Notes under the pieces: model-generated
The model's database searches: none
Seen by the model: only the letters and a program-made list of their open reading frames with translations
Told to the model about the DNA's origin: nothing
Part shown: in pieces, positions 1 to 53,183 of the stretch
Position numbering within the stretch: position 1 is the first letter of the stretch
Layout: every line of letters begins with the position of its first letter
NCBI GenBank assembly: GCA_036381125.1
Contig: DASVDK010000059.1
Span: 1-53,183, forward strand
Reading direction: 5' to 3'
DNA length: 53,183 bases
Source of the DNA: Thermodesulfobacteriota bacterium
Lineage (GTDB): Bacteria > DASVDK01
Position numbers and translations under genes: made by a program

Positions 1-387
1 CGCGAGCGGATGACCGAGCAGGGTCGGCTCATCCCGAGCGCCGTGGCGCGGGCGGCCTGCTTCATCGCCCACGACATCGCCGCGGCGGCCATCCTCACGC
101 CGACCTCGTCCGGCCGCACGGCGCGGGCGGTCGCGCGCTACCGCCCGTCCCAGCCGATCGTGGCCATCACCCCCGACCAGGCCACCTACCGCCGCCTGGC
201 CCTGTCGTGGGGGGTCACGCCGATCCTGGTGGGCGACCTGCTGTCGACCGACGACATGATCGAGAAGTCGAAGGAGACGGTCCTCAGGACCGGCTTCCTC
301 TCGGAGGGCGACACGCTGGTCATCACGGCGGGCCACCCGGTCGGCGTCTCGGGCAGCACCAACCTCATCACCGCCGTCCGCCTCTGA
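1..387 (+). CDS. pyk: Pyruvate kinase, C-terminal domain (5'-truncated by window edge)
   Basis: Frame open from base 1; TPTSSGRTARAVARYRP...LALSWGV...GSTNLI is the typical PK C-terminal alpha/beta domain. Confidence 0.93.
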   Translation, partial: RERMTEQGRLIPSAVARAACFIAHDIAAAAILTPTSSGRTARAVARYRPSQPIVAITPDQATYRRLALSWGVTPILVGDLLSTDDMIEKSKETVLRTGFLSEGDTLVITAGHPVGVSGSTNLITAVRL

Positions 388-839
388 TGGCCGCGGCGGC
401 CGAGGTCAGGCTCTCCGCCGAGGCGCGCAACGCCGTCCTCGCCCACGGCGCCCGCGACTACCCGCACGAGGCGTGCGGCCTGCTCCTGGCGCCTCGCGGG
501 ACGCCGCTTCGCCTCGTGGAGGCCGCGCCGGTCGCCAACCTCAACACCGAGCGGGCGCACGACCGCTACACCCTCGACCCGGTCGGCTTCCGCCGGGCCG
601 CCGAGGCGGCGGCGGCGCGCGGCCTCGAGGTGGCCGGCGTCTACCACTCACACCCCGACCATCCGGCTCGCCCCTCGGAGACCGATCGCGTCAACGCCTG
701 GGCCGGCTGGACCTACCTCATCCTCCGCGTGGCCGACGGCCGGCCCGAGGAGCTGAACGGCTTCCGCCTCGAGGGAGCCCTCCACGGCTCGGAGGGCGGC
801 GCCTTCGTTCCGGTGCGGCTCGTCGTCGAGCAGGGCTGA
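387..839 (+). CDS. JAB/MPN+ (JAMM, M67) metallopeptidase, Mec-like
   Basis: ATG at 387 overlaps the pyk stop (TGATG); YPHEACGLL and YHSHPDHPARPSETD give E...HxH...S..D JAMM motif. Confidence 0.9.
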   Translation: MAAAAEVRLSAEARNAVLAHGARDYPHEACGLLLAPRGTPLRLVEAAPVANLNTERAHDRYTLDPVGFRRAAEAAAARGLEVAGVYHSHPDHPARPSETDRVNAWAGWTYLILRVADGRPEELNGFRLEGALHGSEGGAFVPVRLVVEQG

Positions 840-859
840 CCGCCAGGTCGATCCCCCGC

Positions 860-888
860 TTGACAGCGGCGACGCGAGCGGATAGGGT
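860..888 (+). promoter_or_regulatory. Putative sigma70 promoter for the hypothetical-pilT unit
   Basis: TTGACA (860-865), 17 nt spacer, TAGGGT (883-888). Confidence 0.55.
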
Positions 889-917
889 CCCCGCGCTTCG
901 GGTCCGCCGGAGGGAGC

Positions 918-1400
918 GTGTCGGACGAGTACCAGATCCAGACGCACGTGGTCCCGGTCGAGGTGAGCCTCGGCGACGGGCCTCATCTGGTGGGACACAT
1001 GTTTCTCCGCCCGCACACGGCGGGACACGCGGGGCCCGAGACGGTCGCCGATCGGCTGAACGATCGGACCGCGTTCTTCCCGGTGCGGGCCGCGGCGCCC
1101 GAGCCCGCGCTCCTCCTCGTCGGCAAGGCGCAGGTCCGCTACGTGATCGCGCCCGACTCGGGAACGATCGAGCGCGTGGCGTTCCGGCGAGCGGCCGCCG
1201 TCCAGATCGGCGCCTCGATCATGCTCGACGACGGCGAGGTCGTCAGCGGGATCGTCTTCCTCGACGGCGTCCCGGGACAGGTGCGGCCGCTCGACTACCT
1301 CAACGCCATCGAGGACCCGTTCGTCACCCTGGTCCGCCCGGATCAGGAGTACCTGATCAACCGAACCCGGATCCGCTACTTCGTCGACATCACGTCCTGA
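918..1400 (+). CDS. Hypothetical protein made of two tandem ~65-aa repeats (DUF6812-like)
   Basis: GGAGGGAG RBS before GTG; internal repeat G.(M/V)FL...D.LN....F...............(V/I)RY. Confidence 0.75.
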   Translation: MSDEYQIQTHVVPVEVSLGDGPHLVGHMFLRPHTAGHAGPETVADRLNDRTAFFPVRAAAPEPALLLVGKAQVRYVIAPDSGTIERVAFRRAAAVQIGASIMLDDGEVVSGIVFLDGVPGQVRPLDYLNAIEDPFVTLVRPDQEYLINRTRIRYFVDITS

Positions 1401-1424
1401 CGCGGGGACGCTCCCGGAGACCGG

Positions 1425-2939
1425 ATGCCGCAACTCGACTCGTTCTTCAAGGTCATGCTCGCCCAGGCCGGCGCGGAGGTGCGGATCGCCGCCGACGCCG
1501 AACCGCAGCTCAGGAGCGCCGGATCGGCCAGGCCGCTCGTCGCGAAGAAGCTCTCCGCCGCCCAGGTGCGCTTCCTCGTCGGGGAGATCGCCACGGAGGC
1601 CGCGAAGGCGGCCCTCCTCGCCGACGGCGCGGCGCAGTTCACCTACGAGCCGGCCGGCCTCGGCGCCGTCGAGGCGCTCGTCCGCGACTGGGGCGGACGG
1701 ACGGAGGCGCGCTTCCGGCCGGCGGGCGCCGCCCCCTCGCACGACGCCCCCGCGGCGGCGGCGCCGGCGCCGCCGCCGCGGGCCGCCCGCGTCGCGGCCG
1801 GCGAGCCGCCCATCAACGCGCTCTTCCGCCGCATGGTGGAGATGAGCGCCTCGGACCTCCACCTGTCGACCGGCGAGAAGCCGATGGTCCGCGCCCACGG
1901 CGACATGGTGCGCTTCGACGACGCGGCGGCCTTCACCGCCCAGTCGATGCGCGCGCTGCTCGACCCGATCATGCCCGAGCGCAACCGCAAGGAGTTCGAC
2001 GCGGTCCACGACACCGACTTCGCCTACGAGATCAAGGGCCTCGCGCGCTTCCGCGCCAACGTCTTCATGGACCGCAAGGGCCCGGGCGCGGTCTTCCGCG
2101 TGATCCCGAGCGAGATCATCACGGCCGAGCAGCTCGGGCTCTCCCCGGAGGTCCAGAACCTCTGCTACCTCACGAAGGGGCTCGTCCTCGTCACCGGCCC
2201 GACCGGCAGCGGGAAGTCGACGACGCTCTGCGCGATGGTCGACCTCATCAACCGCAAGCGGAACGACCACGTCATCACCATCGAGGACCCGATCGAGTTC
2301 GTCCACGAGAACAAGAACTGCCTCATCAACCAGCGCGAGGTGGGCGAGCACACCGAGAGCTTCAAGCGCGCCCTGCGAGCCGCGCTGCGCGAGGACCCCG
2401 ACATCATCCTGGTCGGCGAGATGCGCGACCTCGAGACGATCGCGATCGCCATCGAGACGGCCGAGACGGGGCACCTGGTCTTCGGGACGCTGCACACCAG
2501 CACCGCCCCCTCGACGGTCGACCGCATCATCGACCAGTTCCCGAGCGATCGGCAGTCGCAGATCCGCGTCATGCTCTCGGAGTCGCTCAAGGGGGTCATC
2601 AGCCAGACGCTCTGCAAGAAGATCGGCGGCGGGCGCGTGGCGGCGATGGAGACGCTGATCGTCACCCCGGCGGTGTCGAACCTGATCCGCGAGGGCAAGA
2701 CCTTCCAGATCCCCTCGATCATGCAGACCTCGCGCAAGCAGGGGATGGTGCTCCTCAACGACGCGCTCTTCGAGCTGGTCCAGGCGAAGAAGGTGGAGCC
2801 GAAGGAGGCCTACATGAAGGCGGTCGACAAGGCGGGGCTCGCCACCATGCTCAAGTCGGCCGGCCACAGGCTCGACTTCCTCGAGGCCGCCCCGAAGCCG
2901 GGGGAGGCGGCGACGCCGGCGGCCGCCGGGAAGGCGTAG
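1425..2939 (+). CDS. pilT: PilT/PilU-family type IV pilus retraction ATPase with an extra N-terminal domain
   Basis: ASDLHL, Walker A GPTGSGKST, TIEDPIE, LREDPDIILVGEMRD, TGHLVFGTLH and AIRNLIRE-like AVSNLIRE motifs. Confidence 0.9.
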   Translation: MPQLDSFFKVMLAQAGAEVRIAADAEPQLRSAGSARPLVAKKLSAAQVRFLVGEIATEAAKAALLADGAAQFTYEPAGLGAVEALVRDWGGRTEARFRPAGAAPSHDAPAAAAPAPPPRAARVAAGEPPINALFRRMVEMSASDLHLSTGEKPMVRAHGDMVRFDDAAAFTAQSMRALLDPIMPERNRKEFDAVHDTDFAYEIKGLARFRANVFMDRKGPGAVFRVIPSEIITAEQLGLSPEVQNLCYLTKGLVLVTGPTGSGKSTTLCAMVDLINRKRNDHVITIEDPIEFVHENKNCLINQREVGEHTESFKRALRAALREDPDIILVGEMRDLETIAIAIETAETGHLVFGTLHTSTAPSTVDRIIDQFPSDRQSQIRVMLSESLKGVISQTLCKKIGGGRVAAMETLIVTPAVSNLIREGKTFQIPSIMQTSRKQGMVLLNDALFELVQAKKVEPKEAYMKAVDKAGLATMLKSAGHRLDFLEAAPKPGEAATPAAAGKA

Positions 2940-2973
2940 TTCCCCGAGCGAAACGCGGCCACCCCGGCCGCCG

Positions 2974-4062
2974 CTACAGCTCCTCGACCGCGTGCGCGAT
3001 CGAGGAGGCGACGAAGTCGAGCTCCCGCTCGGCCGCGACCAGGGGCGGCAGGAGCCGCACCACGCGGCCGCCGGCCGGCGGAGCCGCCACGAGGATGCGG
3101 TCGAGCGCGAGCGCCCGGACGAGCGCCTCGGCGGCCGCGGGGTTGGCGCACTCGACGGCCCAGGCGAGCCCCGCCCCCCGCACCTCCACGACGGCGTCGC
3201 TCTCCTCCCAGTCGATCCGGTGAAGCGCCTCCCCGAACCCCGACCCGACGCGGGTCACGTCGGCGAGCAGGGCCGCGTCGGCCAGGACGTCGAGTGCGGC
3301 CGCCGCGGCGGCGCAGGCGATGGACGACGGCCAGGCCTCGGCGTCGGCGAGGGCGCCCGCGGCGAGCGTCTCGGCCACCACGCCGGCGTCGCCGATCCGC
3401 TCGGCCACGGCCGGCGCGGCGAGCAGCACGGCGAGCCGGCCGAACTCCCCCGCGAGCCCCCCGACGACGACCAGGTCGGCCGCGAGCCCGACCGCCTCGG
3501 CCGCCACCAGCGTGCCGAGGCGCCCGGGACCGAGCGGCCGCTCGTCGGCGAGGAGCAGGACGCCCGCGTCGCGTGCGCGCCGGACGAGACGCCAGGTGTC
3601 GCCCGGGTCGCGAGGGGCGAGCGTGGCCGACGGCAGCGGCTCCACGACGAGCGCCTCGCGCCCGGTGAGCAGGCGCGCGGCCGCGAGCCCGGTCTCGAGC
3701 GCCGCGAGGCCGGAGCCGAAGACGCCGAGCGGCGTCAACCCTGCCGGGGCGATCCGCGCGAGCCGCGCCGCCACCGCGGCCATCCCCGGATCGACCAGCA
3801 GGGGGCTCGCCGCCGCGCCGGCCGAGGCCGCCTCGCGCGCCGCGGCCGTCAGGGCCGGATGCGCGTGCCCGAGCGGCCGCTCCGGTCCCCCCGCCGCGTC
3901 GAGGTACTGCTCGCGGTCGAGGCCGAGGAGGTAGAGGCCGGACGCCTGCCGCGCGACCCGGCCGTACCCGAGGCGCGCCGCGGCCCGCACCCGCGCCGCG
4001 TCGAGGCCGCGGGGCGGGTCGATCGCGGCGCCCCGCCGCGCCTCGCGCCGGCGAGCGGTCAC
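2974..4062 (-). CDS. Degenerate class III (ArgD/GabT-like) aminotransferase homologue lacking the PLP lysine
   Basis: YLD...LGHAHP, LLLADE..G.GRLG, EVRGAGL and VVRLLPPL motifs; no Lys anywhere in the 362-aa ORF; GTG overlaps upstream stop. Confidence 0.75.
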   Translation of the reverse strand: MTARRREARRGAAIDPPRGLDAARVRAAARLGYGRVARQASGLYLLGLDREQYLDAAGGPERPLGHAHPALTAAAREAASAGAAASPLLVDPGMAAVAARLARIAPAGLTPLGVFGSGLAALETGLAAARLLTGREALVVEPLPSATLAPRDPGDTWRLVRRARDAGVLLLADERPLGPGRLGTLVAAEAVGLAADLVVVGGLAGEFGRLAVLLAAPAVAERIGDAGVVAETLAAGALADAEAWPSSIACAAAAAALDVLADAALLADVTRVGSGFGEALHRIDWEESDAVVEVRGAGLAWAVECANPAAAEALVRALALDRILVAAPPAGGRVVRLLPPLVAAERELDFVASSIAHAVEEL

Positions 4063-4814
4063 GGCCGCGCCGTGCGCGGCCGGGCGTCGTCCAGCCGGTC
4101 ATCGCCCAGGTAGGCCTCGATGACCGTCGGGTCCGCCGAGACCGCCGCCGGCGTCCCCGACGCGATCACCTCGCCGTGGTGCAGGACGACGATCCTGTCG
4201 GAGAGCGCCATGACCGCGCGCATGACGTGCTCGATGACGACCAGCGCCATCCCCGCCTCCCGCAGCCGGCCGAGCGCTGCCACCCTGTCGTCCGTCTCGC
4301 CCGCGGTGAGGCCGGCCAGCGTCTCGTCGAGCAGGAGCACCGCCGGCTCGGTGGCGAGCGCGCGCGCGATCTCGAGGCGCTTGCGCAGGCCGAGGGGGAG
4401 GCTCGCGGCCGGCGCGTCGGCTCGCGCCTCGAGGCCGACCCGCGCCAGGGCCCGCCGGGCGGCGTCGAGCGCCGCCCGGCGCGCCGGATGGCGGACGAGG
4501 GCGGCCACCGCGACGTTCTCGAGCACCGAGAGGCGGGCAAAGGGCCGGACGAGCTGGAACGTGCGGGCGACCCCGAGCCGGCAGACCTCGTGAGGCGGCC
4601 GCCCGGTGAGGTCGCGCTCGCCGAGGCGCACCCGGCCGGCGTCGGGCCGCAGGAACCCCGAGAGGACGGCGAAGAGCGTGGTCTTGCCGGCGCCGTTGGG
4701 CCCGATGAGACCGACGATCTCCCCCGGCGCGACCGTGAGGCTCACGCCGGCCAGCGCCGTGAGGCCCCCGAAGCGCTTGACGACCCCCTCGGCGACGAGC
4801 GCGGCAGGCGTCAC
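4059..4814 (-). CDS. LivG-like ABC transporter ATP-binding protein (orphan)
   Basis: KRFGGL, GPNGAGKTT, RTFQ, LLLDE, IEH, EAYLG; GTG at 4814 overlaps the caiB-like stop. Confidence 0.9.
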   Translation of the reverse strand: MTPAALVAEGVVKRFGGLTALAGVSLTVAPGEIVGLIGPNGAGKTTLFAVLSGFLRPDAGRVRLGERDLTGRPPHEVCRLGVARTFQLVRPFARLSVLENVAVAALVRHPARRAALDAARRALARVGLEARADAPAASLPLGLRKRLEIARALATEPAVLLLDETLAGLTAGETDDRVAALGRLREAGMALVVIEHVMRAVMALSDRIVVLHHGEVIASGTPAAVSADPTVIEAYLGDDRLDDARPRTARP

Positions 4815-6004
4815 CGCACCGCACCCGAGGCGCGCATGCGCGCGATGTCGGCGGCGTCGTAGCCGATCTCCGCGAGGATCTCGTCGGTGTGCTCGCCGAG
4901 GCGCGGCGGCGGGCGCCGGATCGCGGTCGGCGCGGCGTCGCCCTGCCAGGGCACGCCGGGCATGCGAACCGTGCCGGCCGTCGCGTGCTCCACGGCGGCC
5001 AGCATCCCGCGCGCCTCGACCACCGGGTCGGCCAATGCCGCGTCGAGCGTCCGGATGGGCGCGGCCGGGATGCCGGCCGCCTCGAGCCGCCCCATCCACT
5101 CGGCCACCGGCTTCGTGGCGAACGCCGCCTCGAGGAGCGGCAGCAGCGCCTCCCGGTGGGCGACGCGATCGGGGTTCGTGGCGAACCGGGGGTCGTCCTT
5201 CAGGTCCGGCCGCTCGAGGAGGTCGCAGAGGCTCCGCCAGAACTTGTCGTTCGTGACGCAGACGACGAGGTCGCCGTCGGCCGCGCGGAAGCCCTGATAC
5301 GGCGCGATCTGCGGGTGCGCCGAGCCCCAGCGCGTCGGCGGCCGGCCGGTGGCCGCGAACCCGGTGACCAGGGTCGAGAGGAAGGCGATCAGGCTGTCGT
5401 AGAGCGCGGCGTCCACGACGCCGCCCCGGCCCCCCCGCGCCGCACGCGCGTGGAGCGCGGCCACGATGGCGATGGCGGCGTTCATGCCGGTGAGGACGTC
5501 CGCGATCGCGATGCCGACCTTCACCGGCGGCCCGTCGGCCTCGCCGGTCACGGACATCACCCCCGAGGCGGCCTGCACGACGAGGTCGTATCCCGGCCGG
5601 TCGCGCCCCGGCCCGGTCTGGCCGAAGGCCGAGATGGAGCAGTAGACGAGACCCGGATGGGCGGCCGTGAGGGCGCGCGCGCCGAGGCCGAGCCGCTCCG
5701 CCACGCCGGGCCGAAAGTTCTCCACCACCACGTCGGCCCTCGCGGCCAGCCGGCGCGCCGCCTCGAGGGCGGCCGCCTGCTTGAGGTCGAGCGCAAGGCT
5801 CCGCTTGTTGCGGTTGATTGCGAGGAAGTAGGTGCTCTCGCCCCCCTGGAAGGGCGGTCCCCAGCTGCGCGTCTCGTCGCCGGTCGCCGCCGGTTCCACC
5901 TTCACCACGTCGGCGCCGAGGTCGCCGAGGATCATCGTGCAGTACGGACCGGCCAGGACGCGGGTGAGGTCGAGCACGCGGATGCCGGACAGGGGCAGCG
6001 TCAT
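4811..6004 (-). CDS. CaiB/BaiF family III CoA-transferase
   Basis: PLSGIRVLDLTRVLAGP, NRNKRS, VVENFRPG, GYD and PPPRLGEHT motifs. Confidence 0.95.
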   Translation of the reverse strand: MTLPLSGIRVLDLTRVLAGPYCTMILGDLGADVVKVEPAATGDETRSWGPPFQGGESTYFLAINRNKRSLALDLKQAAALEAARRLAARADVVVENFRPGVAERLGLGARALTAAHPGLVYCSISAFGQTGPGRDRPGYDLVVQAASGVMSVTGEADGPPVKVGIAIADVLTGMNAAIAIVAALHARAARGGRGGVVDAALYDSLIAFLSTLVTGFAATGRPPTRWGSAHPQIAPYQGFRAADGDLVVCVTNDKFWRSLCDLLERPDLKDDPRFATNPDRVAHREALLPLLEAAFATKPVAEWMGRLEAAGIPAAPIRTLDAALADPVVEARGMLAAVEHATAGTVRMPGVPWQGDAAPTAIRRPPPRLGEHTDEILAEIGYDAADIARMRASGAVR

Positions 6005-6741
6005 CGGAACTCCAGGTCGCGCACGCGCGCGGGGTCGAGGTCGTCGAGGATGGCGCGCTCGTCGGCCGTCGGGGGCGGCGTGACGGGCACGCCCGCCTCG
6101 CGCCCGCCGACCGGGCCGATGGGGAAGCCGGTCGCGGCGCGCACCTCGTCGAGCGTGACCCCCTCGTGGACGCTCTCCACCGCGAGCCGGCCCTCGACGC
6201 GGGCGAGGACGGCGAGCGGCGTCACCACCGCGTCGACGTTGCCCGCGGCGGTGCGAAAGTCGAGGCGCTCGACGAAGCTCCTCGGGTCGTGACGGCTGCG
6301 CCAGAGGAGGACGCGCCGCGCCGTCGGCATGAGACAGGCGCTCCCCGCGCCGCCCGGCAGCTTCGTCCGGGGTCGGGCGAGGTCGCCGATGGCGCTCATG
6401 TTGATGGCGCCGGTCGGGTCGATCTGCACGCCCGACAGGAACACCACGTCGAGGCCGCCGCGCGCCGAGAGGTCGAAGGTGTCCATGAGCGGGAAGACCG
6501 CCGGCGAGCCGGTGAGCATGTCGGACCCCACGGTCGACCCCGAGCGCGGCGCCGGCGGCGCGGCGCCGACGCCGCCCGGGATGTTGAGCGGGGTCAGCCG
6601 CGGCGCGTGGCGCCGCTGGGCGAGGCGCGTCGCCAGGAGCGGGAGCGGCGAGGCGACGCCGTAGAAGACCGTCTCGCCGTCCCGGAGGCGGCGGGCCATC
6701 GCGACGATCATCTGGGTCGCGACGTCGCGGCCGGCCGTCAC
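6001..6741 (-). CDS. CoA-transferase-fold beta subunit (GctB/AibB-like), catalytic Glu apparently absent
   Basis: ARRLRDGETVFYGVASPL, QIDPTGAIN, LPGGAGS, ATGF, PPTADE..IL..LDP; GTG at 6741 overlaps alpha-subunit stop. Confidence 0.85.
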   Translation of the reverse strand: MTAGRDVATQMIVAMARRLRDGETVFYGVASPLPLLATRLAQRRHAPRLTPLNIPGGVGAAPPAPRSGSTVGSDMLTGSPAVFPLMDTFDLSARGGLDVVFLSGVQIDPTGAINMSAIGDLARPRTKLPGGAGSACLMPTARRVLLWRSRHDPRSFVERLDFRTAAGNVDAVVTPLAVLARVEGRLAVESVHEGVTLDEVRAATGFPIGPVGGREAGVPVTPPPTADERAILDDLDPARVRDLEFR

Positions 6742-7532
6742 CGCGCCGCCTCGAGATGGGCGGCGAGCCGCGCGGGGTCCTTCGCCACGCCGAGCCACTC
6801 GGCGAGCGCCGCGGCGTCGACCTCGTAGAGACCGTGGCAGGAGCCGGGCCAGGCGCCGCACGGGGCGTGCACGACGGCGGCCACGGCGAAGCCGGGCACC
6901 TGCGTCAGCTCGGGCTGGGCGGCCAGCTCCGCCGACGGGACCAGGCGCTCGGCGGTGAGGATCACGCGGCGCGCGGCGCGCGCCATGAGCGGGTCCTCGT
7001 ACGGCGCGCCGAGGATTCGGCCGTTGCCCTCGGCGTCGGCGGCCTGCACGTGCAGCACCGCCCAGTCGGGCCGGATCGACGGGATCACGACGACCTCGCC
7101 GCCGCGGCCGTAGGGGTCCGCGACGCGGCGCCATCCCCGCGCGGCCGGCAGGTCGCTGCCGTCGAGGCCGGCCACCGGCTGGAACGGGACGCCGAAGGCG
7201 GCGCCGCGTAGCGCGGCGATGACCGTCGTGCAGGCGTGCTCGGCCGCGGTCACGGCGCCCGACTCGACGGCGCGCCGGTAGGCCGGCGCCATGCCCTGGG
7301 TCTCGTAGCCGACGTACCCCGCGTGGACCGCCGCGACGGCGCCGGCCGCGCAGAGCAGGTCGACGTCGTAGGCGGCGGCGGTCTTGACCAGCTCGAGCCG
7401 CCGGCGCCCGGCGCGGGCGAGGGCGCGCGCGAACGCGGCCGGGATGCGGTGCACGAGGTTGCCGCCGAGCGCGAGCGTGTCGCCGTCGCGGACGAGCGCG
7501 GCCGCCTCGGCGAGCGAGACGACCTTACTCAT
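6738..7532 (-). CDS. CoA-transferase-fold alpha subunit (GctA/AibA-like)
   Basis: KVVSLAEAAALVRDGDTLALGG, GAAFGVPF, DPY, PDWAVLHVQAADAEGN. Confidence 0.88.
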   Translation of the reverse strand: MSKVVSLAEAAALVRDGDTLALGGNLVHRIPAAFARALARAGRRRLELVKTAAAYDVDLLCAAGAVAAVHAGYVGYETQGMAPAYRRAVESGAVTAAEHACTTVIAALRGAAFGVPFQPVAGLDGSDLPAARGWRRVADPYGRGGEVVVIPSIRPDWAVLHVQAADAEGNGRILGAPYEDPLMARAARRVILTAERLVPSAELAAQPELTQVPGFAVAAVVHAPCGAWPGSCHGLYEVDAAALAEWLGVAKDPARLAAHLEAAR

Positions 7533-8310
7533 TCGGCCAGAACTCCCGCACCTTCGTGTACGCCGGCGGGAACTCCCCCGTGTACCGGAGGAACGCGGGA
7601 ATCGGATAGCGGATGCCGCCCCTGGCCGTCCCGTCGAGCCCCTGGACGACGGCCTCGAAGCGGCCGGCCGGCACGGTGAAGGCCATCTCGTGGTCCTGGG
7701 TCTGGGCGAAGATGCGGTCGCCGTAGCAGGGCAGCACCACCTGGCACTCGCCGGTCTGCATGGTGCGGATGACGAGGTCGGCGCAGTCGATCCGGCCGCT
7801 GATCTGGGTGGTGAGCGCGCCGCCGCGGTCGTAGAGCGCGGCCGTCACGAGCCGCAGCACCTGGGCGCTGTTGGCGTAGACCACGACCAGGTCCGGGTCG
7901 AAGGTCGCCCGCGCGGCTGGCCCCACCACGATCCGCTCGTAGGCGCCGTGCGGGAACTTCGGCACGGCCGCCTCGCTGCGCGCCCCCGCCTCCGCGGTGG
8001 CGGTGTAGAAGCCGGCGCAGGCGTGGCCCTCCGCGTAGTAGTCCACCACCGGGGCGAAGCCGAAGGCGGTCGCGCCGAGCGGACAGGAGAGGTCGTCCAT
8101 GCCCACGGCGAGCGTCCAGCCGTACCGCCGCGCCAGGCCGAACGCCTGGCAGATCGCGGTCTGGAACCCGAGGTCGCGCCGGGGGGAGCGCGCCTTGTCG
8201 GGGACCGCCTCGCCCGGGCGCAGCATGCGCACGGCCAGCGGGAACGCGTCGGGCCGGACGTGACGGTCGAGCGCCTCGACGAGCGCCCGGAGGGCTGGCT
8301 GGCTGTCCAT
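7525..8310 (-). CDS. DUF169 family protein
   Basis: ICQAFGLARRYG, LSCPLG, PDLVVVY.N.AQ, CAD, PCYGDR conserved Cys pattern. Confidence 0.85.
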   Translation of the reverse strand: MDSQPALRALVEALDRHVRPDAFPLAVRMLRPGEAVPDKARSPRRDLGFQTAICQAFGLARRYGWTLAVGMDDLSCPLGATAFGFAPVVDYYAEGHACAGFYTATAEAGARSEAAVPKFPHGAYERIVVGPAARATFDPDLVVVYANSAQVLRLVTAALYDRGGALTTQISGRIDCADLVIRTMQTGECQVVLPCYGDRIFAQTQDHEMAFTVPAGRFEAVVQGLDGTARGGIRYPIPAFLRYTGEFPPAYTKVREFWPNE

Positions 8311-8333
8311 CCTGACCCCCTGTCAGACTCGTT

Positions 8334-8362
8334 ATGTTAGACCTGCCTCCCGGGGCCGGCAA
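8334..8362 (-). promoter_or_regulatory. Putative sigma70 promoter for the DUF169 operon (within 3' end of MFS gene)
   Basis: Minus strand TTGCCG (8362-8357), 17 nt spacer, TAACAT (8339-8334). Confidence 0.45.
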
Positions 8363-9584
8363 GGCGCGCCAGATCGGCGGCGAGCACCCGCGTGCCGGCG
8401 AGGATCACCACGCCGCCGGCCGCCATGGCGACCGGCGTGGTCACCAGCACGGCGCGTCGCAGGTCCGACAGGTCGGAGATCCACCCGATGAGCGGCGGCG
8501 AGACGATGTCGCCGAGGGCGTGGATGACGAAGATGTGGAGCGCGATCGCGGTGGCGCGCACCTCGGGACGCGTGACGTTGACGAGCACGGCGTTGAGCGG
8601 CCCCGTGTTGAGGAAGAGGAGGACCACCGCCGCGAACGTGGCGCCGTAGACGACCGGCAGCGACGGCGAGAGGAACGCCAGGATCGCGAACGGCATCCCG
8701 AGCACCATGCCCCACCCCGACACGAGGAAGTGCCCCGTCGGCGTCCGAGCGAAGAGGAGATCGCCGAGCCACCCGCCGGCGACGACGCCGACCAGGCCGG
8801 CCGCGGCGACGATCGCCCCCATGACGAATCCGGCCTGGGCGAGCGGGACGTCGTGGACGCGCGTCAGGAAGGCCGGCATCCAGTACGACAGGCCGCCGAT
8901 CGCGAAGGTGTAGAGCGTGCTGCCCGCGACGTTGACCAGGTAGCTCGGCGTCTTCACGAGGGCCACGTAGTCGTCCCGGACGGCGGGCCGGGTCGCGGCG
9001 CCCTGCGGCTCGGTGGCGCCGCGCGCCGGCTCCCGCAGGGCGAGGAGCGCGGCCGCCAGGACGAGCCCCGGAAGGCCGGCCACGAGGAACGCCTCGCGCC
9101 AGCCCCACCGCGCGCCGACGACGCCTCCCATGAGGTAGCCGAGCGCCGCGCCGACCGGCGTGGCGACGTAGAAGACCATGAGCGCGCGCGCCCGCCGGTC
9201 CCGCGGCACGAGGTCGGAGATCCAGGCGGGGCCGATCGTGCCGAAGGTGGCTTCGCCGACGCCGACCAGGGCGCGGGTGGCGAAGAGCGACGCGTACGAC
9301 CAGGCGCCGGCCGCGGCGGCCGTCGCGAGGCTCCAGAGCGCGACGCCGCCCGCCATGATCCCCTTGCGTGGGGCGCGGTCGGCCGCGAGCCCGACCAGGG
9401 GCGACGCCGCGGTGTAGATCAGGAGGAACGCGAAGGGCAGGAAGCCGAGCTGCGTGTCCGAGAGGCCGAACTCGCCCTTGATCGGCTCGACGAGGGCGGC
9501 GATGACGTACCGGTCGACGTAGTTGAGCAGGTTGACGGCGAAGAGGAGGCCGAGCGCGAGCCGCGCCCCGGAACGAGCGCTCAC
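8337..9584 (-). CDS. MFS transporter, Spinster-like
   Basis: NLLNYVDRY, GLAADRAPRK, RALVGVGEA, IHALGDIVSP; GTG at 9584 overlaps NUDIX stop. Confidence 0.9.
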   Translation of the reverse strand: MSARSGARLALGLLFAVNLLNYVDRYVIAALVEPIKGEFGLSDTQLGFLPFAFLLIYTAASPLVGLAADRAPRKGIMAGGVALWSLATAAAAGAWSYASLFATRALVGVGEATFGTIGPAWISDLVPRDRRARALMVFYVATPVGAALGYLMGGVVGARWGWREAFLVAGLPGLVLAAALLALREPARGATEPQGAATRPAVRDDYVALVKTPSYLVNVAGSTLYTFAIGGLSYWMPAFLTRVHDVPLAQAGFVMGAIVAAAGLVGVVAGGWLGDLLFARTPTGHFLVSGWGMVLGMPFAILAFLSPSLPVVYGATFAAVVLLFLNTGPLNAVLVNVTRPEVRATAIALHIFVIHALGDIVSPPLIGWISDLSDLRRAVLVTTPVAMAAGGVVILAGTRVLAADLARLAGPGRQV

Positions 9585-10099
9585 TCGCCTCCCTCGCCGG
9601 CGCCCGCGAGGCCGAGCCGTTCGCGGATGGCGGCGCTCGCGCGCAGGAGGATGGCGCGCTCGTTCTCGTAGGTGAGCGCATCCACCGCGTCGCCGAGGGC
9701 GAACCAGCGGACCTCCTCGGCCTCCCGGTCGTGGTCCTCCATCCGCCCCTCCCGGAAGCGGAGGAGGAAGAAGTGGACGCTCTTGTGGTAGCGGACCCGC
9801 TCCTGCCGGCCGTAGTACCAGTACTGGATGGTGCCGAGCTTGGCCTCGACGTCGCCCAAGAGCCCCGTCTCCTCCAGGACCTCCCGGCGAGCCGTCTCCT
9901 CCAGGCTCTCGTTCGGCTCGACGCCCCCCTTGGGCAGACACCAGACGCGCCCGCCGCCGCGGCCGGTGTAGGCGATCAGCGCCACCTCCGCCCCACCCTC
10001 CGGCGTCGCGCGGTAGATCACGCCCCCCGACGAGACCTGCGTGGCGGTCGGCGCCTTCCTCTTCGAGCTGTCGGAACCACGCGCCTTGCGCCCTGGCAT
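9581..10099 (-). CDS. NUDIX hydrolase (Ap4A hydrolase/MutT1-like)
   Basis: Nudix box GGVEPNESLEETARREVLEETGL preceded by WCLPKG. Confidence 0.92.
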   Translation of the reverse strand: MPGRKARGSDSSKRKAPTATQVSSGGVIYRATPEGGAEVALIAYTGRGGGRVWCLPKGGVEPNESLEETARREVLEETGLLGDVEAKLGTIQYWYYGRQERVRYHKSVHFFLLRFREGRMEDHDREAEEVRWFALGDAVDALTYENERAILLRASAAIRERLGLAGAGEGGE

Positions 10100-10124
10100 C
10101 CGCCCCTGATCTCCCTGCCGCTGG

Positions 10125-10913
10125 TCATCGTCCGGTGAACTTCGCGGCGCGCTTCTCGAGGAACGCGGCCGTCCCCTCGCGCATGTCCTCGGTCCCGCAG
10201 AGCGTGCCGAAGAGCCGCGCCTCCAGCGCCAACCCCTCGTCGAGGCTCATCGAGAGGCCCTCGTGTACCGCCTCGATGGCCGCCCGGAGCGCGAGCGGCG
10301 GTTTGCCGCCGACCAGCTCGCGGGCCCAGGCCACCGCCGCGCCGCGCGCCTCGCCCGGCTCGACGACGCGGTTGACGAGGCCGAGCGCGGCCGCCTCGTC
10401 GGCCGTGACCATGGCGCCCGTGAGGATCAGCTCCATGGCCTTTCCCTCACCGACGAGCCGGGCGAGACGCTGGCTGCCCCCGTATCCGGGGATGATACCG
10501 AGATTCACCTCGGGTTGCCCCAGGCGGGCGTTGCGCGCCGCGACACGCAGGTGGCACGCCATCGCGAGCTCGCAGCCGCCGCCGAGCGCGAAGCCGCCGA
10601 TGGCCGCGATCACCGGCTTGCCCGCGCGCTCCATCAGCCGGGTGAGCGCCTGGCCCCGCTCGGCCAGGGCCCGGCCCGCGGCCGGATCGAGGCCGCGGAT
10701 CTCGGCGATGTCGGCCCCGGCGACGAAGGCCTTGTCGCCCGCGCCGGTGAGGACCGCCGCGCCGATCGACGCGTCGTCCCTGACGCGCGTGAAGGCGTCG
10801 GTCAGCTCCGCGATGGTCGCCGCGTTCAGCGCGTTCAGCTTCTGCGGCCGATTCACGGTGACGACGGCGACGCGGTCGTCGATCTCGAAGAGGAGGTTCT
10901 CGTAGGCGCTCAC
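10125..10913 (-). CDS. Enoyl-CoA hydratase/crotonase
   Basis: AFVAGADI, ALGGGCELAMAC and GQPEVNLGIIPGYGG with both catalytic Glu. Confidence 0.93.
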   Translation of the reverse strand: MSAYENLLFEIDDRVAVVTVNRPQKLNALNAATIAELTDAFTRVRDDASIGAAVLTGAGDKAFVAGADIAEIRGLDPAAGRALAERGQALTRLMERAGKPVIAAIGGFALGGGCELAMACHLRVAARNARLGQPEVNLGIIPGYGGSQRLARLVGEGKAMELILTGAMVTADEAAALGLVNRVVEPGEARGAAVAWARELVGGKPPLALRAAIEAVHEGLSMSLDEGLALEARLFGTLCGTEDMREGTAAFLEKRAAKFTGR

Positions 10914-10923
10914 GGACGGCCTC

Positions 10924-11814
10924 CTACAGGCCCAGCGGGGTGACGGTGGGCGGGCCGGTGTCGTACGTGTAGAAGCCCTTGCCGCTCTTCTTCCCCAGGT
11001 AACCCGCCAGCACCATCTTGCGCAAGAGCGGCGGCGGCGCGTAGCGCGGCTCGCGGTACTCGTGGAAGAAGACCTCGGCCACCTTGAAGGCGGTGTCGAG
11101 GCCGACGAAGTCGAGGAGCGTGAACGGGCCCATCGGGTAGCCGCAGCCGAGCCGCATCCCCTGGTCGATGTCGGTCACGGTGGCGACACCCGCCTCGAGC
11201 GCCCGCACGGCGTCGAGCAGGTACGGGATGAGCAGGTAGTTCACGATGAACCCGCCGCGGTCCTTCGCCACGATCGGGGTCTTGCCGACGCCGACCGCGA
11301 AGGCGCGCACCGCCTCGAACGTGGCGTCGGACGTGGCGATCGTGCGCACGACCTCCACGAGCGCCATGAGCGGGACCGGGTTGAAGAAGTGCAGCCCCGC
11401 GAAACGGTCGGGGCGCGTCGTCGCGGCCGCCATCTCGATGACCGTGAGCGACGAGGTGTTGGTCGCGAAGATGGTCCTGGGCGGGCAGATGCCGTCGAGC
11501 TCCCGGAAGAGGGCCTTCTTCGCCTCGATCTCCTCGACGATCGCCTCGATGACGAGGTCGCAGTCGGCGAGGTCGCCCAGGCTGGTCGTCCCCTGGAGGT
11601 TGCCGAGCGCCTTCTCGCGATCGGCGGCCGTCAGCTTCCCCTTCTCCACGGCGCGCGAGAGGAACTGGTCGATCCGTCCGAGCCCCTTCTCGAGCGTCGG
11701 CCGGTCCACCTCCCGCACCCGCACCCTGTAGCCCGCCTGGGCGGCCACCTGGGCGATGCCGGCCCCCATGAGCCCGCAGCCGACCACGCCAACCGTTCGA
11801 ACAGGCGTCTGCAA
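10924..11814 (-). CDS. hbd: 3-hydroxybutyryl-CoA dehydrogenase
   Basis: GCGLMGAG, ATNTSSL, GLHFFNPVP, GYPMGP; likely TTG start at 11814 after GGAGG (the longer ORF start lies in the repeat). Confidence 0.9.
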   Translation of the reverse strand: MQTPVRTVGVVGCGLMGAGIAQVAAQAGYRVRVREVDRPTLEKGLGRIDQFLSRAVEKGKLTAADREKALGNLQGTTSLGDLADCDLVIEAIVEEIEAKKALFRELDGICPPRTIFATNTSSLTVIEMAAATTRPDRFAGLHFFNPVPLMALVEVVRTIATSDATFEAVRAFAVGVGKTPIVAKDRGGFIVNYLLIPYLLDAVRALEAGVATVTDIDQGMRLGCGYPMGPFTLLDFVGLDTAFKVAEVFFHEYREPRYAPPPLLRKMVLAGYLGKKSGKGFYTYDTGPPTVTPLGL

Positions 11815-11848
11815 CGTGGGCACCTCCCTTCCGCCGGGCCTCGTGATC

Positions 11849-11951
11849 GTGGGGTCTGACCCCACCTGTTTTCCAGGGGGTCAGGTCTTTCCATTTTCCA
11901 GGGGGTCAGGCCTTTCCATTTTCCAGACCGGAGAACGTCGGGGTCCGACCC
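11849..11951. repeat. REP-like intergenic element: GGGGTC(T/C)GACCC palindromes flanking two tandem 25-bp units
   Basis: Units GGGGTCAGG(T/C)CTTTCCATTTTCCAG at 11877-11901 and 11902-11926; 11877-11951 matches the reverse complement of 47320-47394 at 73/75. Confidence 0.9.
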
Positions 11952-12063
11952 GCTCGTTCTCCGTGGGGGCAGCCGACCCGCGCCGCGCCTCACCCCACCG
12001 GGATCCGGCCCGGCTTGCCGGCGCGTCCCGGCTGGTCCCGCGACCGGCCCGGGCAGGCACGCC

Positions 12064-13257
12064 CTAGTAGGCCTCGACGACGACGGCGATCCCCTGGCCC
12101 CCGCCGATGCAGGCGGAGGCGAGCCCGTAGCGGCCCTTGCGGCGGCGCAGCTCGTGCAAGATGGTGAGCGTCAGCCGGGCCCCCGACATGCCGACCGGGT
12201 GCGACAGGGCGATGGCGCCGCCGTTCACGTTGGTCCGCGCCCGGTCGAGACCGAGCGCGCGCTCGACGGCCAGGTACTGCGCGGCGAACGCCTCGTTGAT
12301 CTCCACGAGGTCCATCTGATCGAGCCTGAGGCCCGCCTTGCGCAGGGCGTTCTTCGACGCCTGCACCGGGCCGATCCCCATGATCTCGGGCCGGCACCCG
12401 TGCAGGCCCCACGAGACGAGGCGGCCGAGCGGCCTCGCGCCGCGGCGCGCCGCGGTCTCGGCCGGCGCGAGCACGAGCATCGCCGCGCCGTCGCCGATGC
12501 CGCTCGCGTTGCCGGCCGTGACGACGCCGTCCGGCTTGAAGACCGGCTTGAGCTTCGCGAGCGCCTCGAGCGTCGTGTTGGGCCGCGGGTGCTCGTCGGT
12601 CGTGAACGTGGTCGTCCCCTTCTTCCCCGTGACCTCGACCGCCACGATCTCGTCCCCGAGCCGGCCGGCCTCGATCGCCGCCCTGGCCCGCTGCTGGCTC
12701 TCGTAGGCGAACCGGTCGACCTCCTCGCGGCCGATGCCGTACTCGGCCGCCAGGTTCTCGGCCGTGATCCCCATGGGCATCCCGGGCAGCGTGTCGGTCA
12801 GCGCGTCCCAGAGGGCGTCCTCCAGCTTCCCCTGCCCGAGGCCGAGGCCGAAGCGGGCGCCGCGGATGATGTGGGGCGCCTGGCTCATCGACTCGGTGCC
12901 GCCGGCCAGGACCACCTCGGCCTCGCCGAGCAGGATCTGCTCGGCGGCGGAGACGACCGCCTGGAAGCCCGATCCGCAGAGCCGGTTCACCGTGAGCGCC
13001 GGCGTCTCGACGGGGCAACCGGCCCTGAGGGCGATGTGCCGCGCGAGGTAGGCGCCGTCGACCGACGACGCCTGGATGACGTTGCCCACGATCGCCTGCT
13101 GCACGTGGCCCGGCTCGACGCCCGACCGCTCGATGGCGGCCTTCGCCGCCACGACCCCGAGGTCCACGGCCGAGAGGTCCTTGAGGGTGCCGCCGAAGGT
13201 CCCGATCGGCGTCCGCGCGCCGCCCAGGATCACAACCTCCGAGCTCGCCATGTCCAT
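12064..13257 (-). CDS. Acetyl-CoA C-acyltransferase (thiolase)
   Basis: [34 protein letters not shown]. Confidence 0.95.
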
Positions 13258-13339
13258 CTCCTCACAGCGGGGTCAGGCCCCGATCAACGGGGTCGGGCCT
13301 CTACCGTTTTCCAGTCTCCGGACGCAGACCCGACACGAC

Positions 13340-14293
13340 TCACGACCGGCCGCCGACGACGCTCTCGACCGCGCTGTACGGGTCGGTCTCGCGCTCGGCC
13401 AGCCGGCCGACGATCCGCTCGACGCCCGCCTCGCCGCCGAGCCGGGCGATCGCGTCGTCGAGGAGGCGGTCGCGCAGGAGGTCCAGGAACTCCCGCCGCG
13501 CCCGCTCCCGGCGAAGGACGCCCATGCGCCCCCGGGCCTCGAGGTGGGCCCGGTGCCTGAACACGGCGTCGACGATCTCGGCGATCCCCTTGCCGCGGTG
13601 CGCCTCGGCCAGCAGGATGGGGGGCTTCCAGGCGCCGGGCGGCGGCGGGGTGAGCGTGAGCATCTGCTCCAGCTCCGCGGCCGTCCGGTTGGCGCCCTCG
13701 CGATCGGCCTTGTTCACCACGAACACCTGCGCGATCTCCAGGATGCCGGCCTTGATGGCCTGGACGTCGTCCCCCATCCCCGGCACGACGACCACGATCG
13801 TCGTGTCGGCGAGCCGCATGACCTCGACCTCGTCCTGGCCGACGCCGACGGTCTCGACGAGGATCACGTCGCGGCCGAGGGCGTCCATGATGGTGACGCC
13901 CTGCGCCGTGCTCCGCGAGAGACCGCCGAGGGCGCCGCGGGTGGCGAGGCTGCGGATGAACACGCCGGGGTCGGTCGCGTGGCGGTTCATGCGGATCCGG
14001 TCGCCGAGGATCGCGCCGCCGCTGAAGGGCGAGGTCGGATCGACGGCCAGCACGCCGACCGTCTTGCCCTGCCCGCGGAAGTACGCGACGAGCTGGTCCG
14101 CCAGGGTGCTCTTGCCCGCCCCGGGCGACCCGGTGAGGCCGATGACGATCGCCCTGCCGGCGTGCGGGTAGAGGCGCCGCATCGCGGCCGCGGCCGACGG
14201 GTCCGCGTCGTCCACCAGGCGGATGAGGCGCGCGGCGGCGCGCACGTCGCCGGCGAGGACCCGGTCGGCCAGGGACTCGGGGCCGCGGCTCAC
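13340..14293 (-). CDS. meaB: MeaB/ArgK GTPase chaperone of B12 acyl-CoA mutases
   Basis: [48 protein letters not shown] at 14293. Confidence 0.95.
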
Positions 14294-15438
14294 GCCACCG
14301 CCCCGAGGACGTGCCGCGCGATGACGAGGCGCTGGATCTCGCTCGTCCCCTCCCCGATCTCGGTGAGCTTCGCGTCGCGCATGTAGCGCTCCACCGGGTA
14401 GTCCTGGAGGTAGCCGTAGCCGCCGTGGATCTGGATGGCCTGGTTGGTGGCGCGCGAGGCCGCCTCCGACGCGAAGAGCTTGGCCATGGAAGCCTCCTTC
14501 GAGAACGGCCGTCCCTGGTCCTTCAGCCACGCCGCGCGTCGGACGAGCAGCCGCGCCGCGTCGACCTCGGTCCCCATGTCGGCGATCTTCCACTGGATCG
14601 CCTGCATCTCCGCGATCGGGCGGCCGAAGGCGCGCCGCTCCCTCGCGTACCGGATCGACGCCTCGAGGGCGGCCCGCGCGAGCCCGACCGCCATGGCGCC
14701 GATGCCGATCCGCCCGGCGTCGAGGATCCGCAGCGTGTCGACGAAGCCCTCCCCCTCGCGGCCGAGGAGGGCGTCGCCGGCCACCTCGACCCCCTCGAGG
14801 AACACCTGCGCGGTGTCCGAGGCGCGCACGCCGAGCTTCTTCTCGTTCTTCCCGGTCGAGAGCCCCCTGGTCCCCTTCTCGACGACGAACGCGCTGATCC
14901 CGTGGTGGCGCTTCGACGGGTCGGTGTGGGCGAGGATCACGTAGACGTCGGCGATGCTGCCGTGCGTGATGAACGCCTTCGAGCCGGTGAGGACCCACCG
15001 ATCGCCGCGGCGCTCGGCCCGGGTCTTCATGGCCGACGCGTCGGAGCCCGACCCCGGCTCGGTGAGCGCCCAGGCGCCGATCGCGTCCCCCGTCGCGAGC
15101 CGGGTCAGGTACCGGCGCTTCTGCTCCGGGCTGCCCGCGAGGGCGAGGTGCGCGGAGCAGAGCGAGTGGTGCGCCGCGACCGAGAGGCAGAGGCTCGCGT
15201 CCGCCGCCGCCAGCTCCTCGATGGCAATGGCGAAGCTCTGCGCGTCGAGACCGGAGCCGCCGTACTCGGGATCGTGGCACATCCCGAGGACCCCGAGGCG
15301 ACCGAGCGCCCGGAAGGTCTCGAAGGGGAACTTCGGGTCGGCGTCTCGCTCGGCCGCGTGCGGCGCCACCTCGTTGCGGCAGAAGTCCCGGATCGTCTCC
15401 TCGATCTGCCGCTGCTCGTCGGTGAGCTGGAAGTGCAT
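14290..15438 (-). CDS. Acyl-CoA dehydrogenase (short/branched chain)
   Basis: [37 protein letters not shown]. Confidence 0.95.
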
Positions 15439-15859
15439 GCGTGAGCCCTCAGCGCGCTATGCGCGCGGCTTCACGTTGGCCCTCACCCAGTCGATCGCCT
15501 CCTGGGTGGTCGTGCCGGGCGTGAAGAGCGCCTTCACCCCGGCCTGCCTGAGCGCCTCGATGTCCTCCTCGGGGATGATCCCCCCGCCGAACACGACGAT
15601 GTCGTCCGCCCCGCGCTCGCGCAGGAGTTCGAGGACGCGCGGGAAGAGGTAGTTGTGCGCGCCCGAGAGGATCGACAGCCCGATGGCGTCCACGTCCTCC
15701 TGGATCGCCGTCTCGACCACCATCTCGGGCGTCTGGTGCAGCCCCGTGTAGATGACCTCGAAACCGGCGTCGCGCAGGGCGCGGGCGATGACCTTCGCCC
15801 CGCGGTCGTGGCCGTCGAGCCCCGCCTTCCCGACGAGGATCCGGACGGTCCGCCCTCTG

Positions 15860-17445
<1,586 letters not shown>

Positions 17446-17449
<4 letters not shown>

Positions 17450-17865
17450 TTCGCGATCCTCGCGGCCAGGTGTCTGGACCGCTCGTGGAAGCGGGCGAGG
17501 TCGACGACGCGGCGCTCGAGCGTCCCCTCCATGAGCGCGCGTCCGTCCCCGTCCTCGGCCTTGACGAGATAGGTGAGCTTGCGCCCGTCGATGGCGCCGA
17601 CGAGCCGCGCCTCGCAGCGCACCCGGGTGCCGACCGTGGCCGCGCCGAGGTGCCGGACGTCGATCCTGACGCCCACCTCGCCGTACCCGGCCGGCAGGCG
17701 CCCCTCGGTGGCGACGTTGGCCGCGCACTCGAGCCAGAGGATGAGCGTGGGCGTGGAGAGCACTCGCACCCCGCGGTTGCCCTGCGCGTCGGCCGTGTCG
17801 GACTCCTGCACGGTCCGCTCGTAGCGCCCGACGAGACCGACCTCGATCCCGCTCGCGTTCACCAT
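17446..17865 (-). CDS. FlK-like hot-dog thioesterase
   Basis: [12 protein letters not shown]...[16 protein letters not shown] pattern (Thr/Glu/His). Confidence 0.8.
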
Positions 17866-17867
17866 GG

Positions 17868-19016
17868 TCACTCCTGCTTGAGCAGCGAGGCGGCGATCAC
17901 CAGCCGCTGGATCTCGCTCGTCCCCTCGTAGATCTCGGTGATCTTCGCGTCGCGGAAGTGCCGCTCCGCCGGGAAGTCCTTGATGTAGCCGTAGCCGCCG
18001 TGGATCTGGACGCAGTGGGTGGCCGCCCGGTTGGCCGCCTCCGAGGCGTAGAGCTTGGCCATCGCCGCCTCGCGCGTGAACCGGACGCCCCGGTCCTTGA
18101 GGGTGGCCGCGCGCAGCGTGAGGAGCCGCGCCGCGTCGAGTTCCGTCGCCATGTCGGCGAGCATCCACTGGATGGCCTGGAAGGTCGCGATCGGCTGGCC
18201 GAAGGCGGTGCGGGCCTTGGCGTAGCGCACCGACTCCTCGAGGCAGGCCCGATGGATGCCGAGCGCCTGGGCCGCGATCCCGACGCGCCCGCCGTCGAGC
18301 GTCCTCATGGCGATCTTGAAGCCCTGCCCGACCTCGCCGAGCCGCTGCCCGTCGTCGAGGCGCACGTCCTCGAAGTAGACCGGCGCGGAGTGGGAGGCCG
18401 TGATGCCGAGCTTGTCGTCCGGCTTCCCCACCGAGTAGCCGGGCGTCCCCTTCTCGACCACGAAGGCGGTGATCCCCCTGGAGCCCTTCGCGGGGTCGGT
18501 CTGGGCGAAGAAGAGGCAGAGGTCGGCCTGCGGCGCGTTCGTGATGAACTGCTTCGCCCCGTTCACGCGCCAGCGCCCCGGCCCGTCCGGGACCGCCGTG
18601 GTCCTCGCGGCGGCGGCGTCGCTGCCGTTGTTCGGCTCGGTGAGGGCGAAGCAGCCGAGCCACTCGCCGCGCGCGAGCCTCGGCAGCCAGCGCTGCTTCT
18701 GCGCCTCGGTGCCGAACTCGAGGATCGGGCCGCAGACCAGGGAGTTGTTGACCGACATGACGACGCCGGTCCCGGCGCAGGCGCGGTTGATCTCCTCCAT
18801 GGCGAGCACGTACGCGACGGTGTCGAGGCCGGCGCCGCCGTACGCCTCCGGGACCATCATCCCCATGAGGCCGAGCTCCCCCATCTTGCGGATCGTCTCG
18901 GCCGGGAAGCGGTGCTCGCGGTCGTCGGCGGCGGCCCGGGGCTCGATCTCCGCAACCGCGAAGTCGCGCGCCATGTCGCGCACCATCGTCTGCTCCGGCG
19001 TCAGCTCGAGGTCCAT
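17868..19016 (-). CDS. Acyl-CoA (butyryl-CoA-like) dehydrogenase
   Basis: [42 protein letters not shown] at 19016. Confidence 0.95.
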
Positions 19017-19027
19017 GGCGAGTGCCC

Positions 19028-19885
19028 TCAGTACGCGTAGAACCCGCGGCCGCTCTTTCGGCCGAGCCGCCCCGCCGCGACGTACTGGCGCAGGAGCGGG
19101 CAGGGCCGGTACTTCGGATCGCCGAGCCCCTCGTGCAGCACCTCGAGGATGGCGAGGCAGGTGTCGAGCCCGATCAGGTCGGCGAGGGCGAGCGGCCCCA
19201 TCGGGTGGTTCATGCCGAGCTTCATCACCGTGTCGATCGCCTCGGCGGTGCCGACGCCCTCCATCAGGGCGTAGACCGCCTCGTTGATCATCGGCATGAG
19301 GATGCGGTTGGCGATGAAGCCGGGAAAGTCCCTCGCCTCGACCGGCGTCTTGCCGAGCCGACGCGCGAGGCCGGTGACGACCTCGACCGCGGCGTCGCTC
19401 GTCTCGAGGCCGCGGATCACCTCCACGAGCCCCATGAGCGGCACCGGGTTGAAGAAGTGCATCCCGATCACCCGGTCGGCCCGCCCGGTGGCGGCCGCCA
19501 GCGTGGTGATCGAGATGGAGGAGGTGTTCGAGGCGAGGATCGTCTCGGGCCGCGCGGCGCGGTCGAGCGCGCGGAAGAGGTCGAGCTTGAGCGCCTCCCG
19601 CTCGGTGGCCGCCTCGATCACGAGGTCCGCGGCCGCCACGCGGGCGACGTCCGCGACCGGCGTGATGCGGCCGAGGGCCGCGTCGCGGTCGGCCGCCGTC
19701 TGCTGCCCTTTCTCGACCGACCGGCCGAGGAAGCGGGCGATCGCCGCCTTGCCCTTCTCCGCCGTCCCCTGGTCGACGTCGCCGAGCACGACCTCGAAGC
19801 CGGCCAGGGCCGCGACCTGGGCGATCCCCGAGCCCATCTGGCCGGCGCCGAGGACTCCAATGGTTTCGATGGTCACCGGCGTCAT
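19028..19885 (-). CDS. hbd: 3-hydroxybutyryl-CoA dehydrogenase (second paralogue)
   Basis: [44 protein letters not shown]. Confidence 0.93.
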
Positions 19886-19938
19886 TTCCGGTGCTCCGAA
19901 GCACCGGAGGGCGCCGGCCAGACGGGGCCCACCGGACA

Positions 19939-19987
19939 CCCCCCCTCCCGGCTTCGCCGGCTCTCCCCCCCGCTCCGCGGGGGGGAG
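19939..19987. repeat. Intergenic double hairpin (REP-like, second family)
   Basis: CCGGC-TTC-GCCGG followed by CTCCCCCCCGC-TCC-GCGGGGGGGAG. Confidence 0.45.
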
Positions 19988-20036
19988 CCGGCTCGCCCGG
20001 CTCGCTCCGCTCGCCGGGCTGCGCCCGTCCCCGCCG

Positions 20037-21215
20037 TCATCGCGCCCGCTCCACCATCATGGCGACCGCCTCGCCGCCGCCGAGGCAGATGGCGGCCACG
20101 CCGGTCTTCGCCTTCCGGTCCTCCATGGCGTGGAGGAGCGTCACGAGGATCCGCGCGCCCGAGCAGCCGATCGGGTGCCCCAGGGCCACGGCGCCGCCGC
20201 GGACGTTGACCTTCTCGAGCGGCAGGTCGAGGAGCTTCGCCACGGCCATCGGCACCACCGCGAAGGCCTCGTTGATCTCGAAGAGATCGACGTCCGCCAC
20301 CGTGCGGCCCGTCTGCGCGAGGAGCTTCTGGATGGCGTCGGCCGGCGCCACCGTGAACCAGTCGGGCTCGCGCGACGCGGTGGCCTGGGCCACGACGCGC
20401 GCCATCGGCCTCGCGCCGAGCGCCGCCGCGCGGGACTCGCTCATGAGCACGACGGCCGCCGCGCCGTCGTCGATCTTCGACGCGTTGGCGGCCGTCACGG
20501 TGCCGTCGGGCTTGAACGCCGGGCGGAGCGTCGGCACCCGGGCCAGGTCCACCCGGTTCGGCTCCTCGTCCTCGGCCACCGTGGTCGGACCCTTGCGGCC
20601 CGGCACCTCGACCGCCACGATCTCCCGCGCCGACGCCCCCGAGGCCATGGCCTCGCGCGCCCGCCGGTAGGACTCGAGGGTGAAGGCGTCCTGGTCCTCG
20701 CGCGAGAAGCCGTACTCCGCGGCGCACATCTCGCCGCAGATCCCCATGTGGTGCCCCTTGTAGGGGTCGAGGAGGCCGTCGCGCAGCATCGCGTCCACGA
20801 GGCTGCCGTCGCCCATGCGGTACCCGCTGCGGGCCTTCTCGAGCAGGTAGGGGGCGTTCGACATCGACTCCATGCCGCCCGCCACGACGACCTGCGACTC
20901 GCCGGTGCGAATGGCCTGGACGCCGAGCATGGCCGCCTTCAGGCCGGAGCCGCAGACCTTGTTCACCGTGGTGGCGCCGGTCCCGACCGGGAGCCCCGCG
21001 GCGAGCGCGGCCTGCCGCGCCGGCGCCTGGCCGACCCCTGCCTGGAGGACGTGGCCCATGATGACCTCGTCCACCTGGCCCGGCTCGATCCCGGCGCGGC
21101 GCACCGCCTCGCGGATCGCGAAGGCGCCGAGCGACGGCGCCGGCAGCGCCGAGAGGCTTCCCTGGAAGGCGCCGACCGGCGTGCGGGCGGCGCCGACGAT
21201 GACGACGTCGGTCAT
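20037..21215 (-). CDS. Acetyl-CoA C-acetyltransferase (thiolase, second paralogue)
   Basis: [35 protein letters not shown] at 21215 overlaps MerR stop. Confidence 0.95.
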
Positions 21216-21652
21216 GCGCGTGTGGTCCCCTCGTCGCCCGCCTCGAGCTTCTCGAGCATCCGGGCGCGGAACTCGGTGATCTCCTGCCGCAGGGAGGTGA
21301 GCGTCTCGATCCGCTCGTCGATGTCGGCGATGCGTCGGTCGAGCAGCTCGACCAGCCGCGGCAGGACCCGTGCGTTGGTGCGGTGGCGGGCGTAGGCCTG
21401 CTCGAGCTCGAGCATCTCGGCGAGGGTGAGGCCGAGCGCCTTCAGCTTCTTGATGAAGCGCAGGCGGCGGAGGTCGTCGCCCGTGTAGATGCGCTTGCCG
21501 CCCTCCAGGCGGCGGATGGAGTTGAGGAGGCCGATCTCCTCGTAGTAGCGGATGGTGCGCGTCGAGAGGTCGACCAGGCGCGCCAGCTCGCCGATCCCCA
21601 GGACCGTCGTCGGTCGCGCGCCATTCCTCGTGAGCGATCGGCTCACCGCCAC
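21212..21652 (-). CDS. MerR-family transcriptional regulator (LiuR-like context)
   Basis: IGELA...STRTIRYYEEIGLL...RIY...LRFIKKLKALGLTLAEM plus coiled coil; GGGAGG RBS. Confidence 0.92.
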   Translation of the reverse strand: MAVSRSLTRNGARPTTVLGIGELARLVDLSTRTIRYYEEIGLLNSIRRLEGGKRIYTGDDLRRLRFIKKLKALGLTLAEMLELEQAYARHRTNARVLPRLVELLDRRIADIDERIETLTSLRQEITEFRARMLEKLEAGDEGTTRA

Positions 21653-21715
21653 GTCGGCCTCCCGGAGCGCGGGTCAGGTGCCGTTGCACCTCGGCAACGC
21701 CCCGATTTTCCGAGG

Positions 21716-21745
21716 ATTGTAGCCTCGTTAGCCGGGCAGGGTCAA
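21716..21745 (-). promoter_or_regulatory. Putative sigma70 promoter of the merR-led acyl-CoA operon
   Basis: Minus strand TTGACC (21745-21740), 18 nt spacer, TACAAT (21721-21716). Confidence 0.65.
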
Positions 21746-21974
21746 GCCGTGTTTGCCAGTTCACGTCAAGTGGGAAGGCCGGGCCGGCGCACGGTCCGGC
21801 CGCTATACTGCCTGCATGAGCAGGCCGGGCGGCGCGCCTTGCCGCCGACCGCGCGCGGCACCGCCCGCGTCGAGTGCCGGAAGGATCGGGACGTGACAGC
21901 GGCGCGGGCCGACCTCGTGGAGGCCGCGGCCGGCTTCGACAGGTGGTCTGCGCGAAGAGTCAGGAGGGCCGGAC

Positions 21975-22997
21975 GTGGAGCCGATCGTCATCGACGGCTC
22001 GCAGGGCGAAGGGGGCGGACAGGTCCTCCGCACCGCCCTCGCCCTCTCGGTCGTCACGCACACGCCGTTCCGGATGGAGCGGATCCGGGCGAGGCGGTCC
22101 CGGCCCGGCCTCCTGCGCCAGCACCTCGCCGCGGTCAGGGCGGCCGCCGCGATCTGCGGCGCGGAGGTACGCGACGCGGACCTCGGCTCGACGGAGATCG
22201 CCTTCAGCCCGGGGCCCGTGACGCCGGGGGCGCACCGCTTCGCCGTCGGCTCGGCCGGGAGCGCCTGCCTGGTGCTGCAGACCGTCCTGCCGCCGCTCCT
22301 CACGGCGGCGGGGGCGTCCACCCTCACGCTCGAGGGGGGGACGCACAACCCCGCGGCGCCGCCGTTCGACTTCCTCGCGAAGGCCTTCCTGCCGCTGGTC
22401 GGCCGGATGGGCCCGCGGATCGAGGCGTCGCTCGAGCGGTACGGGTTCTTCCCGGCCGGCGGCGGCCGGTTCACGGTGCGGATCGAGTCGGCGCCCCGAC
22501 TCGCCCGGCTCGACCTGCGCGAGCGCGGCGAGATCACCGGCCGGCGGGCGCACATCCTCATCGCGAACCTCCCCCGGACGATCGCCGAGCGCGAGGCGGC
22601 CGTCCTGCGCGCGGCGCTCGGCTGGGAGGCTTCGGCGTACGCGATCGAGACGATCGCGGGGAGCCCCGGTCCCGGCAACGTCGTCATGCTCGAGGTCGCG
22701 GCCGAGCACGTCACCGAGGTCTTCACCGGATTCGGGCAGCGCGGGATACGGGCCGAGGCCGTCGCCGCCGGCGCGGCCGAGGCCTGTCGAGCGTGGCTCG
22801 CCGCCGGCGTGCCGGTCGGCGAGCACCTGGCCGATCAGCTCCTCGTGCCGATGGCGCTGGCCGGCGGGGGCTCCTTCCGGACGCTCCCGCTCTCGCTCCA
22901 CGCGACGACGAACATCGACGTCGTGCGGCGCTTCCTCGACGTGGGGATCCGGACGACGCCGGCCGAGGATCGGACGGTCCTCGTCGAGGTCGGCTGA
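21975..22997 (+). CDS. rtcA: RNA 3'-terminal phosphate cyclase
   Basis: IDGSQGEGGGQVLRTAL, RSRPGLLRQHL, GGTHNP, GFFPAGGG, active-site EHLADQL; AGGAGG RBS. Confidence 0.95.
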   Translation: MEPIVIDGSQGEGGGQVLRTALALSVVTHTPFRMERIRARRSRPGLLRQHLAAVRAAAAICGAEVRDADLGSTEIAFSPGPVTPGAHRFAVGSAGSACLVLQTVLPPLLTAAGASTLTLEGGTHNPAAPPFDFLAKAFLPLVGRMGPRIEASLERYGFFPAGGGRFTVRIESAPRLARLDLRERGEITGRRAHILIANLPRTIAEREAAVLRAALGWEASAYAIETIAGSPGPGNVVMLEVAAEHVTEVFTGFGQRGIRAEAVAAGAAEACRAWLAAGVPVGEHLADQLLVPMALAGGGSFRTLPLSLHATTNIDVVRRFLDVGIRTTPAEDRTVLVEVG

Positions 22998-23050
22998 TGG
23001 GGTCCGGTCCGCCGCGCGTCTCGGCCGCGCAATGGGCTCTGCACTGCGCT

Positions 23051-23407
23051 CTAGTGAGCCAGCCGTCGCGCCGCCGCGCGGGCGTCGTCGGGGAGCGGGT
23101 CGCCGAAGCTCGCGTCCCAGAGGGCCGACAGGAGCAGCCCGCCGTCCGGGTCGGCCGTGAGCGGGTCGAGGTCGAGGAAGTCCCCCGCCACCATGGCGAA
23201 CGCCCATCGCCGGCGGTCGTCCCCTCGCCCCTCGTAGGCCAGCAGCCCGCGCGCCACGTCGGCGGTCGTCGGCGCGACGCGGACGTCGTTCGGGTCCACG
23301 AGCACCATCGGTCCCTCGATCGTGAGGCCGACGCCGGCCTGCCGCAGGTCCTCGAGCGGCCGCTCGCCCCTGAGGACCGCGAGGACGATCGCCTCGCGCC
23401 CGCTCAT
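23051..23407 (-). CDS. Hypothetical protein
   Basis: ATG overlaps the DMT stop (ATGA); protein-like composition; no recognised motif. Confidence 0.6.
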   Translation of the reverse strand: MSGREAIVLAVLRGERPLEDLRQAGVGLTIEGPMVLVDPNDVRVAPTTADVARGLLAYEGRGDDRRRWAFAMVAGDFLDLDPLTADPDGGLLLSALWDASFGDPLPDDARAAARRLAH

Positions 23408-24303
23408 CGCGCGTCGCCTCTCGTCGGCGCCATCACGAGCAGGAGGGCGCCGAGGAGCAGCGCCGCCCCGATCGCGCCTCGCGCCCCGAGCGACTCCCCG
23501 AAGGCGACGACGCCGAGCGCCGTGGCGGTCAGCGGCTCGAGGAGCGTCGCGATGCCGGCGGCCGTGGCCGGCACGCGGGAGAGGCCGCTCGTGTAGAGCG
23601 CGTAGGCCAAGGCGGTCGGCACGACCCCGAGGTAGAGGAAGAGCGGCCAGCCGCGCCGGAGCTGGTCGCCGAGCGCCCCCTCGGCGAGGCCGACGCTCGG
23701 CACGAGCGCCGCGGCCGCGATGGTGAACGTGACCGCCGCCAGGCCGAGCGGGCCTCCCTCACGTCCCGGCGGCGCGCCGGCCAGGCCGCGCTTGGTCACG
23801 ACGGCGTAGAGGGCGTACGAGAAGCCGGCGCCGAGGGCGAGCGCCACCCCGCCGAGGAGCCGTGGCGTCAGCTCCCCGATCGCCCTCGGCCCGAGGACGA
23901 GGAGCGCGGTGCCGGCCACGCCGGCGACCAGGGAGACGGCGATGCGGGCGGTGAGCCGCTCGCCGAGCCCTGCCGCCGCCATGACGGCGATCATGAGCGG
24001 CGCCGAGCAGATGGCGACGAGCGCCGTAAGCGCGACGCCCGACCGCGGAACGGCGAGGAAGTAGCAGACCTGGTACGCGCTCATGCAGAGCCCGGCCAGC
24101 ACGGCCGCGCCCGGCGACACCACCCGCAGGGGCCCCTCCAGGATCCGGGCGATGACGACGAGCACGGGGGAGGCGACCGCGAGCCGCATGACGCCGACCA
24201 GGAGCGGATCGGCCGAGGCGCCCCGCGCGAGGAGCGCCATGGTCGCGCCGGTCGTCCCCCAGGACACCGCCGCGATCGACACGAGGAGGAGACCGGCGAG
24301 CAT
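23404..24303 (-). CDS. DMT/EamA family transporter
   Basis: About 10 hydrophobic segments; SWGTTG, YLGVVPTALAY, LLEPL, FGESL; start 24303 or 24321. Confidence 0.9.
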   Translation of the reverse strand: MLAGLLLVSIAAVSWGTTGATMALLARGASADPLLVGVMRLAVASPVLVVIARILEGPLRVVSPGAAVLAGLCMSAYQVCYFLAVPRSGVALTALVAICSAPLMIAVMAAAGLGERLTARIAVSLVAGVAGTALLVLGPRAIGELTPRLLGGVALALGAGFSYALYAVVTKRGLAGAPPGREGGPLGLAAVTFTIAAAALVPSVGLAEGALGDQLRRGWPLFLYLGVVPTALAYALYTSGLSRVPATAAGIATLLEPLTATALGVVAFGESLGARGAIGAALLLGALLLVMAPTRGDAR

Positions 24304-24325
24304 GGCAGGCCACGGTACCACGCCG

Positions 24326-24366
24326 TTGACCGCTGCGCGGGCGGACCGTTATCTTGGGGCTGAGAT
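24326..24366 (+). promoter_or_regulatory. Promoter plus operator of the MarR gene
   Basis: TTGACC (24326-24331), 18 nt, TATCTT; imperfect palindrome ATCTTGGGGCTGAGAT (24351-24366) covering the -10 and start codon. Confidence 0.6.
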
Positions 24367-24916
24367 GCTCACGAAGCAGACACGCGAGCGCGGCCGCGCG
24401 ACCGGCGTGGACGAGCCCACCGCCACGGCCCTCAAGCTCTGGGTCGTCCTGTCCCGGGCGCACGCGTCGGTGCTCGGCCACGCCCAGGCCGATGCCGCCC
24501 GGCACGGCCTCACCCTGGCGGAGTTCGGCATCCTCGAGGCGCTCTACCACAAGGGCCCGCTCCTCCTCGGCCAGGTGCAGCGGACGCTCCTGGTCTCGAG
24601 CGGCGGCACCACGTTCCTCGTCGACCGGCTCGAGCGCAAGGGGCTCGTGGAGCGACGCGACTGCCCGGGCGATCGGCGCGCCCGGTACGCGGTGCTGACC
24701 CCCAGGGGCGAGCGGCTCGTGCGGGAGATCTTCCCCGCGCACGCCGACGCGATCCGCCGCGCCGTCTCGGGGCTCACGCCGGCGGAGCAGCGGCAGGCAA
24801 CCACCCTCCTGCGTGCGCTCGGTCGGACCGCGGCCGAGGGCGGCGCGTCGGGGAGCCGCACCCGGCGCGCCCGCTCCCGCCGGCCGGCGGTCGACGGCCG
24901 GCCGGCGGGGGCTTGA
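24365..24916 (+). CDS. MarR-family regulator (MhqR-like)
   Basis: ALKLWVVLSRA, GLTLAEFGILEALYHKGP, VDRLERKGLVER...DRR...LTPRG; ATG at 24365. Confidence 0.9.
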   Translation: MLTKQTRERGRATGVDEPTATALKLWVVLSRAHASVLGHAQADAARHGLTLAEFGILEALYHKGPLLLGQVQRTLLVSSGGTTFLVDRLERKGLVERRDCPGDRRARYAVLTPRGERLVREIFPAHADAIRRAVSGLTPAEQRQATTLLRALGRTAAEGGASGSRTRRARSRRPAVDGRPAGA

Positions 24917-24955
24917 CGCGCAGTCGCCGCGGGTCTAGCGTCTCAGTACTGAGAT
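24913..24955 (+). promoter_or_regulatory. Promoter plus operator of the pirin gene
   Basis: TTGACG (24913-24918), 17 nt, TAGCGT (24936-24941); palindrome GTCTCAGTACTGAGAT (24940-24955). Confidence 0.65.
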
Positions 24956-25004
24956 ATTGGTCGGCCGCCGCGGCGCCCGACCGGCACCGGTCAAGGAGGC
25001 TGTC

Positions 25005-25901
25005 ATGACCACGCAGGCGGCTCGTACGGTCACCCAGGTCGTCCCGAGCACACGGACCCTCGAGGGGGCCGGCTTCCCGGTCCGCCGTCCCTTCCCTACC
25101 CCGGCCCTCGACCACATCGACCCGTTCCTCCTGCTCGACGAGATGGGGCCGGTGCGCTACGGCCCCGGCGAGGCCAGGGGAGCGCCCGACCATCCCCACC
25201 GCGGCTTCGAGACGGTGACCTACCTGCTCGCCGGCCGCATGCGCCACGGCGACTCGCAGGGCAACCGGGGCGTCCTCGGTCCGGGCGACGTCCAGTGGAT
25301 GACGGCCGGCTCCGGCGTCGTGCACTCGGAGATGCCCGACCCCGAGCTGCTCGAGCGAGGCGGCCCGTTGCACGGCTTCCAGCTCTGGGTGAACCTGCCG
25401 GCGAGGGACAAGATGATCCGCCCGCGCTACCAGGACACGCCGTCGGCGCGGATCCCCCTCGTCACGAGCGCGGACGGCCGGGTCCGGGCGAAGGTCATCG
25501 CCGGCGAGGCGCTCGGCGCCGCCGCGGTCATCGAGACCCGCACGCCGATCCTCTACGTCCACTTCACGCTCGAGCCGGGCGCCGAGGTCGAGCAGCCGGT
25601 GCGCGCCGACTTCAACGTCTTCGCCTACCCGTTCGTCGGCGCCCTCCTCGCCGGCGCAGACGGCCGCCGGATCGAGGAGGGCGCGGCCGCGATCTTCTCG
25701 AGGGATGGCGCCGTGGTGCGGCTTGCCGCGCCGGCCGACGCGCCCGGGGCGGTCGAGGCGCTCCTCGTCGGGGGACAGCCGCTCGGCGAGCCGGTGGCAC
25801 GCTACGGTCCGTTCGTGATGAACACCCGCGCCGAGCTGGAGCAGGCGTTCGAGGACTTCCGCAGCGGCCGCTTCGGCACGATCCCCGCGCAGGTCGGCTA
25901 G
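25005..25901 (+). CDS. Pirin family protein
   Basis: DPFLLLDE, HPHRGFETVTY, QWMTAGSGVVHSE, QLWVNLP, YGPFVMNT; AAGGAGG RBS. Confidence 0.95.
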   Translation: MTTQAARTVTQVVPSTRTLEGAGFPVRRPFPTPALDHIDPFLLLDEMGPVRYGPGEARGAPDHPHRGFETVTYLLAGRMRHGDSQGNRGVLGPGDVQWMTAGSGVVHSEMPDPELLERGGPLHGFQLWVNLPARDKMIRPRYQDTPSARIPLVTSADGRVRAKVIAGEALGAAAVIETRTPILYVHFTLEPGAEVEQPVRADFNVFAYPFVGALLAGADGRRIEEGAAAIFSRDGAVVRLAAPADAPGAVEALLVGGQPLGEPVARYGPFVMNTRAELEQAFEDFRSGRFGTIPAQVG

Positions 25902-26088
25902 GCCGTGGCTGCGGAGCCGCGGGGCACGGCTCTGGCACGGGCCTCCCGCCGCGCCGCGTCGTCAGGTCGTTGGGACCGCCCCGGTCGGCGGTCCCTCTCG
26001 GCTCCTGTCCCGACGTGCCGCCCACGGACCGGCGTCACGGCGCCCGCGTGCCGGAAAACGAGAGAGGTCGGACCCCGGCATTACCCCC

Positions 26089-27336
26089 TCAGCTCCAGAC
26101 GCGCCGGTCGTCGAGCCGCTTGTAGCGCTCGGGGAATGTCCCGGGCGGCACGGCGGCGACCGCGTCGACGCGCAGCTTGAGCACGTCGCGCAGCCTGGCA
26201 GCGAGCGCCTGCTCGTCGACCGGGCCTCTGGTCTCCACCTCGCAGGTGAGGACGTCCTGGTGACCGGTGCGCGTCACGACGAGCCGGTAGCGGGCCACCG
26301 CCGGGAACTCGGCCACGACGCCGTCGGCCTCCTTCGCGTGGACGAACAGGCCGCGCACCTTGACCGCGTCGCCGACGCGGCCCGCCATCCGGACGAGCCG
26401 GCTCGACGTCCGCCCGCAGGGGCAGGGCGCGTGCGAGACGACCGAGAGGTCGCCCGTGCCGAAGCGGATGAGCGGGTACGCCGGGGCGCCGATGGCGGTG
26501 GCCACGACCTGGCCCACCTCCCCTTCGACTACCGGGCGGCCGGTCTCGAGGTCGACCACGTCCACGAGGATGTCGTCCGCGACGTGCATCCCCTGGCGCG
26601 CCGCGCACTCGTAGGCGACGAGCCCGAGGTCCGCGGTGATGTACGCCTGGTACGCCTCGACGCCGAAGTCGTCGCGCAGGCGGGCGCGCAGGCTCTCGGG
26701 GAACATCTCGCCGCTCACGAGCGCCCGCGACAGCCGGCGCCGGTCGCGGCCGATGCCGAGCTCCTCCGCCTTCTCGAGGATCGCCGCGAGGAACGAGGGG
26801 ATCCCGAAGAAGCCGGTCACGCCGGCCTGCTCGAGCAGCCGGGCCTGCGTCTCGGTGTTGCCCACGCCGCCGGGGATCACGATGCCGCCGAGCGGGTGGA
26901 CGCCGTCGTCGCCCATGTGCCCGGCGGGCGTGAGGTGATAGGCGAACGTGTTGAGGACGATGTCGCCCGCGCGGAACCCGGCGGCGAAGAACGCGCGGGC
27001 GGTGCGCCAGTACCCCGGCCCGGCGGCCGGCTCCATGATCGGCCCCGGCGAGAGGAAGAGGTAGCGGTACCGCTCGATCGGCATCCCCTGCCAGCCGCCG
27101 AGCGGCGGCTCGGCGCGCTGCAGCGCGGGGAGGTCCTCCTTGCGCGTGATGGGGAGCGCCGCGAGGTCGCCTCGCTCGCGGATCGACGACGGGTCGACGC
27201 CGGCGCGCTCGAAGAGCCGCCGCGCCGCGGGGGCGTTGGCGACCGCGTGGGCGACGAGCGCGCGCAGGGCGGCGGCCTCCCGGGCCGCGCGCTCGGCGGG
27301 GGGCGCCGCCTCGCCCGGGTCGTAGAAAGCCGTCAT
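26089..27336 (-). CDS. Phenylacetate-CoA ligase-like (PaaK family) acyl-CoA ligase
   Basis: LPITRKEDL, FAYHLTPAG, SGE, PLIRFGTGDL, CPCGRT, GRVGDAVKVRG. Confidence 0.85.
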   Translation of the reverse strand: MTAFYDPGEAAPPAERAAREAAALRALVAHAVANAPAARRLFERAGVDPSSIRERGDLAALPITRKEDLPALQRAEPPLGGWQGMPIERYRYLFLSPGPIMEPAAGPGYWRTARAFFAAGFRAGDIVLNTFAYHLTPAGHMGDDGVHPLGGIVIPGGVGNTETQARLLEQAGVTGFFGIPSFLAAILEKAEELGIGRDRRRLSRALVSGEMFPESLRARLRDDFGVEAYQAYITADLGLVAYECAARQGMHVADDILVDVVDLETGRPVVEGEVGQVVATAIGAPAYPLIRFGTGDLSVVSHAPCPCGRTSSRLVRMAGRVGDAVKVRGLFVHAKEADGVVAEFPAVARYRLVVTRTGHQDVLTCEVETRGPVDEQALAARLRDVLKLRVDAVAAVPPGTFPERYKRLDDRRVWS

Positions 27337-27400
27337 GACAGCCACCTCCGGCGCCCACGGCCCCGGGCCCGTCGGCCGGCGCGGGCAGCCTCGCGTGTCC

Positions 27401-28216
27401 TCACATGTACCGCTTGCGCCGCCGGTACGCCTTGACCTCTCGGTAGCTCTTGCGGCTCCCCCCCTCCGTGAGCCCCAGGTAGAACTCCTTCACGTCGGGG
27501 TTGGCCTTGAGCCACTCCGCGGACCCTTCCAGGACGATCCGCCCGTTCTCCATGATGTAGCCGTAGCGGGCGAGGTTCAGGGCCATGCGGGCATTCTGCT
27601 CCACGAGGAGGATCGTCGTCCCCTCCCGCCGGTTGATCTCCTCCACGATCGCGAAGATCTCCTGCACGAGGAGGGGCGCGAGCCCCAGCGACGGCTCGTC
27701 GAGGAGGAGGAGGGTCGGCTGCGCCATCAGCGCGGGGCCGATGGCGAGCATCTGCTGCTCCCCGCCGGAGCAGTAGCCGGCCAGGCGCCGCCTGAGTTCG
27801 GCCAGCCGCGGGAAGTAGTGGTAGACGCGGTCGAGGTCGGCGCGGCCGCCCCCGACCGGCGCCGCGCCCCGGGCGTACCGCCCGACCCGAAGGTTCTCCT
27901 CGACGGTCAGGTGCTTGAACACCCGCCGTCCCTCGAGCACCTGGACCACGCCCCGGCGGACGATCCCCTCCGCCGGGACGCTGTCGATTCGCTCGCCGGC
28001 GAGGTGGATCGTCCCGCGCCGGACCCGGCCGTCCTCGGTGAGGAGGAGACCCGACACGGCCTTGAGGGTCGTCGTCTTGCCGGCGCCGTTGGTGCCGAGG
28101 AGGGCGACGATCTCCCCCCGGGGGAGGCGGAGCGACACCCCCTTCAGGACCAGGATGACGTCGTGGTAGACGACCTCGATGTTGTTGATCACCAGGAGGT
28201 CGGCCGGCCGCTCCAC
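27401..28216 (-). CDS. LivF-like ABC ATP-binding protein (operon A)
   Basis: GTNGAGKTT, SGGEQQMLAIG, LLDEPSLGLAP, VEQN. Confidence 0.93.
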   Translation of the reverse strand: MERPADLLVINNIEVVYHDVILVLKGVSLRLPRGEIVALLGTNGAGKTTTLKAVSGLLLTEDGRVRRGTIHLAGERIDSVPAEGIVRRGVVQVLEGRRVFKHLTVEENLRVGRYARGAAPVGGGRADLDRVYHYFPRLAELRRRLAGYCSGGEQQMLAIGPALMAQPTLLLLDEPSLGLAPLLVQEIFAIVEEINRREGTTILLVEQNARMALNLARYGYIMENGRIVLEGSAEWLKANPDVKEFYLGLTEGGSRKSYREVKAYRRRKRYM

Positions 28217-28257
28217 CTCTCCCTCCGGACGTGCCGCCGCTCGCGCCGCCGGCGCGG

Positions 28258-29490
28258 CTACCGGCCCTGCGCGGCGCCGGCCGCCTTGCCGCGCGGCGCG
28301 AACTCGCCGATGTAGTCGAGCCGCTTCGTCCTGGCGTTGAGCCGGTAGAGGAGGACCGCGTCGGCCCCAGCGTGCCGGTCGGGCGTGAACGTGACCGGGA
28401 GGACGAGCCCGCCGGTGTCGAAGTTCCTGAGCGTCTCGAGCCCCGCCTTGATCCCGGCGCCGTCGAGCGTCGGCGCCCGCCTGAGCCCCTCGACGAGGAG
28501 CATCGCCGTCGCGACCCCCTGGGCGTAGTGCGGCGGCCGGGCCTTCTCGTCGGGGCTGTACCGGGCGTTGAGCTGGTGAACGGTCCGGTTCCCCGGGATC
28601 TCCTCGTACCAGGTGCGGGCCGCCGAGGTCGTGATGAAGCCGTCGGCGTTGGCGCCGGCCAGGTGGAGCAGCTCCTCGCCGCCCGCGTAGTGGATCCCGA
28701 GGAACGTGGCCCGCAGGCCGTTGCGCCGCGCGTCGCGCAGGAAGACGGAGAGGGGCGAGGCGACGTTCTGGAAGAGCACGTACTCCGCCCCCGCCCGCCG
28801 AAGCTCGAGGACCTGGCTCGTGGCGTCGAGCACGTCGGCGGCCAGCTCCTGCGACGCGACCGCCTTCATGCCGAGCTCCTGCAGGTACGCCCGGCCGGCC
28901 GCCAGCGGCGAGCGCCCGTAGGGCGAGGGGTGGACGTTGAAGCCGACCTTCGGCGTGGAGGCCCCCTTGTGGAGGGACTTGACGTAGTCGACGAGCACCT
29001 TCATGTGGTCGTCGTACGTCATGCTGAGGAAGAAGTTGTACGCGCCCGGCGCGTCGAGGAGCCCGGCGTGGAAGGAGGCCGAGAGCGTCGGGATGTGGGC
29101 GCGGTTGACCTCCTCCTTGATGGCGAGGTTGGCGCCGGTCCCCCAGGTGATCGCCCCGGCGATCCGGTTCTGCGAGGCGAACTGGCGCAGCGCCGAGAGG
29201 GTCTGCTGCGGGTTGTACTGGTCGTCGGACCAGACCAGCTCGACCCGGACCGGGCCGAGCTTCTGCGTCTCGACCGTCCCCTTCTGCTCGTCCTGCAGCC
29301 AGCGGAAGTAGTGGAGCGCGCCGTCGGCGTAGTGGCGGCCGGCGTCGCTGGTCGGCCCCGTCCAGGTGCCGATCAGGCCGAAGGTCACCGTGCGCGCCTC
29401 GGCCCCGATCGCGACGGCCGGCACGAGCGCGGCCAGTGCCGACACGACCAGGACGAGAAGAGAGGCGCCGAGCGTTCTCGCGCGAAGCAT
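28258..29490 (-). CDS. LivK-like ABC substrate-binding protein (operon A), Sec-type signal
   Basis: Hydrophobic signal ending AEA; TGPTS, DDQYNP, WGTG, FDTGGL; AAAGGAGGAG RBS. Confidence 0.88.
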   Translation of the reverse strand: MLRARTLGASLLVLVVSALAALVPAVAIGAEARTVTFGLIGTWTGPTSDAGRHYADGALHYFRWLQDEQKGTVETQKLGPVRVELVWSDDQYNPQQTLSALRQFASQNRIAGAITWGTGANLAIKEEVNRAHIPTLSASFHAGLLDAPGAYNFFLSMTYDDHMKVLVDYVKSLHKGASTPKVGFNVHPSPYGRSPLAAGRAYLQELGMKAVASQELAADVLDATSQVLELRRAGAEYVLFQNVASPLSVFLRDARRNGLRATFLGIHYAGGEELLHLAGANADGFITTSAARTWYEEIPGNRTVHQLNARYSPDEKARPPHYAQGVATAMLLVEGLRRAPTLDGAGIKAGLETLRNFDTGGLVLPVTFTPDRHAGADAVLLYRLNARTKRLDYIGEFAPRGKAAGAAQGR

Positions 29491-29510
29491 GGGAGTCTCC
29501 TCCTTTGTGC

Positions 29511-30560
29511 CTAGTACCGGAAGGGCCAGAGGTTCACGTAGCTCTTCACCACCCGCCACCGGTCGGCGAGCCCCTCGGGCTCGAACACGAGGAAGCCGAC
29601 GACCACCAGCCCGAAGACCGCGTACCTGAGCCCGATCAGGACGCTCGAGACCTGCGGCATCATCTGGGAGAGGGCGTCGGCCGCCACGCGCAGGCCCTCG
29701 GGCAGGAGCGTCATGAGGGCGGCGCCGAGCACCGAGCCGACGACGCTCCCCATCCCGCCGACGATGATCATCGCGAGGTACTCCACCGACAGCATCAGGG
29801 TGAACCGCTCCGCGGACACCACCCCCGTCAGGTAGGCCCACAACCCTCCGGCGACCCCCACGCAGAAGGCGCTCAGCGAGAAGGCCAGGAGCTTGTAACC
29901 GAAGACCGGGACGCCCATCGCGGCCGCGGCACGGTCGTTGTCCCGGATCGCGACGAACGCCCGGCCGAACCGGCTCCGCAGGAGGTTCACGGAGGCCCAG
30001 ACGAAGAGCACCGCCGAGGCCAGCACCAGGTAGTACAGGGCCCGATCCGACGCGAGCGGCAGCCCGGGCAGCGACGGCCGCGGCACCCGCAGGTAGGAGG
30101 TCCCGCCGCCGCTGCTGTCGTAGAGGTTGAACGCGAACTCGAGGAGGACCTGCGCCGCCAGCGTCGCCAGGGCGAGGTAGAGCCCCTTCACGCGCAGCGA
30201 CGGGATCCCGAACACGACGCCGACCGCGGCGGTGGCGAGCCCCGCGAGCGGCAGCGCCAGCCAGAACGGCAGTCCCGCCCCGGCCAGGATCCCGGTCGCG
30301 TACGCGCCGACCCCCATGAAGGCGCCGTGGCCGAGGGAGATCTGGCCGGTGCTGCCGGTCAGCAGGTTGAGGCCGAGGGTGCCGATGACGAAGATCCCGA
30401 CGAGGCTCGCGAGGTAGACGAGGTAGTCCCCCAGCGCGAGCGGCAGCAGGGCGAGCCCCGCCACCACGGCCGCCATGCAGAGCGGCCCCAGGTCGGTCGC
30501 GAAGACCCTCAGGTCGTCCTCGTATCGCGTCCGGTAGGTCCCGCACACGTGGAACCGCAC
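29511..30560 (-). CDS. LivM-like ABC permease (operon A)
   Basis: GLNLLTGSTGQISLGHGAF, GLYLALATLA, AIRDN, GGMGS. Confidence 0.92.
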   Translation of the reverse strand: MRFHVCGTYRTRYEDDLRVFATDLGPLCMAAVVAGLALLPLALGDYLVYLASLVGIFVIGTLGLNLLTGSTGQISLGHGAFMGVGAYATGILAGAGLPFWLALPLAGLATAAVGVVFGIPSLRVKGLYLALATLAAQVLLEFAFNLYDSSGGGTSYLRVPRPSLPGLPLASDRALYYLVLASAVLFVWASVNLLRSRFGRAFVAIRDNDRAAAAMGVPVFGYKLLAFSLSAFCVGVAGGLWAYLTGVVSAERFTLMLSVEYLAMIIVGGMGSVVGSVLGAALMTLLPEGLRVAADALSQMMPQVSSVLIGLRYAVFGLVVVGFLVFEPEGLADRWRVVKSYVNLWPFRY

Positions 30561-30628
30561 GCTCCGCCTCCGAAATCCGGGCCGGGCCGCGCCGCCCGCG
30601 CCGCGGCGCGAGCCGCCGGTCGCCGGGG

Positions 30629-31516
30629 TCAGACCCGCTCGATCTCCACCGTCCCGAACAGCCCGTACGGCTTCACCATCAGGATCAGCACCAGCACGAT
30701 GAACGGCACGACCTCGTGGATGCCGACCCCCACGATCGGGCTCAGGTAGCCGGCCGCGAGGTTCTCGAGGAGGCCGATCAGGAGCCCGCCGACGACCGCG
30801 CCGGCCACGCTGTCGAGCCCGCCGACGATCGCGGCCGGGAAGACCAGGATGCCGATCGCGCTCAGCCCCTCGGTGCTGAGGCTCGTGATGCTCCCGACGA
30901 CCAGGCCGGCGGCCACGGCCGTCACCAGCGCGATCGCCCAGGCGAGGCCGAAGATCCGCCGGACGCTGACCCCGAGGGAGAGCGCCGCCTGCTGGTCGTC
31001 GGCCACCGCCCGCATCGCCACGCCGAGCGTGCTCCGGCGGAAGAAGAGGCCGAAGCCGACGAGGACGAGCGCCGAGGCCCCGAGCGCCGCGAGGTGGAGC
31101 GGCGAGAGGAAGACGCCGCCGACCTCGATCGGCGTGTCGGGGAGGAAGGTCGGGAAGGCGAAGTAGCCCGCTCCCCAGACCACGTACATGACCCCCTTGA
31201 GGACGCTCGACAGGCCGATGGTGACCATGATGACGGCGATGATCTCCTTGCCGATCAGCGGCCGCAGCGCGAGCCGCTCGACCAGGAGGCCCAGCAGGAA
31301 GAAGCCGACGACCGTCACGGCCACGGCGGCGCCGAACGGCAGGCCGAGCGACTCGCTGAACGCGAGCGCCACGAAGCTGCCGAGCGCGAGGAAGTCGCCC
31401 TGGGCGAAGTTGATGACCCGGCTCGCCTTGTAGATGAGGACGAACCCGAGCGCCGCCAGCGCGTACACCGCGCCGACCACCAAGCCGTTAACGACGAGCT
31501 GCAGCAGGAAGTCCAT
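30629..31516 (-). CDS. LivH-like ABC permease (operon A)
   Basis: YALAALGFVLIY...INFAQG, GVAMRAVA, GGLDS, KPYGLFG. Confidence 0.92.
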   Translation of the reverse strand: MDFLLQLVVNGLVVGAVYALAALGFVLIYKASRVINFAQGDFLALGSFVALAFSESLGLPFGAAVAVTVVGFFLLGLLVERLALRPLIGKEIIAVIMVTIGLSSVLKGVMYVVWGAGYFAFPTFLPDTPIEVGGVFLSPLHLAALGASALVLVGFGLFFRRSTLGVAMRAVADDQQAALSLGVSVRRIFGLAWAIALVTAVAAGLVVGSITSLSTEGLSAIGILVFPAAIVGGLDSVAGAVVGGLLIGLLENLAAGYLSPIVGVGIHEVVPFIVLVLILMVKPYGLFGTVEIERV

Positions 31517-33455
31517 TCCCCTCCCCCTCCGCCGTCGCCCCGCCCACGGTCCAGATCGTCACGTTCAGCTCGACCTCCGCCACGCGGCCGTCCTGGTACT
31601 GGTAGCGGGCCTTCACCGGCACCTCCGGGCTGCCGTCGTAGAGCGCCCGGAAGAGCGGCTCGTAGCGCTCCGCCACCAGCTTGCGGCGGACCTTGCCGGT
31701 GCGGGTCAGCTCCTCGTCGTCGGCGTCGAGGAGCTTGTAGAGGAGGGCGACGCGCCGGATCCGGTGCTCCGGCTTGAGCCCCGCGTTGACCCGCTCCACC
31801 TCCTCGAGGAGGAGGCGGCCCACCGGCGCCTTCTGCGAGAGGTCTGCGTAGGTGGTGTAGGTGAGCTTCCGGTCCTCGGCCCACTTGCCGACCGTCTCCG
31901 GATCGATGTTGACCAGCGCGGCGATGAAGGGGAGGCCGTCGCCGAAGACGACCGCCTCGCGGACGAAGTGGCTGAACTTGAGCTTGTTCTCGATGAACTG
32001 CGGGCTGAAGACGACCCCGGCGCCGGTCCGCATCACGTCGGCCAGCCGGTCGATGATGACGAGGTGGCCGTCGGGCTCGAGGTAGCCGGCGTCGCCGGTG
32101 CGCAGCCACCCGTCGTCGAAGAGCGCCGCGGTGGCGTCCTCGCGGCGGTAGTAGCCCTTGCCGACCGAGGCGCCCCGGACGAGGACCTCCCCCTCGCCGC
32201 TGATCCGCACCTCCGTGCCGGCGTACGGGACGCCGACCGTGTCGAACCGGATGTCGCCGTCCCGGTGGAAGCAGAAGATGCCGCCGCTCTCGGTCTGCCC
32301 GTAGCCCTGCTTGAGGTTGATCCCGAGGGCGTGGAAGAAGCGGAAGACGTCGGGCCCGAGCGCGGCGCCGGCCGTGTACGCCTTGCGCAGCCTGAGGAAG
32401 CCGAGCCGGTCCTGCACGAGGCGATAGAGCGTCACGCGGAAGAACAGCTCCAGGAGCCGGAGCGGCCACGGCACGGCCTCGCCCCGGAGCCTGCGGTCCG
32501 CCACCCGGTGGCCGACCGCAAGCCCCAGGCGGAAGAACCCCCGCTTGAGCGGCGTGCTGTCGTCGACCTTCACCCGGATGTGCCGGGCGTACGACTCCCA
32601 GACGCGGGGCGGGCTGAACATGAGGTGCGGGCCGATCTCCCGGCGGTCGTGCTCGGCGGTCTCGAGCGCCTCGGGGCAGTTGACGGTGAAGCCGGCCACG
32701 AGCCCCGTGGCGACGGCCATCATCTGCTCCCCCATCCAGGCGAGCGGGAGGAAGGAGAGGTAGTCGTCCCCGGGCCGGAACCCCTCGGTCTCGGTGAACC
32801 GGTACCCCATCGTGACGAGGTTCCGGTGGGTGAGCATGACCGGCTTCGGCAGGTCGGTCGTGCCGCTCGAGAAGCAGAAGAGAGCGACGTCGTCGGGCCG
32901 TCCCGCGTCCCGGAGCCGCTCGAAGGCTCCCGGCTGGCCCTCGTCCTCCCGCCGCCCCAGCTCGAGCAGCTCCTCGAACCCGAGGAGCCACGGGTCGGAC
33001 CGGTAGCCGGCAAGCCCCCTGGGATCCTCGAAGACGACCCGGCGGACGCCGGGGATCTCCGCACGCACCTCGAGGAGCTTGTCGACCTGCTCCTGGTCCT
33101 CGGCGACCACGTACACCGCGTCGGTCGCCGCGAGGCCGTAGGCGATCTCCCGCGGCACGCTCGACGCGTAGACGCCGACCACGATCCCGCCGACGGCCTG
33201 CACCCCGAGCTCGGTGTAGAACCACTCGGGGATGTTGTCGGCGAGCACGGCGACCTTCTCGCCCGGCGCGAGCCCGAGCGCCCGGAAGCCCATTCCGGTC
33301 CAGCGGGCGAGCTGCTCGAACCGCGCCCAGCCGGTCTCCCGCCAGATGCCGAGATCCTTCTCCCGCAGGGCCGCCCGCCCGTCGCCCCACTCCCGCGCCC
33401 GGCGGGCCAGGATCTGCGGGAGCGTCAGGCCGAGGAGGGCGGGATCGAGGCTCAC
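31488..33455 (-). CDS. Long-chain acyl-CoA synthetase-like AMP-binding protein (operon A)
   Basis: FSSGTTDLPK, GYGQTE, GWLRTGDAG, IIDR, ELTRTGKVRR; GTG at 33455. Confidence 0.9.
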   Translation of the reverse strand: MSLDPALLGLTLPQILARRAREWGDGRAALREKDLGIWRETGWARFEQLARWTGMGFRALGLAPGEKVAVLADNIPEWFYTELGVQAVGGIVVGVYASSVPREIAYGLAATDAVYVVAEDQEQVDKLLEVRAEIPGVRRVVFEDPRGLAGYRSDPWLLGFEELLELGRREDEGQPGAFERLRDAGRPDDVALFCFSSGTTDLPKPVMLTHRNLVTMGYRFTETEGFRPGDDYLSFLPLAWMGEQMMAVATGLVAGFTVNCPEALETAEHDRREIGPHLMFSPPRVWESYARHIRVKVDDSTPLKRGFFRLGLAVGHRVADRRLRGEAVPWPLRLLELFFRVTLYRLVQDRLGFLRLRKAYTAGAALGPDVFRFFHALGINLKQGYGQTESGGIFCFHRDGDIRFDTVGVPYAGTEVRISGEGEVLVRGASVGKGYYRREDATAALFDDGWLRTGDAGYLEPDGHLVIIDRLADVMRTGAGVVFSPQFIENKLKFSHFVREAVVFGDGLPFIAALVNIDPETVGKWAEDRKLTYTTYADLSQKAPVGRLLLEEVERVNAGLKPEHRIRRVALLYKLLDADDEELTRTGKVRRKLVAERYEPLFRALYDGSPEVPVKARYQYQDGRVAEVELNVTIWTVGGATAEGEGNGLPAAARR

Positions 33456-34276
33456 GCGAGCGTCTCCATCTCCCGGCCGAGATAGGCCTCGACGACCGCC
33501 GGGTTCGAGGCGACCTCCTGCGGTCGCCCGGCCGCGATCACCTGGCCGAAGTTCAGCACGTAGACCCGATGGCTCAGGTCCATGACCGCCTGGAGGTCGT
33601 GCTCGATGAGGACGATCCCGATGCCGCGCTCGGCGTTCGCCTCGAGGATGAAGCGGGCGATGTCCTCCTTCTCCTCGACCGCCATCCCGGCCATCGGCTC
33701 GTCGAGGAGGAGGAGCGACGGTTCGAGCGCGAGCGCCCGCGCCAGCTCGACCCGTTTGCGGACGCCGTACGGGAGTGTGGCCACCGGCCGGTGGCGGTAG
33801 GGCTCGAGCTCCATGAAGTCGATGACCGCCTCGACGTCGCGCCGCGCCCTGGCCTCCCCGCGCCTGGCCGGCCCGTAGTAGGCCAGGGCGGAGAGGAGCC
33901 CGTAGCCGAGGTGCCGGTGGCGGCCGAGCGTGAGGTTCTCGAGGACGGTCAGGCCGCCGAAGAGCTCCACGTTCTGGAAGGCGCGGCCGATGCCGAGCGC
34001 GGCGATGCGGTGAGGGGGCCAGCGCGTGATGTCGTGGTCGCCGAAGCGGATGCGGCCCTCGTGCGGCCGGTAGAAGCCGGAGATGCAGTTGACGAAGCTC
34101 GTCTTGCCCGCCCCGTTGGGGCCGATGACCGAGACGATCTCTCCAGGGTCGACGGCGAGGTGGACCCGATCGAGCGCGCGGACGCCGCCGAACGCGAGCG
34201 ACAGGTCCTCCACGCGAAGCTGCACCGCCTGCGCCTCCGTGTGCTCGATCGACGTCCTCGGATGCGGCCTGCGCAC
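33452..34276 (-). CDS. LivG-like ABC ATP-binding protein (operon A)
   Basis: FGGVRAL, GPNGAGKTS, LPYG, LLDEPMAG, IEHD, EAYLG; exact start uncertain. Confidence 0.92.
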   Translation of the reverse strand: MRRPHPRTSIEHTEAQAVQLRVEDLSLAFGGVRALDRVHLAVDPGEIVSVIGPNGAGKTSFVNCISGFYRPHEGRIRFGDHDITRWPPHRIAALGIGRAFQNVELFGGLTVLENLTLGRHRHLGYGLLSALAYYGPARRGEARARRDVEAVIDFMELEPYRHRPVATLPYGVRKRVELARALALEPSLLLLDEPMAGMAVEEKEDIARFILEANAERGIGIVLIEHDLQAVMDLSHRVYVLNFGQVIAAGRPQEVASNPAVVEAYLGREMETLA

Positions 34277-34384
34277 GGCCGGGCGGACCGGACCTCCGGC
34301 GGCGCCGCGCGCCGCCGAGAGCCGCGATCTCGGAGCCTTCGCCAGAGACTCGGCCGAGCGGACAGAGACCCGGCGAGCCGGCCC

Positions 34385-34413
34385 ATTCTAGCGGCGTGGC
34401 CGGGAACGGGCAA
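34385..34413 (-). promoter_or_regulatory. Putative sigma70 promoter of ABC operon A
   Basis: Minus strand TTGCCC (34413-34408), 17 nt, TAGAAT (34390-34385). Confidence 0.55.
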
Positions 34414-34492
34414 GTCCAGAACGGGGTTCGACTCGGCGGGCGGTCGCGTGATCGGCCGCCGTCGGCGCGACGACCGGACGGCGCGAGGCGCG

Positions 34493-35287
34493 TCAGGAGA
34501 GCCAGCGTTTCCGGCGGCGATAGTGCTTCACCTCGCGGTACGACTTGCGGCCGCCGACGTCCGAGAGGCCCAGGTAGAACTCCTTGACGTCCTCGTTGGC
34601 CCGGAGCCGGTCGACCGGCCCGTCGAGCACGATGCGGCCGGTCTCCATGATGTAGCCGTACTGCGCGATGGCGAGCGCCAGCGCCGCGTTCTGCTCGACG
34701 AGGAGGATGGTCGTCTTCTCCTCCCGGTTGATCCGCACGATGATGTCGAAGATCTCTCGCACGAGCAGCGGCGCGAGCCCGAGCGACGGCTCGTCGAGGA
34801 GGACGAGCTTCGGGCGGGCCATGAGCGCCCGCCCGATGGCGAGCATCTGCTGCTCGCCGCCGGACAGGTAGCCGGCGCGCTGCCGGCGGCGCTCCTTGAG
34901 GCGCGGGAAGTACCCGTAGACCATGTCGTAGTCGCGCCGGACGCCGTCGCCGTCGCGCCGCGTGTACGCGCCGACCAGGAGGTTCTCCTCGACCGTCAGG
35001 TCCTCGAAGACCCGGCGTCCCTCCATGACCTGGAAGATCCCGCGGGCGACGATGGCCTCCGGGTCGAGTCCGTGGATCGGCTCCCCCTCGAACTCGATCG
35101 TCCCGTCGGTGACCTCCCCCTCCTCCGCCTTGAGGAGCCCCGAGATCGCCTTGAGCGTCGTGCTCTTGCCGGCGCCGTTGGCGCCGAGGAGCGCCACGAT
35201 CTGCCCGGCCGGCACCTCGAGGCTCATCCCCTTGAGGACCAGGATCACGTCGTTGTAGATGACCTCGACGTTGTTGAGCTTCAGCAT
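34493..35287 (-). CDS. LivF-like ABC ATP-binding protein (operon B)
   Basis: GANGAGKST, LSGGEQQMLAIG, LLDEPSLGLAP. Confidence 0.93.
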   Translation of the reverse strand: MLKLNNVEVIYNDVILVLKGMSLEVPAGQIVALLGANGAGKSTTLKAISGLLKAEEGEVTDGTIEFEGEPIHGLDPEAIVARGIFQVMEGRRVFEDLTVEENLLVGAYTRRDGDGVRRDYDMVYGYFPRLKERRRQRAGYLSGGEQQMLAIGRALMARPKLVLLDEPSLGLAPLLVREIFDIIVRINREEKTTILLVEQNAALALAIAQYGYIMETGRIVLDGPVDRLRANEDVKEFYLGLSDVGGRKSYREVKHYRRRKRWLS

Positions 35288-35529
35288 CCGGCCCGCCTCC
35301 GCTCGGCCCGCCGCGCACGGGGGTCAGGTCGCGCCGCGACCGGGTCCGGCCCCGAGCGTTTCCGCGTCGCCGCGGCGCGCCGGGAAACGGTGGAGGCCGG
35401 ACCCCGTCCGGGCCAGGGCCTGTCCGCACAGGCCGATCGCGGGACCATCCGGGAGGCTCCGCCCGCCGGCCGGCGGACGCGGTAGGAGGCCCTTGCCAGA
35501 GCGTTGCCGCGAGGCTTTGCAGACACGGC

Positions 35530-36726
35530 CTAGAGCCCGAGCCACTCCGGCTTGCGCGGCACCTCGCCCTCGTGCTCGAGCACGACCTTGCCGTTCCTGA
35601 CGATGTAGAGGAACGAGCGGGTCGTCGGCCGGTGGTCCTCGGCGGTGTACGTGATCGGCGGCGTGAGGCCGCCGGTGTCGAAGCCCCGCAGCGTCTCGAG
35701 CGCCTTCTTGACGCCCGGCCCGTTGAGGTCGTCGCCGGCCCGCCTGAGCGCCTCGGCCCAGACCGTCACGTAGGCCCAGCCGCGCACGTAGAGCGCGTCG
35801 GGGGCGAGCTGCGGCGGGTTGGCCTTGTGGAAGGCGAGGATCTCCTTCATCCCCGGCACGTCCGCCCCGTAGAGGACGTTCGGCAGCATCCCGACGACCC
35901 CTTCCGAGGCCTCCTTCGCCACCTCGGGGAGCTTCTCGCTGTAGCCGTACGGGTTCGAGCCGAACCGCGTGCGAAGGCCGAGCTTCTGGGCGTCCTTGAG
36001 GATCTGGGCGACCCAGGTGGTCGTCGTGTTGATGTACGCCCAGTCGGGGTCCTTCTGCTTCATGTTCAGGAGCTGGGAGGTCGAGTCCTGGAAGGACGAC
36101 GGGACGACCTGCTCGTCCACGAGATCGACCCCGATCTCCTTCGCGTACCGCCGCCCGGCCTCGATCGGCGCCCGGCCGTAGCCGTTGTCGGCATAGACGA
36201 AGGCGATGCGCGCCTTGCGGCCCGACGGCGAGTGCGCCTTGGCGTAGTCCATGAAGATGCGGAGGTTGTCGGAGTACGAGGCGCCGACGAAGAAGTTGTA
36301 GGGCGTCTTCTTCGGATCGGTCAGGTGCCCCGAGAAGGAGGCGGAGATGTACGGGATGCGGTCGTCGTTCACCGACTTCACGAGCGCCTCGGTGTCGCCG
36401 GTCCCCCACCCGTTGATCATGACGACGTCCTGGCCGGTGAACTGCTTGTAGGCGGCCACGGCCTGCGGGATCTTGTAGCCGTAGTCGACGGCGGTGAGGT
36501 CGATGCGCCGCCCGTTCACGCCGCCCCGCTCGTTCACGATCTTCACGTGATCGATGACGCCCTGGGCGAAGGGCTTGCCGACCTCCGAGGTGACGCCCGT
36601 CAGGTCGAAGAGGCCGCCGACCTTGATGGGCGCCTTGCCCTGTCCGTGCGCCCGGTGCGGCGTGAGCCCGCTCGCCGCGACCAGGGCCCCGCCCACCACC
36701 ACGAACCGCCTGCGCGTGAGTCCCAT
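35530..36726 (-). CDS. LivK-like ABC substrate-binding protein (operon B), Tat-type signal
   Basis: N-terminal LTRRRFVV; IKVG.LFDLTG, GGVNGR, DYGYK, GWGTGDT. Confidence 0.9.
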   Translation of the reverse strand: MGLTRRRFVVVGGALVAASGLTPHRAHGQGKAPIKVGGLFDLTGVTSEVGKPFAQGVIDHVKIVNERGGVNGRRIDLTAVDYGYKIPQAVAAYKQFTGQDVVMINGWGTGDTEALVKSVNDDRIPYISASFSGHLTDPKKTPYNFFVGASYSDNLRIFMDYAKAHSPSGRKARIAFVYADNGYGRAPIEAGRRYAKEIGVDLVDEQVVPSSFQDSTSQLLNMKQKDPDWAYINTTTTWVAQILKDAQKLGLRTRFGSNPYGYSEKLPEVAKEASEGVVGMLPNVLYGADVPGMKEILAFHKANPPQLAPDALYVRGWAYVTVWAEALRRAGDDLNGPGVKKALETLRGFDTGGLTPPITYTAEDHRPTTRSFLYIVRNGKVVLEHEGEVPRKPEWLGL

Positions 36727-36735
36727 GAGTGCCTC

Positions 36736-37785
36736 CTAGTACGAGAAGGGCCAGAGCTTCCAGTAGGCCTTGATCGTGCGCCAGCGTGCGGCCATGCCGT
36801 CCGGCTCGAAGACGAGGAAGAAGATGATGAGGAGGCCGAAGACCGCCTCCCGCAGGCTGACGATCAGGCCGATCAGGGCCGGAAAGCTTCCCGACAGGGC
36901 CGTGGCGACGATCCGGAGCAGGTCGGGCACGAGCGTCATGAAGGCGGCGCCGAGCACCGAGCCCAGGACGCTGCCGAGACCGCCGATGATGATCATGGCG
37001 AGGTAGTCGATCGCGACCGTGATCGGGAAGTTCTCCGGGGTGATGATCCCGGCCTGGTGGGCGAGGTGCGCCCCCGCCACGCCGGCGTAGAACGACGAGA
37101 CGCCGAAGGCGAGCAGCTTGTACCGGAAGAGCGGGATGCCCATGACCTCGGCGGAGATGTCCCTGTCCCGGATCGCCACGAAGGCCCGCCCGACGCGCGT
37201 CCGGAAGAGGTTGCGCGCGAAGAGGACCGCGACCACGGCGATCACGAGGATCAGGTAGAAGACCTTCGCGGCCGAGTCGAACTCGAAGCCGAAGAGGGTC
37301 GCCGTGTCGACGACGATCCCGTCGGTCCCGCCCGTTACCGACCGCCACCGGATCACGACGAACTCGATGATGAAGTGCGCCGCGAGGGTCGCCATGGCGA
37401 GGTAGAGGCCCTTGAGGCGCAGGGACGGGATGCCGAAGACCATGCCGACGGCCGCCGCGGCGAGGCCGGCGCCCGGGATGGTGACCACGACGGGCAGCCC
37501 GAGCGCCGTGAGCCTGGCGCCGGTGTAGGCGCCCACCGCGAGGAAGCCGGCGTGGCCGAGCGAGATCTGCCCGGCGAAGCCGGTCAGGATGTTGAGCCCC
37601 ACCGCGCCGATCACGGCGATGCCGATGCGGCTCATGAGGTCGATCTGGTAGGACGAGGCGGCGAGCGGGGCGAGCGCCGCGAGCAGCAGGAAGAGCGCGC
37701 AGGCCACCCTGCCGACCGGGCTCGCGAAGATGCGGCTGTCGGACTCGTAGCTGACCCGGAAGTCCCCGCAGCGGGCGGTCGTCAT
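36736..37785 (-). CDS. LivM-like ABC permease (operon B)
   Basis: GLNILTGFAGQISLGHAGF, GLYLAMATLA, AIRD, GGLGS. Confidence 0.92.
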   Translation of the reverse strand: MTTARCGDFRVSYESDSRIFASPVGRVACALFLLLAALAPLAASSYQIDLMSRIGIAVIGAVGLNILTGFAGQISLGHAGFLAVGAYTGARLTALGLPVVVTIPGAGLAAAAVGMVFGIPSLRLKGLYLAMATLAAHFIIEFVVIRWRSVTGGTDGIVVDTATLFGFEFDSAAKVFYLILVIAVVAVLFARNLFRTRVGRAFVAIRDRDISAEVMGIPLFRYKLLAFGVSSFYAGVAGAHLAHQAGIITPENFPITVAIDYLAMIIIGGLGSVLGSVLGAAFMTLVPDLLRIVATALSGSFPALIGLIVSLREAVFGLLIIFFLVFEPDGMAARWRTIKAYWKLWPFSY

Positions 37786-37872
37786 GACCTCGCTCCGTTG
37801 CCCCGGCCCCCTCGGCGTCGCCGGCCGGGACCCCTGCGAAGCCTGCTCGATCGAGGTCGACGCATGACTCTC

Positions 37873-38760
37873 CTAGACCCTCTCGATCTCTTCCGTGCCG
37901 AAGAGCCCGTACGGACGGACCATGAGGATCAGGATGAGCAGCACGAAGGGGGCGACCTCCTTGGCGCCGCCGCCCACGTACGGGTCGAGGTAGCCGCCGG
38001 CCAGGTTCTCGAGGACGCCGACGAGGAGGCCGCCGACGAAGGCGCCGGCGAGGCTGTCGAGCCCGCCGAGGATCACCACCGGGATGACCTTGAGCCCGAT
38101 GAACGCGAGCGAGCCGTCGACGCCGCCCCGCATGTTGCCGAGGAAGATGCCGCCGACGACCGAGACCATGGCGGCGATCGCCCAGGCGAGGGCGAACATC
38201 CGCTTCACGCTGATGCCCATGGAGAGCGCCACCTGCTGGTCGAACGCCGTCGCCCGCATGGCGACGCCGGCCTTCGAGTACTTGAAGAAGAGCGACAGGA
38301 GCCCCATCAGGACGAGCACCGCCACGAAGGAGCCGGCGTACGCCGGCGTGACGGCCACGCCGCCGAGGCGGAACGGCTCGCCGGTGAAGAACTCCGGGAA
38401 GGCCCGGATGTCGGTGCCGTAGACCGACTGAACGGCGGCGCGCAGCACCGACGCGAGGCCGAGCGTCACCATGACCACCGAGAGGATCGGCTCGCCGATC
38501 ATCGGCCGCAGGATCACCCGCTCGACCAGGAGGGCGAGGAGCACGGCGAAGACGAGCGTGCCGAGGACCGCCGCCGGATACGGGAACGCCAGCCACACGA
38601 GGAACGAGAGGCACACGTAGGCCCCCACCATCAGGAACTCGCCCTGGGCGAAGTTCACCACCCGGGAGGCCTTGAAGATGAGGACGAAACCCATGGCCAC
38701 GAGCGCGTACACGCTGCCGACGACGACGCCCGTCACGACGAGGTTCAGGAAGAAGGCCAT
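37873..38760 (-). CDS. LivH-like ABC permease (operon B)
   Basis: YALVAMGFVLIF...VNFAQG, GVAMRATA, GGLDS, RPYGLFG; ATG at 38760. Confidence 0.92.
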   Translation of the reverse strand: MAFFLNLVVTGVVVGSVYALVAMGFVLIFKASRVVNFAQGEFLMVGAYVCLSFLVWLAFPYPAAVLGTLVFAVLLALLVERVILRPMIGEPILSVVMVTLGLASVLRAAVQSVYGTDIRAFPEFFTGEPFRLGGVAVTPAYAGSFVAVLVLMGLLSLFFKYSKAGVAMRATAFDQQVALSMGISVKRMFALAWAIAAMVSVVGGIFLGNMRGGVDGSLAFIGLKVIPVVILGGLDSLAGAFVGGLLVGVLENLAGGYLDPYVGGGAKEVAPFVLLILILMVRPYGLFGTEEIERV

Positions 38761-40679
38761 CGGATCTCCCGGACGGCGAGCCGCGTCCGAATGGTGGCCT
38801 GGCGGCCGTCCTGGTACTTGATCGTCGCCTCGACGGGGATCTCCGGTCCCGAGCCGTAGAGCCCCTCCACCACCGGCGCGTACCGATCCTCCACGAACCG
38901 CCGGCGGATCTTCCGTGTCCGGGTCAGCTCGTCGTCGTCGGCGTCGAGTTCCTTGTAGAGGAGGACGAACTTCCTGAGACGCGCCGCCTCGGGGAGCGAC
39001 TCGTTCACGCGCCGCACCTCGGCCTCGACGAGGTCGTACACCTCCGGCTTGGCGGCGAGGTCGGTGTAGGTCGTGTAGGAGATGTGCCGGCGCTCGGCCC
39101 ACTTCCCCACGATCCCCATGTCGATGTTGATCATGGCGGCGAGGTAGGGGCGGCCCGAGCCGATCACCACCGCTTCCTTCACGTACGGGCTGAACTTGAG
39201 CTTGTTCTCGATGAACTGCGGGGAGAAGGTCGTCCCGTCCGCGAGCCGCATGACGTCCTTCACGCGGTCGATCACGACGAGCTGGCCGTCCTCGGTGAAG
39301 TAGCCGGCGTCGCCGGAGTGGAGCCACCCGTCCCGCAGCGTCTCGGCGGTCGCCTCCGGGTCCTTGTAGTAGCCGTTGAAAACCGAGTCGCTGCGCGAGA
39401 GGATCTCGCCCGTCTCGCCGATGCGCACCTCGGTCCCCGGGATCGGCCGCCCCACGGTGTCGAACCGGACCTCCCCGTCCCGGTGGATGCAGGAGATCCC
39501 GGCGATCTCCGTCTGCCCGTAGATCTGCTTGAGGTTGACGCCGAGGCCGTGGAAGAACCGGAACGTGTCGGGGCCGAGCGCCGCGCCGCCGGTGGTGGCG
39601 CTGCGGATCCGGCTGAGGCCGAGACGGTCCTTGAGGGCCCGGAAGCACGCCAGCTCGGCCAGCGCGTACCGGATCCTCAGGCCGGCCGGGATGGACCGCC
39701 GGGCGAACCGCGCGTCCGCCATCGCGTAGCCGATCGGCAGCGCCCAGTCGAAGATCCGTCGCTTGAGCCAGGTGGCGTCCATCGCCTTCACGCGCACCGT
39801 GGCCGCCAGGTTCTCCCAGATGCGGGGGGGGGAGAACATCACGTGGGGACCGATCTCGCGCAGGTCGGCCTGCACGGTGGCCGGCGACTCGGGGAAGTTC
39901 ACCGTGAAGCCTACGGCGAGCGACGACGATGCCGCCATCATCTGCTCGCCGATCCAGGCGAGCGGGAGGAACGAGAGGAACTCGTCGCTCTCGTACTTGG
40001 GGTCGACCTCCATGAGCCGCAGCGCCATGTTGAGGAGGTTGCGGTGCGTCAGCATGGAGCCCTTCGGCAAGCCGGTGGTCCCGGACGTGTAGCAGAGGAT
40101 GGCGAGGTCGTCGGGCCGGCCGGCCGCGACGTTCGTCTCGAAGAGGCCGGCGTGGGCCGCGCCGTGCGCCCGCCCCAACGCCTCGATCTCCTCGAAGGCG
40201 GCGAGCCCGTCGTCCCGGTAATGCCGCAGGCCGCGCGGGTCGGTGTAGACGATGGCACGGACCCCGGGGGTCTTCGCGCGGACCTCGAGGAGCTTGTCGA
40301 CCTGCTCCTGGTCCTCGGCCACGACCACCGTGGCGTCGCAGTGGCCGATGACGTAGACGACCTCGGCGAGCGTCGAGTCCTGGTAGACGCCGACCGACAC
40401 GCCTCCCGCCGCCTGGGCGGCCAGCTCCGCGTAGAGCCACTCCGGCCGGTTGTCGCCGATGATCGCCACCGTGCCGCCCCTCGCGAGCCCGAGCGCGACG
40501 AGCCCGAGCGAGAAGTCGCGCACCCGGCGGAGGTACCCGGCCCAGGTCACCTCCTGCCAGATCCCGAACTCCTTCTCGCGCAGCGCCACCCGCCGGTCGC
40601 CGAAGCGCTCGGCGTTGCGCACGAGGAGTTGCGGGAGCGTGAAGCTCCGGAGGTCGACCTGCCCGTTGCCGGCGCTCAC
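38745..40679 (-). CDS. Long-chain acyl-CoA synthetase-like AMP-binding protein (operon B)
   Basis: YTSGTTGLPKG, YGQTE, GWLHSGDAG, IDRVKD, ELTRTRKIRR. Confidence 0.93.
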   Translation of the reverse strand: MSAGNGQVDLRSFTLPQLLVRNAERFGDRRVALREKEFGIWQEVTWAGYLRRVRDFSLGLVALGLARGGTVAIIGDNRPEWLYAELAAQAAGGVSVGVYQDSTLAEVVYVIGHCDATVVVAEDQEQVDKLLEVRAKTPGVRAIVYTDPRGLRHYRDDGLAAFEEIEALGRAHGAAHAGLFETNVAAGRPDDLAILCYTSGTTGLPKGSMLTHRNLLNMALRLMEVDPKYESDEFLSFLPLAWIGEQMMAASSSLAVGFTVNFPESPATVQADLREIGPHVMFSPPRIWENLAATVRVKAMDATWLKRRIFDWALPIGYAMADARFARRSIPAGLRIRYALAELACFRALKDRLGLSRIRSATTGGAALGPDTFRFFHGLGVNLKQIYGQTEIAGISCIHRDGEVRFDTVGRPIPGTEVRIGETGEILSRSDSVFNGYYKDPEATAETLRDGWLHSGDAGYFTEDGQLVVIDRVKDVMRLADGTTFSPQFIENKLKFSPYVKEAVVIGSGRPYLAAMINIDMGIVGKWAERRHISYTTYTDLAAKPEVYDLVEAEVRRVNESLPEAARLRKFVLLYKELDADDDELTRTRKIRRRFVEDRYAPVVEGLYGSGPEIPVEATIKYQDGRQATIRTRLAVREIRWPSS

Positions 40680-40803
40680 GGCGCCGCACCTCCGTCAACG
40701 GCTCGCGGCCGCCGTCCGCTCCGGCCGTGGCAAGCCCGGCCTCCGCTCCCCCGGGGCTCCGCCCCGGGCCCACTCCCGGGGGCCGCTCGCCTCACGGTGC
40801 GGC

Positions 40804-41607
40804 TCACGCCGTCGCCTCCTGCTCGGCGCGGCGGAGCATCTCGTCCGACTGTCCGAGGTACGCGTGGATGACGTGGGGGTCGCGCTGCACCTCGGCCGGC
40901 GTCCCCTCGGCGATCTTCTTGCCGAAGTCGAGCACGCAGACGCGGTGCGAGAGGTCCATGACGACCCCCATGTCGTGCTCGATCATGACGACCGTGACCC
41001 CCCGCTCCTCGTTCACGTCGAGGATGAAACGGGCCATGTCCTCGGTTTCCTCGAGGTTCATGCCGGCCATCGGCTCGTCGAGCAGCAGGAGCGACGGCTC
41101 GAGCGCGAGCGCGCGAGCGAGTTCCACCCGCTTCTGGAGGCCGTACGGGAGCGTACCGACCACCTGGTGGCGGATCGCCTCGATCTCGAGGAAGTCGATG
41201 ATCTCCTCGACGACCTTCCGGTGGCGCACCTCCTCCCGGCGCGCAGGTCCCCAGTAGAGACCGCCCGCGAGGAGGCCGGTCCCCATGTGGACGTGGCGGC
41301 CGATCATCAGGTTGTCGAGGACGGTCATCCCGCGGAACAGGGCAAGGTTCTGGAACGTGCGGGCGATGCCGAGGCGGGCGATGCGGTGCGGTGCGAGCCG
41401 GGTGAGGTCGCGGCCCTCGAAGGCGAGCCGGCCCGGCTTCGGGTGGTAGAGACCGCTCACGCAGTTGAGGACGCTCGTCTTGCCGGCCCCGTTGGGGCCG
41501 ATGATGGCGAAGATCTCCCCCCTGCGCACCTCGAAGGAGACCCCCTCGAGGGCCCGCACGCCGCCGAACGTCAGGTACAGGTCCCTGGCTGAGAGCTGCG
41601 CCGCCAT
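40804..41607 (-). CDS. LivG-like ABC ATP-binding protein (operon B)
   Basis: FGGVRAL, GPNGAGKTS, LPYG, LLDEPMAG, IEHD, AYLG; start 41607 or 41637. Confidence 0.92.
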   Translation of the reverse strand: MAAQLSARDLYLTFGGVRALEGVSFEVRRGEIFAIIGPNGAGKTSVLNCVSGLYHPKPGRLAFEGRDLTRLAPHRIARLGIARTFQNLALFRGMTVLDNLMIGRHVHMGTGLLAGGLYWGPARREEVRHRKVVEEIIDFLEIEAIRHQVVGTLPYGLQKRVELARALALEPSLLLLDEPMAGMNLEETEDMARFILDVNEERGVTVVMIEHDMGVVMDLSHRVCVLDFGKKIAEGTPAEVQRDPHVIHAYLGQSDEMLRRAEQEATA

Positions 41608-41981
41608 CTCGCCACGCGCCACGCCATTCCCCCACATCGGTTGGCGGCGGCCCGCCGGCACCCGGGCTACGGACGGAATCGACTGGAATTCTAGCGTGTC
41701 GACAGGCGCTTTCCCATCTAGAACAGAGTTACACCTCTTGCCGACCCCGCTGTCCGGGCCCGACGGTCGCACCGCAATTCGTCAGCCCGGGTGCCCGCCG
41801 GCGTCATGTGTGCGGCGGCGCGCCGGTGCGCGCCATTTGCCGGGCCGATCCCCGGCCGTCGGGCCGCGGTCGTGCCGCTCGGGGCAAGACTCCGCCGCGG
41901 TTCGGGAATCCGGCCGCGAGGCCGGTGCGCCGCCTCACGCCGCCGATCGATCGGAATCGGCACGAGGGGCCGAAGTACGCC

Positions 41982-41998
41982 TGGCACATCTGTTGCTC
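41982..41998 (+). promoter_or_regulatory. sigma54 -24/-12 promoter upstream of the major pilin-like gene
   Basis: TGGCACATCTGTTGCT fits TGGCAC-N5-TTGCW exactly. Confidence 0.85.
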
Positions 41999-42104
41999 CG
42001 CCGACGCGGGCAAAGCGCCAGCCCGGTAACCGACCGGTCGGCGACGGGGCCAGCCCCGTAGATGCACGACGCACCCTGCTGACGCTCGAAAGGAGCTGGA
42101 CCAT

Positions 42105-42629
42105 ATGCGTAGCTCGACGCGCTTCACGACCGGCCTCGCCGTCGTCGCGGCGGCGGTCCTCGGCCTCGCGACGCTGCCGTCGACGGTCGAGGCGGCCACG
42201 GCCAACCAGAACCTCACGATCAACGCCGTCGTCAACGACCGCGCGACGCTCACCCTGAGCACCGCGACCATCAACTTCCCGGACTCCGACCCCGAGACCG
42301 TGCTGTCCATCGCGGCGAGCGAGAACCCGGTCACCGTCAGCGCTCGGGTCCGTACGGGCGCGACCAGCACGCCGACCCTGACGGTCCAGGCGAACGGCGA
42401 CCTCTCCAACGGCACCGACACGATCCCCATCTCGAACGTCACCTGGACGGCGTCGGGCTCCCCGTTCGTCGCCGGGACGATGAACGCCACGGTGGCTCAG
42501 AGCGCGGCGACGTTCGGCACCGGCTCGGGGAGCTACACGGGGACCTTCAGCTACTTCCTCGCGAACGACTGGGCGTACAACGTCGGCACCTACACCGCGA
42601 CGGCGACCTACACGCTGACCGCCCCGTAG
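42105..42629 (+). CDS. Secreted beta-rich pilin-like protein (putative major subunit)
   Basis: AAAGGAG RBS; signal peptide ending VEA; Thr/Ala/Ser-rich, Cys-free; N-terminal NLTINAVV and C-terminal GTYTATATYTL strands. Confidence 0.75.
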   Translation: MRSSTRFTTGLAVVAAAVLGLATLPSTVEAATANQNLTINAVVNDRATLTLSTATINFPDSDPETVLSIAASENPVTVSARVRTGATSTPTLTVQANGDLSNGTDTIPISNVTWTASGSPFVAGTMNATVAQSAATFGTGSGSYTGTFSYFLANDWAYNVGTYTATATYTLTAP

Positions 42630-42657
42630 CCGTCGCAACGCCATCGACCTTGCCCCT

Positions 42658-42701
42658 CGAGGCCCGGCTCCCGCGCACACGGGAGCCGGGCCTCGCCTTT
42701 T
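42658..42701 (+). terminator. Intrinsic terminator-like hairpin after the major pilin-like gene
   Basis: Perfect 16-bp stem CGAGGCCCGGCTCCCG/CGGGAGCCGGGCCTCG, 6-nt loop, then CCTTTT. Confidence 0.75.
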
Positions 42702-42961
42702 CGGGGCCCGGCGGCGCGCCCGCGTTGCCGTCGTCACGGAGCGCCCGGCCCGGAGGGAGGGCGCGACGAACGTCACCCGATGACGCGTCCGGTCACCGGA
42801 TGGGAGCGTCCTCTCGGCGGCAGTCGCCATCGCGACACGGGCCGGCACGCCCGATCCCGCCCCCCTCTGCAACCTCTCGAATCGCCGAACGAAATCGCGC
42901 CGGGGCCCCGCGGGCGCCAGCCGGGGCTGCCGCCCGCCCACCTGCCTATACGCTCGCCTCG

Positions 42962-42978
42962 TGGCACATCTGTTGCTC
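42962..42978 (+). promoter_or_regulatory. Second sigma54 promoter, identical 17-mer
   Basis: TGGCACATCTGTTGCTC identical to 41982-41998. Confidence 0.85.
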
Positions 42979-43081
42979 GTTCTCCAGCCGAGCGTGCCCC
43001 TGGCCCGGGGAGTGCCCCGGCGGCGGCGGGGCCGGGCTGTTTCCGGAACGCGTCTCGACGACGCCTGGAGGAGCTGGCACC

Positions 43082-43591
43082 GTGGAACGCTGGCAGCACC
43101 CGCCCCGAACCCGCCGCGCCCTTCGCGTTGCGATCCTCGGTCTCCTCGCCGGGCTCGCGCTCCTCGCCGGCCCGCGGACGGCCGAGGCGCAGGCCCTCCT
43201 CCTGGACCTCGGCGCGCCCTCGATCACGTTCCCAGACGCGAACCCCGACCTCCAGCCGACGATCGCCTCGACGCCGGTGACGATCCGGATCGGGATCGCG
43301 GTCATCGGCGGCCGCGGGCGGCCGTGGCGCCTCACGATCGTCGCCAACGACCACCTGCGGGCCGGCGCGAGCGTCATCGACGCCGGCAACATCTCGTGGA
43401 CCTCGTCGAGGACGAACCAGGGCTGGTTCGCCGGCGGGACGCTGGCGGTGGCCGCACCGCAGACGATGGCGCAGGGCACCGGCAGCCTCGCCATCACGTC
43501 CTCGGACATCGCCTTCCGGCTGCAGAACCGGTGGACCTACAACCCCGGCTCCTACACGACCACGGCGACCCTGACGCTCAGCTCGCCCTGA
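43082..43591 (+). CDS. Secreted pilin-like paralogue (putative minor/tip subunit)
   Basis: GGAGGAG RBS before GTG; signal peptide ending AEA/AQA; aligns by eye to 42105-42629 (ITFPDANPD, LTIVAN..L, NISWT, LQNRWTYNPGSYTTTATLTL). Confidence 0.72.
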   Translation: MERWQHPPRTRRALRVAILGLLAGLALLAGPRTAEAQALLLDLGAPSITFPDANPDLQPTIASTPVTIRIGIAVIGGRGRPWRLTIVANDHLRAGASVIDAGNISWTSSRTNQGWFAGGTLAVAAPQTMAQGTGSLAITSSDIAFRLQNRWTYNPGSYTTTATLTLSSP

Positions 43592-43611
43592 CCGACGGAG
43601 GCCTCGCACCC

Positions 43612-44424
43612 ATGCGCGCAACAGGATCCTTCGTCCTCGGCGCCGCCCTCGCGCTCGCGACCGCGGCCCTCCCCCTGCCGGCGGACGCCGCCGGTCCGTC
43701 GTTCAGCCTCGCCCCGATCCGCTTCGACATCGAGGCGACGCCCGGCGAGCCGTACACCGACGCCCTCGAGGTGCACAACACGGCGCGCGAGACGGCACGC
43801 ATCAAGGTCTACACGGAGGACTGGCGGCTCGAGCGCGACGGCGCGATCACGTTCCTCAAGCGCGGCACCGGCCCCCGATCGGCCTCGCCCTGGATCCGCG
43901 TGAACCCGTCGGAGTTCGATCTGCCGCCCCTGTCGGTCGCCGACGTCCGCTTCACGGTGACGGTGCCCAGGGGCGCGCCGGCCGGCGGCTACCGGGCGGC
44001 CATCGTCGTCGAGCAGGTGCCCAGGCCGACGCCGGGAGAGGAGCCGAGGCGCGCGGTGGCGATCCGGGCGCGGATCGCCTCGGTCGTCTACGTGAGGGTG
44101 GGCGCCCGGGAGCCGGCCGCCGAGCTCGCCGGCGTGACGTACGCGCGGCTCGCCAACGGCGTGCGGGCGCTCGTCCTCGCGGTGCGCAACACCGGCGACG
44201 TCCACTTCCGCACGAACGGCAAGGTCCGCCTCGCCGATCCGGCGACCGGTCGCCGGGTGCACACGATCCCGATCCCCGACGCGCCGGTGCTGCCCCGGTC
44301 CGAGCGCGACCTGCTCGTGCACCTCCCGGAGGACGCCCGACCCGGGACCTACGCGGTCCGCGCCGAGCTGGACGTCGGCGGCGCCGACCTGTACGTGCAC
44401 GAGGGCCAGGTCCGGGTCGACTAG
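43612..44424 (+). CDS. Periplasmic pilus chaperone-like protein (PapD/EcpB/DUF916-like, two Ig-like domains)
   Basis: GGAGG RBS; signal peptide ending ADA; SLAPIRF....PG......VHN, WIRVNPSEFDL......VRFTVTVP...GGYRAAIVVE, second domain VRNTGDVHFR...PVLP...PGTY. Confidence 0.7.
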   Translation: MRATGSFVLGAALALATAALPLPADAAGPSFSLAPIRFDIEATPGEPYTDALEVHNTARETARIKVYTEDWRLERDGAITFLKRGTGPRSASPWIRVNPSEFDLPPLSVADVRFTVTVPRGAPAGGYRAAIVVEQVPRPTPGEEPRRAVAIRARIASVVYVRVGAREPAAELAGVTYARLANGVRALVLAVRNTGDVHFRTNGKVRLADPATGRRVHTIPIPDAPVLPRSERDLLVHLPEDARPGTYAVRAELDVGGADLYVHEGQVRVD

Positions 44425-44455
44425 CGGACCTGCGGCGCGGCAGCGGCGGTGATGC

Positions 44456-47227
44456 GTGGCGAGCCACGGACCTGACCGAGCGGCCGGCGACGGCTCCGGG
44501 CGCCGGGGAGCGCTGCGTCCCGCGCGGCGGCTCCTCCCGCTCCTGCTCCTCGGCGCCGTCGTCGCCGCCCCGCGCGCCCGCGCCGAGCCGCTCCCCGTCG
44601 GGGACGCGACGCTCGTCTACCAGATCCGCTCCTCGCACACCGACGACCCGGCGTTCGCGCCGCAGACCTGGACCGAGCAGGACGTCGGCCTCTTCCTCGC
44701 CCAGGAGGTCCCCAACTACGGCGTCATCCGCGCCGAGACGCACTGGTTCGACGCGGTCGGCGAATCGGGCGACGTCGGCTGGACGCAGCTTGCGCTGACC
44801 GACCTCGAGCTTCCGGCCTTCGCCGCCTCCCTCGCGTTCGGCGACGCCGGCATCGACGCCCGGCTCCTGCCCCGACGCCTCCTCATCCTGACCGATCCCG
44901 GGTTCGACCTCGAAGGGGCGCGGCTCGCGCTCCGGGGCCCGACCACCGAGGTCGCCCTCTTCGGCGGCCGCGCCGTCGACCGCGTCGGCAGCCTCTCGAC
45001 CGGCGTGAACCGCCTGGACCAGGACCTGGTCGGCCTCACCCTGCGCGGGACGACCGGACCGGTCGCGTGGAGCACGCTCTACGTGCACGGCGACGGCGGC
45101 GGCCCCGGTGCCGGAAGCCGCGTGCCGGCGAGGACCGACACGATGGGCGTCGGCGTCGAGGTCCCCATCGCCGGCCCGCTCGCCCTGCTCGGCGAGGTGC
45201 GCTACGCGACGAGGCCGAACGCCGAGGGCGCGGCCGGCCGCAGCAACGGCCTCTCGTACGCGGTCGGCCCGCTGATCGAGCGGCGCGGGCTCCGTTTCGA
45301 GGCGACCGCCTTCTCGCTCGACCCCGCGTACCTGCCCATTCAGGGATCCGACCCGATCGCCGACCGCCGCGGGCTCTACACGGGGCTGAGCTGGGACCCC
45401 TGGGGGGCCTTCGGGCTCTTCGGGAGCGCGCTGCGCAGCCGCAACAACCTGGCCGACGACCCCTCGCTCCTGACCATCGAGACGACGCAGGTCATGCTCG
45501 GCGCCCACGCGTTCCTCCCGCTGCGCTGGCCGATCGGGCTCCTGGTGCGCGGCGAGTCGACGACGCTCGAGTCCACGGGCGCGGGCCCGAGCGCCCTCGA
45601 CTCGCGGACGAGGGCCCTCTACGGCGAGGCGTCCCAGGTGATCGGCAACTGGCGGCCGGTCGCGCGCGCCCGCTGGAGCCGCCTCGACGACGCCGCCTCC
45701 GACCAGGCGTCGGACACGGTCGACGTGACGGCCGAGCTCTGGTGGCAGGTGACCAGGCGCGCCCGCCTCTGGAGCGCGCTCGGGTGGAACGACCTGTCGG
45801 GGACGTCCGGCGTCACCGATCAGACCACCGTCCTCGCGAGGCTCGGCGGCGAGCAGCGCGTGACGGCCAACCTGTTCCTCCGCGGCGAGGCGGAGGTCGT
45901 GCAGACCGACCATGCCGGCACCCGCACGGTCCGTACCGGAGCGATCGCGAGCGTCGGATACCGCCACCGCTACTTCGACGCCTACCTCGACCTGCGCCGG
46001 AGCTGGACGACGGCCGAGACGACCGACGGCATCGCCGGCGAGACCACGACCACGCGTACGGACGACGGCCTCTACCTCCGCGTGACCGTTCCCATGCGCT
46101 GGGGCCGGCCGACGCCGCCGCCGCTCGGCCGCCAGGCGGCTGCCGACGACGACGGGTGGGGCACGATCGAGGGGCGCGTCTTCGTCGACGACGACGGCGA
46201 CGGCGTGCTCGACCCGGGCGAGCCGGGCGTGGGCGGGCTCTCGGTCATCCTGGACGGCCTGCCCGGGACCGTCGTCCCGACCGACGAGGAGGGACGCTTC
46301 GCCTATCCCCGGGTCGCCTCCGGGCTCCACTCCGTCCGGGTCATCGTGCGCAGGCTGCCGGCCGAGTTCGACCTCGTGAGCCCTCAACTCGTCGAGGTGA
46401 CGATCGCACGCCGCGCGACGGCACACGTCTCGTTCGCCGCCCAGCGGCTCGGCCGGATCGCCGGCCGGGTCACGCGCCTCCAGGTCGACGCCGGCGGCGA
46501 ACCGCGGCGCCTCGCCGACGCGGGCTCGATCCCGCTCTACCTCAGACGGGGCGACGACATCTGGCAGACGTTCACGGACGACGAGGGGTACTACGCCTTC
46601 GACATGGTTCGGGGCGGGGAGTACGAGCTGTTCGTCGACCCGGCCGCCCTGCCGCCCCCGGTCGCCGTGGAGCCCGGCTCGCGTACGGTGCGACTCGGCG
46701 CCGGCGAGGTGGTCGAGGGGGTCGACTTCACGATCCGCCAGCCGTCCCGCCGCGACATTCGCAACGGCGGCGGCACGCACGGCAGCCGGGCCGCCCCGCC
46801 TGCCGCGGCGCCGGCCGTCCTCGCGGGCGACGCCAGGCCCGCGCAGACCCGCGACTGCGTCGGCGATGCCCCCGAGCCCGGCATGGTGGGCGTCTTCTAC
46901 TTCGCGACCGACTCGTCGGACCTCCGGGAGCTGGAGCGGCTGCGGCCGGCGCTGTCACGCTGGGCGGAGTGGCTGCGGCGCGACCCCGCACGGGAAGTCC
47001 TGATCGAGGGACACACCGACCGGCGCGCCGACGATCCGTACAACTTCGGGCTCGCGGCCCGCCGCGCCTACGCGGTCTACCGCGCGCTCGCCGAGGCCGG
47101 CGCGCCCGAGGCGCGGCTGCAGCTCGTCCCCGAGGGGCCGGACCTCCTCTGCGACCCGGCCGACACCCCGGAGGCCCACGCCGCCAACCGCCGCGTCCTC
47201 GTGACGGTCAGCGTTGCGGGGCGCTGA
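44456..47227 (+). CDS. Usher-like outer-membrane beta-barrel protein with two SdrD-B/carboxypeptidase-regulatory-like domains and a C-terminal OmpA domain
   Basis: Signal peptide ending ARA; ~520 aa of amphipathic beta strands; GTIEGRVFVDDDGDGVLDPGEPG...TDEEGRF; GRIAGRV...TDDEGYYAF; FYFATDS...IEGHTD...YNFGLAARRA...NRRV. Confidence 0.72.
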   Translation: MASHGPDRAAGDGSGRRGALRPARRLLPLLLLGAVVAAPRARAEPLPVGDATLVYQIRSSHTDDPAFAPQTWTEQDVGLFLAQEVPNYGVIRAETHWFDAVGESGDVGWTQLALTDLELPAFAASLAFGDAGIDARLLPRRLLILTDPGFDLEGARLALRGPTTEVALFGGRAVDRVGSLSTGVNRLDQDLVGLTLRGTTGPVAWSTLYVHGDGGGPGAGSRVPARTDTMGVGVEVPIAGPLALLGEVRYATRPNAEGAAGRSNGLSYAVGPLIERRGLRFEATAFSLDPAYLPIQGSDPIADRRGLYTGLSWDPWGAFGLFGSALRSRNNLADDPSLLTIETTQVMLGAHAFLPLRWPIGLLVRGESTTLESTGAGPSALDSRTRALYGEASQVIGNWRPVARARWSRLDDAASDQASDTVDVTAELWWQVTRRARLWSALGWNDLSGTSGVTDQTTVLARLGGEQRVTANLFLRGEAEVVQTDHAGTRTVRTGAIASVGYRHRYFDAYLDLRRSWTTAETTDGIAGETTTTRTDDGLYLRVTVPMRWGRPTPPPLGRQAAADDDGWGTIEGRVFVDDDGDGVLDPGEPGVGGLSVILDGLPGTVVPTDEEGRFAYPRVASGLHSVRVIVRRLPAEFDLVSPQLVEVTIARRATAHVSFAAQRLGRIAGRVTRLQVDAGGEPRRLADAGSIPLYLRRGDDIWQTFTDDEGYYAFDMVRGGEYELFVDPAALPPPVAVEPGSRTVRLGAGEVVEGVDFTIRQPSRRDIRNGGGTHGSRAAPPAAAPAVLAGDARPAQTRDCVGDAPEPGMVGVFYFATDSSDLRELERLRPALSRWAEWLRRDPAREVLIEGHTDRRADDPYNFGLAARRAYAVYRALAEAGAPEARLQLVPEGPDLLCDPADTPEAHAANRRVLVTVSVAGR

Positions 47228-47318
47228 CGCAGGCGTCCCGTGCGTGACGACGCAGCGCCGAGGCGGATCCCGGCGGGGTGACGCGCCGCGCGGGCCGGCC
47301 GCACCCGTGGCACACAAG

Positions 47319-47394
47319 GGGGTCAGACCCCGACGTTCTCCGGTCTGGAAAATGGAAAGACCTGACCCCCTGGAAAATGGAAAGACCTGACCCC
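47319..47394. repeat. REP-like element, inverted copy of 11877-11951
   Basis: GGGGTCAGACCCC palindrome (47319-47331) plus perfect tandem 25-mers CTGGAAAATGGAAAGACCTGACCCC (47345-47369, 47370-47394). Confidence 0.9.
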
Positions 47395-47413
47395 GCGCGG
47401 CGCCGTCCCCCTC

Positions 47414-48364
47414 TCAGTACCGCGGCTTGTAGTCGAAGTGGTGCGTGGCCTGGATGTAGCGGACGGTGCGCGACTGCGAGCGCATGACCACCGAATGGGT
47501 CGTCGCGCCGCCCGACACGAAGCGGACCCCCTTCAGGAAGTCGCCGTCGGTCACGCCGGTGGCGGCGAACATGACGTGCCCGCCGGCCAGTTCCTCGAGC
47601 TGGTAGACCTTGTTGATGTCGGTGATGCCCATGCGCTTCGCGCGCTCGATCTCGTCGTTGTTGCGCGGCACGAGGCGGCCCTGCATGTCGCCGCCGACGC
47701 AGCGGATCGCGGCCGCGGCGATGACCCCCTCGGGCGCGCCGCCGATGCCCATCAGCACGTCGACGCCGGTCGACTCGAAGCAGGTGGCGATGGCGGCCGA
47801 CACGTCGCCGTCGGGGATCAGCTTGATGCGGGCGCCGGTCGCGCGGATCTCCCGGATGAGCTGCTCGTGACGCGGCCGGTTGAGGACGACGACGGTCAGG
47901 TCCTCGACGTAGACGCGCAGCGCGTTGGCGATGGCCTTGAGGTTCTTCGCCGGCGGCGCCGTGATGTCGATGGCGCCCCGGGCGCGCGGCCCGACGGCGA
48001 TCTTCTCCATGTACGTATCGGGCGCGTGCAGGAAGCCGCCCTTCTCCGCCATCGCGATGACCGACAGCGCGTTCGGGCCGCCGGTGGCGGTGATGGTCGT
48101 CCCCTCGAGCGGATCGAGCGCGATGTCGATCTCGGGCCCCCCCGCGCCCACCTTCTCGCCGATGAAGAGCATCGGCGCCTCGTCGCGCTCCCCCTCGCCG
48201 ATCACGACCGTTCCGGCGATCCCCACCGAGTCGAAGGCGCGCCGCATCGCGTCGACCGCCGCCTGGTCGGCGGCCTTCTCGTCCCCCCGCCCCATGAGCC
48301 TGGCGGACGCCAGAGCCGCCGCCTCGGTCACGCGAACCGCCTCGAGTGCCAGGTTGCGATCCAT
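47414..48364 (-). CDS. glpX: Fructose-1,6-bisphosphatase class II
   Basis: VTEAAAL, VVIGEGERDEAPML, DPLEGT, YMEK, DGDV, GIGGAPEGV, FAATGVTDG. Confidence 0.97.
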   Translation of the reverse strand: MDRNLALEAVRVTEAAALASARLMGRGDEKAADQAAVDAMRRAFDSVGIAGTVVIGEGERDEAPMLFIGEKVGAGGPEIDIALDPLEGTTITATGGPNALSVIAMAEKGGFLHAPDTYMEKIAVGPRARGAIDITAPPAKNLKAIANALRVYVEDLTVVVLNRPRHEQLIREIRATGARIKLIPDGDVSAAIATCFESTGVDVLMGIGGAPEGVIAAAAIRCVGGDMQGRLVPRNNDEIERAKRMGITDINKVYQLEELAGGHVMFAATGVTDGDFLKGVRFVSGGATTHSVVMRSQSRTVRYIQATHHFDYKPRY

Positions 48365-48376
48365 CGGACAGACCTC

Positions 48377-48832
48377 CTAGCCGCTCCGAGCGCGGCGCGA
48401 ATCGGCACGGACGACGATGGGCTCCACGAGGGCGCGAAGGTCGTCCGGCACCGGGCAGACCCGGCCGTCCGGGCCGACGAACGCGTGCTCCGTGCTGCCC
48501 GTGACCAGTTCGCGTGCCGCCGCGTCGTCGGCCCGCCGAACCCGGTACTCGAACACGATGCGCGCCCGCCCGAGGTCGGCCACCGTCGTCTCGACGGCGA
48601 GCAGGTCGTCGTAGCGCGCCGGCTCGCGGTAGCGCACGTGCGCCTCGACGACCGGCAGCCGGATGCCGCGCGCCTCCAGCGCCGCGTACGGCACCCCCAG
48701 CTCGCGCATCGCCTCGGTCCGGCCGCGCTCGAACCAGACCAGGTAGTTGGCGTGGTAGACGACGGCCATCTGGTCGGTGTCGGCGTAGGCCACGCGAACC
48801 CGGGTCTCGAAGCAACGGGCGGCCGAGGGCAC
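48377..48832 (-). CDS. YbgC/4HBT-family acyl-CoA thioesterase
   Basis: RVAYADTDQMAVVYHANYLVWFERGR, YREPARYDD. Confidence 0.92.
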   Translation of the reverse strand: MPSAARCFETRVRVAYADTDQMAVVYHANYLVWFERGRTEAMRELGVPYAALEARGIRLPVVEAHVRYREPARYDDLLAVETTVADLGRARIVFEYRVRRADDAAARELVTGSTEHAFVGPDGRVCPVPDDLRALVEPIVVRADSRRARSG

Positions 48833-48838
48833 GCCACG

Positions 48839-48868
48839 AGTCTAGGTATATCGCACGCGGAGTGTCAA
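48839..48868 (-). promoter_or_regulatory. Putative sigma70 promoter for thioesterase-glpX (leaderless geometry)
   Basis: Minus strand TTGACA (48868-48863), 18 nt, TAGACT (48844-48839), 6 nt before GTG at 48832. Confidence 0.6.
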
Positions 48869-48936
48869 CGAGTTGTGCTAGCCGCCCGCCGGGGCCGCGC
48901 CGGCGAGCCGCACGGTCGGCCCGGCGCGATCGGCGG

Positions 48937-50016
48937 TCAGACCCCGAGCGCCTCGGTGAGCGCGGCGAGCGTGGGGGGGACGGTCCGGGGCCGGCGCGTC
49001 GCCTGACCGACCGCCGTGTCCGGGTCCTTGAGGCCGTGCCCCGTCAGCGTGCAGACCAGCCGGCGTGCGCCGGGCGGCAGGTCTCCCTCGCGGGCCAGCC
49101 TGAGCAGGCCGGCCAGACCGGCCGCCGAGGCCGGCTCGCAGAAGACCCCCTCCTCCGCCGCGAGGCGTCGGTAGGCGTCGAGGAGGTCGGCGTCGCTCAC
49201 CGCGACGATCGCGCCCTGCGACTCGTCACGAGCCGCGATCGCGCCCGACCAGGAGGCGGGGTTGCCGATGCGGATGGCGGTCGCCACGGTCTCGGGCCGC
49301 TCGACGGCGCGGCCGAGCACGAGGGGGGCCGCGCCCTCGGCCTGGACGCCGAGCATCCGCGGGCGGCCCCGTACCACCCCCGCCGCCTCGTACGCGAGAT
49401 AGCCCTTCCAGCAGGCGGTGATGTTGCCGGCGTTGCCGACCGGCAGGGCGTGCAGGTCGGGTGGACCGCCCAGGGCGTCGCACACCTCGAAGGCCGCGGT
49501 CATCTGGCCCTCGATCCGGTGCGGGTTCACGGAGTTCACCAGGGCGATCGGGTGCGTCGAGGCGATCTCCCGGACGAGGCGCAGCGCCTCGTCGAAGTTC
49601 CCCTCGATCTGGACCACCTCGGCGCCGTGCATCATCGCCTGGGAGAGCTTGCCGAGGGCGATCTTGCCGGCCGGGATCACGACCACCGCGCGCAAGCCCC
49701 CCCGCGCCGCATAGGCCGCGGCCGACGCGGCGGTGTTGCCCGTGGAGGCGCAGATGACGGCCGTGGCGCCCGCGGCCCTGGCCTTGGTGACGGCCACCGT
49801 CATGCCGCGGTCCTTGAAGGACCCGGTCGGGTTCTGCCCCTCGAGCTTGAGCCAGAGCCGCACCCCCGCGCCGATGGCGCGGGCCAGCCGCGGGGCCTCG
49901 ACGAGCGGCGTGTTGCCCTCGTGGAGCGTCACGACGGCGTCGTCGCCCCCCTCGAAGGGGACGAAGCGCCGGTAGGCGCGCATGATCCCCGGCCAGGTCG
50001 AGATCGCGTCCCTCAT
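48937..50016 (-). CDS. thrC: Threonine synthase
   Basis: [16 protein letters not shown] (PLP Lys), CASTGNT, PVGNAGN, FCEPASA, TGHGLKD; ATG at 50016. Confidence 0.96.
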
Positions 50017-51326
50017 CCGAGCCGGTCCTCGATGCGGATCCTGAGCGACGGCTCCTGCACGACGTCCAGGCGATCGATCTCGGCGAGCGCCGCCCGGACG
50101 TTCGCCTCGCGCGCCTCGTGCGTCATCATGACGATCGGCACCGCCGCCTCGGTCTCGCGCCCCTCCTGGATCATCGACGCGATCGAGACGTCGCATCGCC
50201 CGAGGACGCCGGCGATCTTGGCGAGGACGCCCGGCCGGTCGACGACCTGGAAGCGGAAGTAGTACCGCGACACGACCCGGTCGATCGGCAGCACGACGCG
50301 CGGCGTGAGCGCGTGCATCTGGTAGCCGAGCGGCGGCGTGCGGTGCGACGCCCCGACGAGCAGGTTGCGCGCGATGTCGACGACGTCCGAGACGACGGCG
50401 CTGCCGGTCGGCAGCGCCCCGGCGCCCCGGCCGTAGAGCAGCACCGGCCCCGTGGTGTCCCCCTTGATGTACAGGGCGTTGAAGACGCCGCCGACGGCCG
50501 CGAGCGGGTGGTCGGCCGGCACCATCGTCGGGTGGACGCGCGCCTCCACGGCGCCGTCGGAGTCCTGCTTGGCGATCGCCAGGAGCTTGACCCGGTAGCC
50601 GAACTCGCGCGCGAACCGCAGGTCCGTGGGGGTGATCCGGCCGATCCCCTCGGTGTAGATCCGGTCGAAGTCGATCGGGTGCCCGAAGGCGAGCGCGACG
50701 AGGATGGCGAGCTTGTGCGCGGCGTCGATCCCCTCGACGTCCATCGTCGGATCGGCCTCGGCGTAGCCCCTGGCCTGCGCGGCGGCCAGGACCTCCGCGA
50801 ACGGCGCGCCGTCGTCCGTCATCCGGGACAGGATGTAGTTCGACGTGCCGTTGATGATCCCGTAGAGCGCGCGCACCTCGGAGGCGACCAGCCCCTCCTT
50901 GAGGGCGCGGATGAGGGGGATGCCGCCCCCCACCGACGCCTCGAAGCCGAGGTCGACGCCGGCCTCCGCCGCCGCCCGGTAGAGTTCCGGGCCGTGGAGG
51001 GCGAGGAGCGCCTTGTTGGCGGTGACGACCGCCTTGCCGTTGCGGATGGCGCGCAGGATGAGCGTGCGCGCCGGCTCGATGCCCCCCATCACCTCCACCA
51101 CGACCGCGACGCCGGGGTCGTCCACCACGGCGTGCGGGTCGGTGGTGAGCACCCGTCGGTCGAGCGGCACCTCGCGCGGCCGGTCGAGGTCGCGCACCGC
51201 GGCCCGCCTGACCACGAGGCGCGCGCCGAGGCGGCTCTCGAGCAGCGGGCCCTTCTCCGCGAGGATCTGGACCGTGCCCCGCCCGACCGTGCCGAGCCCG
51301 AGGAGCCCGATCTCGACGGTCTTCAT
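50013..51326 (-). CDS. hom: Homoserine dehydrogenase with ACT domain
   Basis: [45 protein letters not shown]. Confidence 0.97.
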
Positions 51327-51447
51327 CTGCGGGGGGCCTCTCCGCCCCCCGAGGCGAGCGCGCCGCCGAGCCCGCCCCCCCGCTCCCCCCGATCGCCCGG
51401 TCCGGCAAGGCAGGACCGGGCTCTCGTTGCCGGCCGGCCCGCCGCGC

Positions 51448-52686
<1,239 letters not shown>

Positions 52687-52718
52687 TGGCAGGCGGCTCC
52701 CTTGGTCGAAACGGCGCA

Positions 52719-52747
52719 TCTTTACAGGAGCCCGGCCGGTGCGTCAA
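52719..52747 (-). promoter_or_regulatory. Putative sigma70 promoter for alaC-hom-thrC
   Basis: Minus strand TTGACG (52747-52742), 17 nt, TAAAGA (52724-52719). Confidence 0.45.
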
Positions 52748-52801
52748 CGGTGCGCTGCGGGGCGCGCCCAGGCTCGCCTCGGCCGCCGACGCCGCGCCGG
52801 A

Positions 52802-53183
52802 TCACGCCGCGGCCCCGGCTGCCTGCGCGAGGATCCACTCCCGGAAGAGCCGCACCTTCGGCACGTCGGCGTGCTTCGCGCGATAGAGCAGGTAGTACCC
52901 GCCCTCGCTCCGGACCGGGATGTCGATCGGCACGACGAGGTTGCCGACCGCGAGGTCGCCCGCCACCAGGACCCGGGGCACCATCGCGATGCCGCGCCCC
53001 TCGCCGGCCGCCTGCAGCGTCATGAAGAAGTGGCCGTAGGACAGCTCCGCCCTGGGGACGAGGCCGTCGAGCCCGACCGCCGCGAGCCAGTCGGGCCACG
53101 CGTGCGGTCGCGTGGCCGTGTGGAGCAGCACGTGGTTCGCCAGGTCCCCGGGGGCCCGGAGCGGAGGGCCGGAGGCGAGCAGG
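52802..53183 (-). CDS. LysR-family (GcvA-like) regulator, C-terminal part (truncated by window edge)
   Basis: LLH...WPDWL..., LQAAGEGRGIA, GNLVVP, YYL, FREWI are typical of the GcvA-like effector domain. Confidence 0.85.
   Translation of the reverse strand, partial: LLASGPPLRAPGDLANHVLLHTATRPHAWPDWLAAVGLDGLVPRAELSYGHFFMTLQAAGEGRGIAMVPRVLVAGDLAVGNLVVPIDIPVRSEGGYYLLYRAKHADVPKVRLFREWILAQAAGAAA

Follow-up and report, generated by a model that had tools for sequence, protein, structure and literature searches.

A predicted donor-strand-exchange fibre locus with chaperone-usher-like logic in a Thermodesulfobacteriota bacterium

Described fibre systems and the layout of the locus

The chaperone-usher (CU) pili of Pseudomonadota, which include classical types (Fim/Pap), alternative ones (CFA/I) and archaic ones (Csu/CupE), are encoded by a gene set of subunits, a two-domain periplasmic chaperone and an outer-membrane barrel with two beta-sandwiches. 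The Elr/WxL pilus of Enterococcus faecalis, as set out in the available part of a preprint, comprises the WxL pilins ElrC and ElrD and the DUF916-DUF3324 chaperone ElrE (bioRxiv 10.64898/2026.10.17.759780). The Pam pilus of CPR bacteria is described, in the text accessible to us, as having the pilins PamA and PamB, the anchored chaperones PamC and PamD and the tip PamT (PMC13278184), and the TLP-1a/b fibrils (PDB 9IKJ/9IKK) come from pond water by way of CryoSeek (PMC11494351, available portion). Here we analyse a 53,183-nucleotide stretch of DNA from a Thermodesulfobacteriota bacterium (the whole of which we call the window) that holds the same gene set as the CU pili. On the basis of predicted structures, we consider it probable that these genes specify a pilus of a diderm, a surface fibre assembled with a chaperone's help by donor-strand exchange, which follows CU-like logic with proteins of different families. 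We found no published description of such a system.

The initial annotation had placed four co-oriented genes for secreted proteins at 42105-47227, and both coordinates and strand are as it claimed. These plus-strand genes indeed run against the minus-strand flow of the region, since the upstream neighbours (a Liv-type ABC transporter and an AMP-binding enzyme) and the downstream neighbours (glpX, a thioesterase and a homoserine dehydrogenase) all lie on the minus strand. They encode subunit 1, the putative major pilin (42105-42629; 174 aa), subunit 2 (43082-43591; 169 aa), a soluble, periplasmic, two-domain chaperone-like protein (43612-44424; 270 aa) and a large usher-like outer-membrane protein (44456-47227; 923 aa). 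The open reading frame of subunit 2 was listed as 42650-43591; its most likely start is the GTG at 43082, because this codon has the ribosome-binding context GGAGCTGG(A/C)CC in common with subunit 1 and a second sigma-54 box is found at 42962. Judged by eye, all four proteins carry signal-peptide-like segments at their N-terminus. No two-domain adhesin is present among the four genes, in agreement with the annotation and unlike CU pili, and neither an LPxTG subunit nor sortase logic was found at the locus, which sets it apart from the Elr system.

Subunits, chaperone and their predicted complex

The products of the two subunit genes are paralogous, aligning over 130 residues at 35% identity (E 2e-14), and neither contains a cysteine, so that the subunits lack the disulfide of CU pilins, as had been claimed. 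For subunit 1, of which 349 relatives were found, the AlphaFold2 model is confident for a core that spans residues 46-174 and has an incomplete Ig-like fold, and residues 1-43, comprising the signal peptide (to about residue 30) and the N-terminal extension, have a pLDDT below 50. The top Foldseek rows were nearly all CU pilins (E 1.3e-3 to 4e-2), with CsuA/B, CfaE and Fim/Pap pilins as structural matches. A donor-strand candidate spans residues 31-44 (listed as LTINAVV); within it, the conserved strand LTINATV (L37-V43) is unfolded in the monomer model and shows alternating conservation in 120 relatives (L37 in 115, I39 in 97, A41 in 112, V43 in 111). The model thus agrees with the proposal of strand-exchange pilins, giving a pilin-type fold with a free N-terminal strand, as in CU pili. 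In Elr pilins, too, small and hydrophobic residues alternate along an N-terminal donor strand, according to the available preprint text (bioRxiv 10.64898/2026.10.17.759780). Subunit 2 has no N-terminal donor strand (mature N-terminus QALLLDLG...). With a groove but no donor strand it would therefore be the first to enter and end up at the tip, which makes it a candidate for the tip or for the subunit incorporated first. In CU pili, too, the tip role could fall to a subunit that lacks a donor strand, and the tip proposed for the Pam pilus is, in the accessible description, a single-domain subunit of this kind (PMC13278184).

Could these proteins form a static surface complex and no fibre at all? 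The small proteins, as single-copy proteins of the surface or periplasm, might sit on an outer-membrane protein tethered to the wall and be held there by their Ig-like partner, for example for polymer binding or as a coat layer. A static platform was the published view of WxL clusters until 2026, going by the available parts of the sources (PMC10599100; bioRxiv 10.64898/2026.10.17.759780), an adhesin domain is absent from the locus, and the OmpA, LysM and AMIN modules of the barrel family suggest a structural envelope role. However, one paralogue has a conserved, exposed strand at its N-terminus in which hydrophobic residues alternate, and the other lacks it, which fits the need of a polymerising system and would have no role in a static complex. 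Moreover, related loci carry 2-6 subunit genes, the fold matches are filament subunits, and the same preprint, in its available part, reports the WxL system itself as a pilus (bioRxiv 10.64898/2026.10.17.759780). We therefore rate a static complex as quite improbable, and favour the fibre.

At the sequence level the subunits stand apart from the described families. All 28 family members searched were without a match to Pfam Fimbrial or SCPU at E<=1, and the Pfam WxL match and the two W-x-L motifs of the Elr pilins are absent. The WRL motif, which had been taken as a WxL sign, gained no support as a meaningful feature: it occurs once in subunit 2, once in the chaperone and not in subunit 1, and its position in subunit 2 is unconserved in the family. 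In Atlas searches, a WxL cluster came out as the named neighbour nearest to the subunit (0.94; a lead only), and the structure search reached an SCPU cluster at TM 0.59. The subunit profile matched nothing among PDB sequences at E<=10, and no sequence-level relation to TLP-1 was found. The latter differs in length (237 residues, with just 15-16% identity), takes its donor strand from protomer n+4 and has a Flavobacteriales-like closest predicted homologue, as the available text on it has it (PMC11494351).

The chaperone has a single sequence kinship, to DUF916/WxLIP, which bears out the WxL/DUF916 flavour noted by the initial annotation. A family profile of 18 relatives found EfmWxLIP1 as its best PDB sequence (9i25_C, 9i1y_A; E 5e-4) and no PapD-type chaperone at E<=10. 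Pfam WxLIP_PGBD matched 11 of these 18 members at E<=0.1, whereas PapD_N matched none at the same threshold. Among 30 representatives sampled from the best 150 library matches, 13 had a WxLIP_PGBD match at E<=1e-3 and six of these 13 exceeded the cut-off set by Pfam, and again none matched PapD_N (E<=1e-3); the window protein itself scored 17.3 bits, under the cut-off of 27.3. By its sequence relatives, then, the chaperone is a soluble member of the DUF916/WxLIP superfamily, the same as that of the Elr chaperone, and not a PapD. It has no C-terminal membrane helix or anchor, unlike the 96.7% of WxL chaperones for which the available preprint text gives one (bioRxiv 10.64898/2026.10.17.759780). 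These results bear on the possibility of a deep-branching classical or archaic CU member with a diverged PapD/CsuC-type chaperone and a true usher lacking N-domain and plug, in which the DUF916 likeness would be generic to the Ig-fold. Three of 26 chaperone relatives do carry the JGI name 'P pilus assembly chaperone PapD', and the fold matches of the subunit and its SCPU neighbour in the Atlas point the same way, as do those of the barrel (below). Against this stand the kinship to EfmWxLIP1, the lack of PapD_N matches among the 18 members and 30 representatives searched, the six relatives above the WxLIP_PGBD cut-off and the absence of Fimbrial, SCPU and Usher matches; we consider such a deep CU origin unlikely.

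For a complex of chaperone and subunit 1, modelled as the annotation had proposed, the median run of the prediction gave an ipSAE of 0.79, and the best of three controls stayed at 0.00. Of 157 solved complexes 116 come up to that level, as do 2 of 215 mismatched pairs; the tool itself cautions, however, that such a pass may echo chaperone-pilin complexes already solved and memorised by the model. The runs agreed in at least 97% of contacts, with a partner pLDDT of at least 88. The candidate chaperone donor strand, VAIRARI, covers residues 145-151 in the numbering of the complex model (149-155 of the full protein). It is placed in parallel with the subunit's C-terminal strand (contacts 145-165/166/167, 146-166, 147-167, 148-168, 149-169 and 151-171) and antiparallel to its first strand (151-47/49 and 146-55), and subunit residues 31-43 remain outside the predicted interface. 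Donor-strand complementation is thus the predicted mode of binding, with the parallel arrangement to the last strand seen in CU pili. Parallel complementation is also given for the Elr pilus, where the donor strand of ElrE, at 141-152 in the available text, has roughly the position predicted for the one here (bioRxiv 10.64898/2026.10.17.759780).

The outer-membrane protein and related loci

The barrels of FimD and PapC have 24 strands. In the large protein of the locus (mean pLDDT 80), a barrel of 26 strands is predicted at residues 49-549 (44600-46102, plus strand); two beta-sandwich domains come next, at 568-763 (46157-46744), then a disordered linker at 767-805 and an OmpA-type peptidoglycan-binding domain at 811-920 (46886-47215). 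The OmpA domain, already named in the annotation, was confirmed at 52.9 bits (cut-off 27.2) and has no counterpart on the barrel of CU pili. The suggested beta-barrel with usher likeness was also borne out, in that Foldseek ranks 1-12 were all FimD/PapC (E 1e-19 to 1e-10, about 810-850 columns), ahead of the best non-usher barrel, MtrB (4.8e-9). The usher-specific part of this signal may, however, stem mainly from domain order, because FimD reduced to its barrel scored 4.1e-9, on par with MtrB. Unlike in CU pili, the model has neither an usher N-terminal domain nor a plug insert. In line with the annotation, which saw no canonical PapC motifs, there was no match at E<=1 to the Pfam families Usher, PapD or Fimbrial, and Pfam Usher had zero matches across the whole genome (96% complete).

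The order of subunits, chaperone and barrel recurs in metagenome-assembled genomes labelled as many diderm phyla, as the synteny survey proposed by the annotation revealed. In a sample of 23 loci (labelled Terriglobia, Acidobacteriota, Armatimonadota, Thermodesulfobacteriota, NC10, Desulfobaccia, Hebobacteria and others), the chaperone gene lay downstream of 2-6 subunit genes in 19, and 13 had a large downstream protein matching that of the window by phmmer. Paired C-terminal beta-sandwiches were present in three of four further large downstream proteins tested, and all 14 further relatives tested had two beta-sandwiches after the barrel, the same pair as in the window protein. Across the loci with this gene order, the wall-binding modules of the barrels (OmpA, LysM, AMIN) are interchangeable. 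The host is a diderm outside Bacillota, the phylum to which the WxL system is said to be confined in the available preprint text, and an outer-membrane barrel is a further difference from Elr (bioRxiv 10.64898/2026.10.17.759780).

These relatives also bear on whether the barrel might be a porin or a general channel for export, for instance of a polysaccharide or of matrix proteins, with the small proteins as secreted matrix components polymerising outside without usher-type catalysis, like TasA or curli. The missing plug and N-domain would suit such a channel, as would the Atlas feature cluster 'PEP-CTERM system-associated outer membrane protein' (0.94), although Atlas feature matches carry no Pfam family and are flagged as often due to chance. 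Yet the barrel gene is linked with chaperone and subunits across phyla, the two periplasmic beta-sandwiches are kept in all 14 further relatives tested, and the predicted capping by the chaperone implies a periplasmic hand-over. We give an export channel only a slim chance. Under the usher-like reading that we prefer, the pore in the outer membrane belongs to a type so far without description in print.

Promoters and a proposed assembly pathway

Sigma-54 promoters, which distinguish the locus from CU pili, had been claimed, and the sequence agrees: the window contains two copies of TGGCACATCTGTTGCT and no more, the -24/-12 boxes P1 (41982..41997, plus strand), 123 nt ahead of the start codon of subunit 1, and P2 (42962..42977, plus strand), 120 nt ahead of that of subunit 2. 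The two form an exact 17-nt direct repeat, none of 100 shuffles contained a match, and rpoN was found in the genome. Across the 601 kb of the 23 related loci, read on both strands, the strict pattern TGGCA[CT]-N5-[TA]TGC turned up seven times, and five of these sites are no more than 300 nt upstream of a subunit open reading frame. Genes for enhancer-binding proteins gave about 20 strong matches genome-wide and none on the contig of the locus (C59). A 16-bp, GC-rich perfect hairpin followed by GCCTTTTCGG lies at 42658..42695 on the plus strand, 29 nt past the stop of subunit 1 (inverted repeat 100% complementary; -58.8 kcal/mol, z -3.9); it was missing from the consensus terminator scan because it is followed by just four T. 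This candidate terminator or attenuator would give subunit 1 a separate, abundant transcript. Some enhancer-binding protein may thus switch on both promoters, P1 yielding a short subunit 1 transcript that stops at the strong hairpin and P2 a transcript of subunit 2, chaperone and barrel.

All four proteins would then be exported by Sec. In the periplasm the soluble chaperone is predicted to cap each subunit, with VAIRARI between the first and last strands and parallel to the last, and the complexes would then meet the barrel protein, where the two beta-sandwiches, which occupy the position of the usher C-terminal domains, are the probable docking site. By analogy with the CU and Elr mechanisms, and from the anatomy of the subunits, subunit 2 would enter first and become the tip, copies of subunit 1 would displace the chaperone through L37-T-I-N-A-T-V43, and the fibre would be threaded outward through the 26-strand barrel. 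The Pam pilus, as far as the available description goes, is alike in that chaperones guide a donor-strand logic and the proteins are not of the classical CU families, a likeness drawn from description only; on the same footing it is set apart by membrane-anchored chaperones, the lack of a trans-envelope pore and two-domain pilins reported as CPR-exclusive (PMC13278184).

To conclude, we found neither complete Ig domains devoid of strand exchange, nor a large protein other than a barrel, nor a clean fit to a characterised CU family, the outcomes named beforehand as speaking against the original proposal. The proposal of a divergent fibre system under sigma-54 control, beyond the usher clades described so far, is therefore supported, with no match to a classical CU Pfam family. 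Our verdict, resting on prediction throughout, is that this variant of chaperone-usher assembly is real and, by sequence, an orphan. The DUF916/WxLIP chaperones of the WxL (Elr) pilus in Gram-positive bacteria are anchored in the membrane; the chaperone here would be related to them but soluble, and the barrel would take over from the sortase anchoring of that system. The OmpA domain and its linker of about 40 residues would tie the barrel to peptidoglycan, and pulling forces on the fibre may therefore reach the cell wall.

Gene organisation and candidate promoter sequences

Four open reading frames lie in one direction at 42105-47227 (+), set between minus-strand housekeeping genes, and our ORF map thus agrees with the initial annotation, which had described four co-oriented genes running against the minus-strand flow of the region. 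Subunit 1 (42105-42629, +, 174 aa) and subunit 2 (43082-43591, +, 169 aa), the two putative pilins, are followed by a periplasmic protein, the candidate chaperone (43612-44424, +, 270 aa), and by a large protein (44456-47227, +, 923 aa), with intergenic gaps of 452, 20 and 31 nt. The ORF list begins subunit 2 at 42650; we place its start at the GTG at 43082, because a GGAGCTGG(A/C)CC ribosome-binding context is shared there with subunit 1 and because the longer ORF would take in a promoter box. The two small proteins are indeed paralogous, as had been proposed (35% identity, E 2e-14), and, again as proposed, both are free of cysteine, as is the 270-aa protein, while the large protein has two. 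The G+C content of the locus (72-76%) is the same as that of the remainder of the window. The upstream neighbours are a Liv-type ABC transporter and an AMP-binding enzyme, and on the downstream side come glpX, a thioesterase and homoserine dehydrogenase. The transporter set at 35530-41772 (-) is of the branched-chain amino-acid type, with binding protein, permeases and ATPase, and the AMP-binding, acyl-CoA-ligase-like gene sits among its genes.

The genome is a 4.33-Mb metagenome-assembled genome (MAG), 96% complete, which carries one copy of the locus. Its phylum is represented by two genomes of one genus in the species-representative set, and the subunit is present in both. This host lineage is very sparsely sampled and of high GC (~73%); the nearest protein relatives carry the database label 'Thermodesulfobacteriota bacterium'. 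Using a subunit alignment, we fetched 23 related loci from species-representative genomes, all of them MAGs, and annotated them with simple ORF calls and local HMMs. Their labels are Terriglobia, Acidobacteriota, Vicinamibacterales, Armatimonadota, Thermodesulfobacteriota/Deltaproteobacteria, Desulfobaccia, Desulfarculales, NC10, 'Hebobacteria', Burkholderiales and one 'Bacillota'. In 19 of the 23 a chaperone gene lies downstream of two to six subunit genes, and two of the remaining four (L008, L018) run into a contig end. The operon is real and conserved. A further subunit-like gene occurs in some loci between chaperone and barrel or just past the barrel, in certain cases on the opposite strand (L013:10797-11369; L011:13106-13606, -; L015:12366-12863, -; L014:12916-13413).

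The system had been claimed to be under sigma-54 control. We looked for GG at -24 and GC at -12 in TGGCAC-N5-TTGC, together with rpoN and a cognate enhancer-binding protein. The sequence TGGCACATCTGTTGCT, a full -24/-12 consensus, occurs exactly twice in the 53 kb, at 41982 (P1) and 42962 (P2), as an exact 17-nt repeat, each copy about 120 nt ahead of a subunit start codon, and the pattern had no match in 100 shuffles of the window. The genome encodes rpoN (218.6 bits) and has about 20 strong Sigma54_activat matches, none of them on this contig. At the level of sequence this agrees with the claim, and the two boxes are putative promoters. Starting 29 nt past the stop codon of subunit 1, a perfect 16-bp hairpin (42658-42695; -58.8 kcal/mol, z -3.9) is followed by GCCTTTTCGG. 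Since there is a sigma-54 box before each subunit and a hairpin after subunit 1, the locus may yield a separate, abundant subunit 1 transcript and a second operon of subunit 2, chaperone and barrel. A scan of 41700-47500 for consensus sigma-70 promoters and for terminators returned no site of either kind, the hairpin being absent from it because the T-run rule was not satisfied.

Across the related loci, the strict pattern TGGCA[CT]-N5-[TA]TGC matched seven times in 601 kb on both strands, and five of these matches lie no more than 300 nt upstream of a same-strand subunit ORF, in regions that account for only some 3.5% of the sequence. Sigma-54 control thus appears to recur across the family, although it is not universal (5/22 loci). 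This claim is based on the strict pattern and not on a lax scan (8/10 positions), which gave 10 matches in 20.8 kb upstream of subunit genes against 71 in 271.7 kb elsewhere, an enrichment of only ~1.8-fold.

Low-depth contigs from a compost metagenome RNA-Seq library (X19) cover 42951-43192 with zero to two differences, spanning the P2 promoter, the leader and the beginning of subunit 2, and a more diverged contig covers 43991-44246 inside the chaperone gene. We rejected these as evidence for transcription or habitat, since they begin upstream of the predicted start site, may reflect DNA carry-over and are too thin. Near-identical pieces of the locus also occur in soil and sludge DNA runs.

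Subunits and their predicted pairing with the chaperone

Neither the two subunits nor 28 aligned relatives had any Pfam match, including Fimbrial/SCPU, or any PDB sequence match at E<=10, and no meaningful NCBIfam family was found for the subunits. A word-indexed search gathered 349 family proteins at E<=1e-3, all unnamed but for one UniRef label. The DUF4402 name that UniRef gives to relative P0139 was dropped, as none of the 28 members, P0139 included, matches Pfam DUF4402 at E<=1. An AlphaFold2 model of subunit 1, built on a 28-row alignment, is confident for a beta core spanning residues 46-174, with residues 1-43 at pLDDT <50, and its top Foldseek rows are almost all chaperone-usher (CU) pilins (E 1.3e-3 to 4e-2), namely FimF, CfaB, the PapG pilin domain, FimG, FimA, PapA and CsuA/B. 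In a wide structure search 27 of the top 50 matches were donor-strand filament subunits, and further fold matches comprised archaeal cannulae and threads, CS17/CS20, Fim, Pap, CupE, TasA, EcpA, AAF and SefD.

Mature subunit 1 begins with an extension of about 14 residues that is unfolded in the model (residues 31-43). Among 120 relatives its consensus is A-[TS]-x-x-x-x-L-T-I-N-A-T-V, with L37 conserved in 115, I39 in 97 (V in a further 22), A41 in 112 and V43 in 111. This alternating L-x-I-x-A-x-V pattern is, on its sequence, of the kind found in donor strands. At the level of prediction, the core, the fold matches and this pattern together give the subunit an incomplete Ig fold and an N-terminal donor strand. 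Subunit 2 is missing exactly this extension, its mature end reading QALLLDLG... In 13 of 17 loci aligned and judged by eye, the window included, the gene just ahead of the chaperone gene encodes an extension-less subunit; in three more loci such a gene comes first, and none was found in L021. A subunit that accepts but does not donate a strand can only occupy the distal end of a fibre. Subunit 2, with a groove and no donor strand, would follow the same logic as CU tip subunits, and PamT, the proposed tip of the Pam pilus of CPR bacteria, is described in similar no-donor terms (PMC13278184).

To model the pairing, we combined the mature chaperone with mature subunit 1, using a separate alignment for each, alongside three controls. 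The complex reached an ipSAE of 0.79, 0.79 and 0.78 where the best of the three controls reached 0.00; of 157 solved complexes 116 reach the mark applied, as do 2 of 215 mismatched pairs. Contact agreement between runs was at least 97% and partner pLDDT at least 88. Such a pass may mirror likeness to solved complexes, and it supports predicted binding. The tightest contacts are those of chaperone residues 145-151 (V-A-I-R-A-R-I; 149-155 of the full-length protein) with subunit residues 165-171, running in the same direction, whereas chaperone residues 146 and 151 meet subunit residues 55 and 47-49, respectively, in the opposite direction. Given these directions, the chaperone strand is predicted to sit between the first and last strands of the subunit, parallel to the last. 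The modelled topology is that of donor-strand complementation, as in CU pili and in ElrE-ElrD, the DUF916-DUF3324 chaperone and WxL pilin of the Elr pilus, for which such complementation is given, with the ElrE donor strand at residues 141-152 (bioRxiv 10.64898/2026.10.17.759780). Subunit residues 31-43 are outside the confident interface, so the N-terminal extension would stay free. The near-invariant chaperone residue R33 lies in the modelled interface and could hold the C-terminal carboxylate of the subunit.

A predicted plug-less barrel with variable wall-binding modules

In the large protein, Pfam identifies SdrD_B at 572-630, CarboxypepD_reg near residue 703 and OmpA at 815-912, and nothing in residues 1-560. 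The OmpA-like peptidoglycan-binding domain (PF00691) scores above its curated cut-off, which confirms the OmpA part of the usher-OmpA fusion that had been postulated. An AlphaFold2 model (19-row alignment, mean pLDDT 80, N-terminal half mostly >85) also agrees with the large beta-barrel that had been suggested. It comprises 26 beta strands joined by short loops (residues 49-549), two beta-sandwich domains (568-664 and 666-763), a disordered linker (767-805) and the OmpA-like domain (811-920). In outer-membrane barrels an even strand number places both barrel ends in the periplasm; with 26 strands, all C-terminal domains of the large protein are thus predicted to be periplasmic.

FimD and PapC fill Foldseek ranks 1-12 over ~810-850 columns (E 9.9e-20 to 9.5e-11). 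SdrD follows in rank 13 (9.9e-10), through a match of the beta-sandwich domains, and the best other barrels are MtrB (4.8e-9) and LptD (1.3e-8). The FimD and PapC ranks should not be over-read, however, as a barrel-only FimD structure (3ohn) scores 4.1e-9, about equal to MtrB. We therefore assign the modelled likeness to ushers to architecture, a very large barrel followed by what would be two periplasmic sandwiches. The absence of canonical PapC motifs, remarked on in the initial annotation, also held: Usher (PF00577) was found neither in the 923-aa protein (E<=1) nor, with a positive E. coli control, anywhere in the 96%-complete genome. Whereas a CU usher has an N-terminal recruitment domain and a plug, the model has neither, since the barrel strands begin at residue 49, directly behind the signal peptide, and all 26 are linked by short loops with no inserted domain. 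Atlas neighbours of the large protein are only unannotated clusters, the commonest from Acidobacteriota, Thermodesulfobacteriota, Rifleibacteriota and Pseudomonadota.

In 13 related loci a large secreted protein with a phmmer match to that of the window follows the chaperone. The barrel profile had no match at E<=0.01 in L005-L009 and L023, the Armatimonadota/Hebobacteria group, in which the barrel thus went undetected. Three of four downstream proteins tested there consist of ~540 unassigned residues and then two CarboxypepD_reg/SdrD_B domains, so that the part these loci share with the window would be the C-terminal domain pair only, in those three of four. Both sandwich domains are present in all 14 further barrel relatives scanned, and it is the extra wall-binding module that varies. 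An OmpA module is found in the window, L010 (barrel ORF L010:11619-14597), P0150 and P0151, one or two LysM in the Terriglobia loci L001-L003 and an N-terminal AMIN in the Vicinamibacterales MAG L020 (L020:4467-8231), while other relatives, of 750-930 aa, have no extra Pfam domain. The barrels with LysM lie at about 12.9-13.2 kb, 15.9-16.1 kb and 13.3-13.5 kb of L001-L003, and those of L011, L013-L015, L017 and L021 are without an extra Pfam domain. Independent gain of differing peptidoglycan-binding modules, as read from these domain matches, argues that tethering the pore to the wall may be useful. Classical ushers are not known to carry such modules.

A putative WxLIP-type chaperone and the relation to known pili

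The subunit/chaperone pair had been said to recall WxL/DUF916 modules, and for the chaperone this found support at the level of the superfamily. A word-indexed search found 26 relatives, and a profile of 18 relatives run against 1.84 billion cluster representatives retrieved 24,010 at E<=1e-3, 14,412 at E<=1e-10 and 1,665 at E<=1e-30, pointing to a very large superfamily. Among PDB sequences the profile matches EfmWxLIP1 of Enterococcus faecium best (9i25_C, 9i1y_A; E 5e-4), and no PapD-type chaperone appeared there at E<=10. WxLIP_PGBD (DUF916, PF06030) scores 17.3 bits on the window chaperone, below its cut-off of 27.3, but is found in 11 of 18 relatives at E<=0.1 and, of 30 representatives drawn from the best 150, in 13 at E<=1e-3, with six scoring above the cut-off. 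These scores indicate superfamily kinship, and not Pfam membership of the window copy. DUF3324 (PF11797) reached E 0.0069 in one of 18 members, and two of the 30 sampled representatives matched it at E<=1e-3 with scores that fall short of the cut-off. Searches with PapD_N (PF00345) came up empty for the window protein (E<=1), for all 18 family members (E<=0.1) and for all 30 sampled representatives (E<=1e-3).

Elr/WxL chaperones have a C-terminal membrane anchor (96.7% of WxL chaperones carry a membrane helix; bioRxiv 10.64898/2026.10.17.759780), whereas the window chaperone has no hydrophobic tail and ends ...HEGQVRVD. A TM-like tail is present in only nine of the 150 nearest chaperone representatives, as well as in two distant relatives of the first alignment, P0025 and P0026, the latter named Marmoricola. 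Given the missing tail and the WxLIP kinship, the window chaperone would be a soluble member of a superfamily whose anchored members are the WxL-pilus chaperones. Among the 150 nearest representatives 73 exceed 330 aa (within P0154-P0299), many of them 500-590 aa long with two matched stretches, which suggests tandem-duplicated chaperones. The chaperone ORF of L021 (L021:9249-10718) encodes 489 aa, with the match in the C-terminal half.

No WxL signature was found in the subunits. Elr/WxL pilins have a WxL domain with two W-x-L motifs, which the window subunits do not; the WRL motif once proposed as a link falls away, as W-x-L is absent from subunit 1 and occurs once in subunit 2 at a non-conserved place, and the WxL domain (PF13731) matches none of 28 subunit relatives at E<=1. 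An Atlas subunit neighbour, a WxL cluster (0.94), and a TM of 0.64 to a cluster with 22% WxL count as no more than leads. LP.[TSA]G, the motif of LPxTG subunits for sortase anchoring, is absent from all four window proteins.

Chaperone-usher pili are the textbook Gram-negative machine. On these models and profile searches, the system would work like the chaperone-usher pathway and yet fails the sequence definitions of all three of its components, as the PapD_N, Usher and Fimbrial/SCPU signatures are all absent. The suggestion of a divergent fibre system outside the described usher clades is accordingly upheld as far as Pfam signatures go, with the chaperone-usher architecture resting on predicted structures. 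An October 2026 preprint describes Gram-positive WxL clusters as pili with the same strand-exchange chemistry and a different chaperone family, with no link between the CU and WxL chaperone families at E<=1e-20; its survey, of one proteome per genus over 4,698 genera with Pfam-defined components, reports the WxL system in Bacillota alone, with a small Actinomycetota satellite on the chaperone side (bioRxiv 10.64898/2026.10.17.759780). Diderm relatives are not mentioned in its available text, in which 'diderm' occurs zero times, or in the available text of Hassan et al. 2023 (PMC10599100) and of a 2022 WxL survey (PMC9772566). The full-text literature searched, which leaves most subscription journals and preprint supplements outside, held no published pairing of a DUF916-type chaperone with an outer-membrane barrel. 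A Synechocystis 'novel CU system' (slr1667/slr1668/slr0019) was considered as one of the same kind and set apart, being of classical type as described, with a PapD-like FGS chaperone alongside an usher that shares 30% identity with FimD (bioRxiv 10.1101/130278). A cytochrome-nanowire preprint was also discarded as a prior description, since it names CU in passing only.

Taken together, we consider it reasonably probable that the locus encodes a donor-strand-exchange fibre with a soluble WxLIP-type chaperone and a wall-tethered, plug-less, usher-like barrel under sigma-54 control, the mechanistic steps beyond gene content, promoter boxes and sequence kinship being predicted or inferred. More tentatively, and with distinctly less confidence, the locus might represent a third, diderm branch of chaperone-guided donor-strand pili, with a soluble DUF916/WxLIP-type chaperone and a plug-less, 26-strand, peptidoglycan-tethered usher. 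If so, the DUF916 superfamily would be an assembly module common to Gram-positive WxL (Elr) pili and to many unannotated environmental diderm fibres, and the system would form a bridge between two routes of assembly regarded in the literature as unrelated.

To conclude, we describe here a locus which pairs a chaperone of Gram-positive type, predicted to be soluble, with a predicted outer-membrane pore of Gram-negative type, in a gene set found in MAGs labelled as many environmental diderm phyla. Should the model be confirmed, it would provide a candidate evolutionary link between CU and WxL systems, an usher able to function in the absence of the N-terminal and plug domains, which are regarded as central to ushers, and a recurrent diderm way of anchoring a pilus to the wall through swappable OmpA, LysM and AMIN modules. 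Thousands of 'hypothetical' proteins would also gain a name, and orphan environmental fibrils seen by cryo-EM may perhaps become assignable.
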